A DNA stretch of 48,718 nucleotides, from assembly GCA_029856085.1 (NCBI GenBank), contig JAHQWI010000057.1, positions 1 to 48,718 of the forward strand. The letters are read 5' to 3'. The position numbers and the translations under genes were made by a program. The DNA is from Promethearchaeia archaeon (GTDB taxonomy: Archaea > Asgardarchaeota > Lokiarchaeia > Sigyniarchaeales > SOKP01). Below are positions 1-48,718 of this stretch, in pieces. Under the pieces are notes generated by a model that did no database searches, had not been told where the DNA came from, and was given only the letters and a program-made list of their open reading frames with translations. How positions within the stretch are numbered: the first letter of the stretch is position 1; the number at the start of each line of letters is the position of its first letter.

Positions 1-8
1 TTACTCAT
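1..8 (-). CDS. Probable start of the next operon gene (runs off window)
   Basis: Thiolase stop TAA (10-8) overlaps an ATG (8-6) as TAATG; only M-S is visible. Confidence 0.35.
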
Positions 9-1246
9 TATTTTTTCATCCCCTCCTCATTTTCCATTACAATTATAGCTGCGTATGCTGCCCCAGGACCTCCAATTGAATGGGAAATAGCCCTTCCATT
101 TTCAATTGTTTTCACCTGATGTTTTCCAGCATCTCCTCTTAATTGAAGTGCAGCTTCTCCAGTAGACATAATTCCTGTTGCGCCTACAGCATGACCACAT
201 CCAATAAGCCCTCCTGATGGACAACATGGTACTTCACCATCCATTAACGGACCTCCTGATTCAATCCATTTGCCACCTTCCCCGAAAGGAACAAAACCTA
301 ACTCTTCGTAAGATATAACTTCTTGCCCAGAAAAGGCATCATGTAGTTCTGCTAAATCAATTTGACTTTTAATTTTATCGTACTCTAAACCTGCCATTTT
401 GTATGCCGCTTTTGCCGCATAGATATTTGAATATAATCTTCCCATATCTTCCCTATTCCCTATAAAACAATCTGTATTTGCCGCACCGACCCCAGTTATC
501 CAAATAGGATTCTCAACTTTTAATTCTGTAACTTTATCTTCACTTGCTAAAATCAGTGCTGCTGAAGCTTCTGAATATAAACAACAATCTAACAGTTTAA
601 ACGGATAACATATAATTCTCGAATTCATAACATCTTCTACAGTTATTTCCATTGGTGACTGGGCTTTAGGATTATTCATCGCATTTTCATGATTTTTTAC
701 TGAAACCAACGCCATCTGTTCTTCTGTAGGGTTTCCAAATTCCTCAAAATGTGCATTTACCATACTAACATAAGAACTTGCTGCCATCACCCCCATAGGA
801 TATTCATATGTCATATCAGTTGAATATGCTATAGAGTTAAGGACTTCAGGTGTAGTAGTCCCAGTTTGCTCATCATAACAATCATTACACTTCTCTACTC
901 CAAGACATAGATTCAAATCAGATAATCCTGAAGCGATTTCAGCATAAGCCATACGAACTGTATACCCTCCTGTTGCACCTCCTGTGGCTATTCTTGTTCC
1001 AGGTTTATTATTCATTCCAATATACGAATTGATAAATATATCTGGCATAAATTGTCGCTCAAAAAGTTCGTTATAAATACCATAAATAGTTGATTGTAGA
1101 TCATCATGCGTGATCTCCGCCCCGTTTTTATTTGAATCTTCCAGAGCCAATTTTGTAGCGTCATATGCAAGTTCAAAATAAGTTTTATCCAAATACCGGG
1201 TTTTAAAAGGTGTAGTACCAATACCTATTATTGCTACTCTTTTCAA
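8..1246 (-). CDS. Thiolase-superfamily protein (SCP-x/Ltp type) lacking catalytic cysteines
   Basis: RVAIIGIG start, GVEK, KNHENAMNNPKAQ, ELHDAF, SGGLIGCGHAVGATG motifs; TTG start. Confidence 0.9.
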   Translation of the reverse strand: MKRVAIIGIGTTPFKTRYLDKTYFELAYDATKLALEDSNKNGAEITHDDLQSTIYGIYNELFERQFMPDIFINSYIGMNNKPGTRIATGGATGGYTVRMAYAEIASGLSDLNLCLGVEKCNDCYDEQTGTTTPEVLNSIAYSTDMTYEYPMGVMAASSYVSMVNAHFEEFGNPTEEQMALVSVKNHENAMNNPKAQSPMEITVEDVMNSRIICYPFKLLDCCLYSEASAALILASEDKVTELKVENPIWITGVGAANTDCFIGNREDMGRLYSNIYAAKAAYKMAGLEYDKIKSQIDLAELHDAFSGQEVISYEELGFVPFGEGGKWIESGGPLMDGEVPCCPSGGLIGCGHAVGATGIMSTGEAALQLRGDAGKHQVKTIENGRAISHSIGGPGAAYAAIIVMENEEGMKK

Positions 1247-1387
1247 AATTTCCTCAACAATTTTTTTAATTTTAATTTAATTTAGATAGAGTCATTAATT
1301 AATGTTTCAAATAGAAAAGATTTAATTAATTTCTCTTTTATATTGTTGTTTAGTGTTAATTAATTGATTAAAAGATAGATGATTTAA

Positions 1388-1822
1388 ATGGTAAATCAAG
1401 AATTGTTAATGAAAATTAAATCCAAATTAAACGAAAGTGGAACCGTTACTGCTGATGATACACTCCAGTTATTAGAAGTTTATAAACAAATATCTTTAGA
1501 AAAAAAGGAATTACAAGAGGAATTCGAAGATATGGCAATGTTAGACATGGAGTTTCTTGGTCAAATTATAGTTTCTGATGAAAATAAGAAATTTTGGTTA
1601 AAATTCAAGAAAGGGAAAGTTGATTTTGGGGAAGGTGAAGTTGAAAAACCAACTCTAACCTTTACTACTACCATGAACGTATTTTCAGGAATATTGTTTG
1701 GTCATATCGAAATTTCAAGTGCCCATAAGGCAGGAGATGTTTCATTTGAAGGTAGTGGTGAAGAACTCATGGATTTTCAAGCAATAACTTCAGTTATAAA
1801 TGATTTCTTACAAAATTTATAA
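1388..1822 (+). CDS. SCP2 sterol/lipid-binding domain protein
   Basis: C-terminal GEGEVEKPTLTFT...AHKAGDVSFEG pattern typical of SCP2. Confidence 0.8.
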   Translation: MVNQELLMKIKSKLNESGTVTADDTLQLLEVYKQISLEKKELQEEFEDMAMLDMEFLGQIIVSDENKKFWLKFKKGKVDFGEGEVEKPTLTFTTTMNVFSGILFGHIEISSAHKAGDVSFEGSGEELMDFQAITSVINDFLQNL

Positions 1823-1905
1823 TTCAGTTTGAGTAAACTAGAGAAAATTTTATTAGGTGTTTGGATAGAACTTTCCATTCACCCTTATAAAATTTGTTTA
1901 ATTAA

Positions 1906-2009
1906 ATTCCCTATTGCTTTTGTAATTTCATAGGACAAAGTACCACTTTTTGAGATAACCGCTATATTTCCATAATTGCACATATCACCAGGCATTATCC
2001 CCAATTTTA
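1906..2009 (-). pseudogene. sucD: Internal relic of a second sucD
   Basis: 104 bp aligns to 33093-33196 with 9 mismatches; translates [34 protein letters not shown]. Confidence 0.9.
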
Positions 2010-2218
2010 ACCCTCGTTGAAGTTCGTAAGCAAGGATGGGAATTCAAAAGTTGCAATCGATTAAATGATTAGTTAACAATTAATCTTAGGGTTGTTGGAA
2101 AAAAATATTTTAAATTGTAACCTTTTTAAAATCATAAAAAAACAGCTCTAAGAACATAACTAAAAATGCATCTAACAACTTATTTAAGATAAGGATAGTT
2201 TTTATTTAGTCCTGTACT

Positions 2219-2237
2219 ATGTTACTCATAGTAACAT
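2219..2237. promoter_or_regulatory. Palindromic operator ATGTTACT-CAT-AGTAACAT
   Basis: Perfect 8-bp arms, downstream of TATA-like TTATTTAAG (2180-2188) and about 60 bp upstream of the FabK/NMO gene; motif recurs elsewhere. Confidence 0.75.
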
Positions 2238-2299
2238 TAATAACACTAAAAGTAAAGCCTCAACTATTGATTTAAAAATTTGATTAAAGGTATCTAAAT

Positions 2300-3379
2300 T
2301 TGACATTGAAAACAAATATAACCGAAATGTTTGGAATTAAACATCCAATCGCATGTGCTGCGATGGGCCCTTTCAGAACAACCGAATTGGCTGTAGCAGT
2401 CTCAGATGCAGGCGGACTTGGTATGATTTCACATACTAACGTTTCTATGGACGGTTATGAGCAAAATGATATTGATGCGTTGAAAAAAAACATTGATTTT
2501 GTAGTTGAACACACAAATAAACCTTTTGGTTTCAATATAAGAACTTCCAGAAATGAAGTAGGTTGTGACGAGTTAATTTCGGAAACTTCAAAGCATATAA
2601 TGGCAAATCCTAAATTGAGAGAACAATGTATATATGCGCTCACAAGTGCGGGTTCAGCTAGGAGAATGCCCCAGAATAAAGATTTCCAGAAATTAAGGGA
2701 AAGTACACAGATTAAACATTTCCATGTTGCTCCCGCACTTTGGTTAGCAGATAAGTGTGTTGCAGCGGGATGTGACGGACTTGTTGTAACAGGATTCGAA
2801 GGGGGAGGGCATCAATCATATGAAAAAGTTGCTAGTTTAGTTTTATTACAGCAAGTACAGCAAAAACATCCAGATATTCCAAAAATTGCTTGCGGGGGAT
2901 TTGCAACAGGAGGAGGTATGGCTGCAGCTTTAACTCTTGGTGCAGGAGGAATTGCTATGGGATCAAGATTTATTGCATCTAAAGATAGTGAATTTCATGA
3001 AAACTACAAGAATGTAGTACCACTTGCAAAAGCTTCAGATACACTTGTGAGAACGGGAATTCTGGGAACCATTAGACTCTGGAGGAACAAATATGCTTTA
3101 GCAAAAGGATTAGTAAAAAGTAAAGAAGAAAAAATGATTGAGGAAAAGGAATTGTCAGATCATCGAATTGCTATATCAAAGGAAGAACTTGCTGAAGAAT
3201 TAAGAAAGGATGCAATTGCCGCTTTTGCAGCTTATCAAGGTGATATGGAAAACGGAGCAGTTTTATTGGGGCAAAGCATAGGAATAATAAACCAAGTTGA
3301 GAGTGTCTCAGATATCATTGAAACGATTATAAACGATGCTGAAAAAACTTTGAAAAAAGCGATAACATTCGTGGAATAA
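2300..3379 (+). CDS. Nitronate monooxygenase / FabK-like FMN enoyl reductase
   Basis: FGIKHPI..AAMG, AVSDAGGLG, GFEGGGH, IACGGF, GIAMGSRF motifs. Confidence 0.9.
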   Translation: MTLKTNITEMFGIKHPIACAAMGPFRTTELAVAVSDAGGLGMISHTNVSMDGYEQNDIDALKKNIDFVVEHTNKPFGFNIRTSRNEVGCDELISETSKHIMANPKLREQCIYALTSAGSARRMPQNKDFQKLRESTQIKHFHVAPALWLADKCVAAGCDGLVVTGFEGGGHQSYEKVASLVLLQQVQQKHPDIPKIACGGFATGGGMAAALTLGAGGIAMGSRFIASKDSEFHENYKNVVPLAKASDTLVRTGILGTIRLWRNKYALAKGLVKSKEEKMIEEKELSDHRIAISKEELAEELRKDAIAAFAAYQGDMENGAVLLGQSIGIINQVESVSDIIETIINDAEKTLKKAITFVE

Positions 3380-3388
3380 TTCATTCTA

Positions 3389-3397
3389 TTTTTTTTT
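3389..3397 (+). terminator. Oligo-T terminator candidate
   Basis: T9 run 10 nt after the stop of 2300..3379. Confidence 0.45.
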
Positions 3398-3503
3398 AGT
3401 CATAGAATTCATGTTGTAGGGAAATATGCCAAAATCGATTTTCTGATACCTTCTTTTTTGTTTATGAGTTTATTATTAAAAAAAATAAACTTGTGATAAA
3501 TTA

Positions 3504-4280
3504 TTAAATTTGTTGAATAAATTTCTTAAGAGAAGGATTAAATTTTTCTTCCTCAACTTTAAAGATCCTATGCCCACATTCGGGAAATTCGACATAAGTA
3601 CAATTGGTTAAATTATTCGGATACCATTCTCCGAGCGGGTTTGAGGGTAATTGCACTTCTCTTTTTAACAGATATAACACTGGTAAGTCGATCTCTGACA
3701 TCAATGTTCTATAATCATAGGTGCATAATTCTTTGAAATATGTAATTATTGCCTATTTCGACATATTTCTAATTGTTCTCTCCCTCGCGTTAGATTGTTT
3801 TGCAACATTTTCAACAAAAGTGGAAAACTTTTTGTTAATTGTCTTCTTTAATTTTCGAATGTTAGCATCTCCTCCATCAGCACCATATTTCCAATGCTTA
3901 TCATTTAAGATTTTAGGAGGTTGGTTAATAATACATATTCCTTTTAATGATTTCGTTTGGTAATGGGATAGATAGCTAAAAATGACTACTGTGCCCATAG
4001 AATGGCCAATTAGGATGGGGGTGTTGAGGTTTAATTTTTGAATAATATTGTGAACATCATTGGCTACTTGGTTTAATTTTAAACTTTTTTCAATCCGACC
4101 GGAAAAACCATGCCCCCGAATATCCATTGAAATACAGTGATATTTTTTAGAGAAAAAAGCAATATTCTTTTCAAAATCAAGTCCATCACTCATCCATCCA
4201 TGGATGAAGAATAATGGTTGACCATTACCCACATCAGTATAATAGATCATTTCCCCGTCATCAGTGGCACAGTATGACAT
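3504..4280 (-). pseudogene. Alpha/beta hydrolase interrupted by a single in-frame TAG
   Basis: HGW, DIRGHG, GHSMG nucleophile elbow; ORFs 3753..4280 and 3504..3704 share a frame (MSK*AIITYFKELCTYDYRTLMSEID...ECGHR). Confidence 0.85.
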
Positions 4281-4321
4281 TCTTTTTCTTTCTCTTTTAT
4301 AGTAAATTGTTATGATTATTT

Positions 4322-5155
4322 CTAATGTTTATAAAACCCTTCTCTGGTTTTTAAACCCAGAATTCCTTTATCGATCATGTCTTTCAGAGCTTGTGGGGGT
4401 TTATCATCGGGGTTACCGCTATGTTGGAAATAAGACATTTCAATGTCATACACTACATCCAGCCCTATTTTATCCATGATCATAAAAGGGCCATCGGACA
4501 TTTTCGTTGTGATTTTCCAGGCAGCATCAATATCTTTAAGATCTGCATATCCTTCAGCCCATACTTTCAAACATTCTTTCTTTATAGCTCTCCAGATCCG
4601 ATTATACACAAAGCCGTAAGATTCTTTCTTCACTACTAAAGGTCTGAGTTCTATGCTTTCAATCCAATTTTTTCCGATTTCGAATGTTTCATTACTTGTC
4701 ATTGTCCCTTTCATAATATCGGCCATTTCAGTTAGTGCATACTCACCAGCACCGATATAAAAATGTATATTTAAGACTTTGTCCTTTCGTTTCACTGCAT
4801 CTTCAAGCTTAGAAACGGGAAATGATGAACTATTTGTAGCGATAATCGCATGATGAGGAGCAACTTTATCAATTTGGTTAAAAATTTCTAATTTGAGATC
4901 TAATTTTTCAGGAATGGCTTCAATTATTAGATCAGTTTTGGTTACTGCATCATCAATGCTGTAGTAAGAGGTTATTTCTCCCAAAGAATTGGTTGCTTTA
5001 ATTTGGTTCTTCCGTGATTTAATGAATTTCTGTAATGAAGCGTAATCTATATCGTAAAGATGGACATCATAGTTATAGGCTGCTGCCTTAATAGCAATTC
5101 GTTTACCCATCGATCCTGCTCCAATAATGGCAATTATCTTGATTTTATCAGACAT
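4322..5155 (-). CDS. 3-hydroxyacyl-CoA dehydrogenase
   Basis: IIGAGSMG Rossmann motif, EAIPE, ATNSSS, HF, GFVYNR, GPF..MDKIGLD, G.LGLKT.EGFY. Confidence 0.95.
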   Translation of the reverse strand: MSDKIKIIAIIGAGSMGKRIAIKAAAYNYDVHLYDIDYASLQKFIKSRKNQIKATNSLGEITSYYSIDDAVTKTDLIIEAIPEKLDLKLEIFNQIDKVAPHHAIIATNSSSFPVSKLEDAVKRKDKVLNIHFYIGAGEYALTEMADIMKGTMTSNETFEIGKNWIESIELRPLVVKKESYGFVYNRIWRAIKKECLKVWAEGYADLKDIDAAWKITTKMSDGPFMIMDKIGLDVVYDIEMSYFQHSGNPDDKPPQALKDMIDKGILGLKTREGFYKH

Positions 5156-5206
5156 CTTTTAATCCTTTTAAATGTATTTTTAATTTCATTAAATCTTTTA
5201 AAAAAA

Positions 5207-5223
5207 TGTAACATAATGTCACT
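5207..5223. promoter_or_regulatory. Variant operator TGTAAC-ATAAT-GTCACT
   Basis: Fits wGTnAC-N5-GTnACw in the divergent promoter between 4322..5155 and 5284..6126; 3 mismatches to the strict consensus. Confidence 0.5.
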
Positions 5224-5283
5224 AAATATTTAATAAGTAAGTTCATTTTATTATTTAAACATTTTTTTAACATCAAACAGGGG

Positions 5284-6126
5284 TTGATAAATGTGGAGTA
5301 TGAACAAATTATATATGAAGTAGAAGATCAGATTGCGATTTTAACCTTAAATCGACCAAAACGTCTTAATGCGTGGACTTGGAAAATGCACGAAGAATTT
5401 GGGGATGTATTGAATAGAGTAGAGAGAGATACAAACGTGAGAGCTCTAATAGTAACTGGAGCTGGTCGCGGATTCTGTGCTGCTGCAGATCTTTCAAGAG
5501 GGGAAATAACTTTTGAAACTGATGAACCGCGCAAAAATAAGAATCGGGGAGAAGAATATATTTTTCTATCTCTAAAAGGTTATTTTTCGCTTAAGAAACC
5601 TGTAATTACTGCGATTAACGGACCAGCTGTTGGAGTAGGGATTGCAATGGTTCTTCCGTTCGATATTCGAATAGCTTCTGAAAGTGCACGTAATGGAATA
5701 GTATTTGATCGGAGGGGGGTGGTACCTGATAACACATGTACATTGATATTGTCACGTATCATAGAAATTAGTAGAGCTGTTGAATTGATGTATACTGGTA
5801 GAGTAATAAATGCAAGAGAGGCACTCGAATTTGGTTTAGTTAGTCGTTTTGTGCCTGATGAAGAATTGATGAAAGTTGCAAAGGAAATCGCAGATCAAAT
5901 TGCTTTAAATGCTCCTGTAAGTGTTGCTCTAACAAGACGAATGCTTTATCAATTCCTTACTGAATCAGATATTGTAAAAGCAGAACAAATTAACAATCAA
6001 TATTTTGATTGGATTGGAAACCAACCTGATGCACGTGAAGGAGTTTTATCTTTCTTTGAAAGACGAAGACCTGATTGGAACTTAAGGGTCTCTGGAGATT
6101 TACCATCTTTCTTTCCTTTGGAATAA
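5284..6126 (+). CDS. Enoyl-CoA hydratase/isomerase (crotonase) family
   Basis: TLNRPKRLNA, GRGFCAAADL, AINGPAVGVG, DAREGVLSF; true start may be GTG at 5293. Confidence 0.93.
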   Translation: MINVEYEQIIYEVEDQIAILTLNRPKRLNAWTWKMHEEFGDVLNRVERDTNVRALIVTGAGRGFCAAADLSRGEITFETDEPRKNKNRGEEYIFLSLKGYFSLKKPVITAINGPAVGVGIAMVLPFDIRIASESARNGIVFDRRGVVPDNTCTLILSRIIEISRAVELMYTGRVINAREALEFGLVSRFVPDEELMKVAKEIADQIALNAPVSVALTRRMLYQFLTESDIVKAEQINNQYFDWIGNQPDAREGVLSFFERRRPDWNLRVSGDLPSFFPLE

Positions 6127-6161
6127 AATTATTTTAAATTGAGGTATTAGATGGGATAAAA

Positions 6162-7931
6162 TTGGTAGACACGTATACTTTCAAGGAATTGGAATATAAA
6201 GCTCGTTATGATAAAGCAATGGAATGTTTAGAAAAAAACAGAATTTTTAGTTTAGGGCATTTAATTGAGAACTTATCGATAGAGAAACCTGCTAAACCCG
6301 CTTTATACTTTGAAAATTCTTGCTGGACGTGGGAAGAATTTAATAGCGAGTGTAATAGATATGCCAATTTTTTTAAAAACATAGGACTTGATCATCAAGA
6401 TAGAATAGCAATTATGTCAGAGAATTGTCCTGATTATCTTTTTATCACAATGGGAATTAATAAGATTCAAGGTGTTACTGCTTTAATCAATGTAAACCAG
6501 CGAAAAGAGGCATTAATACATGCTTTTTCGGTAGCAGACCCCAAATACATCATAATTGATGGAGAAAATCTACCACATTTCACGGATATTTATAACCGCC
6601 TAACTATAACAATGGACAAAATTTTCATTTTCAATAATAATGACAGATTTCCTCATAAATTTGAAGAAATCGACAATATCATAAAAAATTGTTCACGCAA
6701 TAATCCCAAAACAACAAAAAATTCAACAATAGAAGATACTATACTTTACATTTATACGTCTGGAACGACTGGACTGCCAAAAGCAGTAGTGACAAAAAAT
6801 AATACTTTTTATTCGGGAGTATTGGGCCATTCAATAGTTAAGTTGAACTCTAGCGATATTACATATATATCAACCCCGTTATATCATTCATTAGGTATTT
6901 CCACATTATGGTCTAGTGTAGTCTTCACTCAAGGTTCTGCTGTACTGAGAAGGAAGTTTTCAGCCTCAAATTTTTGGAAGGATATTCATAAGTACAAGGT
7001 GAGTTACACCGGAGTGTTGGGTGAAATTCCTCGATATCTTCTAAATCAACCTGTTTCCGAACTTGAAAAAGCCCACACTCTAAAAAAAGTCCTTTCATTG
7101 GGATTAAGAAAAATAATTTGGGATAAATTTAAATCTAGGTTTCAAATTGAACATATTTATGAAGTATACGGTTCGACAGAAGGCTACGGGCCATTAATAA
7201 ATGTGGATGAGATTCCTGGTATGGTAGGACGATTTGATCCTGAAGTACATATATTATTAAAAGTAAATCCAGAAACCGAAGAATTTATTCAAGGAAAGGA
7301 TGGTAAATACCAAAAATGCATTTCTGGGGACATAGGTATGCTTTTGAATTTAATAGAAGACCCAGAATTATTTGATCTCTATAGTGACTCTACAGCTACA
7401 AATAGGAAAATTCTAAGAAACGTTTTAAAGGATGATGATGATGCCTATTTAATGACTGGGGATCTTTTCTTGCTACATGAAGATCGTTGGCTTTCTTTTG
7501 CCGATAGATTAGGAGATACATTCAGATGGAAAGGAGAAAACGTTTCGACGCAGGAAGTTGAAAGCATGATTAATTCCCACCAATATATTACATCCTGCGC
7601 AGTTTATGGAGTCTCAATCCCTGATTCTGACGGAAAAGCGGGTATGGTCGCGATTGATGCTGATACATTTCAAAAATTAGATTTAGTTGAAATATTGGCT
7701 TTCATGAATGCTTCATTACCAAAGTATGCAATTCCACTATTTCTTAGAATTTTACCTAATTTCGATCTAACAGGTTCCTTCAAGATAATAAAGAGGAAAT
7801 TAAAATCTGAGGGTTATAATCTTGAGAAAACAGAAGACCCATTATATTTTTTACACCCAATCAAGAAAAAATACATCAAATTTGATGAAACTGTATATCA
7901 TAATCTACGAAGTGGGAATATTAAACTATGA
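6162..7931 (+). CDS. FATP-type (very) long-chain acyl-CoA synthetase
   Basis: YIYTSGTTGLPKA, YGSTEG, TGD and FATP signature DRLGDTFRWKGENVST. Confidence 0.93.
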   Translation: MVDTYTFKELEYKARYDKAMECLEKNRIFSLGHLIENLSIEKPAKPALYFENSCWTWEEFNSECNRYANFFKNIGLDHQDRIAIMSENCPDYLFITMGINKIQGVTALINVNQRKEALIHAFSVADPKYIIIDGENLPHFTDIYNRLTITMDKIFIFNNNDRFPHKFEEIDNIIKNCSRNNPKTTKNSTIEDTILYIYTSGTTGLPKAVVTKNNTFYSGVLGHSIVKLNSSDITYISTPLYHSLGISTLWSSVVFTQGSAVLRRKFSASNFWKDIHKYKVSYTGVLGEIPRYLLNQPVSELEKAHTLKKVLSLGLRKIIWDKFKSRFQIEHIYEVYGSTEGYGPLINVDEIPGMVGRFDPEVHILLKVNPETEEFIQGKDGKYQKCISGDIGMLLNLIEDPELFDLYSDSTATNRKILRNVLKDDDDAYLMTGDLFLLHEDRWLSFADRLGDTFRWKGENVSTQEVESMINSHQYITSCAVYGVSIPDSDGKAGMVAIDADTFQKLDLVEILAFMNASLPKYAIPLFLRILPNFDLTGSFKIIKRKLKSEGYNLEKTEDPLYFLHPIKKKYIKFDETVYHNLRSGNIKL

Positions 7932-7985
7932 TTTATGACTTTTAGTATTCTAGATTCAATCAAACTTTTTCTGATTCCTTAGCTT

Positions 7986-8000
7986 ATTGGTTTTACCAAT
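7986..8000. promoter_or_regulatory. Palindrome ATTGGT-TTT-ACCAAT
   Basis: 6-bp arms upstream of the MBL gene; same half-site as the 9679 palindrome. Confidence 0.3.
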
Positions 8001-8052
8001 TTTTCTCAAGTTTTTAAGAAATTTTTTATTTTTTATTTTTTTATTATAAGGT

Positions 8053-9309
8053 ATGAATTCCTTTACCTCGAAAAAAAATAAATTCCAAAAATTAAAAGGG
8101 GATGAAGTTATATTTGATAATCCCCATCCAGATATCCATATTGCAAACATTCCAATAGCCACAGCCTGTTGGGTTAAAACTACTGAAGGAATTGTAGTAA
8201 TAGACACTCTTCTCAAGAATATTCATGGAGAACAAATGTATAACAAGATTAAAACAACTACAGATGGCATAATCAAATACCTTATTATCACCCATGGACA
8301 TCGAGACCATCATGGAGGATATCGCCCATTTATGCAAGATTCACCTGAAATTATCACTCAAAGTTTATTTTTAGAACGATTAGAGAAATATAAAATACAA
8401 GCTCCTTATCAAGATAGAGTTAAATCAATTCAGTTTAATATGCCAATGAAAAAAGTTACTCCAGAGCAATTAGAAAAGTGGAGGCAAATCAAATATATTT
8501 CCCCTACTAAATTGTATGACGAGTTTTTTTCTTTTAAATTAGGGGATAAAACTTTTGAGCTTTATCATGCCCGGGGAGAAACAGATTGTGCGACCTGGGT
8601 TTGGATTCCCGAAATTAAAGTGGCATTTGTAGGAGATTTATTAATAGGTCGATTTCCCAATATAGGAAATCCGTTTAAACCAACCCGGTTTGCTCTTCCA
8701 TGGGCCCGTACCCTTGAAAAAATTCGAGAAAAAAAGCCAAAAATGATTATACATGGGGGATATTATCACCCCGTATATAAAGATTATGAAGTAAGGGAGG
8801 TTTTAGACCACACCATTGAAGCAATCCATATTATCCATGATCAAGTAATCGATTATATTAACAACGGTGTTCCATTGTATGATTTTATTAATAAGGTAAA
8901 GCTACCGGAATATTTACAAAAAAGTCCCTACCTGACCTCACAATATTCACGAATTGAATTTGCAGTACAGAACATATATCGGTGGTATCATGGTTACTTC
9001 GATTTTAATCCGGCACATCTTTTACCTGTTCCAGAAGCAACTATCAATCGGGAAATTTTATCACTCATTGGAAATAAGGCGTCAATATTAAATCGGGTGC
9101 AAGAATTAATTTCCAAGCACAAACTTCAATTAGCGTTACAGGTTTTGAATATAATTTTATTTGAGGATATGAAAAATGTTGAAGCAAGGAAATTACGCCT
9201 GAAAATATTAAAAGAAATAAGAGAAGAAGACAACTGTATGATTTCGTTTAATATCTGGACTTATTATATCAATGAGGATAAAAAATTTATATCATACTAT
9301 AAATCTTAA
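8053..9309 (+). CDS. Alkyl-sulfatase-like metallo-beta-lactamase-fold hydrolase
   Basis: THGHRDH, GETD, GDL...FPNIGNPFK..R, YRWYHGYFDFNPAHL dimerisation-domain pattern. Confidence 0.85.
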   Translation: MNSFTSKKNKFQKLKGDEVIFDNPHPDIHIANIPIATACWVKTTEGIVVIDTLLKNIHGEQMYNKIKTTTDGIIKYLIITHGHRDHHGGYRPFMQDSPEIITQSLFLERLEKYKIQAPYQDRVKSIQFNMPMKKVTPEQLEKWRQIKYISPTKLYDEFFSFKLGDKTFELYHARGETDCATWVWIPEIKVAFVGDLLIGRFPNIGNPFKPTRFALPWARTLEKIREKKPKMIIHGGYYHPVYKDYEVREVLDHTIEAIHIIHDQVIDYINNGVPLYDFINKVKLPEYLQKSPYLTSQYSRIEFAVQNIYRWYHGYFDFNPAHLLPVPEATINREILSLIGNKASILNRVQELISKHKLQLALQVLNIILFEDMKNVEARKLRLKILKEIREEDNCMISFNIWTYYINEDKKFISYYKS

Positions 9310-9419
9310 TTAAATCTTAATTGTATACTAAGATTGTCCTTCTCCAATATTCTGCCATGAGTTAGACAGGTAATTTTCCATGAAATTCTAAAAAATTGAG
9401 TAAACCTAGATCACGAAAT

Positions 9420-9545
9420 TCATAATGTCTGGGGGGTAAATCGATTAAAATCGTAAATGTATGTAGTTAAACCCTTTAATATAAAAATTGTAGCCCAACC
9501 ACTTCCGATTAATCCACCTCCATAACAAGTTACCTTTCCTTTCAT
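9420..9545 (-). pseudogene. N-terminal relic of a 3-hydroxyacyl-CoA dehydrogenase-type Rossmann protein
   Basis: MKGKVTCYGGGLIGSGWATIFILKGLTTYIYD then 9 further codons and TGA. Confidence 0.75.
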
Positions 9546-9678
9546 AATTTTCTCACTGTATTTTAAATTTAAAAATTTTCGGTCCTTTTAACTAGATTCT
9601 TAGATTAATAACAAGTACAGCTTCATCAAATTTATATATAAGGATAAATATTTAGATACAGATCGTCACATTTTCTAG

Positions 9679-9696
9679 ACCAATCTCTAGATTGGT
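9679..9696. promoter_or_regulatory. Palindrome ACCAATCT-CT-AGATTGGT
   Basis: Perfect 8-bp arms about 50 bp upstream of the acyl-CoA ligase operon, downstream of TATA-like TTTATATATA. Confidence 0.55.
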
Positions 9697-9744
9697 GACA
9701 GGTAATAAAAATGATGAAAATTACAATTAAAGAAGGTTCTAACA

Positions 9745-11463
9745 TTGAGTCTTGATCGCATTATTTCAATATATGATTTTATCATTAAAGACATTTTGAG
9801 AGATAAATTGGGGATTTATCCAGATACCACTTTTGCGGATTTTGTTAAACATAAAGCGGAAGTTGTAGGAAATAAAAATTATATGACCTTTATTCGAGAT
9901 TTTGATAAAGGTATTGATGAGACATATACTTACCATGATATGCATATCAAATCAAATAAAATTGGGAACGGGTTGAGAAAATTAGGTGTTACCAGTGGCG
10001 ATGGGATTGCCCTCATGAACTTTAATTCACCCGAATTTCTATTGACCGTATTTTCAATATTTAAAATTGGAGGTTATGTAGTCTTTGTAAATACTATGTT
10101 AAAGGGTGAAGGCTTGCAATATATTATCGATCACAGTGATAGCAAAATTTTAGTAATACATTGGAGTCTTCTGGAGAGGTATCTAAAAATCAAAAGTAAA
10201 TTACCCAAAATTCAAAAAGTTATTGTGGATTTAAATGAAGCTCCAAATAATTTTAGTTTACCAGAAGGAATCTATTCCCTTCAAAAATTAATGGAGTCTT
10301 CTGATGAAGATATAGAGTCTGATATAAATCCCAAGAATATCTCATTTCTAATGTATACTTCTGGAACAACTGGATTACCCAAAGCGGTCACTGGTTTCTA
10401 TGGAGGCTCTTTTTATGGAGATGGACTTTTTATCCCAACTATAATGGGATATGGTCAAGGCCAACTTGGAGATACTCTTTACACATGCTTGCCGTTATTC
10501 CACTCTAACGGATTTTTTAATACAGCTCTTGCGGGGTATTTTAACGAATTTCCTGTTGTTATTTCTAAAAAATTTTCAGCTTCAAGATTTTGGAATATAA
10601 TTCGAAAATATGGAGTAACAAATTTCAATTTATTGGGATCTATGCCGTTATTTTTGTTAAAGCAACCAGAACGACCAAATGATCGAGATAATAAAGTTAG
10701 GCGAATCAATACCCTTGCTTGCCCTAAAGAAATAATAAAAAATTTTGAAGAAAGGTTTGGAGTAAAAGTGTATGAAAGCTATGGAGCAACGGATGGTGGT
10801 GGGTTCGGTCTGGGTACGTACGAAAGAAGACACGAAAATCCACCTATTGGAACAATGGGTAAACCACAAGGAAATCTTGTTGCAGAAATTTTAGATACGG
10901 AGGGCAATATTATGAAACCTGGTGAAGTCGGAGAATTAGTTTTTTTTGTCAGCTCAACAGGAGCTCAACAAGATCTTAAACGAAGAAAAGTCACCTACTA
11001 TAAGGATGAAAAAGCTTCACAAAATAAGATAAAAAAAGGAAATGATGGAAAATTCTGGTTTCACACAGGAGATTTAGCGACTAAAGATGAGAATAGGTGG
11101 TTCTTCTTTGTGGATCGAAAGAGAGATTCAATCAGACGGCGTGGAGAGAATATTGCAGCCTGGAGTGTTGAACGAATTATTAATAAGCATGATAAGGTTT
11201 TAGAATCCGCTGCTTTTGGGGTTAAATCATCTGAATATGCCGAAGATGAGGTAATGGTTGCTGTAGTGTTGAAACCCGAAGAATCAATGACACCAGAGGA
11301 ATTATTATATTTCCTTGAAGATAAGTTAGCTGAGTTTATGATTCCCAGATTCATTGCTTTTGTTGAGAAATTACCAAAAAACGAAGTTCATAGATTAATG
11401 AAACGATTCCTCAAAGATCGTGGGGTGACAGAAACAACTTATGATAGAGAAAACCCGAGATAA
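9745..11463 (+). CDS. Acyl-CoA synthetase, CaiC/FadD17-like
   Basis: YTSGTTGLPK, LPLFHSN, YGATDG, WFHTGD, DRKRDSIRRRGENI. Confidence 0.92.
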   Translation: MSLDRIISIYDFIIKDILRDKLGIYPDTTFADFVKHKAEVVGNKNYMTFIRDFDKGIDETYTYHDMHIKSNKIGNGLRKLGVTSGDGIALMNFNSPEFLLTVFSIFKIGGYVVFVNTMLKGEGLQYIIDHSDSKILVIHWSLLERYLKIKSKLPKIQKVIVDLNEAPNNFSLPEGIYSLQKLMESSDEDIESDINPKNISFLMYTSGTTGLPKAVTGFYGGSFYGDGLFIPTIMGYGQGQLGDTLYTCLPLFHSNGFFNTALAGYFNEFPVVISKKFSASRFWNIIRKYGVTNFNLLGSMPLFLLKQPERPNDRDNKVRRINTLACPKEIIKNFEERFGVKVYESYGATDGGGFGLGTYERRHENPPIGTMGKPQGNLVAEILDTEGNIMKPGEVGELVFFVSSTGAQQDLKRRKVTYYKDEKASQNKIKKGNDGKFWFHTGDLATKDENRWFFFVDRKRDSIRRRGENIAAWSVERIINKHDKVLESAAFGVKSSEYAEDEVMVAVVLKPEESMTPEELLYFLEDKLAEFMIPRFIAFVEKLPKNEVHRLMKRFLKDRGVTETTYDRENPR

Positions 11464-11529
11464 GAATTTTACTTTTACCGGGTTTTTGAATTCGAATTTT
11501 TTTTAAATTATCCTTATAAAAATATAATA

Positions 11530-12354
11530 GTGAAAAATATGGAATATGAACAAATAATTTTCGAAAAAACCGATCAAATAGCCACAATTACCTTAAATAG
11601 ACCAGAAAGACTCAACGCACTCACGTGGCAGATGGGAAAAGAATTGTGGGATACAATTATGAATGTCGAAAATGATCCGGAAATGCGTGTTACAATTCTA
11701 ACTGGAAAAGGGAGAGGTTTTTGTGCAGGTGCAGATCTTTCAGGTGGAAAAAGTACTTTCTCTGGAGAAAATCGTCCGAAACCAGATAAAAATAAACCAC
11801 AAACGAGCAATATTCAGAAATATATGAATTTAAATAAACCTGTTATCGTTGCTATTAATGGTCCTGCAGTTGGGATTGGTATTACCATGATTTTACCTTT
11901 TGATATCAGGATTGCTTCTGAAAGTGCCCGTATTGGAATAGTGTTTAACCGAAGAGGAGTCATTCCCGAAATTGCTTGTCCATGGATCTTGCCTAGAATT
12001 ATTGGAATTAGTAAAGCTGCTGAATTAATGCTTACAGGACGGATAATTGATGCAAAAGAGGCATTAGAATTCGGACTTGTTAGCAAGGTCGTTCCTGACG
12101 ATAAATTAATGGACACAGCAAGAAAGATTGCTGAAGAAATTGTATTAAGCGCCCCAGTTAGCGTTGCATTAACCAAGAAAATGCTTAACCTTTTTCTAAA
12201 GGAAACAGATATCCTTGAAGCAGAAAAAATCAATAGTAAGTATTTTTGGTGGACAGGAAAGCAACCAGACGCGCGAGAAGGTGTGATATCATTTCTCGAA
12301 AAGAGAAAGCCAAACTGGAAACTGAAAGTTCCTGGAGATATGCCTGATTTTTAA
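11530..12354 (+). CDS. Enoyl-CoA hydratase/isomerase family
   Basis: TLNRPERLNA, FCAGADL, AINGPAVGIG, FNRRGVIPE. Confidence 0.95.
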   Translation: MKNMEYEQIIFEKTDQIATITLNRPERLNALTWQMGKELWDTIMNVENDPEMRVTILTGKGRGFCAGADLSGGKSTFSGENRPKPDKNKPQTSNIQKYMNLNKPVIVAINGPAVGIGITMILPFDIRIASESARIGIVFNRRGVIPEIACPWILPRIIGISKAAELMLTGRIIDAKEALEFGLVSKVVPDDKLMDTARKIAEEIVLSAPVSVALTKKMLNLFLKETDILEAEKINSKYFWWTGKQPDAREGVISFLEKRKPNWKLKVPGDMPDF

Positions 12355-12389
12355 ATTTATGCTCGGATTAACCAAGAGAGAGTATATAA

Positions 12390-13229
12390 ATGTCTAATTA
12401 TGATTTTAATGCAATTGGGAAAGTCTACGAATCTACTTATGAATATACCTGGAAGGATGTAATACTTTATAACCTCGGAATTGGTGCACAAGCAGAGGAT
12501 CTTCCATTCGTGTATGAAAGAAATCCAGGAGGGCTTAAAGTCATTCCAAGTTTTGCTTTAATCGCCAGTAAAGGAGGCGCAAATTTAGGTAAAGTAGGGA
12601 AAAATATCGAATACACTAAGATAGTGCATGGCGAACAATTAATACGAATAGTAAAACCTTTACCGGCAAATGGAAAGATCACAAGAAAGGGCAAATTATC
12701 TCATATTTATGATAAAGGAAGTGGAGCAGTGTTTATATCTGAAATTAAAGGATATAGTGAAAGTGGAGAACACTTATTTGATATGGAGATGACACATTTT
12801 TATATTGGAGGTGGGAGGTTTGGTGGAGACCGAGGTCCAAAATCGGAAATATTGAACCCTCCAGAAGGAAGAATCCCTGATTTTAGCATTTCGTATAAAA
12901 CCACTATGAATCAAGCTGTACTTTATCGTTTAAATGGTGATTTCAATCCTTTGCATATTGATCCGAAATTTGCCCAAAGAGGTGGTTATAAAAAACCTAT
13001 TCTTCATGGTCTCTGTACATTTGGCTTTGCAACACGAGCAATTCTTAGTAACCTTTGTGAAGGAGATGTTACAAGATTTAAGGAATTTAAAGCTAGATTT
13101 GCTAATGTTGTATATCCCGGTGAAACACTTACAACAGAAGGATGGAAAGTAAACGGAAAGTACATAATCCAAACAAAAACAGAGAACGAAATAGTGGTAA
13201 TCAATAATGCCTATGCCACTGTAGAATAA
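12390..13229 (+). CDS. MaoC double hot-dog (R)-specific enoyl-CoA hydratase 2 (MFE-2 hydratase-like)
   Basis: LYNLGIGA, VHGEQ, YDKGSGA, YRLNGDFNPLHIDP, PILHGLCTFG. Confidence 0.93.
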   Translation: MSNYDFNAIGKVYESTYEYTWKDVILYNLGIGAQAEDLPFVYERNPGGLKVIPSFALIASKGGANLGKVGKNIEYTKIVHGEQLIRIVKPLPANGKITRKGKLSHIYDKGSGAVFISEIKGYSESGEHLFDMEMTHFYIGGGRFGGDRGPKSEILNPPEGRIPDFSISYKTTMNQAVLYRLNGDFNPLHIDPKFAQRGGYKKPILHGLCTFGFATRAILSNLCEGDVTRFKEFKARFANVVYPGETLTTEGWKVNGKYIIQTKTENEIVVINNAYATVE

Positions 13230-13255
13230 ATTGGGAGACATTAAAAAATTATAGT

Positions 13256-13375
13256 TTAAGATACCTGTAAAAATTTTTTTACAGCTTCCACAAAAAGAGA
13301 GTATTGAGAGCGGCGAACATTATGATCCGCATTTTTGATATATTCAATCCTTGCTTGTTTAAATAAAGGTAAGAA
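13256..13375 (-). pseudogene. C-terminal relic of an alpha/beta hydrolase
   Basis: FLPLFKQARIEYIKNADHNVRRSQYSLFVEAVKKFLQVS* resembles the catalytic-His loop plus last helix; no upstream start in frame. Confidence 0.55.
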
Positions 13376-13595
13376 TCATCGCAATCTTGAAAATGATAAT
13401 AATATATTGAATTTTCTGCATGCACGAGTAGGAGCTGACGATAAATTAATAATTAATGAAAACCAACTAATTCTTCCAAAAAACTTTTTTAGTTGGTTTG
13501 TCAAAATAACAGAATGGAATCATAGTTGTTGGGATTATAGGCAGTGATTACGGTGATTATATTTTTATTAAAAATAAAATAAAAAGGAAATTTAA

Positions 13596-14420
13596 CTATT
13601 CTCCAATAAATTTTGGAGTTCTTTTTTGTAAGAAAGCTCCAATTCCTTCTTTTACATCTTTAGAAGTAGCGTTCACAGCATAACCCCAATGCTCAAATTG
13701 TAGACCTACATTCAATGGTACTTGAGTTCCATGTTGAACACACTTCTTTATGACAAAGAGGGTATTGGTAGCCGCATTTCCTAACCAAGATGCTTTTTCA
13801 TGAACAAATTCTTCAAAATTATCGTCATTTACTAAAAATGAAATAAATCCCCATTCATTCATTTGTTCAGCAGTAAAGTGCTCACCAAAATACATCATTC
13901 TGTTAACTTTCATCTTACCAAAATGTCGAATCATACGTTGAGTTCCCCCGTTACTAGGAAAAATTCCCCTCTTAATTTCTGGAAACCCAAATTGTGATCT
14001 TTTTGATGCGATCACTAGATCACATACTAACACTAATTCTAATCCTCCACCTAACGCGAATCCATCAACCGCAGCAATTATTGGTTTAGGAAACTGCTCT
14101 ATTAAGTTGTAGTATTTATGTTTTAAGTTCATTGCATAATTACGATGTCTAATATTATTAAGATCAAGTTTAGAATCAACTCGAGCTGATAAATCTGCAC
14201 CCACAGAAAAAGATGGTTTTTTAGTAAAATCTTTTGTTCCTCTTAGGACTATACACCTTACACTGTTATCTAATTCCATCGATTCTAAAGCTTCCGCAAT
14301 TTCTCTTAAGGTTTGAATTTGCATAGCATTTAATTTTTCAGATCTGTTTATGGAAATAATAGCATAATTTCCTTCTTCATTTTTTTCAATTTTAACATGT
14401 TCAAATTTTTTTTCTGTCAA
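13596..14420 (-). CDS. Enoyl-CoA hydratase (crotonase with both catalytic Glu)
   Basis: AAVDGFALGGGLEL, FGFPEIKRGIFP..GGTQR, EGIGAFLQKRTPKF. Confidence 0.95.
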   Translation of the reverse strand: MTEKKFEHVKIEKNEEGNYAIISINRSEKLNAMQIQTLREIAEALESMELDNSVRCIVLRGTKDFTKKPSFSVGADLSARVDSKLDLNNIRHRNYAMNLKHKYYNLIEQFPKPIIAAVDGFALGGGLELVLVCDLVIASKRSQFGFPEIKRGIFPSNGGTQRMIRHFGKMKVNRMMYFGEHFTAEQMNEWGFISFLVNDDNFEEFVHEKASWLGNAATNTLFVIKKCVQHGTQVPLNVGLQFEHWGYAVNATSKDVKEGIGAFLQKRTPKFIGE

Positions 14421-14479
14421 TTCAAATCTCCTTATTCATTTTTTTTACATGAAATAATGATTTAAAAAATAAGAATGTA

Positions 14480-14833
14480 CTAAAATAAAAATTCTTTTAG
14501 GGAATCAATGTATTGTCTTCTTTTTGCTGGAAGGGATTCTTTCAATTTTAGCAAAGAAATTTGAAGCCCTGCATCACCTAAGGAGATCATAGGATTAAAA
14601 CGCCTGATAACCGCTAATTCCTCATCACTAGGAGATAGTGTTTCAGAGAGATCAACAGCAATTTTTAATTCCCAAGGGATTTCTTTTTTGATCTCCTCTA
14701 TCGTTACTCATGGGTGATAATTTGCTAAACTGAGGGAAATAGTATAGTTCTCACAAATCAGTTCATCCCCCTCTTGGACAAACTTTTCAATAGCTTCTTT
14801 TAAAGACATAACTTTACTGTTTTCTTCGGTTAT
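14480..14833 (-). pseudogene. Collapsed CoA-transferase (GctA/GctB-like) relic
   Basis: SKVMSLKEAIEKFVQEGDELI (subunit-A start) joined in frame to LANYHP*VTIEEIKKEIPWELKI..LSETLSPSDEELAVIRRFNP (subunit-B end); TGA at 14708-14710. Confidence 0.75.
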
Positions 14834-14910
14834 AAGATAAAACGATGCGTAATTAATCTATTAAATTTTAAAATAATTTGCAAAGGAAATTTAAGGATTT
14901 AAAAAAAGTT

Positions 14911-16086
14911 TCATTCTAGTATACTGATAGGATATTTTCCATACTTTTCTCGAATATTCATTACAGTTTGCCAACGATCTAAAGTTACTGAAGGATTGAT
15001 ACTATGTCCACTACTAAAGATATATCCTCCTTCTGGTGCTAATTCTTTTATTAATTTCTTTGAATATTCTTCTATTTCTGAGATTGTTCCAGTAGATAAC
15101 ATTTGAGGGCTTATATTACCCACAAATGTGATCTTATCACCATATTTTTTATTTAGTTTGAAAATATCATATTCAGGATTTGCTGTTGTAGGTTCAATAG
15201 GATTTAAAGCATCAACTCCTGAATTAATTATATCTTCAAAAATTTCCAATAAATCCCCATCAGAATGGAGTAATACTTTACAATCTCGTTTATGAGCCGC
15301 AGCACATATTCTCTTTAACCAAGGAATTACATAAGTTCGATGCTTCTTAGGATTTATGAATAAGCCATTCTTAAAACCGTAGTCATCCCAGAGTAATATC
15401 ATTTCCGCACCGTTATCAGCTAATATTTTAACTAATTCTAATGTGAATTTACCCTTATCACCGAATATTTTTTCTGCTTGTTTATGTTTTCTTATTATTC
15501 TGGAAAATAGTGGTAACCCAAAACCTTGCCAGTTGTCTTCCATAATTGCTGCTGTTGATGGAACTACAAATATATCATTATTCATTTTTTTCTGTGCTTC
15601 TTTACCAGCTAAAAAACTAGATATTCGTATTTCGTCATAGGGATCTAAGGGTTCCCAGCTTTCATAATCCTCAAAACTTTTAAAAATTCCTCCGTAATAT
15701 CCCATGATTACAGTACCGTCCCCTTTATACCTTTCATATTTCATTATCCGACCATATTCATCTACAAATCCACTCCCATCATCTAAAATCATACGTGGAA
15801 ACAAAGAAACTCCACATAAAGCAATATCTAGTTTGATTCTTCGGTGAAATTCGTATTGTTTTACTAAAGAATCGGCTCTTTTCTTATAATCTTTATATCT
15901 GTTGCGCAAAATTTCAATATAATTTTTATTTCCTGCAAGAGGGATCAATGAATCTATAAGATTTCCCAAAACAGGGGTTCCATAATGAGCTTTTATAGTA
16001 TTGTTGGTAAAAGCACTTTCAAATGCAGGAACACGATCTGGTTCTTCATGATTTATTGTTGTTAATACTCTTGTTGGGGCATCCAT
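14911..16086 (-). CDS. Uroporphyrinogen decarboxylase / MtaA-CmuA methyltransferase family protein
   Basis: RVLTTINHEEPDRVP, WDDYGFK, LLHSDG, LNPIEP, GNIS, GGYIFSSGHSI. Confidence 0.88.
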   Translation of the reverse strand: MDAPTRVLTTINHEEPDRVPAFESAFTNNTIKAHYGTPVLGNLIDSLIPLAGNKNYIEILRNRYKDYKKRADSLVKQYEFHRRIKLDIALCGVSLFPRMILDDGSGFVDEYGRIMKYERYKGDGTVIMGYYGGIFKSFEDYESWEPLDPYDEIRISSFLAGKEAQKKMNNDIFVVPSTAAIMEDNWQGFGLPLFSRIIRKHKQAEKIFGDKGKFTLELVKILADNGAEMILLWDDYGFKNGLFINPKKHRTYVIPWLKRICAAAHKRDCKVLLHSDGDLLEIFEDIINSGVDALNPIEPTTANPEYDIFKLNKKYGDKITFVGNISPQMLSTGTISEIEEYSKKLIKELAPEGGYIFSSGHSINPSVTLDRWQTVMNIREKYGKYPISILE

Positions 16087-16103
16087 TAAAATAACCTTTT
16101 TTT

Positions 16104-18851
16104 TTAATTATTTTTTTTTATTATCCATTCTATTCGTTTTTCAGAGATTTTTTTCCCAATCCATTCTATCATATTATCTTTAACTTCGAAATTAATTGTA
16201 TTTCTATTAACTTCAATTGATTTTATAGTTTTAAGTTCTTTTTCTTTTAATTTTAGGCAAATTCTGAATTCTCCTTCATTTTTTGGGTCATACCATCCAG
16301 AATATCCATCCCTCGTTTTTATTAGTCCAGCAAGGGGAGAATCAAACTTATATTCTTCAAAAGGTAAACAGGGAGAATATTCTATTCCTTTTGGAGTAAA
16401 TTTAATACCTGCAAGATTTGTAGCGTTATAAAGCATCCAAGCGTGAGTATGCATATTCATTACAGGAAAGTCTGTCCAGTTAACAGGCATACCGATAATA
16501 GGATCATTTACACCACTTTTATTTTGCTCATTTTTCAATAAAGCCTCTTGAAAAATAGTCTGACCTGGGAATCTCGAAAGATATGAATTAAAAGTATCTG
16601 GACCGCTCCATATACCATACCAAATTTCAGGATATGCATCAGCATGGAATGCTAGTGTATTTTTTTTCCATTCATCCAAAGCAAGATCAGAATTAATAGA
16701 CGATAATGCTTTGATAAGTGTACCGTTTATTGATGGCCAGATTCCTGCGTTAGTACCAACTCCTGCAGCTCTTGCCATTCTGTCAATACCTTTGCTGTGT
16801 AAAAGCGCCCCTATTTTTGAAGGAGCTCTTAGTGATTTATTTATATTATCTAATAAAATTGGAATTTGGATTTTATCTGCAGCCCCGCTTAAAATTGCCC
16901 ATGGTTGAGGTGATAACCATAATAAATCATTTCCCACCCAACCAATATCATCTGTAAGCCAGGCTCTTTTGAACCAATTACCATTCCATTGGTTGTGAAC
17001 TGCTGTTCGCTGTTGAGTTGCTTTTTGTTGTGCATCCTTCGCTTTATCATCCTCCCCCATCATTAATAATAGTTTTGAATATAAATCCAAAACGAAAGAT
17101 GCCATTGATGCATTAAGAACACTTTCTCCATTTTCTGTAACTGCTTCAAATTCATTACTTGATACATAACCATGAACAATATTATCATTCCAATCTCCGT
17201 TATATAGTCGTTGTAATCCGTGTTTACCAATCCCAATCTCTGAGGTTAAAAACTCGTAGCAAAGGTGGAGAATTTCTTTTACTTTTTTATATTGGATATT
17301 TTTTTCGTAAATTGGATACATTGGAATGGTTTCTTCCAAGAAATCAAAATCTCTAGTTGCTAGTGTATACTCGCTAATAATCCATAATAACCATAATTGT
17401 TGATCACTGGGATTAAATCTGGTTAGTACAATCATACCATGACCTGAAATTCCATACGGGATTGCTCCGTTTTTTTGCACGGTTTTTAAAATATATCTTA
17501 TGACTTCTTTAACAATTTCAGGTTGAATAAAAATAAGTGGTAAAACATGTTGCAGTGGATCTCGTGCTGCTCCTTGAAATCCAATTAGATATTGATAAAT
17601 ATGTCCTTGTGAAATAATGTGTTCTTTAAAAAAACTATCATATGTTAAATTTCCTTGTAAATAGTAATTATGCCAAGTAAGTTCACGATCAATCCAATCC
17701 TCATTGGGAATTATTAGTTTTATCCTAATTTTTTCCCATGATTCACAAGATTGCGCAAAAATATCTGGAAGATTCTTTTTATATTTATTATAAAGAAAAT
17801 TAATATCAAATCCATCTGGTAAATAACCATAGGCAAAAGAGAGTGTTATTTTCTCCCCTGAATTTAATATAAATTTTCGTTCAATAAACATTCCATCTTC
17901 AAATTCTGAAGATGAAAGTTCTATGTTAAAGGATTTTTTTAACCCATCTGGAGATTTAATGCCACCTTCTCCGAAGAAATCTATATTATTCGTGGATATA
18001 CCATCAAATGGGGCATCTAATGAGATTAAAAATGTCGGTGGGGGGTTACAATCTTCAAAAGAAGCTTCTGGTACTGGAGGTATAATACCATTGGGATAAT
18101 TAAGTAGGTTTTCTTCTGCAAAATTTGTCTTTATTTTGTCCCAATTTTTGTTAAAATTAAAATTCTTCCCGAGAAATTCTTTAGTATTCAGAAGACCATT
18201 TCGATTTCCAATCATTTCATAACAATTTTTAAACAATTTTGCAAAATTCCTTCGAATTTCATAAAAAGATGATTTAAAAAATCTTGATTCTAGATATGCT
18301 TTTGATGAGAATTGAATTATATTTGTCCCCCAATATTCAATCCAGCGAAGGTTTATTGGTTCATCCCGTTCATTTTTAATAGATACTTGAGATATTAATA
18401 AAGGATCATCTCCATAAGGAGCAAAAATATTTTGACTAATGATTAAATTATGAGCTTGCACCTTTTTTTTATAATATCCAATTCCAAAAACGCGTTCAAA
18501 CGATTCATTTTTATTTTTTCCAGAATAATATGTGGAAATTATATTTTTCCCATCAGATAAATAGCCAAAACCTCCTGCAAATTGATTAGATTTGGGGTTA
18601 TAATCATTAAGGAACTTAGGTCCTCCCTCATCTTGTCTCACTTGGATGTATCCATAATTAGAAGCTACACCTACCAGTCTATGATTTCCAATTTCATGCA
18701 AATGTTCCGATTTCATCCGTAATTCTTCATTTACTGGGGAGATTGCTTTTGGATCATTTACTTGATCACATGTGTATTTATAAGCAGGTAAACCAAACTC
18801 ATCTGTAATCCACTTTCCAAAATAACCCGAACCATTCTGCTTATTTTTCAT
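16104..18851 (-). CDS. GH94-like glycoside phosphorylase / six-hairpin glycosidase
   Basis: GAARDPLQ, GKHGL..LYNGDWND, GESVLNA, WNGNWFKRAW, NAGIW. Confidence 0.8.
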   Translation of the reverse strand: MKNKQNGSGYFGKWITDEFGLPAYKYTCDQVNDPKAISPVNEELRMKSEHLHEIGNHRLVGVASNYGYIQVRQDEGGPKFLNDYNPKSNQFAGGFGYLSDGKNIISTYYSGKNKNESFERVFGIGYYKKKVQAHNLIISQNIFAPYGDDPLLISQVSIKNERDEPINLRWIEYWGTNIIQFSSKAYLESRFFKSSFYEIRRNFAKLFKNCYEMIGNRNGLLNTKEFLGKNFNFNKNWDKIKTNFAEENLLNYPNGIIPPVPEASFEDCNPPPTFLISLDAPFDGISTNNIDFFGEGGIKSPDGLKKSFNIELSSSEFEDGMFIERKFILNSGEKITLSFAYGYLPDGFDINFLYNKYKKNLPDIFAQSCESWEKIRIKLIIPNEDWIDRELTWHNYYLQGNLTYDSFFKEHIISQGHIYQYLIGFQGAARDPLQHVLPLIFIQPEIVKEVIRYILKTVQKNGAIPYGISGHGMIVLTRFNPSDQQLWLLWIISEYTLATRDFDFLEETIPMYPIYEKNIQYKKVKEILHLCYEFLTSEIGIGKHGLQRLYNGDWNDNIVHGYVSSNEFEAVTENGESVLNASMASFVLDLYSKLLLMMGEDDKAKDAQQKATQQRTAVHNQWNGNWFKRAWLTDDIGWVGNDLLWLSPQPWAILSGAADKIQIPILLDNINKSLRAPSKIGALLHSKGIDRMARAAGVGTNAGIWPSINGTLIKALSSINSDLALDEWKKNTLAFHADAYPEIWYGIWSGPDTFNSYLSRFPGQTIFQEALLKNEQNKSGVNDPIIGMPVNWTDFPVMNMHTHAWMLYNATNLAGIKFTPKGIEYSPCLPFEEYKFDSPLAGLIKTRDGYSGWYDPKNEGEFRICLKLKEKELKTIKSIEVNRNTINFEVKDNMIEWIGKKISEKRIEWIIKKNN

Positions 18852-18925
18852 AATATCTCTTTTCTCTTGTTTTATAATTAAAAAAAAAACTATTTATATC
18901 TAAAAAAATTTTAAGAAAAATAAAG

Positions 18926-18942
18926 TGTTACTTATCGTAACA
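18926..18942. promoter_or_regulatory. Operator TGTTAC-TTATC-GTAACA
   Basis: Perfect consensus in the divergent promoter between the GH94-like gene and the ABC operon. Confidence 0.75.
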
Positions 18943-18963
18943 AAAGATCTATAAACATTAAAA

Positions 18964-18980
18964 TGTTGCTACATGTAATA
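18964..18980. promoter_or_regulatory. Operator variant TGTTGC-TACAT-GTAATA
   Basis: 2 mismatches to consensus, 38 bp from the perfect site. Confidence 0.6.
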
Positions 18981-19022
18981 AAGTATCTATAAATAATAAC
19001 TAATAAATTTCAAAGATCAAAT

Positions 19023-19793
19023 ATGGTCATGAAGATGGAAGAAGGTGAAAGCTTTGCGGGACATTTTAAATTGAATATGGGAAGACAAGGGAATTTCATA
19101 TTTGCCTTTATTTCAATCTTATTAGGATATTATGGTATCATAAGTAATTTGATCATGTTTGACATCTATGGGAATCAAATTCCATATACAGATCCAGAAC
19201 TTTTCGATCGTACCCTCTTAATTTGGTCGTTTTTAACATATGTAGAGACGTTATTCTTACCTCCAACGCTGTTATTTTTTGTTTGTTTTATTATTACTTA
19301 TAAAGAAGACATTCCACATTATGGAATTAAAGCTTCTATTTGGTTTGTTCCAATAATAATCTGCATTGGAATTTCTTGGTATTGGATAATGTTTGGTTTA
19401 TCAATTTTACCCTTACAACATCTATTCGGAAATTGGAAAGGGTATCTGAACATGTTCATACTATTATTGATTAATCTGAGTGGAGCAATCTCAGGTTTTA
19501 TGTTTAAAAAAATTGTACTACTCCGGAAACAACAAAAAGATCAAGAATTAGACAAAACAAAAATTAGCACTAAAAATATTATATTTTTTTACAGTTTAAT
19601 ATCAATTTTTTTATCATTTCTTTTATTCGCACTTATTAATGGTGTACTTAATTTCAATGTGTTTTCGTTTAACGAAAGTTCAAAGATCTTTGAAGTATTA
19701 ATATTTTATATGATAATTTTCAGTTTTTTAACGATGATTTTCTTGATATATAGAAAAATGATCCAAAAAATTAATAATAAAAGTTTTAGGTAA
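19023..19793 (+). CDS. Polytopic membrane protein of unknown function, first gene of the ABC operon
   Basis: About 6 hydrophobic segments; 6 bp gap to the permease. Confidence 0.8.
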   Translation: MVMKMEEGESFAGHFKLNMGRQGNFIFAFISILLGYYGIISNLIMFDIYGNQIPYTDPELFDRTLLIWSFLTYVETLFLPPTLLFFVCFIITYKEDIPHYGIKASIWFVPIIICIGISWYWIMFGLSILPLQHLFGNWKGYLNMFILLLINLSGAISGFMFKKIVLLRKQQKDQELDKTKISTKNIIFFYSLISIFLSFLLFALINGVLNFNVFSFNESSKIFEVLIFYMIIFSFLTMIFLIYRKMIQKINNKSFR

Positions 19794-19799
19794 AATCCA

Positions 19800-20858
19800 A
19801 TGGCTCCTGCTCAAAACATGATTAAATACATCATAAAGCGCATAATATTAATGATACCTATGCTATTTCTACTATTAATACTTACATGGGTTTTATCGCG
19901 TGTGATGGCAACCGATCCTGCAGCAAATATGTTTGATCCTTTTACTACTGATCCAGCTGCTGTGGAGGCAATGCGGGAAAAGTTAGGATTAAATGAACCT
20001 TGGTTGGTTCAATTAGGTATTTATTTAAGAAATTTCTTCTTAGGAGATTTGGGGGAATCTTACTTAGGTCGATCACAAGGTTATGAAGTTTCAGAATACC
20101 TTAAAATAATTATACCAAGAACTATTGAACTTATGATTGTACCAACAGTATTAACTCCAATAATTGCAGTTAAGCTTGGGGTGATATCTGCTGCAAAAAA
20201 AGACAAACCAGCGGATACATTAATCCGTGGTTTAGCAGTTGCAGGTTCAGCATTTCCTAGTTTTTTAATCGCTATGATCTTTATGTATTGTGGTTCTGTT
20301 ATTTTACCTGTATTTACAGGGGGAAAAATGTTTATTCCAACTTTTGGTTTTAAAAATCCAAGATTAGATGATCCGACTTCATATACAAATTTTAGAATAT
20401 TGGACTGCATTTTAAGCAATAGGATTGATCTTTTAATGGACTCTCTTCTTCATTTGTTACTTCCCATGTTAACAATGATTATGATTTCTCTAGCTGGAAT
20501 TACGAGGATTACCCGATCAACTATGCTTGATGTTTTACAACAAGATTATGTAAGAACTGCTAGAGCTAAAGGTTGTCCGGAAAGTAAAGTTATTAATAAA
20601 CATGCGCTTAGAAATGCAATGATTCCAACTTCAACCGTTATCGTTGCTGGAATTGCAAGTGCACTTATTGGGTCTGTAATAGTAGAAAGAGTTTTTAATT
20701 ATATTGGATTGGGATTCACTATGTGGGAAGCAATTTTATACAGCGATTATTGGATGATTCTTGGCATTATTATATACTTTGGAATCATCATTTTAGTTGC
20801 AAATTTAATTGCTGATGTGTTATATACTATAATTGACCCTAGAATCGTTTTTAAATGA
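19800..20858 (+). CDS. dppB: Opp/Dpp ABC permease subunit B
   Basis: KYIIKR, GDLGES, RSTMLDVLQQDYVRTARAKG, HALRNA, DVLYTIIDPRI. Confidence 0.92.
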   Translation: MAPAQNMIKYIIKRIILMIPMLFLLLILTWVLSRVMATDPAANMFDPFTTDPAAVEAMREKLGLNEPWLVQLGIYLRNFFLGDLGESYLGRSQGYEVSEYLKIIIPRTIELMIVPTVLTPIIAVKLGVISAAKKDKPADTLIRGLAVAGSAFPSFLIAMIFMYCGSVILPVFTGGKMFIPTFGFKNPRLDDPTSYTNFRILDCILSNRIDLLMDSLLHLLLPMLTMIMISLAGITRITRSTMLDVLQQDYVRTARAKGCPESKVINKHALRNAMIPTSTVIVAGIASALIGSVIVERVFNYIGLGFTMWEAILYSDYWMILGIIIYFGIIILVANLIADVLYTIIDPRIVFK

Positions 20859-20882
20859 AATAAAAAGTTAAATGTTTTTAAA

Positions 20883-21878
20883 ATGAATAATAAAAATCAG
20901 ATGGAATTAAAAGAGAGTTTCACAGAAACAAATAGCAATAAAACTAAGGAAAAATATAAAAGATTGCTGAAATTTTATCTTCTCCCATTTTGGAGAGATA
21001 AAGATTTTTCTGCTCAAGAATATGAACTCGGAAAAATTAAATCTAAAAGGAAACTATTTAATCGGTTATATACTCCTTTAACGATAGTTGGTGGAATATT
21101 ATTATTAGTTATTGCAATTTGTGCTGTTTATGCTATGTGGTTAACTCCTTATTCTATTTACGATCTGAATTCCCGTCCAGGTGTGAATCCATATTCACCT
21201 CCCACTGAAGATCATCCATTAGGAACAACCCAACTAGGATGGGATATATTGGGAAGATTAATGTTTGGTTGTAGAACTGCACTTACAGCAGGTTTAGTAG
21301 CTATAACTATAGCAGTTGTGTTTGGAGTCATCATTGGTATAATCTCAGCATATTTTGGGGGTATTATTGATTCATTAATTATGCGAACTTTTGACATAAT
21401 AATTGCATTCCCTAATTTAATATTAGTATTAATATATATCAGTATGTTTGGCTCAGAATTATCGAATATTTTACTAATTTATGGGATTTTAGGTGTGCCC
21501 AGATATGCTAGATTATTAAGGAGCTCTGTATTGCAAGGAAAACAAAATTTATATGTAAATGCTGCAAAAACAAGTGGTGCAGATAATTTTAGAGTGATGT
21601 TTAAACACATTTTTCCAAATGCAATTTCCCCTATTATCGCTTCTGTCTTTACTTCAATGGGAGCTACAATCCTGGGAATTTCTGCTTTAGCATTTCTCGG
21701 TTTTAGCGATAGCTCAATTATAGATTGGGGCACAGATATTAATGTCGGTAGAATTCGACTAATCACAAAACCATGGATTTCTTTATGGCCTGGAATTTTT
21801 ATCGCAATAACAGTTCTTGGATTTATGTTAATTGGAGATGGCATTAGAGATGCACTTGATCCTAAGTCAAAGAAATGA
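20883..21878 (+). CDS. dppC: Opp/Dpp ABC permease subunit C
   Basis: HPLGT..GWDI..R, YVNAAKTSGA, KHIFPN, LAFLG, GDGIRDALDPK. Confidence 0.92.
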   Translation: MNNKNQMELKESFTETNSNKTKEKYKRLLKFYLLPFWRDKDFSAQEYELGKIKSKRKLFNRLYTPLTIVGGILLLVIAICAVYAMWLTPYSIYDLNSRPGVNPYSPPTEDHPLGTTQLGWDILGRLMFGCRTALTAGLVAITIAVVFGVIIGIISAYFGGIIDSLIMRTFDIIIAFPNLILVLIYISMFGSELSNILLIYGILGVPRYARLLRSSVLQGKQNLYVNAAKTSGADNFRVMFKHIFPNAISPIIASVFTSMGATILGISALAFLGFSDSSIIDWGTDINVGRIRLITKPWISLWPGIFIAITVLGFMLIGDGIRDALDPKSKK

Positions 21879-21894
21879 ATGTAGGTGTTGAATT

Positions 21895-23952
21895 ATGATA
21901 ATGAATATTGGAATGAATGTTATTGAAACTACTTTTGGAGCATTATTATTAATAATTTTCATGTTAATTATCCAAATATTAAATTCTATAGAATTTAAAG
22001 TAAAACAAAAGAAAATATTTTTTATCTCAGTATTCCCTGTAATATATTCTTTCATTCTGGTGTTTTTAATTCGTTTAATTAATACAAGTTTTAGATTTTT
22101 ACCTGATAATACAGAATTTTATTTTGCTATAATGAGTAGTTTTTTTTGTCTTCTTCATTATTACTATTTTAAAAAATATATAAAAATAAATATGGAAAAA
22201 GCTAATTCGATAAAATATTTACTTAGATTTAGCTTTTTGTATGATATTGTCAATACAGATCCCAATACTAAAGAAGAGGATAAATTAAATCAAAAATATA
22301 TTAGAAAAATCATAAAATATTATTTCTTAATTATTGGTATTGTCTGGATCATTGCCTTATTATCGATCATTATTAATTTTTTCAGCATATATATCTATCT
22401 CCAATTTGAATTTGGGTTTCAATGGTCATTATATTTAATTATATCTTCAACATTTTTGACAAATATTGGAAACAAATTAATACCATTAGAGAAAAGAATA
22501 TCTCGTGAAATCATAAATTCATCAATGGTTGCTGCGGGTTTAGTTACTTATGGTATCTGGTCTTTACAATTATTGGTTTTTGGACTAGTTCTTCATTTCT
22601 ATTTTCATCTTGTTCTATATTTCACAATTATTCCCATTTTTTTTATATTCTTCTTGATTTTCTTCAAAAAAATCTATAAACCGAAATCTGCCAAGATTGT
22701 AAAAGTAGAAATTAAAAAAAAAGAATCATCAAAATTTGATAAAAAAATCTCTTCTAAAGAAAAAAATAAGGCACTTTTAAGTATTAAAGGGCTTAAAACT
22801 TATTTTTATACAGAAGAAGGTATCGTTCGAGCAGTAGAGGATGTTTCATTTTCAATTTTCGAAAATGAAGTAGTTGGACTTGTTGGAGAAACTGGTTGTG
22901 GTAAATCTGTGACAGCATTATCAATACTTCAGTTAATTCCTCATCCTGGAAAAATTGAGAAAGGAGAAATAATATTTAAAGGAGTAGATTTGCTTCAAAA
23001 GTCAATTAAAGAAATTCGGTCTTTCAGGGGAAATCAGATAACAATGATATTTCAAGATCCCTTAAATTCAGTTAATCCTGTTTTTAAAGTCGGGGAACAA
23101 ATATCTGAGGTTTATCTTTTACATCAACAGGATAAGTTACTCTCATCTGTAGTAGAAAATGAAATAAAACTTAATAAAATTCGAAAGTCCATCAATGAAT
23201 TAAAAAATAAAGATAATTCCATAGATCCCCTAATTTCTGAAAAAATACATGAATTAGAAAAAGAATATAATAGTTTATTAAAATATAAATCTATTTATAG
23301 TGTAGCAAGAGAATGGGGTCAGAATTTATTAAAAGATGTAGGAATACCTGATCCAGAGCAAGTTTATGATAGATATCCTCATGAACTAAGCGGTGGTATG
23401 CGTCAAAGAGTTATGATCGCTATGGGATTAGCTTGTTCTCCTAAATTATTAATTGCAGACGAACCAACTACAGCGTTAGATGTAACTATCGAGAAACAAA
23501 TTTTAAAGTTAATGAAAGAACTTAAAAATAAATACAACACATCTATTCTATATATCACTCATGATTTAGGTATTATTTCTAGGGTGTGTGATAGAGTTGC
23601 AGTCATGTATAGTGGTTATATTGTAGAGTATGGGGCAAAGATACAGTTATTTACAAAACCATATCATCCTTATACTCGTGGTCTTATTGAATCCATACCA
23701 GTAGTTGGAAAGGAAAGAGAATATTTGCCTATTATTCCAGGAATGGTTCCTAATTTAATTTATCCTCCTAAAGGATGTAGATTTCATCCTAGGTGTGATT
23801 ATTGTTTTAAACCTTGTGATAGTGTCATTCCTAAACAAATTGAAGTAGACCCAAATTATTACGTAGCATGTCATCTATACGATCCAAGATATCGTGATGA
23901 AGCTGAAATTGTTTTAAACCAAGAAAAGAATAACGATAAAAAAAAACACTAA
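21895..23952 (+). CDS. dppD: Opp/Dpp ABC ATPase D fused to an N-terminal polytopic membrane domain
   Basis: GETGCGKS, YPHELSGGMRQR, ADEPTTALD, GCRFHPRC..C..C; first ~260 aa hydrophobic. Confidence 0.9.
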   Translation: MIMNIGMNVIETTFGALLLIIFMLIIQILNSIEFKVKQKKIFFISVFPVIYSFILVFLIRLINTSFRFLPDNTEFYFAIMSSFFCLLHYYYFKKYIKINMEKANSIKYLLRFSFLYDIVNTDPNTKEEDKLNQKYIRKIIKYYFLIIGIVWIIALLSIIINFFSIYIYLQFEFGFQWSLYLIISSTFLTNIGNKLIPLEKRISREIINSSMVAAGLVTYGIWSLQLLVFGLVLHFYFHLVLYFTIIPIFFIFFLIFFKKIYKPKSAKIVKVEIKKKESSKFDKKISSKEKNKALLSIKGLKTYFYTEEGIVRAVEDVSFSIFENEVVGLVGETGCGKSVTALSILQLIPHPGKIEKGEIIFKGVDLLQKSIKEIRSFRGNQITMIFQDPLNSVNPVFKVGEQISEVYLLHQQDKLLSSVVENEIKLNKIRKSINELKNKDNSIDPLISEKIHELEKEYNSLLKYKSIYSVAREWGQNLLKDVGIPDPEQVYDRYPHELSGGMRQRVMIAMGLACSPKLLIADEPTTALDVTIEKQILKLMKELKNKYNTSILYITHDLGIISRVCDRVAVMYSGYIVEYGAKIQLFTKPYHPYTRGLIESIPVVGKEREYLPIIPGMVPNLIYPPKGCRFHPRCDYCFKPCDSVIPKQIEVDPNYYVACHLYDPRYRDEAEIVLNQEKNNDKKKH

Positions 23953-23957
23953 TAAAA

Positions 23958-25289
23958 GTGATTTCAATGTTATATACTATTCAAACTGATCCATTTATAT
24001 CTTCTTTACTTATATATATTTTTATAATGTTTGTTGATTTGGGTATTACTTTTTTCATTACCCATATTGGGAAAAATATGCAAAAAATCAGACCTAAGAA
24101 TAAAACCATAATTTCTTTAATAAGTACTTTTTCTGGATTTTTTTACATTACTATTATTTACATAAATAATACCAATATTTTATTTGATCAATTCATTGAT
24201 CAGATGGGTATCACAATTGGAATTTCTATGGTTATCAACCTAGTTCTAAAAATCTATGCAACTAAATTAGCTAAATTACAAAAATTAGTAGATATAAAAG
24301 TATTAGAAAAAGGAAAGAAACTCCTAGAAATTAAAAATTTAAAAATTTATTATCCAATCTATGGAGGGATGATAAAAAGGGTTATTGGAAATGTTAAAGC
24401 TGTAGACGATGTATCTTTTGATATTATAAGCGGAAGGACTATTGGTTTAGTTGGTGAAAGTGGATGCGGAAAAACTACGATTGCAAACTTTATTTTAGGA
24501 TTAGTTCCAAAAGAAGGGGGTTCAATTTTTTACCATGGGAAACCTATCACAAAAAAATACTCCAAATATTTAAGACAAAAAATTCAAATAGTGTTTCAAG
24601 ACCCAGATGCATCCCTAAATCCAAGGATGAAAGTGGTTGATCTAATATCAGAACCCCTTATCTGTCTATTAGGGATAACAAATAAAGATAAATTACGTCA
24701 AAAAGCTTTAAAATTACTGGAACAAGTTTCCCTAAAACGAGAACATTTGGATAGATATCCACACGAATTTTCTGGTGGACAAAAACAAAGAATCATAATT
24801 GCTAGGGCATTAGCATGTAATCCTGAATTAATCATCCTAGATGAACCTACTTCTGCGTTAGATGTATCCGTTCAAGCACAAATTCTAAATTTACTTAAGG
24901 ATTTACAATCTACATATGGTTATGGATTTCTATTTATTACTCATAACTTAGCAGTTGTAAATCATATTGCAGACAGAGTGGTGGTGATGTATCTTGGTAA
25001 ATTCGTCGAGATCGGAAATAAAAAGCAAATTTTTTCGAATCCAGCTCATCCTTATACAAAAGCTTTATTATCTTCACACTCTAAAATAGATCCTTATAAT
25101 GATGATTTGGGATTTGTGCTTGAAGGTGAAGTCCCAAGTCCAGTGAATCCTCCTTCAGGATGTTATTTCAATCCAAGATGCACTTCTGATGCTCGAACTA
25201 GTGCATGTGAAAATGAAACGCCCCGTAGGATAGAAATTGAGGAAGATCATTGCATTTGGTGCATAAAACCTCCTAAAAAAGATAACTAG
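23958..25289 (+). CDS. dppF: Opp/Dpp ABC ATPase F with N-terminal membrane extension
   Basis: GESGCGKT, YPHEFSGGQKQR, DEPTSALDVSVQAQILNLL, GCYFNPRC; first ~100 aa has about 3 hydrophobic helices. Confidence 0.9.
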   Translation: MISMLYTIQTDPFISSLLIYIFIMFVDLGITFFITHIGKNMQKIRPKNKTIISLISTFSGFFYITIIYINNTNILFDQFIDQMGITIGISMVINLVLKIYATKLAKLQKLVDIKVLEKGKKLLEIKNLKIYYPIYGGMIKRVIGNVKAVDDVSFDIISGRTIGLVGESGCGKTTIANFILGLVPKEGGSIFYHGKPITKKYSKYLRQKIQIVFQDPDASLNPRMKVVDLISEPLICLLGITNKDKLRQKALKLLEQVSLKREHLDRYPHEFSGGQKQRIIIARALACNPELIILDEPTSALDVSVQAQILNLLKDLQSTYGYGFLFITHNLAVVNHIADRVVVMYLGKFVEIGNKKQIFSNPAHPYTKALLSSHSKIDPYNDDLGFVLEGEVPSPVNPPSGCYFNPRCTSDARTSACENETPRRIEIEEDHCIWCIKPPKKDN

Positions 25290-25604
25290 TTTTTAAATTA
25301 ATTAGTTTTGGAACATAAACAGAAAAAAAAAGAATAACGGTCTTCGAGGTTATAAACTTACCTACAAGAGTCACTGAACTTACTTTTTTTTGATGGATTA
25401 CTTATATAAGAGAGAAAGAACCACATCTAAAATATGCATACACACTTCATTATATAACTCTTGGCAAGCATAGTATTTAAGATGTAAAAGAAACAAAGAC
25501 ATAACGCGTGAATCAACTTTTCTCAATCGTTACTAGCTAAAATTGGATGAAAGAATTCTGAAAAACATACTGAATCGTATATAATTCAAAAAAAACTGAA
25601 ATAA

Positions 25605-27137
25605 CAGTCTCAAAGGATTTAGATGTGAAAAATCTATTGAGCTGAATTGATATACATTAATATTTGACTCTTTCTAAATAATTTCGAATATTATTTCTTG
25701 TTTTTCATTTCCATCGGAAATTTAGCTGAATCTTTATAAGAAAGAAGTGATAATATTTATGTATGCAACTACAAAAAGTATCTCCTAACTCATTTAAGAG
25801 ATTGGGAGTTAAATCACTTCTCTCTGATGAATATATGTTGGCATTTTTTAAAAGGTTTTGTGATGCAATCACATCTCGCATTTGGAGGTTCAAAAAGCCG
25901 AGAAATTGGAAGTATACAGATATTGACTTTCTAAAGGTGTTCTTCTTCTCTGAAATTATAGGTAGATCCATTCACGATACCAGTGAGTTGTTGAACGAAC
26001 ATTTGTTAGATCATAAAAGAGGAAGGCGGAAAATATTTACGGATGGACGTAGAAGACGAATGATACCCCACCAAACAGAGGTAAACAAGTATTTAAGAAA
26101 GATAGGACTACAAAGAGCACGCAATATTTTACGTGAGTGTCTTGACATTCAATTATTAGAAGCATTAGATCTAAACCTTATTTCAAAGAAAGTAAATGTC
26201 TTAATTGACTTCACAGAGCATCCATATTATGGAAAAAGAGATGATAAGATGATAAAAGGGACAAATCGGCAGAAAGGAACACTTAAAATGCGTCATTATT
26301 TAGGATTTTCAATTTTATCTCGTGAAATTCATTTGTTCGCAGGATTGGAGCAAGTAGCAACAGGCCAATCCAAAATTCCAATTATTCTCAAGTTCATCGA
26401 TCATTTATTAAAATTGGGATTTGAGCTGAAATTTGTATTAATGGACCGAGAATTTTATAGAGCTGAGCTAATAGATGATATAAAACGAAAGGGAGGACAT
26501 GCACTAATTCCTGCTAAACAATATAAGAAGGTTAAACATCTTATCACTGAATATCTTGAAGGAAAGTATGGTAGAGTGCGGAAGTATACATTCTCAACTG
26601 CTACCGAAGCAAAGCGGCGATTTTGGCAGGATGTGTATCTCATAATAAAAGCGAAACGAGGTTTTTCTCTTCAAGGCGTCAAAAGAGATTATAGAGCCGG
26701 AAGAATAACTTTAAAGGATGCACATCATAGGATCTTCACCATAATGACAACTGAGAAGCCTAAGGGTAAAACCAGTTCGTGGGCATCCCGCACATCATTA
26801 TTTTATCGTCGAAGATGGTTAATTGAAACGGGGTTTTCCGACTTAAATCGGATTAATCGACGATGGAAATCAAACCATGATAATGTGCGCTATTTAGATA
26901 TGCTGGTTCGAATGCTTCTTTATAATTCTTGGAAAATGAATAAAAAGCTGATTCAAAAAACTCAAATGCAATACCAGAAATCCTGTAATTGGACATTAAA
27001 TCGAAATCAGGATAACCTTAAGGAGGCGTTTCTAACACTAGAGAAAAAATCATGGGGTGTGATCGGATAAATTCCAAATAATGTCGGTGTGCCGACCATA
27101 AGAAATAAATAAAAAAAAAGTAAATAATTAAATACTG
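25605..27137 (+). mobile_element. ISH3-family (IS4-like DDE) insertion sequence, left end uncertain
   Basis: Contains the transposase; right end ...AATTAAATACTG; candidate left ends CAGTCTC (25605) or TAGTATTTAA (25471); no clear target duplication. Confidence 0.55.
25763..27070 (+). CDS. DDE transposase, ISH3/IS4-like
   Basis: LIDFTEHPYYG, LMDREFY, YRRRWLIETGF (D-D-E with YxxRWxIE). Confidence 0.9.
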   Translation: MQLQKVSPNSFKRLGVKSLLSDEYMLAFFKRFCDAITSRIWRFKKPRNWKYTDIDFLKVFFFSEIIGRSIHDTSELLNEHLLDHKRGRRKIFTDGRRRRMIPHQTEVNKYLRKIGLQRARNILRECLDIQLLEALDLNLISKKVNVLIDFTEHPYYGKRDDKMIKGTNRQKGTLKMRHYLGFSILSREIHLFAGLEQVATGQSKIPIILKFIDHLLKLGFELKFVLMDREFYRAELIDDIKRKGGHALIPAKQYKKVKHLITEYLEGKYGRVRKYTFSTATEAKRRFWQDVYLIIKAKRGFSLQGVKRDYRAGRITLKDAHHRIFTIMTTEKPKGKTSSWASRTSLFYRRRWLIETGFSDLNRINRRWKSNHDNVRYLDMLVRMLLYNSWKMNKKLIQKTQMQYQKSCNWTLNRNQDNLKEAFLTLEKKSWGVIG

Positions 27138-27142
27138 GAAAT

Positions 27143-27154
27143 AAAAAAAAAAAA
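27143..27154 (-). terminator. Oligo-T terminator candidate for the SBP gene
   Basis: T12 on the minus strand about 23 nt after the SBP stop. Confidence 0.45.
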
Positions 27155-27176
27155 TAGGATTATTTTTAGGTTGGAT

Positions 27177-29027
27177 TCATCTCTTCTTTTTGATCAAAAT
27201 AGATATAATCACTAAAGCTGAAAAACCAATGATTGCAAAAGTTGGAAATCCTGGAATCGGAGGTAGATCTGCTGCGGATGGACAGTCAGGATTATATTTT
27301 ATATTGTAAAAGTATGCTGCAGTCTTTGTTGGGTTACCTTCAAACTTACATGATAGTGCTGCGAAGGCTGGTTGTTGATAGAAGAACAAATGCGGATACA
27401 AGGATTGAACCTTTATAGTGATGTTATCAAACATTTCTTGTCGTGCTCCTCCAGCGTCAGATACTAAATCAACCTCCCAAATCCATTGATCTATATCAGG
27501 ATCTGAAATATTTGCCCAATTCAGATATGCACCTGATTGCCATCTTGGCTGCATGTAACTTGCTGGATCTCCATCTCCACCATATCCTACATTATATATC
27601 TCCAATAGTTTTCGTAAGGAAAGGGTTAACAATTTTGTAACTATATCTCCTGATATTTCTACTGACGATTCTATTAAACCTCCAATTGTACGGGCAGCAT
27701 CTTCAACATAAACAGCAATTGTATCCCAAGTAACTGACCGAGTAAATGTATGATTGAATAATGGAGTTGTATCGGCAATGTTTTCCCATGCTGCATTCAT
27801 GGCTGGAGTAGTTTCATTTGTTAAACCAGCAGTTTCAGTAGGAAAAGCATCAATCAAAGTTTGTCGAGCAATTGCAAGGTTGAGATATGGATGTTCGAGT
27901 GCTGGATTATAGTATTTAGAACCTACAGAGACGGGTCCACCGCCTGGTACTGCTAATCCATCAAGACCTACGTTTACCAAACCCCAATAATCGATAGCAT
28001 ATGAGAGAGCCTTTCGGACAGGTAATGCAATTCGTTGAGTGTTTAATACTCCCACTATTTGACCTCCAGAAAGACCAAGATCTATAACATTAACCAAGTT
28101 ACTTGAATTTAATGCATCGAAATCACTTTGACCGGATTCAATCCTTAAATAATCTGCTTGACCTGTCAAAATTGCATTTTCTTGAGTAGCTTGATCTTCA
28201 AAGAATGTAAATATAATTTCAGAAACATTTGCTGGCCCTCGGTAGTAATCATCAAATCTATAAATATGTCCAAACTCTGCTGAATGTTCTCCTAAAGTAT
28301 ATGGTCCGGTTGCCGTTAAATTTTCATGTCCCCAGAACGGTTTGTGTTGAAAGTCTGCATAGTATGTCGGAGATATCATTGAAAATATCGTACTTGTGAG
28401 GATATTATCCGAGGCTGAAAATTCACGACTTCCTCCTTGGATTTGAACCGTGAACTCATCAATAACTGTCGTTTGCTTTATTCTTGGAAAATAACTCCCA
28501 GGTGGTGCCGATGAATAGTTCCAATCCGCTGTGAAATAATCTCGATAAGGATCAATAGGAACCCACAGCGTTAAATTGTGATTATTCCACAAAGGATTAG
28601 TTGATCCGATTATTTCATAAACCCTATCAAAATTCCACTTAACACACGATGCATTAAACGGTGTACCATCATGGAAGACGACATCATCCCTTAGTGTAAC
28701 ATTTATTGTTGTAGCATTATGTTGAACAAAACTTTCAGCCAGTTCGTAGGTTAAATCCCCTCCAGGATGGTTATTTTCTTTTCCAAAAAGTTGCTCAAGG
28801 ATATTTTGACTATATTCACCGAAAATCCTTGTTGCTTTATAAACTGCTGGATCGACATCTGTAAATTGTCCTGGAGTTACTGTCGCAAAGATAAGAACAG
28901 GTTCTTCTTCTTCTTGAGCAGAAACACCAATTAGATGTATATTTACTGAGCTAAGCATAACCAGAATTAAAACAAATATACTAAATTTCTTTTTATTAAA
29001 TTTCATGTCAATTTTCCTCTTTTTCAA
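27177..29027 (-). CDS. Family-5 ABC solute-binding protein with signal peptide and C-terminal IPGF-TM-basic anchor
   Basis: LRDDVVFHDGTPFNASCVKWNFDR, TGPY, VRKALSYAID; tail IPGFPTFAIIGFSALVIISILIKKKR; start may be ATG at 29006. Confidence 0.92.
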   Translation of the reverse strand: MKKRKIDMKFNKKKFSIFVLILVMLSSVNIHLIGVSAQEEEEPVLIFATVTPGQFTDVDPAVYKATRIFGEYSQNILEQLFGKENNHPGGDLTYELAESFVQHNATTINVTLRDDVVFHDGTPFNASCVKWNFDRVYEIIGSTNPLWNNHNLTLWVPIDPYRDYFTADWNYSSAPPGSYFPRIKQTTVIDEFTVQIQGGSREFSASDNILTSTIFSMISPTYYADFQHKPFWGHENLTATGPYTLGEHSAEFGHIYRFDDYYRGPANVSEIIFTFFEDQATQENAILTGQADYLRIESGQSDFDALNSSNLVNVIDLGLSGGQIVGVLNTQRIALPVRKALSYAIDYWGLVNVGLDGLAVPGGGPVSVGSKYYNPALEHPYLNLAIARQTLIDAFPTETAGLTNETTPAMNAAWENIADTTPLFNHTFTRSVTWDTIAVYVEDAARTIGGLIESSVEISGDIVTKLLTLSLRKLLEIYNVGYGGDGDPASYMQPRWQSGAYLNWANISDPDIDQWIWEVDLVSDAGGARQEMFDNITIKVQSLYPHLFFYQQPAFAALSCKFEGNPTKTAAYFYNIKYNPDCPSAADLPPIPGFPTFAIIGFSALVIISILIKKKR

Positions 29028-29037
29028 AAATTTATTA

Positions 29038-29054
29038 AATTACGATCAGTAACT
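29038..29054. promoter_or_regulatory. Operator variant AATTAC-GATCA-GTAACT
   Basis: TTAC-N5-GTAAC core directly upstream of the SBP gene. Confidence 0.55.
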
Positions 29055-29061
29055 TTTAATA

Positions 29062-29078
29062 AGTTACTTACTGTAACA
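29062..29078. promoter_or_regulatory. Operator AGTTAC-TTACT-GTAACA
   Basis: 1 mismatch to consensus; lies between TATA-like TTTATAAA (29091-29098) and the SBP start, in the SBP/TetR divergent region. Confidence 0.72.
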
Positions 29079-29280
29079 CTTATATAATCATTTATAAAAT
29101 TATTGAGAAAATCATTACTTCCAGAAAATTGAATTGATAAGAAATTAATAATTATAAAAAAAATATTTACTCCATTAAATAACAAACAGAATATTACTAT
29201 TTAACTCACTATTCATATTATATCTTTAAAAATTCAAAATTTATTAACTATTTAGATTCAAATAATGAGAGAAATTAATA

Positions 29281-30048
29281 ATGCAAAATCAAAAGGACCA
29301 AGAAAACAAAGAACCACTTGTAGAGATACTAAAAATCTCAAGTTTGGCAAACGGGAAGAATGTATCAGAGAGGAGAGATGCAAAGTATAAGAAAATTTTA
29401 GAATATGCAATTCAGATTATACGAGAGCATGGTGTAGGTAACCTCACTTTACAGGCCGTAGCAAAAAGAATGAAGATAAAGCGTACCGCATTATATAGAT
29501 ACTTTATTTCGGTAAGAGAGTTATGGATTGCTATTCAAATAGATTTTCAAAATGATATAAATAATCTACTGCAAGATATGATCATTAAACATGATGGAAC
29601 ATATACTAATTTAGTTTTTAAACTATATACGTTCTATTATTCTTGGATTACAAAGGATTTGGTTAGATATACTGTACTTCATGATAAATATGCACCAGGT
29701 GCAAATAAATTAGGACCTATTGAAAAACGGTACAAACCATTTGATTTTTTCATATTCTTTAGATATTCAATCAAAAAGGGGATCGAGAATAATGAATTTA
29801 GAAGAGATTTAGATATAGGTTTTTGGATTTTTACTCTATGGTTCAAAATTTATGGATTAATTCACTCTACAATTTTCTTTATCGTTGATCCAGATATGTA
29901 TTTTAATCCTAATTATCAAGTTTCTGAAATGACATGGGTTAAAGACTTTAAAACTCTAAAGGATGCATTTCCTACTGTTACGAACGAGCGTTTACATGAT
30001 TATGTAGAAGATTTAATAAAAAAAGCCATAGATAAAATAAAGATCTAA
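29281..30048 (+). CDS. TetR/AcrR family transcriptional regulator
   Basis: KILEYAIQIIREHGVGNLTLQAVAKRMKIKRTALYRYF HTH; GIENNEFRRDLD. Confidence 0.92.
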   Translation: MQNQKDQENKEPLVEILKISSLANGKNVSERRDAKYKKILEYAIQIIREHGVGNLTLQAVAKRMKIKRTALYRYFISVRELWIAIQIDFQNDINNLLQDMIIKHDGTYTNLVFKLYTFYYSWITKDLVRYTVLHDKYAPGANKLGPIEKRYKPFDFFIFFRYSIKKGIENNEFRRDLDIGFWIFTLWFKIYGLIHSTIFFIVDPDMYFNPNYQVSEMTWVKDFKTLKDAFPTVTNERLHDYVEDLIKKAIDKIKI

Positions 30049-30131
30049 TTAATTGAGATTAATTTTTATATTATATCTTTTATATCTGAACTAATAATCA
30101 AATTTGTTGAAAAGAGAATGATAAAAAATAA

Positions 30132-30992
30132 ATGAGACTTTGGGATTATCATACACATAATTCACGGTGCAATCACGCACAAGGTTCAATCATTGATTAC
30201 GTAAAATCGGCAATAAATAATTACTTCATTGAACTTGGTGTAAGTGATCATGCACCAGGAGATATACTCCCAATTTTACCACAATATGAAAAATATAAAA
30301 AATATACAATGTCTATGAAAGATTTTCATGAGTATTTTAAAGAAGTAGAAATTTTACAAGAAAAATTCAAAAATCAAATCAATATTCGATTTTCTACTGA
30401 AATTAATTTTAACTCTTTAAATGCATTAAAAACTCAGAAAAAAGCTCTTAAACCTTATTTAGATAAATTTGATTATATTATAGGAGCGGTCCATAATATA
30501 TATTGGGAAGGAGTGGATTCTTGGAGTATTAACATTCCCTATCAATCAACTCCCGTATTAGAGAAATATGGTGCAAATAAAATTAACTTACAATATTATA
30601 AAATGCTTAAACAGATGGTTAAATCGGATTTTATTGATATTGTTGCTCATTTTGATAATATTAAATACTTGTATCGTCCTAATGAACCAAATTATACGGA
30701 TGAAGTATGGCAAATTATTTACGATGTAATGGATTTAATTGAAAAAAACGGAAAAGTTGTTGAAATTAATACATCAGGAATACTTAAAGGCCTTTCAAAT
30801 CCTTTTCCTGGTGATGATATTGTTAAAGAACTGATACAACGGAAAATTCCTTTAACTCTTGGTTCAGATGCCCATAAACCAGAACATGTGGGATTTATGT
30901 TTAAAGATTTCATTAAAAAGGCTAAAAAATGGGATTTAAAATATCTATGTCTTTTTAATAAAAGAGAACTACATCCGGTTAAAATAACTTAA
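30132..30992 (+). CDS. PHP-family phosphatase (HisJ/HisK histidinol-phosphatase-like)
   Basis: DYHTH..RCNHA, SDH, DYIIGAVH, IVAHFD, EINTSG, LGSDAH. Confidence 0.88.
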   Translation: MRLWDYHTHNSRCNHAQGSIIDYVKSAINNYFIELGVSDHAPGDILPILPQYEKYKKYTMSMKDFHEYFKEVEILQEKFKNQINIRFSTEINFNSLNALKTQKKALKPYLDKFDYIIGAVHNIYWEGVDSWSINIPYQSTPVLEKYGANKINLQYYKMLKQMVKSDFIDIVAHFDNIKYLYRPNEPNYTDEVWQIIYDVMDLIEKNGKVVEINTSGILKGLSNPFPGDDIVKELIQRKIPLTLGSDAHKPEHVGFMFKDFIKKAKKWDLKYLCLFNKRELHPVKIT

Positions 30993-31032
30993 TATGTTTG
31001 AATATAAAAAAAATCATTGAGCTGAGCAAGTT

Positions 31033-31920
31033 ATGAGATTAGGTGCATTTCCTTCTAATAATTTAACTTTACCAAATGCAGTTCAAAAAAATAAGAATGG
31101 CTTTGAAGAATTAAATTTAGAAAAAGTTAAAATGGATTATTTAGTCTGCCAAACAATTAAAGAAGGTTTTACCTTGATGGAATTATCGATTCCTTTAATG
31201 TATCCTGGAGCTATTACTCCAAAAATTGTAGACTCTCTTAACAAATTGAAAAAGGAACATAATCTAACTTATAACATTCACCTTCCATTTCTAGGTCTTG
31301 AACCAACAAGTATCAATAAATACATTCATAAAGCGACTGTAGAATGTTGTGTTGAAGCAATTGAATTGACTAAATCTTTGGATCCAGAAGTATATATTAT
31401 GCATATATCAGGAGGACTCGCTCCTCTGTTCATTAGCTCGAATGTTAACCAAGTGATTCGAGGATATTTTTTAAAAATCTTTACAGAAAATTCATCACAG
31501 ACTGTTGGTGAAATTATCGATCTATCAGGTATCCCAGCAAAGAAATTTGCAATCGAGAATATTAATTTTCCCTTTGAGTTTACATTAGAAATTATTGAAG
31601 AAAATAATACATCGATTTGTATTGATACTGGTCATTTACTTGCTGGTTTTTCGGGGGAATATGACTTATTAGAAGTCATTAAAGAGCATTATGAAAAAAT
31701 AGTAGATATACACTTGCATGATTGTTTTTTGGAACCAAAATCTAAAAGACCATTAGATCATCAAGCGTTAGGAACAGGACTATTTTCACCAGAAATCCTT
31801 TCATATTTAGAGAAAAGAGGATTTTCTGCCCCAGTTATGCTTGAAATGAATTTACTTCAAGCATCAGAAAGTCTGAGATGGATTAAAAAAAATTGTCCCA
31901 AGATTGATATTAAATTATAA
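31033..31920 (+). CDS. Xylose-isomerase-like TIM barrel (AP endonuclease 2 superfamily; possibly CbiR-like phosphodiesterase)
   Basis: IHLP, AIEN, CIDTGH, IHLHD, DHQALG, LE motifs. Confidence 0.78.
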   Translation: MRLGAFPSNNLTLPNAVQKNKNGFEELNLEKVKMDYLVCQTIKEGFTLMELSIPLMYPGAITPKIVDSLNKLKKEHNLTYNIHLPFLGLEPTSINKYIHKATVECCVEAIELTKSLDPEVYIMHISGGLAPLFISSNVNQVIRGYFLKIFTENSSQTVGEIIDLSGIPAKKFAIENINFPFEFTLEIIEENNTSICIDTGHLLAGFSGEYDLLEVIKEHYEKIVDIHLHDCFLEPKSKRPLDHQALGTGLFSPEILSYLEKRGFSAPVMLEMNLLQASESLRWIKKNCPKIDIKL

Positions 31921-31948
31921 AAACTGGATTTTTAGAAAAAAAAGAAGA

Positions 31949-32660
31949 TCAGGAATTTTTTGGCATATCTCTAGGAATCTTCAATTTCCAGTTTGGTTTT
32001 CTTTTTTTGAGAAAGGATATTACTCCTTCGCGCGCATCTTCCTGTTCTCCCATCCATCAAAAATATTTATTATTAATTTTTTCAGCTTCAAGGATATCTG
32101 TTTCCAATAAAAATTGATAAAGCATTTTCTTTGTGAGTGCAACGCTCACTGGTGCACATAATAAGACTTCTTCAGCAATTTTGTGGGCGGTTTCCTTTAA
32201 TTTATCATCTGGAACTACCTTGCTAACAAGTACAAACTCCAATGCTTCTTTTGCATTAATAATCCGATCCGTATACATTAATTCAGCTACTCGACTAATG
32301 CCTATTATTCTCGGCAAGAGCCATGGACTGGCTATTTCGGGAATTACTCCCCTTCGATTGAAGACAATTCCAATCCGTGCACTTTCGGATGCAATCCGAA
32401 TATCAAAAGGTAAAATCATGGTGATTCCTGTTCCAATAGCAGGTCCGTTAATTGCGACAATTACTGGTTTTTTCAACTTTAGATATTTTTCAATGTTACT
32501 ACTTTGTGTTTTTTCATTAGTTTCTTTTCGTTGTGGACGATTCTTTCCAGAGAAGGTGCTCTTACCACCAACTGAAAGGTCTGCACCTGCACAAAAACCT
32601 CTACCTGCTCCTGTAAGAATTATGACTCTCATTTCTGGATCATTTTCAACTTCCATTATT
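31949..32660 (-). pseudogene. Enoyl-CoA hydratase pseudogene, close paralog of 11530..12354
   Basis: Lacks the first ~43 codons; TGA at 32057-32059 where the paralog has Trp; frame continues WMGEQEDAREGVISFLKKRKPNWKLKIPRDMPKNS*. Confidence 0.88.
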
Positions 32661-32726
32661 GGTTAATAGAGAGATAAAAAAATGTGAATTCCAAAATTTA
32701 CGTCTTTAGGAAAAAGTGATATTCTA

Positions 32727-33587
32727 TTAAAGTACTTCTTTGATTAACTTTGGCACATCCCAAGGAGTATTAGCAATTGAGGCTCCTGCTCCTGTGAGAG
32801 CTCTAATTTTACCTTGTGCGGTGCCAAAATCACCTGAAATGATTGCACCCGCATGACCCATCCTTTTACCTTCTGGAGCGCTTCTTCCGGCTATATATAC
32901 CACGACAGGTTTATCAATATGATGTTTTATAAATTCAGCTGTTTTTTCTTCTTCATTGCTACCAATTTCGCCAATTAGAACGATAAGTTTGCTGTTAAGA
33001 TCGTTTGAATAATATTCAACAGCCTCTATCATTGTTGTACCACGAACAGGATCTCCTCCAATTCCGATATAGGCTGATACTCCAATTCCTGCATTTCCAA
33101 TTGATTTTGTAATTTCATAGGACAATGTACCGCTTTTTGAGATAACCGCTACATTTCCATAATTGCACATGTCACCTGGCATTATCCCTAATTTTATTTT
33201 ATCTGGTATCAACATACCTGGGCAATTTGGCCCTACAATATGTAGTTTTCGCTCATGAGCCATCTCACTTAATTGAATCATGTCAAAAACAGGAACATTT
33301 TCAGTTATAATACAGGTCATATTAATTCCAGCAAGTAAGCTTTCTTTTACCGCATTAAAAGTAAACTGTGCTGGAACAAATACGATACTCGTATCACAAC
33401 CCGTTGTTTCAATTGCTTCATTGATACTATTAAACACGGGAATGCCATTAACAGCTTGACCTCCCTTTTTAGGAGTAACTCCTGCTACAATATTGCTTCC
33501 ATAGTCTAGCATTAGGCGAGTATGGAACTTACCTTGGCTTCCAGTAATACCTTGAACTACTACCTTGGATTTTTCACTGATGTACAT
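32727..33587 (-). CDS. sucD: Succinyl-CoA synthetase alpha subunit
   Basis: [47 protein letters not shown]. Confidence 0.96.
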   Translation of the reverse strand: MYISEKSKVVVQGITGSQGKFHTRLMLDYGSNIVAGVTPKKGGQAVNGIPVFNSINEAIETTGCDTSIVFVPAQFTFNAVKESLLAGINMTCIITENVPVFDMIQLSEMAHERKLHIVGPNCPGMLIPDKIKLGIMPGDMCNYGNVAVISKSGTLSYEITKSIGNAGIGVSAYIGIGGDPVRGTTMIEAVEYYSNDLNSKLIVLIGEIGSNEEEKTAEFIKHHIDKPVVVYIAGRSAPEGKRMGHAGAIISGDFGTAQGKIRALTGAGASIANTPWDVPKLIKEVL

Positions 33588-33588
33588 C

Positions 33589-34713
33589 TTATCCCCCTAC
33601 AACCTCCTTTACCTTTTGTACTGCATCCATTACATTTTGAAAAGCCGTAATTCCAGCATTGCTAAGGAGGGAAATTCCTTTTTTATCGTTTGTGCCAGTT
33701 AATCTTATTACCATCGGTGGTGTATCTTTAAAATCTTCTAATGCTTGAATTATTGCTTCTGCAACTACATCACAACGAGTAATTCCACCATAAATATTTA
33801 CTAAAACAGCTTTTAGGTTCATTTTAAGTAGCAATTCTAATGCTTTATATACCCGTTCTTTACTTGCTCCACCACCAACATCTAAAAAATTTGCAGGTTT
33901 TAATCCTAATTCTGATAGAACATCCAATAATGCCATTGTCAATCCAGCTCCGTTTGCTAAAATACCGATTTCACCAGAGAGCTCTACAAATGAAAATCCA
34001 GCTTCTTTTGCTAATTTTTCTAGCTGTGAAAGTTTTTTGTTTTGTAACTCTTGAACGATTGGTTGTCGAAATGCTGTATCATCATCTAATATTATTTTAC
34101 CATCAACTGCTACTAATCCAGAAGGAGTAAGAACTAACGGATTTATCTCTACAAGCTGTGCTTCAACGCCTTTAGTAATTTCCCATAATTTTTTAAATAA
34201 ACTTATTGCCGAATCCAAGAGCTCTCCTGTAAATCCTAACTGTTTTGAAACTTTGATAGCGAGATCTTCTGATAAGCCTTCACTTAAAGTAAAACTTTCC
34301 TTTATTATTGCTTCAGGATTAGTTTTAGATACTTCTTCAATGTCAATCCCCCCTTCTTTACTTGCAATAATGAAAAATTGTCTTCCTGACGCATCTAAAG
34401 CGATTGAGCAATAATATTCATGGTCAATTTGAGCTAACTCTTCTATAAGAATAGCTTCTACATGGAATCCCGCAACTTCCCTACTAAAAAATTCTTTACA
34501 AAGTGATATTGCTTCCTCTTTAGAATTGACTATTTTTATTAATCCTGCTTTTTTTCTGCTCCCAATTGCAATTTGAGATTTAATAATTGCAGGAAATGTG
34601 AATTGCTTTGCTTTTTCTTCTATATTTTCCCCTTTTTCAATAATAATATTCTTCGCTAATGGAATGTCATATCTGCTGAAAATTTTTTTACTTTCATATT
34701 CAAGTAATCGAAT
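33589..34713 (-). CDS. sucC: Succinyl-CoA synthetase beta subunit, full length with putative ATT start
   Basis: Open frame of 374 codons from ATT-CGA-TTA-CTT-GAA-TAT-GAA ((M)RLLEYESK); KSQ..GSRKKAG, EGGIDIEE, EINPL, NGAGL, PANFLDVGGG. Confidence 0.9.
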   Translation of the reverse strand: MRLLEYESKKIFSRYDIPLAKNIIIEKGENIEEKAKQFTFPAIIKSQIAIGSRKKAGLIKIVNSKEEAISLCKEFFSREVAGFHVEAILIEELAQIDHEYYCSIALDASGRQFFIIASKEGGIDIEEVSKTNPEAIIKESFTLSEGLSEDLAIKVSKQLGFTGELLDSAISLFKKLWEITKGVEAQLVEINPLVLTPSGLVAVDGKIILDDDTAFRQPIVQELQNKKLSQLEKLAKEAGFSFVELSGEIGILANGAGLTMALLDVLSELGLKPANFLDVGGGASKERVYKALELLLKMNLKAVLVNIYGGITRCDVVAEAIIQALEDFKDTPPMVIRLTGTNDKKGISLLSNAGITAFQNVMDAVQKVKEVVGG

Positions 34714-34720
34714 AAATTAT

Positions 34721-34727
34721 CCCTCCT
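34721..34727 (-). promoter_or_regulatory. Shine-Dalgarno AGGAGGG for sucC
   Basis: 7 nt upstream of the ATT at 34713. Confidence 0.65.
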
Positions 34728-34913
34728 TTTTGTTTAGCTTACTAGCAGCAATCAAATCCCAAATTAATATGAAACTCATTTATTTATTAATAAAATTTTT
34801 TCTAATAATCTATAAAATAAATGTCGGAATTTAGTTGGGCTCTGCTTCTTTATTGTAGTTTTTTGGAATACTTTAATATATAATAAAGTGAAATGAATAA
34901 TTACAAGTAAATT

Positions 34914-36338
34914 TTGTTGAATATTAAAATGAATCCATCCATTGAAGCCCAAAAATCAGATAATGCTTCTACAACGAAAATGATTACGTTTTCTATGGGA
35001 TATTTTCTCAATATTTTTATTATGGTAGCTTTCAATTCTTATGTCTGGACTTTTTATGAGGTAGAACTTGGCTTGATGGGTATCGTATCGCTATGGCCAA
35101 TATACATGGCAATCGCGAATGTGATATATACAATATGGAGTATGATATCTAATCCTCTTTTAGGATATTTTACAGATAAACCCCTTAGATGGACAAAGAA
35201 AAGGGGTTTTCACACCCCTTGGATCATCATTGGGGGAATTCCAACTATAATATTTTTTTTCCTGCTTTTCACACCACCAAAAGTAACAGGAGTGGAAAGT
35301 GTTATCCCAATTTTAGTTTATTATATATTGATAGTGTGTCTATTTGACACATTTTATTCACTCCTTCAAACACATTCTTTTGGGGCTTTTGCTGCGCACT
35401 TTAGGGGTGATAAGGAGCGTGTGAAAGCAGGATTTTCAACTCAAATCTTTACATTTATAGCAAATTTTTTAGCAATCGCAATCTGGTCGCAAATGATTGA
35501 TACTGAAAATATTAGATCATTTACAATTGCGGCATTGGTAAGTGTAATACTCTTAAGTATTTCTTTAATTATTTTTATTCCGGGATCAAGAGAATCTGAC
35601 GAAATAAAAGAACGATTCATTGTAGGATATGAGAATGCAGAGAAAATTCCTTTTTTCAAAACCATGAAAATTGCAATAAAGCAAAAAAATTTCATGTTAG
35701 TACTGTTTACATACATATTATTTATGATAGCAATGGGTTTAGTAAGTATGAATTCATTTAATTTCGTTGATGACGTTTTGCAAGCAGAACAGAAGATTAG
35801 AACCATTGAGTCAACCTTAATGCTTGTTTCTTCTCTATTAACAATGCCGATATGGTTCCGTGTAGTTAAAAAAATTGGACATTCTGCCATGTATTCACTA
35901 GGATTAACTATTTTTGGATTCAGTGTATTATTTAATTTGTTTATTGTAAATGTATTCCAATTCTTTCTAATCGCAATTTTTAGAGGTGCTGCGATTGCAA
36001 TGTTTTTGATAATGTTATCACCTCTATTTGCTGACTGTTATGATGAGATTGCTGTAAAAACTCAAAAACATCAGCAGGCCACATTATTAGGAATTAGAAA
36101 TTTATTCCTTAAAATTTCTGTAACAATTCAAAGCTTAATCATAGCATTTATACACATTATTACTGCTTATGAACCTATTAATCCAAGTGGAGAGGCATTA
36201 TTTGGTCTTCGCTTAATCCAAGGTCTATTCCCATTTATATTTTGTATAATAGGAGCTTTGATTTTTTATAAGTGGTTTGATTTAAAAGGAAATAAAAAAC
36301 AAGAAATCATGCAAAAATTGCATGAAATGGGATTATGA
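34914..36338 (+). CDS. MFS transporter, GPH (MelB-like) family
   Basis: About 12 TM; WSMISNPLLGYFTD...WTKKRG..PW, ADCYDE motifs. Confidence 0.88.
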   Translation: MLNIKMNPSIEAQKSDNASTTKMITFSMGYFLNIFIMVAFNSYVWTFYEVELGLMGIVSLWPIYMAIANVIYTIWSMISNPLLGYFTDKPLRWTKKRGFHTPWIIIGGIPTIIFFFLLFTPPKVTGVESVIPILVYYILIVCLFDTFYSLLQTHSFGAFAAHFRGDKERVKAGFSTQIFTFIANFLAIAIWSQMIDTENIRSFTIAALVSVILLSISLIIFIPGSRESDEIKERFIVGYENAEKIPFFKTMKIAIKQKNFMLVLFTYILFMIAMGLVSMNSFNFVDDVLQAEQKIRTIESTLMLVSSLLTMPIWFRVVKKIGHSAMYSLGLTIFGFSVLFNLFIVNVFQFFLIAIFRGAAIAMFLIMLSPLFADCYDEIAVKTQKHQQATLLGIRNLFLKISVTIQSLIIAFIHIITAYEPINPSGEALFGLRLIQGLFPFIFCIIGALIFYKWFDLKGNKKQEIMQKLHEMGL

Positions 36339-36426
36339 GTGCAAATTATCAATTTCCTATTATTTGTCTTATAAGTTTATTTTTTTCTTTTCAACTACTT
36401 ACAGAAATATTTCTTATTAAGAATCC

Positions 36427-37248
36427 TTAATTTTCTAATCCCTTTATCTTAAGCGGTGGTCGCGGGACTGTTCTTCGATATTTCACAGCAGGATAACCCA
36501 ATGTGAAGGCCCCTAGTACCATTCCCTTTATTCCTAAAATATTTAAAATCTCCCTATTCATGGGAACAGCTCCTTGAATCATTCCAATCCAACAAGTTCC
36601 AAGACCAAGACTTTCAGCTGCTAGCATCCCATAAGTTAAAGCAATTCCAGCATCATTTGCCCGTAATCCAATCATCACTGTGTTTTTTTCAACAACCCTA
36701 TAATATAGTACAATTACATGAGGGGCATTGTAAAAAATACTTCGACCTATAGATTTGAAATATTTGAGTGCTTGTTCACTTGATTGAAATCCCATATATT
36801 CGTATTGAGTTTTTACTATTTCATTGCTCAATGCTTCGATTTTTTCAGGATCAGATAAAATTACATATCGCCACTTTCGGGCATTAGAAGCGCTTGGAGC
36901 ATATCTCATTGCATCAAAAACTTTTTCGATTAATTCCTTAGGAACTTTTTTATTTTTATAAAGTCTTATTGATCGTTTTGCGCGTATGAGTTTATAAATC
37001 TTGTCGAAATCTACAATACTTTCTGGAGAATCTATTCCTGGAAAAGTCTCAACATCATCTAGATCCTTTGTAATAATCGCATCTTCAGGACAAATTGCTA
37101 TGCAATGTCCACAGATATTACATGTATTTAGACTTTCATTGAAAACTACTTCTTTATCTTTATTAACAGAAAAATAAGCACGACCACACTCTTGGATACA
37201 GAGCTTACAATTTGTACATTTTTCTTTATCAATACCGATTACTGACAT
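36427..37248 (-). CDS. Nitroreductase with N-terminal 2[4Fe-4S] ferredoxin
   Basis: CTNCKLCIQEC, CNICGHCIAICP, KRSIRLY, APSASN, LGLGTCWIG, LGYP. Confidence 0.93.
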   Translation of the reverse strand: MSVIGIDKEKCTNCKLCIQECGRAYFSVNKDKEVVFNESLNTCNICGHCIAICPEDAIITKDLDDVETFPGIDSPESIVDFDKIYKLIRAKRSIRLYKNKKVPKELIEKVFDAMRYAPSASNARKWRYVILSDPEKIEALSNEIVKTQYEYMGFQSSEQALKYFKSIGRSIFYNAPHVIVLYYRVVEKNTVMIGLRANDAGIALTYGMLAAESLGLGTCWIGMIQGAVPMNREILNILGIKGMVLGAFTLGYPAVKYRRTVPRPPLKIKGLEN

Positions 37249-37334
37249 GTTAGTTAACCTTAATGTGAATAATTTATTCTTTTTTTAAGAAAATTAAGGG
37301 TAATTTATAAAAAATTGGCTAATTATTAGCAAAT

Positions 37335-37493
37335 TTAATTATTAACCGGAGATTTGATTTTAATACAAACATCAATATCTAGAGTTGTTCTTGCAACATT
37401 ATAAGCAGGAAGAGCTAACCCTCCGATTATAACAGTCGTAATCTTATAGTGAGATGCAACATCTAAGATAATTTGGAGTATATTACTTATCAA
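37335..37493 (-). pseudogene. Truncated nucleotidyltransferase (MenT/DUF6036-like)
   Basis: 52 codons from TTG: ...VIIGGLALPAYNVARTTLDIDVCI.. then stop; same GG...RxTxDxD motif as 40305..40886. Confidence 0.8.
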
Positions 37494-37644
37494 CTTCAAT
37501 CAACCTAAGCATATCCTTGAAAATTTGTTCTGGAGTTTTGCCTCTTTCAATTAGGCGTTGAAATTCATCTACTTTTTTATATGCTCGTTCTATATCTGCA
37601 AGAGTAATATGAATAGGGGCTCTTTTTTCTTTTTCCGGTCTCAT
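37483..37644 (-). CDS. Small 53-aa protein, putative antitoxin
   Basis: MRPEKEKRAPIHITLADIERAYKKVDEFQRLIERGKTPEQIFKDMLRLIEVDK; overlaps the NTase start by 11 nt; below the ORF-track cutoff. Confidence 0.65.
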   Translation of the reverse strand: MRPEKEKRAPIHITLADIERAYKKVDEFQRLIERGKTPEQIFKDMLRLIEVDK

Positions 37645-37790
37645 TTTTTTCTAAGAAACAAATGTTTTTAGTTTCATTTATAATTTTATGTTGTTTAAAC
37701 CTATAAATTTATTCTCCCTATTTCCAATAAGTGTATTTTATATCTTATTAGTAAAATGTTTTTATTCAATACAATAAAATATGATATTTA

Positions 37791-39503
37791 ATGAGAGTAG
37801 AAGAATTTGATGTTTTGATAGTTGGAGCAGGTCTTAGTGGTTTAAGAGCTGGTTTAGAACTCTCAAAAAAATGGAATATCGCAGTAATTAGTAAAGTTTA
37901 TCCTGTTAGATCCCATTCGGGTGCAGCTCAGGGTGGTATTAATGCCGCTTTGAGTAATTTAGAGGAAGGAAAGGGTGATACACCCAAAGCTCATGCATTT
38001 GATACAGTTAAAGGCTCTGATTATCTTGCAGATCAAGATGTTGTTATGTTTATGTGTGAAGAAGCCCCAAAGATTGTTGTTGAGTTTGAAAGTATGGGTG
38101 CTCCTTTTTCCCGATTGGATTCAGGTCTAATTGCACAGCGACCCTTTGGAGGAGCAGGTTTTCCACGTACATGTTATGCGGGTGATAGAACAGGTCATGC
38201 TTTACTTCACACACTCAATGAACAATCTATTCATAATGGGTTGAATTTTTTTAATGAATACTTTTTAGTAGATCTTTTTAAAGCTGATAGGAGAATCGCA
38301 GGATTAATTGCCCTTGATATTGCTAAGGGTGAATTAGTGTCATTTCGAGCACCATATGTTATATTAGCAACTGGAGGGTTCGGACGTATTTTCAAATTCT
38401 CTACTAATGCTGTTATCAATACAGGTGATGGTGTTGGAGCTGCATTTCGAGCCGGGATCCCTATGCAAGATGTTGAATTTGTTCAATTTCATCCAACAAC
38501 TTTATTTGGGACAAATATTTTAATAACCGAGGGCGCTCGAGGTGAAGGTGGATATTTATTTAATAATAAAAATGAACGTTTTATGGAAAAGACCGCACCA
38601 AAAGCTATGGAACTCGCCCCACGTGATATTGTAGCACGTTCAATTGAAACAGAAATTATTGAAGAAAGAGGATTTGAAAATTCATACGTTCATTTAGATC
38701 TTACTCATTTAGGTGCTGAGAGAATTAAGGAGAGACTTCCTGGTATTAGAGAGATTAGTATGTCTTTTGCGGGGATTGACCCAATTGAAGAACCAATCCC
38801 TGTACAACCTGGTCAGCATTATTCAATGGGTGGAATTGGAACTAAATTCGATGGGGAATATGGGGAAACAGATCTATCAGGACTTTATACTATTGGTGAA
38901 TGTTCTTGTTTATCTGTTCATGGTGCTAATCGATTAGGTGGTAACTCGTTATTAGAAACTGCAGTATTTGGGAGACATATAGGAAGAAAATTACTTAAAA
39001 AAGGATTACCTAATAAGTCATCATTAAGCGAAATTCAGATTGCTGAAGAAAGGGCAATCGATAATATCGAAAGATTATTTAAGAGCTGGAATGAAAATAC
39101 TGGTAAAAAACCCGTAGAGATTAGAAATGAAATGGGAGAGACTCTGAATAGGAATGTAGGCGTCTATAGAACTGATAAGGATCTTAAGAAAGCGACCACA
39201 ACCCTTCTAAGATTACAAAAAGAATTCTTAAACACACAAGTTTCAACAGAAGATAGAAGTTTTAATTATGGACTAATCCGAACTTTAGAACTTAGAAGTA
39301 TGTTAGATATTGCAGAAGCAACTGCTTATGCCTCATTATGGAGGAAAGAGAGTAGAGGCGCTCATTTCCGTATTGATCACCCTACGAGAAATGATGATAA
39401 ATATCTCGTGCATACAATGATTTATAGCGTAAAAGATGAGTTGGAGATAAAGACAAAACCAGTTAAATTAGGAATATTTGAGATTAAGGAGAGGAAATAC
39501 TAA
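37791..39503 (+). CDS. sdhA: Succinate dehydrogenase/fumarate reductase flavoprotein
   Basis: [16 protein letters not shown] (covalent FAD His), [37 protein letters not shown]. Confidence 0.95.
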
Positions 39504-40264
39504 TGGTAGAAAAACATAAATTTTTGGTTTATAGAAATTCTGGTAATGGAAAAAGTCATTATGACAAATTCGAATTTCCAGTTTCAAAGGGAATGAGTAT
39601 TTTAGATGCTCTTTTTTATATACAGGATTATTTTGATTCAACCCTAGCTTTTCGTTATGCGTGTAGGGGAGCAATTTGTGGATCATGTGGAATGACTATA
39701 GATAAAGTACCCTTGCTCGCGTGTAGAACTCAAGTCTCAACCGTCAAAACTTCAAAAAAACCTGCTAAATTACCCGAGTTTAAGTTTAGTGATCATCCAG
39801 AGTGGGATCCAGAAACTGAAATCTTAATTGAACCGTTACCCAATATGTCTGTTTTAAAAGATTTAGTGGTTGACATGGAACCTTTCTGGAAATTTTATAG
39901 AGAAATAGAACCATATTTCGCAAGAAAATGGAATGATGTAGCTCCTGAATCATTACAATCAACTGGACAAATGAAGACCATCGAGAGATTAGTTTATTGT
40001 ATCTTATGTGGATTGTGTTGGGCTTGTCCAGTTAGCAAAGAGAATCCTAATTATCTTGGACCCGCTCAACTAGCTAAAGCTGATAGATTTATTAGGGATT
40101 CTAGAATATCAGATGATAGGCAAGAATCAATCCTTTCGCGTGTCTTACAAGATGATGCAGTTCCTGCATGTGAGAAATTCTTCGTTTGTAATAGGGTTTG
40201 CCCTAAACGCGTTATGCCCGGAACTGCTATTAAAGATATCAGAAATAATTGGATCAATGAATAA
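39503..40264 (+). CDS. sdhB: Succinate dehydrogenase/fumarate reductase Fe-S subunit
   Basis: CRGAICGSC..LAC, IEPL..DLVVD, CILCGLCWACP, CEKFFVCNRVCP; TAATG coupling to sdhA. Confidence 0.92.
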   Translation: MVEKHKFLVYRNSGNGKSHYDKFEFPVSKGMSILDALFYIQDYFDSTLAFRYACRGAICGSCGMTIDKVPLLACRTQVSTVKTSKKPAKLPEFKFSDHPEWDPETEILIEPLPNMSVLKDLVVDMEPFWKFYREIEPYFARKWNDVAPESLQSTGQMKTIERLVYCILCGLCWACPVSKENPNYLGPAQLAKADRFIRDSRISDDRQESILSRVLQDDAVPACEKFFVCNRVCPKRVMPGTAIKDIRNNWINE

Positions 40265-40304
40265 AAATTAAATTTTTTAATTTATGTTTTTCTTATGCTT
40301 CTTT

Positions 40305-40886
40305 TTATATTTTTATTGAGAGTAATCTATCAAGTGTAGTTTTAAGTCCTAATTGATCAGCTTTACTAATTAAGAAAGATAAATCAATCTCTTCTTTATT
40401 TGCATGGAATAATGTCAAAAAATCGATAATATCTTGATATTCCAACAATTCTGAACTGGGAATATCATCAATTAAGCCCATATATAATATTTTGCCAATT
40501 AGCACATATTCTAACGGTGCTATGCATAAATTTTTTCCAAGAATGTTCTTTCTTTTGGCGTTGTTTAAGACTTCATGTTCATGTTTCTTATCAGCAACTT
40601 TTACATCTAACCTTAAAAAACTCCTTTTATCAAATATAGAGATATTTGTCTTTTCTTGGTAAGCTAATTTAAATTGATCATCTAGCACATCAAATTCATA
40701 AGCTTTTAACAATCCTATAAATTGAGAAATTTTAGACATGTCATCTTCAATAATAATATCAATGTCTTGGGTTGTTCTTACATGACCATAATGGATTACA
40801 GCAATTCCTCCTACGATTACATGTCTAATTTTAGTTGCTTCAAAAATTATTTCTAAACGAGATAAAACATTTTCTATTTCAGCCAA
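40305..40886 (-). CDS. Nucleotidyltransferase, MenT1/DUF6036-like putative toxin
   Basis: VIVGGIAV...RTTQDIDI, PLEYVLIGK, QDIID, IDLSFL. Confidence 0.8.
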   Translation of the reverse strand: MAEIENVLSRLEIIFEATKIRHVIVGGIAVIHYGHVRTTQDIDIIIEDDMSKISQFIGLLKAYEFDVLDDQFKLAYQEKTNISIFDKRSFLRLDVKVADKKHEHEVLNNAKRKNILGKNLCIAPLEYVLIGKILYMGLIDDIPSSELLEYQDIIDFLTLFHANKEEIDLSFLISKADQLGLKTTLDRLLSIKI

Positions 40887-41178
40887 AATTATTATACCTC
40901 TTTCTGTTTGATCTAATCTTCTTTTTAAAGGTTATATTATTTCTTACTATTTTTTGAATTTCCTCTTCAGATAGTTTGACATTCCTCATAGATATTCCCT
41001 CTTTTATTAATTCAAAAACTTCATGAATGAATTTATCAGCGATTTCAAGGATATCAACATCTTTCTTAATCAGTCTCTTTGCGGCTTCGATTTCTTTTTG
41101 AACTTTTTGTTTTCTTAGTAAGTATAGATTATTTCTAGAGATTAATTCATTTTCATATTCAGTAGAGTCAGAATCCAT
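40879..41178 (-). CDS. Small helical protein, putative antitoxin (MenA1-like)
   Basis: 99 aa, overlaps the NTase start by 8 nt; EGISMRNVKLSEEEI segment. Confidence 0.65.
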   Translation of the reverse strand: MDSDSTEYENELISRNNLYLLRKQKVQKEIEAAKRLIKKDVDILEIADKFIHEVFELIKEGISMRNVKLSEEEIQKIVRNNITFKKKIRSNRKRYNNFG

Positions 41179-41314
41179 TATTGTTAAATTCTCCCTTTGT
41201 TTTTAAGCTATCTCTTAAAGAAAAATTATAATTTATCTATATATATTTATATTCAACTAATTTAATTATTTTAATCTTCAAAGATTAATAAAAGAAAAAG
41301 ATAATTGGATAAAA

Positions 41315-42781
41315 ATGAGCTTAAAGGAAAAATATAAACCGACATGGAATTCTTTAAAGAAGCATAGAACTCCGGAGTGGATAGATGACGCAAAATTTGG
41401 AATTTATTACCATTGGGGTGTTTATTCTGTTCCCGCTTGTGGTCCTAACGTCAGTTGGTATCCGTTCTGGATGTATAGGAAAGGATCTCGACAATATGAA
41501 TACCATGTTAATCATTATGGAGATCCATCTGAATTTGGCTATAAAGATTTAATACCATTATTCACAGCGGAAAAATTCAATCCCGATGAGTGGGCAAAAT
41601 TATTTAAAGATGCAGGAGCTAAATTCGCCGGTCCTGTTGCGATTCATCATGATTCCTTTGCCATGTGGGATAGTAAGGTAACTAAATGGAATGCTGCCAA
41701 TATGGGTCCAAAGAGGGATACTGTCGGTGAAATGGAAAAAGCGATAAGAAAGCAGGGTATGAAATTTATGGTTGCATTCCATCATGCTGCAAATTGGTTC
41801 TTCTTTCCACATTCTATTCCTGAATATGATACTTCAAATCCAGAATTCGCAGGGTTATATGGCGTGAGATACAATGGGAAATATAAACGATATCAGGTAT
41901 GGCCAAATAAAGAATTTCTTGATTGGTGGAAAGCTATTGTTATTGAAGTAATTGATAAATATAAACCTGATCTTATATGGTGGGATTTTGGGTTAGGAAA
42001 GATTAATGAAAAATATAAAAAAGAAGTCTTGGCATATTATTTTAACAGTGCGGATGAATGGGGAAAAGAGGTTGAAATACTCTATAAAATGAACAACATT
42101 CCCCCTGGAGCTGGGGTAGTTGATTACGAAGTGGGACGGGCAAATAAATTAACATATTTTAAATGGATAACAGATACTTCTGTAGATATTAATGCTCAAA
42201 GTACAGCCTGGGGTTATGCTCGAGAAGCAGGTGTAAAGTCATCTAGAATACTCGTTCATAATTTCATTGATCGAGTGGCAAAACACGGTTATTTAGTTAT
42301 TAATGTGGGTCCAAAAGCTGATGGTACTATACCAGAGCTTCATCAAGAAGCATTACTGGATATGGGAAAGTGGATGGAACTTAACGGGGAGGCTATTTAT
42401 GGAAGTACCCCCTGGTCGATTGCTGAAGAAGGACCTACGAAATTGGAAGAGGGTGGTATGTTTTCTGAAAGAAGTGATCGACCGTACACTCCAGAAGATA
42501 TCCGGTTCACAGTGAAGGATAATGCACTTTATGCAATTGTATTAGGATGGCCTTATAGACCAAAATGGACAATTTCAACCCTTAGAAAATCTTTAATAAA
42601 TGTAGATCAAAATGAAAATAATTCAATCCACCTTATCACAGAGGAAGAAATCAAATCTATCAAAATGTTGGGAGTTAATCAAGATCTTAGATGGACATTA
42701 GACGATGATGGCTTACATATAGAAGTTCCAGATAAAAAACCATGCGATCACGCAGTAACTTTCAAAATTAGTTGGAATTAG
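41315..42781 (+). CDS. Alpha-L-fucosidase, GH29
   Basis: WIDDAKFGIYYHWGVYSVP, HHDSFAMW, PDLIWWD, INVGPKADGTIP, NGEAIYG. Confidence 0.95.
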   Translation: MSLKEKYKPTWNSLKKHRTPEWIDDAKFGIYYHWGVYSVPACGPNVSWYPFWMYRKGSRQYEYHVNHYGDPSEFGYKDLIPLFTAEKFNPDEWAKLFKDAGAKFAGPVAIHHDSFAMWDSKVTKWNAANMGPKRDTVGEMEKAIRKQGMKFMVAFHHAANWFFFPHSIPEYDTSNPEFAGLYGVRYNGKYKRYQVWPNKEFLDWWKAIVIEVIDKYKPDLIWWDFGLGKINEKYKKEVLAYYFNSADEWGKEVEILYKMNNIPPGAGVVDYEVGRANKLTYFKWITDTSVDINAQSTAWGYAREAGVKSSRILVHNFIDRVAKHGYLVINVGPKADGTIPELHQEALLDMGKWMELNGEAIYGSTPWSIAEEGPTKLEEGGMFSERSDRPYTPEDIRFTVKDNALYAIVLGWPYRPKWTISTLRKSLINVDQNENNSIHLITEEEIKSIKMLGVNQDLRWTLDDDGLHIEVPDKKPCDHAVTFKISWN

Positions 42782-42841
42782 TCTGGTTTTTAAAAATTTT
42801 TTTTACCAAATTTTTTTAAGAATATTAGATAACAGATATCT

Positions 42842-45136
42842 ATGAATACCAGATTATTAGAATCTAAAAAGATTATTAGAAATACTGTTAATCGAGTTCA
42901 ATATATAAAACAAGAAGGAAATTCTTTTATTTTCAAAACTGAGGGGCGGTCTTACCCTAAAAAAATTCAAGAACTTCTTCCTAGGAACAAAGTACAAGAA
43001 GCTGATAAATTTAATGGTTTCTTACAAATAGAAATTCTTTCAGATACAATTTTTAGAATTCGTTATAAAGAAGCTGATACCATTGAAGAAAATGAAACCC
43101 CTATGGTTATTGGCACATTCGAAGGCCCTCAAAATATAGATATTTCGATATTGAAAGACAAGATTGAAATAAAAACTAATCAGATAAATATAAATATAAT
43201 TCTATATCCTTTTAGAGTTCAAGTAAACAATTTTACTGAAAAAAAATTATGTGGAATTGGAGGTTTTGAAAAACATGATTTCAGGCAATGGGATTCATTT
43301 AATACGGGAATTTGCTATTCACAAAGTGATAAATCTCCAATTGCCGTTGAATTGTTTGATCTCGATCCTCATGAAGCGATTTATGGATTTGGGGAAAAAT
43401 TTACGCGATTAAATAAGGTTGGGCAAACTATTGATATTTTAACTGAGGAAGCTTCTGGTACAATGTCTCCACGGACTTATAAACCTATACCGTTTTTTGT
43501 AAGCACTAAAGGATATGGGGTATTTTTTAACCATTCAAGTCTGATGACATGTTGGGTTGGCAGTTTAAGCTCTGGAGATATTCAGATTGCAATCGAAGAT
43601 AATTTTCTAGATTATTTTGTCATTTTGGGAGACATTAAGGAGATTCTTTCCCAATATACAGATATTACTGGTAAGGGCGTAGTACCTCCAAAATGGAGCT
43701 TTGGGTATTGGCAATCTAAAATCTCGTATAAAAGTGCACAAGAAACTCTGAAAATAGCCCGAAAACTTAGAGAAAATAAAATACCTTGTGATGTAATTCA
43801 TTTAGACACCTTTTGGTTTAAAGAAGATTGGTACTGCGATCTTGAAATGGATAAAGAGAGGTTCCCAGATCCTGAAGCCTATTTTAACGAAATGGCTAAA
43901 ATGGGTTTTAAAATTTCTTTATGGCAATTACCTTATATTCCAGAAGGTTCTCAATATTTCGAGGAACTAAAAGCGGTTGATGGTTTTGTAAAAACTAGTG
44001 ATGGTGAAATATATGATACTGGCATAATTTTTAGCAAAGAAAAAAGACTCGCGGCATGTATTGATTTTACTAACCCCAAAGCGGTTGAGGTTTATCAAAA
44101 ATGGATTGGCAGACTCCTTAAATTAGGAGCTAAAGTAATTAAAGTTGACTTCGGGGAACAAGCACCTATAGATGGTATTTATCATAATGGTAAAACAGGT
44201 CGTCGAATGCATAATTTATATCCTCTTCTTTATAACCAAGCAGCAGCTAAAATAACAAAAGAAATACATGAAATAGGATTTATTTGGGCAAGATCGGCAT
44301 GGGCAGGTTCACAACGTTATCCTGTTCATTGGGGGGGTGATAGCTCAGCTAACTGGTTTAATTTGATACCAACCCTTGAGGCAGGACTTTCATTTGGACT
44401 TTCTGGATTCCAATTTTGGAGTGAAGATATTGGCGGCTTCACAGGCAGTACTGGTGGAGATCTATTAATTCGTTGGATGCAAATGGGATTATTTCATTCT
44501 CATAGTAGGATTCATGGGACTTTTAAAAGGGAATTATATAGGTTTAATAAAAATGTTATAAAAATTTGTAGTGATTACATTAACTTACGATATCAATTAA
44601 TCCCATACATTTATGGATCTGCAATAAAATGTGTTAAAGCTTCTTTACCGATGACTAGAGCACTAGTAATTGAATTTCAAGACGATCCAACTGTATGGAA
44701 TATTGGTGATCAATTTTTATTTGGAGATTTCTTTTTAGTAGCCCCAATTTATAGAGCTGATAATAGTAGAGCTATTTATTTTCCTGAAGGAACCTGGATT
44801 GATTGGTGGACTGGAGATAAAATTAAAGGAAAGCAATGGATTGACATTGATTCAGATATTGACAAACTGCCTCTTTATGTAAGGGAGGGAGCGATAATTC
44901 CAATGAGTCCTATCATGCAATACATTGATGAATTTGAAATTAGGGAAATTGAATTATATATTGCACCCTTTCAAAGAGATGGAATAACTGAATTCATCGT
45001 ACCAGTAAATAATGAAATGATCAAAGTTGAGTATACAGCTTTAAGTGGAGAGCATAATATAAAGATAGAAAAGAGTAAGGTTAAATTTAAGATTGTAGTA
45101 ATGGGGGATGAAGAGTTAAAAATTAATAAGGAATAA
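42842..45136 (+). CDS. GH31 alpha-xylosidase/alpha-glucosidase (YicI-like)
   Basis: YGFGE, IHLD..W, KVDFGE nucleophile, WGGD, DIGGF, SRIHG. Confidence 0.93.
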   Translation: MNTRLLESKKIIRNTVNRVQYIKQEGNSFIFKTEGRSYPKKIQELLPRNKVQEADKFNGFLQIEILSDTIFRIRYKEADTIEENETPMVIGTFEGPQNIDISILKDKIEIKTNQININIILYPFRVQVNNFTEKKLCGIGGFEKHDFRQWDSFNTGICYSQSDKSPIAVELFDLDPHEAIYGFGEKFTRLNKVGQTIDILTEEASGTMSPRTYKPIPFFVSTKGYGVFFNHSSLMTCWVGSLSSGDIQIAIEDNFLDYFVILGDIKEILSQYTDITGKGVVPPKWSFGYWQSKISYKSAQETLKIARKLRENKIPCDVIHLDTFWFKEDWYCDLEMDKERFPDPEAYFNEMAKMGFKISLWQLPYIPEGSQYFEELKAVDGFVKTSDGEIYDTGIIFSKEKRLAACIDFTNPKAVEVYQKWIGRLLKLGAKVIKVDFGEQAPIDGIYHNGKTGRRMHNLYPLLYNQAAAKITKEIHEIGFIWARSAWAGSQRYPVHWGGDSSANWFNLIPTLEAGLSFGLSGFQFWSEDIGGFTGSTGGDLLIRWMQMGLFHSHSRIHGTFKRELYRFNKNVIKICSDYINLRYQLIPYIYGSAIKCVKASLPMTRALVIEFQDDPTVWNIGDQFLFGDFFLVAPIYRADNSRAIYFPEGTWIDWWTGDKIKGKQWIDIDSDIDKLPLYVREGAIIPMSPIMQYIDEFEIREIELYIAPFQRDGITEFIVPVNNEMIKVEYTALSGEHNIKIEKSKVKFKIVVMGDEELKINKE

Positions 45137-45230
45137 CGTTATTAAATTTAAGAAATCTCCCGAATCAAATTAATAACAGTAAAGATTTTTTCCTTCAATT
45201 CGGAAATTTGATAAGGATTTATTAATTCAT

Positions 45231-46079
45231 CTATTTCCATCTATCGAGAGTAGGATTCCACATTCCTATATATAATTTTTCATCAAAACTATTAAGAAGA
45301 GACATATCTCCTTCAGATAGGGTAAAATCGAAGATTTGAGAATTTTCTATTATATGTTCTTCTTTTGATGATTTAGGGATTACAATGATATTATGTTGTA
45401 AACCCCATCGGATTAATATTTGAGCAGTAGTTTTATTATATTTTTGAGCTACTTCCATGAGTTTTTTATCGCCTAATTTTCTTCCACGGGTTAAGGGACT
45501 ATAAGCTTCAAGTCTGATGTCATGATTTTCACAAAAATCTTTTAAATCTTTCAAATATAGATAAGGGGTAAGTTCAACTTGATTAACTGTTGGTATAACA
45601 TCCGTTTCATTTAGTAACTCTTCAAGATGATGTTGATAGTAGTTACTTACGCCTATAGAACGAGCTTTTCCATCTTTAAAAATTTTCTCTAGAGCTTTCC
45701 ACGCATCTTGTCGATGGGTTGGTTCTGGCCAATGTAGTAGATAAAGATCGACGTAGTCTAAATTTAAACTTTTTAGGCTTCTCTCAAATGCTTTCAGTGC
45801 TTTATCATATTGAAATGATGATATCCAAAGCTTAGTTGTAACAAAAATTTCTTCTCGTTTTAAATCGTATTCCTGCATTGCGTTCTTTATACCTTGACCA
45901 ACGCTCTTTTCATTACCATATATCGTTGCGGTATCAAAATGCCGATACCCCGCACTAATAGCCCAATGAATGGCATTTGCTACGGCATTTCCATCCGAAA
46001 TTTCCCATGTGCCTAACCCTAAAAGTGGTATTTCAACACCATTATTTAATTTAATTTTGGAGTTTATGTTTAAATCCAT
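45231..46079 (-). CDS. Aldo/keto reductase
   Basis: GLGTW, GYRHFDTATIY, TTKLW, DLYLLHWP, IGVSN, IPKS. Confidence 0.96.
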   Translation of the reverse strand: MDLNINSKIKLNNGVEIPLLGLGTWEISDGNAVANAIHWAISAGYRHFDTATIYGNEKSVGQGIKNAMQEYDLKREEIFVTTKLWISSFQYDKALKAFERSLKSLNLDYVDLYLLHWPEPTHRQDAWKALEKIFKDGKARSIGVSNYYQHHLEELLNETDVIPTVNQVELTPYLYLKDLKDFCENHDIRLEAYSPLTRGRKLGDKKLMEVAQKYNKTTAQILIRWGLQHNIIVIPKSSKEEHIIENSQIFDFTLSEGDMSLLNSFDEKLYIGMWNPTLDRWK

Positions 46080-46121
46080 AATTTCTCACCTCACTGTTTT
46101 TTCAACCAATTTTTCATGTTT

Positions 46122-47912
46122 TTAATCAACTCTTTTTGTTGAAGCTGCCATTTTATTAGGATCTGACATTACTTCAACAATCGAAGGCTTTCCAGAACTT
46201 AAAGCTTGCTGTAAAGCATCATCCATTTTATCTGGAGTTTCAACCCTAATTCCAAAGCCCCCACAAGATCGAGCAAACTCAGCAAAGTTAGGATTAGGAA
46301 ACTCGACGCCATAGATTGGATAACCATCACGTATTAATTCTTTTTTGATATTCTTTAAAACACAGTCATGGAATAAAACAACTACAATGTTCAAATTTTC
46401 TCGTACTGTTGTTGTAAAATCAGCCATTAGCATAGCGAATCCTCCATCGCTCGCAAGGCAAATAACCTGTCTTTCGGGATAATTTATTTTCGCTGCAATT
46501 GACGCAGGCAAAGCAAAACCCATACTTGCCATATTTGCATTTAGATAAGTTTTATGTCCTTCGCAAATGAATTTCTTATAGAAATGATATGTATGATCAC
46601 CCACATCCACACATATGATTGCATCCTTTTCTAAAATTCTCCTCATAGATTGAATAACATACCCTGGATTTATTGGAACCGATAAATCCTTTGCTTCTAA
46701 TTCAAGTTCAGCCATATGTTCTTGTTTCATTTTAAAAACGTGTGATAAAAAATCATTGTTTTCCTGTTTTACTTCTACTAAAGGTAATAATTTCTCAAGA
46801 ATGAGTTTGCCATCACCTATTAATCCAACATCAACATCAAAGGTTTTACCTATACGAGTTGGGTCATGATCGATTTGTAATATTTTTACGTTTGAAGGTA
46901 CGAGATTTGCTTGTCTAAAACCTGAGCCAATAATTATTATTAAATCACATTCTCGAATAGCCATAGCTGAATATTTTGTCCCTATTGAGCCTAATACACC
47001 CACAGCATATTTATGTGTTTCATGAACAACACCTTTAACTCGTGAGGTAGTGGCAATTGGAGCTTTCAATTTCTCTGAGAGATCAATAAGTAGTTTTCCA
47101 GCATATCTCGATCCCCATCCCCCGAATACTACTGGTCTGGTGCATTTATTGATTAGATCTGCCGCTTTTTGTATTTCTTCATCAGTTGATATAACATTAC
47201 TTTTAAACAATCGTTTTTCTGGTTGGATTATTTTATCATCTAATTTATCAACAAGAACATCTGTCGGGCAACTTAAAACAGCTACTCCTGGTTTCTTGAG
47301 TGCATATTTTGCTGCCATCATTGTAAGCTTAATTGCCTGATTCGATCTTGCAATAGTTTCAGCATATTCTGCAAAGGGTCGAAATAATGTAATTTGGTCT
47401 ATCTCTTGAAAAGCTTCACTACCTAAGTAAACTTCAGCAATTTGACCTACAAGTGCTAAAACGGGGCTTCTATCAGTTGCAGAGTCCATTAATCCAGTAA
47501 TTAAATTAGTGGCTCCAGGTCCAGCAATAGACATACAAACACCTAACTTACCGGTAATCTTTCCGTGAGCAGAAGCAATGAAGGCAGCTGTTTCTTCATG
47601 TCTAGTTAAAATAAAATCAATCTTCTCGTTTTCACGAATTGCATTAACTAAAGGAAGATTAGAATCTCCAGGAATTCCAAAAACGTGCTTAACCCCAAAA
47701 GCAACTAATTGCTCAATAATTTTTTCTGCTACATTTGTGGTGATGCTTTCATCCACTTTGCTTACTCCCTCTGGAACAAAAGCACTTTTTGGAGCACCGC
47801 AAACAGGACATGTCCAAGAGTCAGATAAAACGGCAAATTTTTTACCCTCGTTTTTCTCATCATAAATAAAATTACAAACCGAGCATCTAAATCTAGCCAA
47901 AATTTTCACCAA
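46122..47912 (-). CDS. Rubredoxin fused to a TPP-dependent enzyme (pyruvate oxidase/acetolactate synthase family)
   Basis: CSVCNFIYD...WTCPVCGA; FGIPGDS, RHEE, GPGATN, FQEID, SMGFALP, SDGGF. Confidence 0.9.
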   Translation of the reverse strand: MVKILARFRCSVCNFIYDEKNEGKKFAVLSDSWTCPVCGAPKSAFVPEGVSKVDESITTNVAEKIIEQLVAFGVKHVFGIPGDSNLPLVNAIRENEKIDFILTRHEETAAFIASAHGKITGKLGVCMSIAGPGATNLITGLMDSATDRSPVLALVGQIAEVYLGSEAFQEIDQITLFRPFAEYAETIARSNQAIKLTMMAAKYALKKPGVAVLSCPTDVLVDKLDDKIIQPEKRLFKSNVISTDEEIQKAADLINKCTRPVVFGGWGSRYAGKLLIDLSEKLKAPIATTSRVKGVVHETHKYAVGVLGSIGTKYSAMAIRECDLIIIIGSGFRQANLVPSNVKILQIDHDPTRIGKTFDVDVGLIGDGKLILEKLLPLVEVKQENNDFLSHVFKMKQEHMAELELEAKDLSVPINPGYVIQSMRRILEKDAIICVDVGDHTYHFYKKFICEGHKTYLNANMASMGFALPASIAAKINYPERQVICLASDGGFAMLMADFTTTVRENLNIVVVLFHDCVLKNIKKELIRDGYPIYGVEFPNPNFAEFARSCGGFGIRVETPDKMDDALQQALSSGKPSIVEVMSDPNKMAASTKRVD

Positions 47913-48047
47913 GTTATAAAGAATACAATATTGATTTAAAGTTATCTACGGAAATAATGAGAAATAAACTTTAGGTATATAAACTATAAGTTTTTATTAC
48001 CACCAAAATTAATTCCTTTTAATTCAATACATTAAAATTGATACAAA

Positions 48048-48718
48048 ATGTCTGAAGAAATTATTAGGAAAAGATTTCCTCAATTTAAGAGCGAATTTGC
48101 TGAAGTTAACAACATCAAACTTCACTATGTTAAAGCAGGTCCGGAGGAAGGAAAGCTAATTGTTTTTTTGCATGGATTTCCCCAGTTTTGGTATATGTGG
48201 AGAGATCAGCTTTTAGAATTTTCAAAAGATTATTTGGCAGTTGCTCCAGATATGAGGGGATATAATCTCTCATCCAAACCCGAGGGGATAGAACAATATC
48301 AACCCCAACATATAGTTGAGGATCTAAGAGCATTAGTTGAAGAACATTTTGAACGTAAGAGCTTTATATTAGTTGGGCATGACTGGGGTGGTGTTATTGC
48401 TTATCCCTTTGCGAGTGCGTATCCAAATTTGGTTGAAAAGCTAATCATTATCAATGCTCCTCATCCAAATGTATTTGCGAAATTATTAGCAAATAATAAA
48501 TCTCAACAATCTTCAAGTTCATATGTATTATTTTTTAGATCACAAAAGGCTGAGGAAGTATTGTCTGCAAATAATTATGCTGCTTTGTTGGGCGTAATTG
48601 CTACTCCTGAAATGGAATTTAGTGATGATGATCGCCAAATGTATATAGAATCATGGTCTCAGCAAGGTGCTTTAACTGGAGGACTGAATTATTATCGAGC
48701 TGGTGGATTACGTCCTCC
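48048..48718 (+). CDS. Alpha/beta hydrolase, epoxide-hydrolase-like (3' end beyond window)
   Basis: LHGFPQFWYMW, APDMRGYNLS, VGHDWGG; absent from the ORF track because it has no stop in the window. Confidence 0.9.
   Translation, partial: MSEEIIRKRFPQFKSEFAEVNNIKLHYVKAGPEEGKLIVFLHGFPQFWYMWRDQLLEFSKDYLAVAPDMRGYNLSSKPEGIEQYQPQHIVEDLRALVEEHFERKSFILVGHDWGGVIAYPFASAYPNLVEKLIIINAPHPNVFAKLLANNKSQQSSSSYVLFFRSQKAEEVLSANNYAALLGVIATPEMEFSDDDRQMYIESWSQQGALTGGLNYYRAGGLRP

Follow-up and report, generated by a model that had tools for sequence, protein, structure and literature searches.

Opp/Dpp-type ABC importers of Lokiarchaeia in which both ATPases carry N-terminal membrane domains

We describe class T, a clade of Opp/Dpp-type (type I) ABC importers that is restricted to Lokiarchaeia and in which both ATPases have gained N-terminal polytopic membrane domains. 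The member analyzed in detail is encoded on a 48,718-nucleotide stretch of DNA from a Promethearchaeia archaeon (contig JAHQWI010000057.1), referred to as the window throughout. That the fused architecture is real and conserved we regard as close to certain. Few membrane machines are understood as well as type I ABC importers, whose layout (two permeases, two soluble ATPases and a binding protein) is regarded as invariant. The whole class T clade departs from this layout: both ATPases are predicted to be integral membrane proteins, and their added domains have no recognizable family or fold. A single change on the tree accounts for the trait, which has been retained under selection in uncultured Asgard archaea, the group that among known prokaryotes is most closely related to eukaryotes. 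Class T offers a natural test of how membrane tethering affects the assembly, stability or regulation of ABC ATPases and provides three new membrane-protein families for structural study.

Operon organization and candidate binding protein

Based on open reading frame calls, positions 19023-25289 of the forward strand form a single tight operon of five genes in the order lead, OppB, OppC, OppD and OppF, with 6, 24, 16 and 5 bases between successive genes. The lead gene (19023-19793) encodes a membrane protein of 256 residues from no known family. It is followed by an OppB-type permease (19800-20858; 352 residues) with six helices predicted from hydropathy, Pfam matches to BPD_transp_1 (E 2e-39) and BPD_transp_1_N, and the EAA-type loop RTARAKG...ALRNAMIP, and by an OppC-type permease (20883-21878; 331 residues) with BPD_transp_1 (E 6e-29), a match to OppC_N under its cut-off (E 5e-4) and the EAA-type loop AAKTSGA...HIFPNAISP. 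OppD (21895-23952; 685 residues) consists of an N-terminal membrane domain (21895-22773; residues 1-293), delimited by an AlphaFold model and alignments, and the ATPase proper (22774-23952), recognized by Pfam, the NCBIfam OppD/DppD models and a PDB sequence search. OppF (23958-25289; 443 residues) begins with a GTG, has an ATG at codon 4, and is divided into a membrane extension (23958-24341; residues 1-128) and the ATPase proper (24342-25289), recognized by Pfam and by the NCBIfam DppF/OppF models over residues 116-437. ABC_tran and oligo_HPY were found from residue 315 on in OppD and from residue 150 on in OppF.

These assignments bear out the preliminary description, which had proposed an Opp/Dpp-type importer with both canonical permeases present separately, membrane domains on both ATPases (roughly seven helices in front of the OppD ATPase and about three in front of that of OppF) and a further polytopic gene at the head of the operon. 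By our own sum of hydropathy and AlphaFold results, the whole complex would contain about 28 membrane helices, compared with 12 for two six-helix permeases.

A gene for a family-5 solute-binding protein (27177-29027, reverse strand; 616 residues; SBP_bac_5, E 9e-41) lies convergent to the operon, separated from it by an insertion sequence with a DDE transposase gene (25763-27070, forward strand; DDE_Tnp_1, E 1e-9). The protein carries a Loki-CTERM anchor (NCBIfam, 21.0 bits vs. a cut-off of 19.9) and is a candidate receptor of the importer. Its sequence is just 22-25% identical to the binding proteins of 693-791 residues that flank orthologous operons. A divergently transcribed binding-protein gene sits beside the operon at 13 orthologous loci, with a product in this size range in 12 of them and of 617 residues in one (G011); in the window, a GH94-like gene occupies its place. 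Other operon neighbors vary by locus and include PFL-like glycyl radical enzymes, GH32, a sulfatase, an ADP-ribosylglycohydrolase and an AMP-binding enzyme. In one cultured relative, a family-5 binding protein is given as the top-ranked protein of the proteome (Table 1 of PMC11284389), and Opp-type uptake is therefore probably central to the physiology of the lineage.

Membrane domains of OppD and OppF

The AlphaFold model of the OppD membrane domain (pLDDT 77.9, pTM 0.68) contains seven helices within residues 1-284 (at 2-30, 38-66, 73-100, 127-162, 168-195, 204-237 and 245-284), followed by a Lys-rich linker; hydropathy analysis gave 5-6 segments in residues 1-263. Our reading of the positive-inside rule would place the N-terminus outside and the C-terminus inside. 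Alignments revealed conserved polar motifs: a cytoplasmic loop contains PIEKRIPK, and ELYL and QDIR lie within helices or close to them. The latter two have been lost from the window's own copy. All catalytic motifs are present in the ATPase (Walker A GETGCGKS, signature LSGGMRQR, Walker B LLIADEPTTALD, H-loop ITHDL), with an insertion of about 60 residues between Q-loop and signature. Further, the C-terminal oligo_HPY region contains cysteines in a C-x5-C-x6-C-x17-C arrangement, the same spacing as that of the 4Fe-4S ligands described for E. coli DppD (PMC12136057).

Residues 1-293 of OppD gave no Pfam match up to E 10 and none in NCBIfam. Searching the PDB with Foldseek returned generic seven-helix receptors (best E 0.61, TM ca. 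0.2), a wide fold search with VIA yielded partial helical matches inside the noise band (best Z 8.1), and no usable match was obtained from the ESM Atlas. A word-based protein search with residues 1-300 found five proteins and a full HMMER profile search was needed, which retrieved just 61 clusters from 1.84 billion representatives. Scanning 37 proteins with the D domain, we detected ABC_tran in 18 and oligo_HPY in 15 and no other recurring domain, and all 21 proteins long enough to reach a Walker A motif have one after the membrane domain. Judged by these scanned sequences, the domain appears to be partnered with nothing but OppD. A duplicated or fused permease as its origin was rejected (hhalign probability 0.1% against OppB and 0.4% against OppC, no BPD_transp_1 match); the added domains, in which the preliminary description had noted a lack of EAA-type permease motifs, are not permease-like, and the N-termini are not ordinary OppC domains. 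Common origin of the D domain with the OppF extension or with the lead subunit was likewise rejected, with hhalign probabilities below 1% for both pairs.

In case of OppF, hydropathy analysis placed three segments in residues 1-102, and alignment identified them as the last three helices of an extension of about seven helices present in many orthologues. A conserved WGDKIQLIK loop lies two helices upstream of the ATPase. No match for residues 1-128 was found in Pfam up to E 10 or in NCBIfam. OppF was long (562-669 residues) in 9 of 16 larger loci and short (425-486 residues) in the other 7; the earlier statement of about three N-terminal helices is correct for the window, whose F subunit is the short form. 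Its ATPase has intact motifs (Walker A GESGCGKT, signature FSGGQKQR, Walker B LIILDEPTSALD, H-loop ITHNL) and a Cys-rich C-terminal region.

A conserved fifth membrane subunit

The core of the lead subunit (residues 1-175) comprises four helices and, in alignments, the invariant motifs GRQG and TYKE(D/E)IPxYGxKAS, the second of which is located in a cytoplasmic loop. Residues 176-256 form a two-helix tail that is confined to the window's closest relatives. Both parts are seen in the AlphaFold model (four core helices and two in the tail, pLDDT 83.6), and hydropathy analysis likewise gave six segments. Neither Pfam (up to E 10) nor NCBIfam contained a match. We collected 136 relatives, for which every name given was 'hypothetical protein' and the source names were Promethearchaeota or Lokiarchaeota. 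These source names, like the Loki-CTERM domain of the nearby binding protein, mark the lineage as Asgard. Matches in the ESM Atlas were limited to 'hypothetical protein' clusters of Promethearchaeota (0.91), with Bathyarchaeota clusters scoring 0.86 and thus falling under the 0.9 threshold. Fold searches with the model stayed inside the noise band throughout (Foldseek best E 0.43, VIA best Z 6.2). This includes the ECF S-component FolT (4z7f_A, Z 5.8, rmsd 7.9, 137 aligned residues; a further FolT chain, Z 5.0), whose six-helix fold contrasts with the four conserved core helices of the lead subunit, and no S-component family signature was found in Pfam or NCBIfam.

The lead gene is present in 69 of 101 genomes of the order. 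It lies directly upstream of OppB at 13 class T loci and at all 14 further loci that extend far enough, and OppD is soluble in 12 of the 13 further loci with an OppD. At the loci examined, this conserved four-helix fifth membrane subunit heads the Opp operons of the order both within class T and outside it. The extra membrane gene proposed as part of an augmented design is therefore present but is not special to the fused form, as it also heads operons with soluble ATPases.

Reality and conservation of the fusions

One way to account for these observations would be an annotation or assembly artefact, with ATPases that start internally and upstream frames that represent small genes, non-coding AT-rich DNA or frameshift fusions. 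AT-rich DNA (GC 0.22) naturally encodes peptides rich in Ile, Phe, Leu and Lys, the OppD linker contains A-homopolymers, and codons 83 and 91 of OppF are in-frame ATGs, from which a one-helix form could possibly be produced. We nevertheless consider this explanation extremely improbable overall, and in case of OppD it is already contradicted. The frames of the D N-terminus, the F N-terminus and the lead gene contain no stops, whereas the other five frames contain 14-34, 6-20 and 8-26, respectively, and 20,000 shuffles of each stretch (GC 0.22-0.27) yielded no open frame. The last in-frame ATG, GTG or TTG codons ahead of the OppD ATPase are codons 211, 227 and 254, all within the membrane domain. 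That no in-frame start follows codon 254 ahead of the ATPase argues against initiation at the ATPase, the possibility raised earlier, though the TTG at codon 254 in helix 7 could still be used; a Shine-Dalgarno-like AGGTG is found 7 bases upstream of the full-length ATG at 21895. Fusion by read error, likewise considered at the outset, is countered by contigs from four public runs that cover the region without insertions or deletions. Among these independent metagenome contigs, one bridges 22438-22908, that is the OppD linker including its A runs, and one bridges 23361-25300 with 29 substitutions and no gap, so that both junctions are crossed. The artefact explanation is further opposed by the confident AlphaFold model of the D domain, by conserved protein motifs and by a paralogous operon in the same genome (contig C152) with the same fusions (D 983 residues, F 586 residues).

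Evolutionary rates also point to translated domains. For the eight closest pairs of each gene, dN/dS was 0.21-0.42 in the D N-terminus vs. 0.07-0.17 in its ATPase and 0.29-0.73 in the F N-terminus vs. 0.09-0.22 in its ATPase, values in which dN is biased downward because pairs were chosen as closest by N-terminal identity. These ratios suggest that the D domain is under purifying selection. The F extension seems to be weakly constrained, and in one strain contig 6 of 6 differences within it were nonsynonymous, compared with 9 of 15 in the ATPase. The window's N-termini are 31-32% identical to those of orthologues vs. 68-72% for the ATPases.

The survey of 101 genomes of the order showed that the same fusions recur within it, with the D N-terminus found in 29 genomes and the F N-terminus in 30. 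The fusion is kept in every orthologue examined: D domain and Walker A share one frame at 11 of 11 loci from other genomes, and all D genes of 16 class T loci are fused. The D module of seven helices is doubled or tripled in tandem in some paralogues (up to 13-15 helices in D) and class T OppF extensions have 3 to about 7, so that helix number ranges from 3 to 15 across the extensions. In a tree of OppD ATPase domains, built with a quick method and with groups that were defined by the feature itself and collected with different queries, 22 fused and 13 soluble proteins fell on two sides of one branch (SH-aLRT 96), and a single change thus accounts for the distribution. The full-text literature, surveyed by titles and abstract openings with subscription journals outside its scope, contained no account of Opp/Dpp ATPases that bear membrane domains of their own, nor of the lead subunit.

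Proposed function

The explanation that we favor as a whole, and to which we would give about an even chance, combines the class T architecture with a normal transport core and added modules for tethering or assembly that resemble TMD0 domains. Transport would proceed via the ordinary core, with a family-5 binding protein delivering a substrate, possibly a peptide or oligosaccharide, to OppB and OppC, whose EAA loops would couple to D and F ATPases that keep all catalytic motifs and the putative C-terminal Fe-S cysteine ligands. By analogy to TMD0, the added membrane domains may be peripheral modules that form no translocation path. The Lys-rich helical linker would hold each ATPase permanently at the membrane next to its permease, while the modules may supply contact surfaces, both lateral and on cytoplasmic loops, that help to assemble, stabilize or position the complex. 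We read the domains as peripheral because of their low N-terminal identity, variable helix number, tandem duplication in D and lack of homology to OppB and OppC. For the lead subunit, the most likely role is binding to the common core (OppB/OppC or the ATPases) by its invariant cytoplasmic loop; it is assigned to the core because it precedes OppB also where OppD is soluble. A complex prediction for OppB, OppC and the D membrane domain scored 0.00 vs. a mark of 0.32, was run without controls and speaks neither for nor against binding.

Of the roles suggested in the preliminary description (tethering, sensing or handling of hydrophobic substrates), tethering is the reading most in line with the evolutionary pattern, and none of the observations pointed to hydrophobic substrates. 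However, one helix would suffice for a tether and seven conserved helices are unexplained by it, while the conserved polar motifs of D might point to a task more specific than anchoring. The membrane domains of D and F, perhaps with the lead subunit, might instead be regulatory or sensor modules that respond to lipid state, a ligand or a docked binding protein and gate ATP hydrolysis via the linker and conserved cytoplasmic loops, comparable to the regulatory domains at the C-termini of MalK or MetN except for their location in the membrane. The charged D motifs PIEKRIPK, ELYL and QDIR, the WGDKIQLIK loop of OppF, the invariant cytoplasmic motif of the lead subunit, the apparent purifying selection on D and a number of helices beyond the needs of a tether would all fit such a role. 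We still consider it unlikely, as the domains resemble no known sensor fold or family (Pfam, Foldseek, VIA), the window copy keeps its D domain without ELYL and QDIR, helix number is highly variable with tandem duplication of the D module, and the F extension is weakly constrained. A second transport function, in which the membrane domains of D and F come together as the two halves of a TMD-NBD transporter do and use the same ATPases for their own pathway (e.g. for a hydrophobic or lipid-linked substrate), would agree with the domain order of many ABC half-transporters and with the roughly seven helices on each subunit in many orthologues. This seems very improbable to us: no match to ABC_membrane or another transporter family was seen in Pfam up to E 10, the D and F domains are not homologous, F has only three helices in the window, as it does at 7 of 16 larger loci, D may reach 13-15, and the canonical EAA-loop permeases are always present and would fill the coupling grooves. 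Fold matches were at noise level only (Foldseek best E 0.6, VIA best Z 8.1), a level at which a known ABC transporter fold may still go unrecognized.

Beyond tethering by peripheral modules, we regard it as a speculative and rather doubtful option that the seven-helix D domain, the three- to seven-helix F domain and the four-helix lead subunit jointly form a novel membrane apparatus doing more than anchoring. Such an apparatus might gate the ATPases in reply to a signal from the membrane or from outside the cell. Alternatively, it might link import with another membrane process, for instance the handling of a lipid-linked or hydrophobic moiety or the organization of transporters on the Asgard cell surface, which is rich in protrusions and poor in S-layer. 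If this holds, Lokiarchaeia would have invented a functionally new class of subunits for ABC importers.

Comparison with known systems

OppD and OppF are known as soluble nucleotide-binding subunits of about 320-350 residues. The window operon is like the OppBCDF/DppBCDF type I importers in its two BPD_transp_1 permeases with EAA loops and in ATPases that combine ABC_tran and oligo_HPY with the full set of Walker A, signature, Walker B and H-loop motifs. The family-5 binding protein typical of these importers may be represented here by the candidate receptor. The closest solved relatives of its OppD ATPase are OppD/DppD of M. tuberculosis and E. coli (PDB sequence search, E 1e-100 to 3e-81), and structures considered for comparison were E. 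coli DppBCDF (8z1v), E. coli OppD/F (8z21) and M. tuberculosis OppABCD (8j5q) and DppABCD (8wd9). The E. coli translocator is described as a B-C-D-F heterotetramer with B-D and C-F contacts (PMC12136057). Solved OppD/DppD chains begin at the ATPase; those of E. coli have 327-336 residues, while the 548-612 residues of the M. tuberculosis chains represent two ATPase domains in tandem. In contrast, the window carries 293 residues of membrane domain in front of the D ATPase and 128 in front of that of F, and a fifth membrane subunit leads the operon. A soluble ATPase subunit that starts at the ATPase domain is a usual trait of these importers, though not a formally defining one, and D and F of the window both depart from it.

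Accessory membrane elements on ABC cores include the N-terminal helices of MalF, the LptC helix in LptB2FGC and the S-components of ECF systems. The lead subunit is similar to S-components in size alone, both being small and polytopic. To our knowledge, none of the MalF, LptB2FGC and ECF systems carries a polytopic domain on the ATPase subunit. A likeness may also be found in the TMD0 accessory domains of eukaryotic ABC transporters, which occur on TAPL, on TAP1/2 and in the ABCC family. In TAPL, TMD0 is described as an extra N-terminal membrane bundle outside the translocating core that serves interaction or localization (PMC6199259). We found no sequence or fold similarity between TMD0 and the D and F domains, and the relation is one of functional analogy and not of membership. 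TMD0 of TAPL, TAP1/2 and ABCC proteins precedes an exporter-type core membrane domain, whereas in class T the bundle joins an importer ATPase directly and the permeases are separate.

Results

The operon at 19023-25289 (+) consists of five tightly spaced genes encoding a lead protein (256 aa, first gene, 19023-19793 (+)), OppB (352 aa), OppC (331 aa), OppD (685 aa) and OppF (443 aa), all on the plus strand. Pfam analysis identified BPD_transp_1 in OppB and OppC, and ABC_tran together with the Opp-specific oligo_HPY in OppD and OppF, with the ATPase domain starting only at residue 315 in OppD and residue 150 in OppF. In OppD, the membrane domain (residues 1-293; hydropathy and AlphaFold) has seven helices and leads into a Lys-rich linker. 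The OppF extension has three helices (residues 1-128; hydropathy), and the lead protein has four conserved helices and two more in a C-terminal tail (hydropathy and AlphaFold). Based on Pfam onset positions and helix counts, the preliminary description of two Opp ATPases carrying their own membrane domains, of separately encoded canonical permeases and of a further polytopic gene heading the operon is correct as written. No Pfam or NCBIfam match was obtained for the lead protein, D 1-293 or F 1-128 with E-values up to 10 tried; the top row of this search was DUF3784 (E 0.004), far under its cut-off.

The core of the transporter is of the conventional type. Both permeases contain EAA loops, and in OppD and OppF none of Walker A, signature, Walker B or H-loop is incomplete; among solved structures, Opp/Dpp ATPases of M. 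tuberculosis and E. coli come closest. The OppD cysteines (C-x5-C-x6-C-x17-C) are spaced exactly like the four residues that ligate the 4Fe-4S cluster in E. coli DppD; according to PMC12136057, that cluster is required for complex stability. The cluster-binding cysteines of E. coli DppD and DppF are retained at the C-termini of both window ATPases (23620-23820 for OppD, 25005-25190 for OppF). The OppF spacing is C-x5-C-x8-C-x14-C-x2-C, and the cysteine at codon 432 is Tyr in one strain contig. Between Q-loop and signature, OppD also contains a coiled-coil-like insertion of ~60-70 aa (window 23090-23300, residues about 400-470), and its ABC_tran match extends over 212 residues, against 137 positions in the model. 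This insertion is order-wide, since soluble OppD proteins of Sigyniarchaeales are likewise about 405-440 aa long.

All three accessory stretches (lead, D and F N-termini) are very AT-rich (GC 0.22-0.27), and their frames contain no stops vs 6-34 in each of the remaining five frames; open frames were obtained in 0/20,000 shuffles for each stretch, which speaks against chance. In OppD, the final in-frame ATG, GTG and TTG codons ahead of the ATPase (codons 211, 227 and 254) all lie within the membrane domain, and an AGGTG motif is located 7 bases upstream of the full-length start; both observations argue against a misplaced OppD start. In-frame ATGs are found at OppF codons 83 and 91, from which a shorter, one-helix OppF could in principle be made besides the full-length protein. 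Near-identical DNA was found in sediment metagenomes from about 10 studies. Metagenome contigs of four runs showed no insertions or deletions in the operon, and one contig crosses the D linker including its A runs (22438-22908), which argues against read errors as the source of the fusions. An 8.1-kb contig from a different strain aligns gap-free over 23361-25300 and differs there by 29 substitutions.

Identity of the window proteins to their orthologues was 31% for the N-terminal domain vs 68% for the ATPase in OppD, and 32% vs 72% in OppF. For the eight closest pairs, which were picked by N-terminal identity so that dN is biased downward, dN/dS was 0.21-0.42 (N-terminal domain) vs 0.07-0.17 (ATPase) for OppD and 0.29-0.73 vs 0.09-0.22 for OppF. 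Judged from these comparisons, both extensions appear to be translated protein under constraint, although this constraint is three to five times weaker than on the ATPase, and weaker in F than in D. In the strain contig, 6/6 differences in the F extension and 9/15 in the F ATPase are nonsynonymous; this small sample counts against strong constraint on the F extension. In a quick tree of the ATPase domain, 22 fused and 13 soluble OppD proteins were split by one branch (SH-aLRT 96), a distribution that a single gain or a single loss would explain. The window OppD branches early inside the fused clade, in agreement with the divergence of its membrane domain, where the ELYL and QDIR motifs of other fused OppD proteins are missing.

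A survey for the same fusions detected the D domain in 29 and the F extension in 30 of the 101 Sigyniarchaeales genomes, the window's own included. Phylum-wide, the D domain was present in 22/301 genomes sampled: 19/68 of the window's family, the window's own, and two from elsewhere, one matching strongly and the other weakly; among those searched, the 26 other families sampled gave no match. When 1.84 billion representative proteins were searched in full with a HMMER profile, only 61 clusters matched. In 11/11 loci of other genomes, the D-domain match and Walker A share one open frame (625-710 aa). Walker A follows the membrane domain in all 21 D-domain proteins reaching one, and the only recurring Pfam families in 37 scanned proteins were ABC_tran (18), oligo_HPY (15) and generic P-loop models, indicating that the D domain exists solely as an OppD appendage. 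The cassette of lead, OppB, OppC and fused OppD and OppF was conserved in 13/13 complete larger loci. OppF occurs in a long form in 9/16 loci (562-669 aa; mostly ~7 predicted helices, two proteins having 5 and 13) and in a short, window-like form in 7/16 (425-486 aa, 2-4 predicted helices).

The window's genome encodes three Opp operons. Besides the window operon, contig C107 carries a soluble OppD (421 aa), and contig C152 an OppD of 983 aa with ~13 helices and a repeated D module, together with an OppF of 586 aa with 7 helices. Tandem repeats of the 7-helix module give OppD paralogues of 980-1029 aa with 13-15 predicted helices (C152, L049:16055-19006; comparison loci L043:8079-11021 and L051:8599-11688), and the match falls into three stretches in representative proteins of 997 and 1008 aa. 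OppB is enlarged in some fused-class operons (408-431 aa, 7-8 predicted helices vs ~355 aa, 5-6; L039:3826-5121, L044:6715-7992, L046:11449-12675, L047:7512-8807), whose permease has gained membrane segments as well. In three of six aligned OppF proteins of the soluble-ATPase class, the segment from the Walker A region to the Q-loop is interrupted by an insertion of ~100-230 aa that includes two strongly hydrophobic helices (C107, L050:12664-14184; L053:4758-6176; L063:2026-3792). This may represent a second, independent route of an Opp ATPase into the membrane.

The lead protein is the most conserved accessory part, with ~50% identity to fused-class orthologues and invariant GRQG and TYKE(D/E)IPxYGxKAS motifs. 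It was found in 69/101 genomes of the order. It has 136 relatives, for which any name given by the source is 'hypothetical protein'; their genomes are assigned to Promethearchaeota or Lokiarchaeota except for three, which bear the labels Hodarchaeales, Hermodarchaeota and 'bacterium'. We examined the neighbours of 15 loci with distant lead homologues: the lead gene lies directly 5' of OppB-OppC in 14/14 loci extending far enough, and OppD is soluble in 12/13 possessing one. Lead is thus a general fifth membrane subunit of the order's Opp systems and no companion of the fusions. Its two-helix tail is shared only by the window and three closest relatives (71-78% BLAST identity, 251-257 aa).

Using hhalign, probabilities below 1% were obtained for D vs F and D vs lead, so that the modules are unrelated in these pairs. 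Probabilities were equally below 1% for D vs OppB and OppC, which rules out a duplicated permease and is in line with the earlier remark that the added domains lack EAA-type permease motifs. The AlphaFold model of the D domain is reasonably confident (pLDDT 77.9, pTM 0.68), and a fold search with it gave nothing above noise (Foldseek best E 0.61; exhaustive VIA best Z 8.1, partial helical matches). The lead model is confident (pLDDT 83.6), with no convincing match among solved folds (best Z 6.2; folate S-components at Z 5.0-5.8, within noise). The HMM and structure searches suggested earlier thus gave no family for the D, F or lead stretches and no convincing fold for the D and lead models. 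Following the positive-inside rule, we read the D topology as N-terminus outside with every Lys/Arg-rich loop inside. The best-conserved D motif, PIEKRIPK, is located in the cytoplasmic loop ahead of helix 6, and that of F, WGDKIQLIK, in a loop two helices upstream of the ATPase.

A divergent binding-protein gene accompanies 12 of the 13 complete loci and also L048, a locus without adjacent lead; in 12 of these loci its product has 693-791 aa, and in the remaining one (genome G011) 617 aa. This gene is absent beside the window operon, where a GH94-like gene (16104-18851 (-); 915 aa, including both a catalytic and a supersandwich domain) and a URO-D-family gene (14911-16086 (-)), both divergent from the operon, occupy its position. 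These neighbours might hint at an oligosaccharide substrate. A family-5 binding protein (616 aa, 27177-29027 (-)) is encoded downstream on the other strand and carries a C-terminal Loki-CTERM sorting domain/anchor (NF033507, 21.0 bits vs cut-off 19.9), by which the window is assigned to Lokiarchaeia. Between it and the operon lies an insertion sequence with a DDE transposase gene (25763-27070 (+)), homologues of which adjoin Opp loci in L040, L065 and L066. Neighbours of orthologous operons vary and include PFL-like glycyl radical enzymes (five loci), GH32 and sulfatase. In five fused-class loci, OppF is followed by ORFs of 814-821 aa, paired in two (L037:13370-15814; L038:13225-15690 and 16498-18948; L042:12844-15291; L044:12562-15012 and 15109-17559; L045:4438-6885); the two scanned (L037:13370-15814, L038:16498-18948) are glycyl radical enzymes (PFL-like and Gly_radical).

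Discussion

The most likely role of the added domains is that of peripheral, TMD0-like modules, which would tie each ATPase to the membrane beside its permease and also provide contact surfaces, with substrate passing through OppBC in the usual way. Fast evolution, a helix number varying from 3 to 15 and tandem duplication of the D module point towards this reading, as a translocation pathway would not be expected to show any of the three. Two points speak against a mere tether: a single helix would suffice for it, and conserved polar motifs are retained in the D domain. The main rival reading is a regulatory role.

A full-text literature search found no description of such membrane-domain Opp ATPases or of the lead subunit, and we thus regard the architecture as new within the known Opp/Dpp family. 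In the proteome of a cultured relative, a family-5 binding protein ranked first among identified proteins (Table 1 of PMC11284389), so that Opp-type uptake is probably central to these organisms. By every core feature tested, the window system belongs to the Opp/Dpp type I importer family; it differs from the usual architecture by its membrane-integral ATPases and fifth subunit. The nearest functional analogy, though not homology, is the TMD0 of eukaryotic ABC transporters, described for TAPL in PMC6199259 as an interaction and targeting hub.
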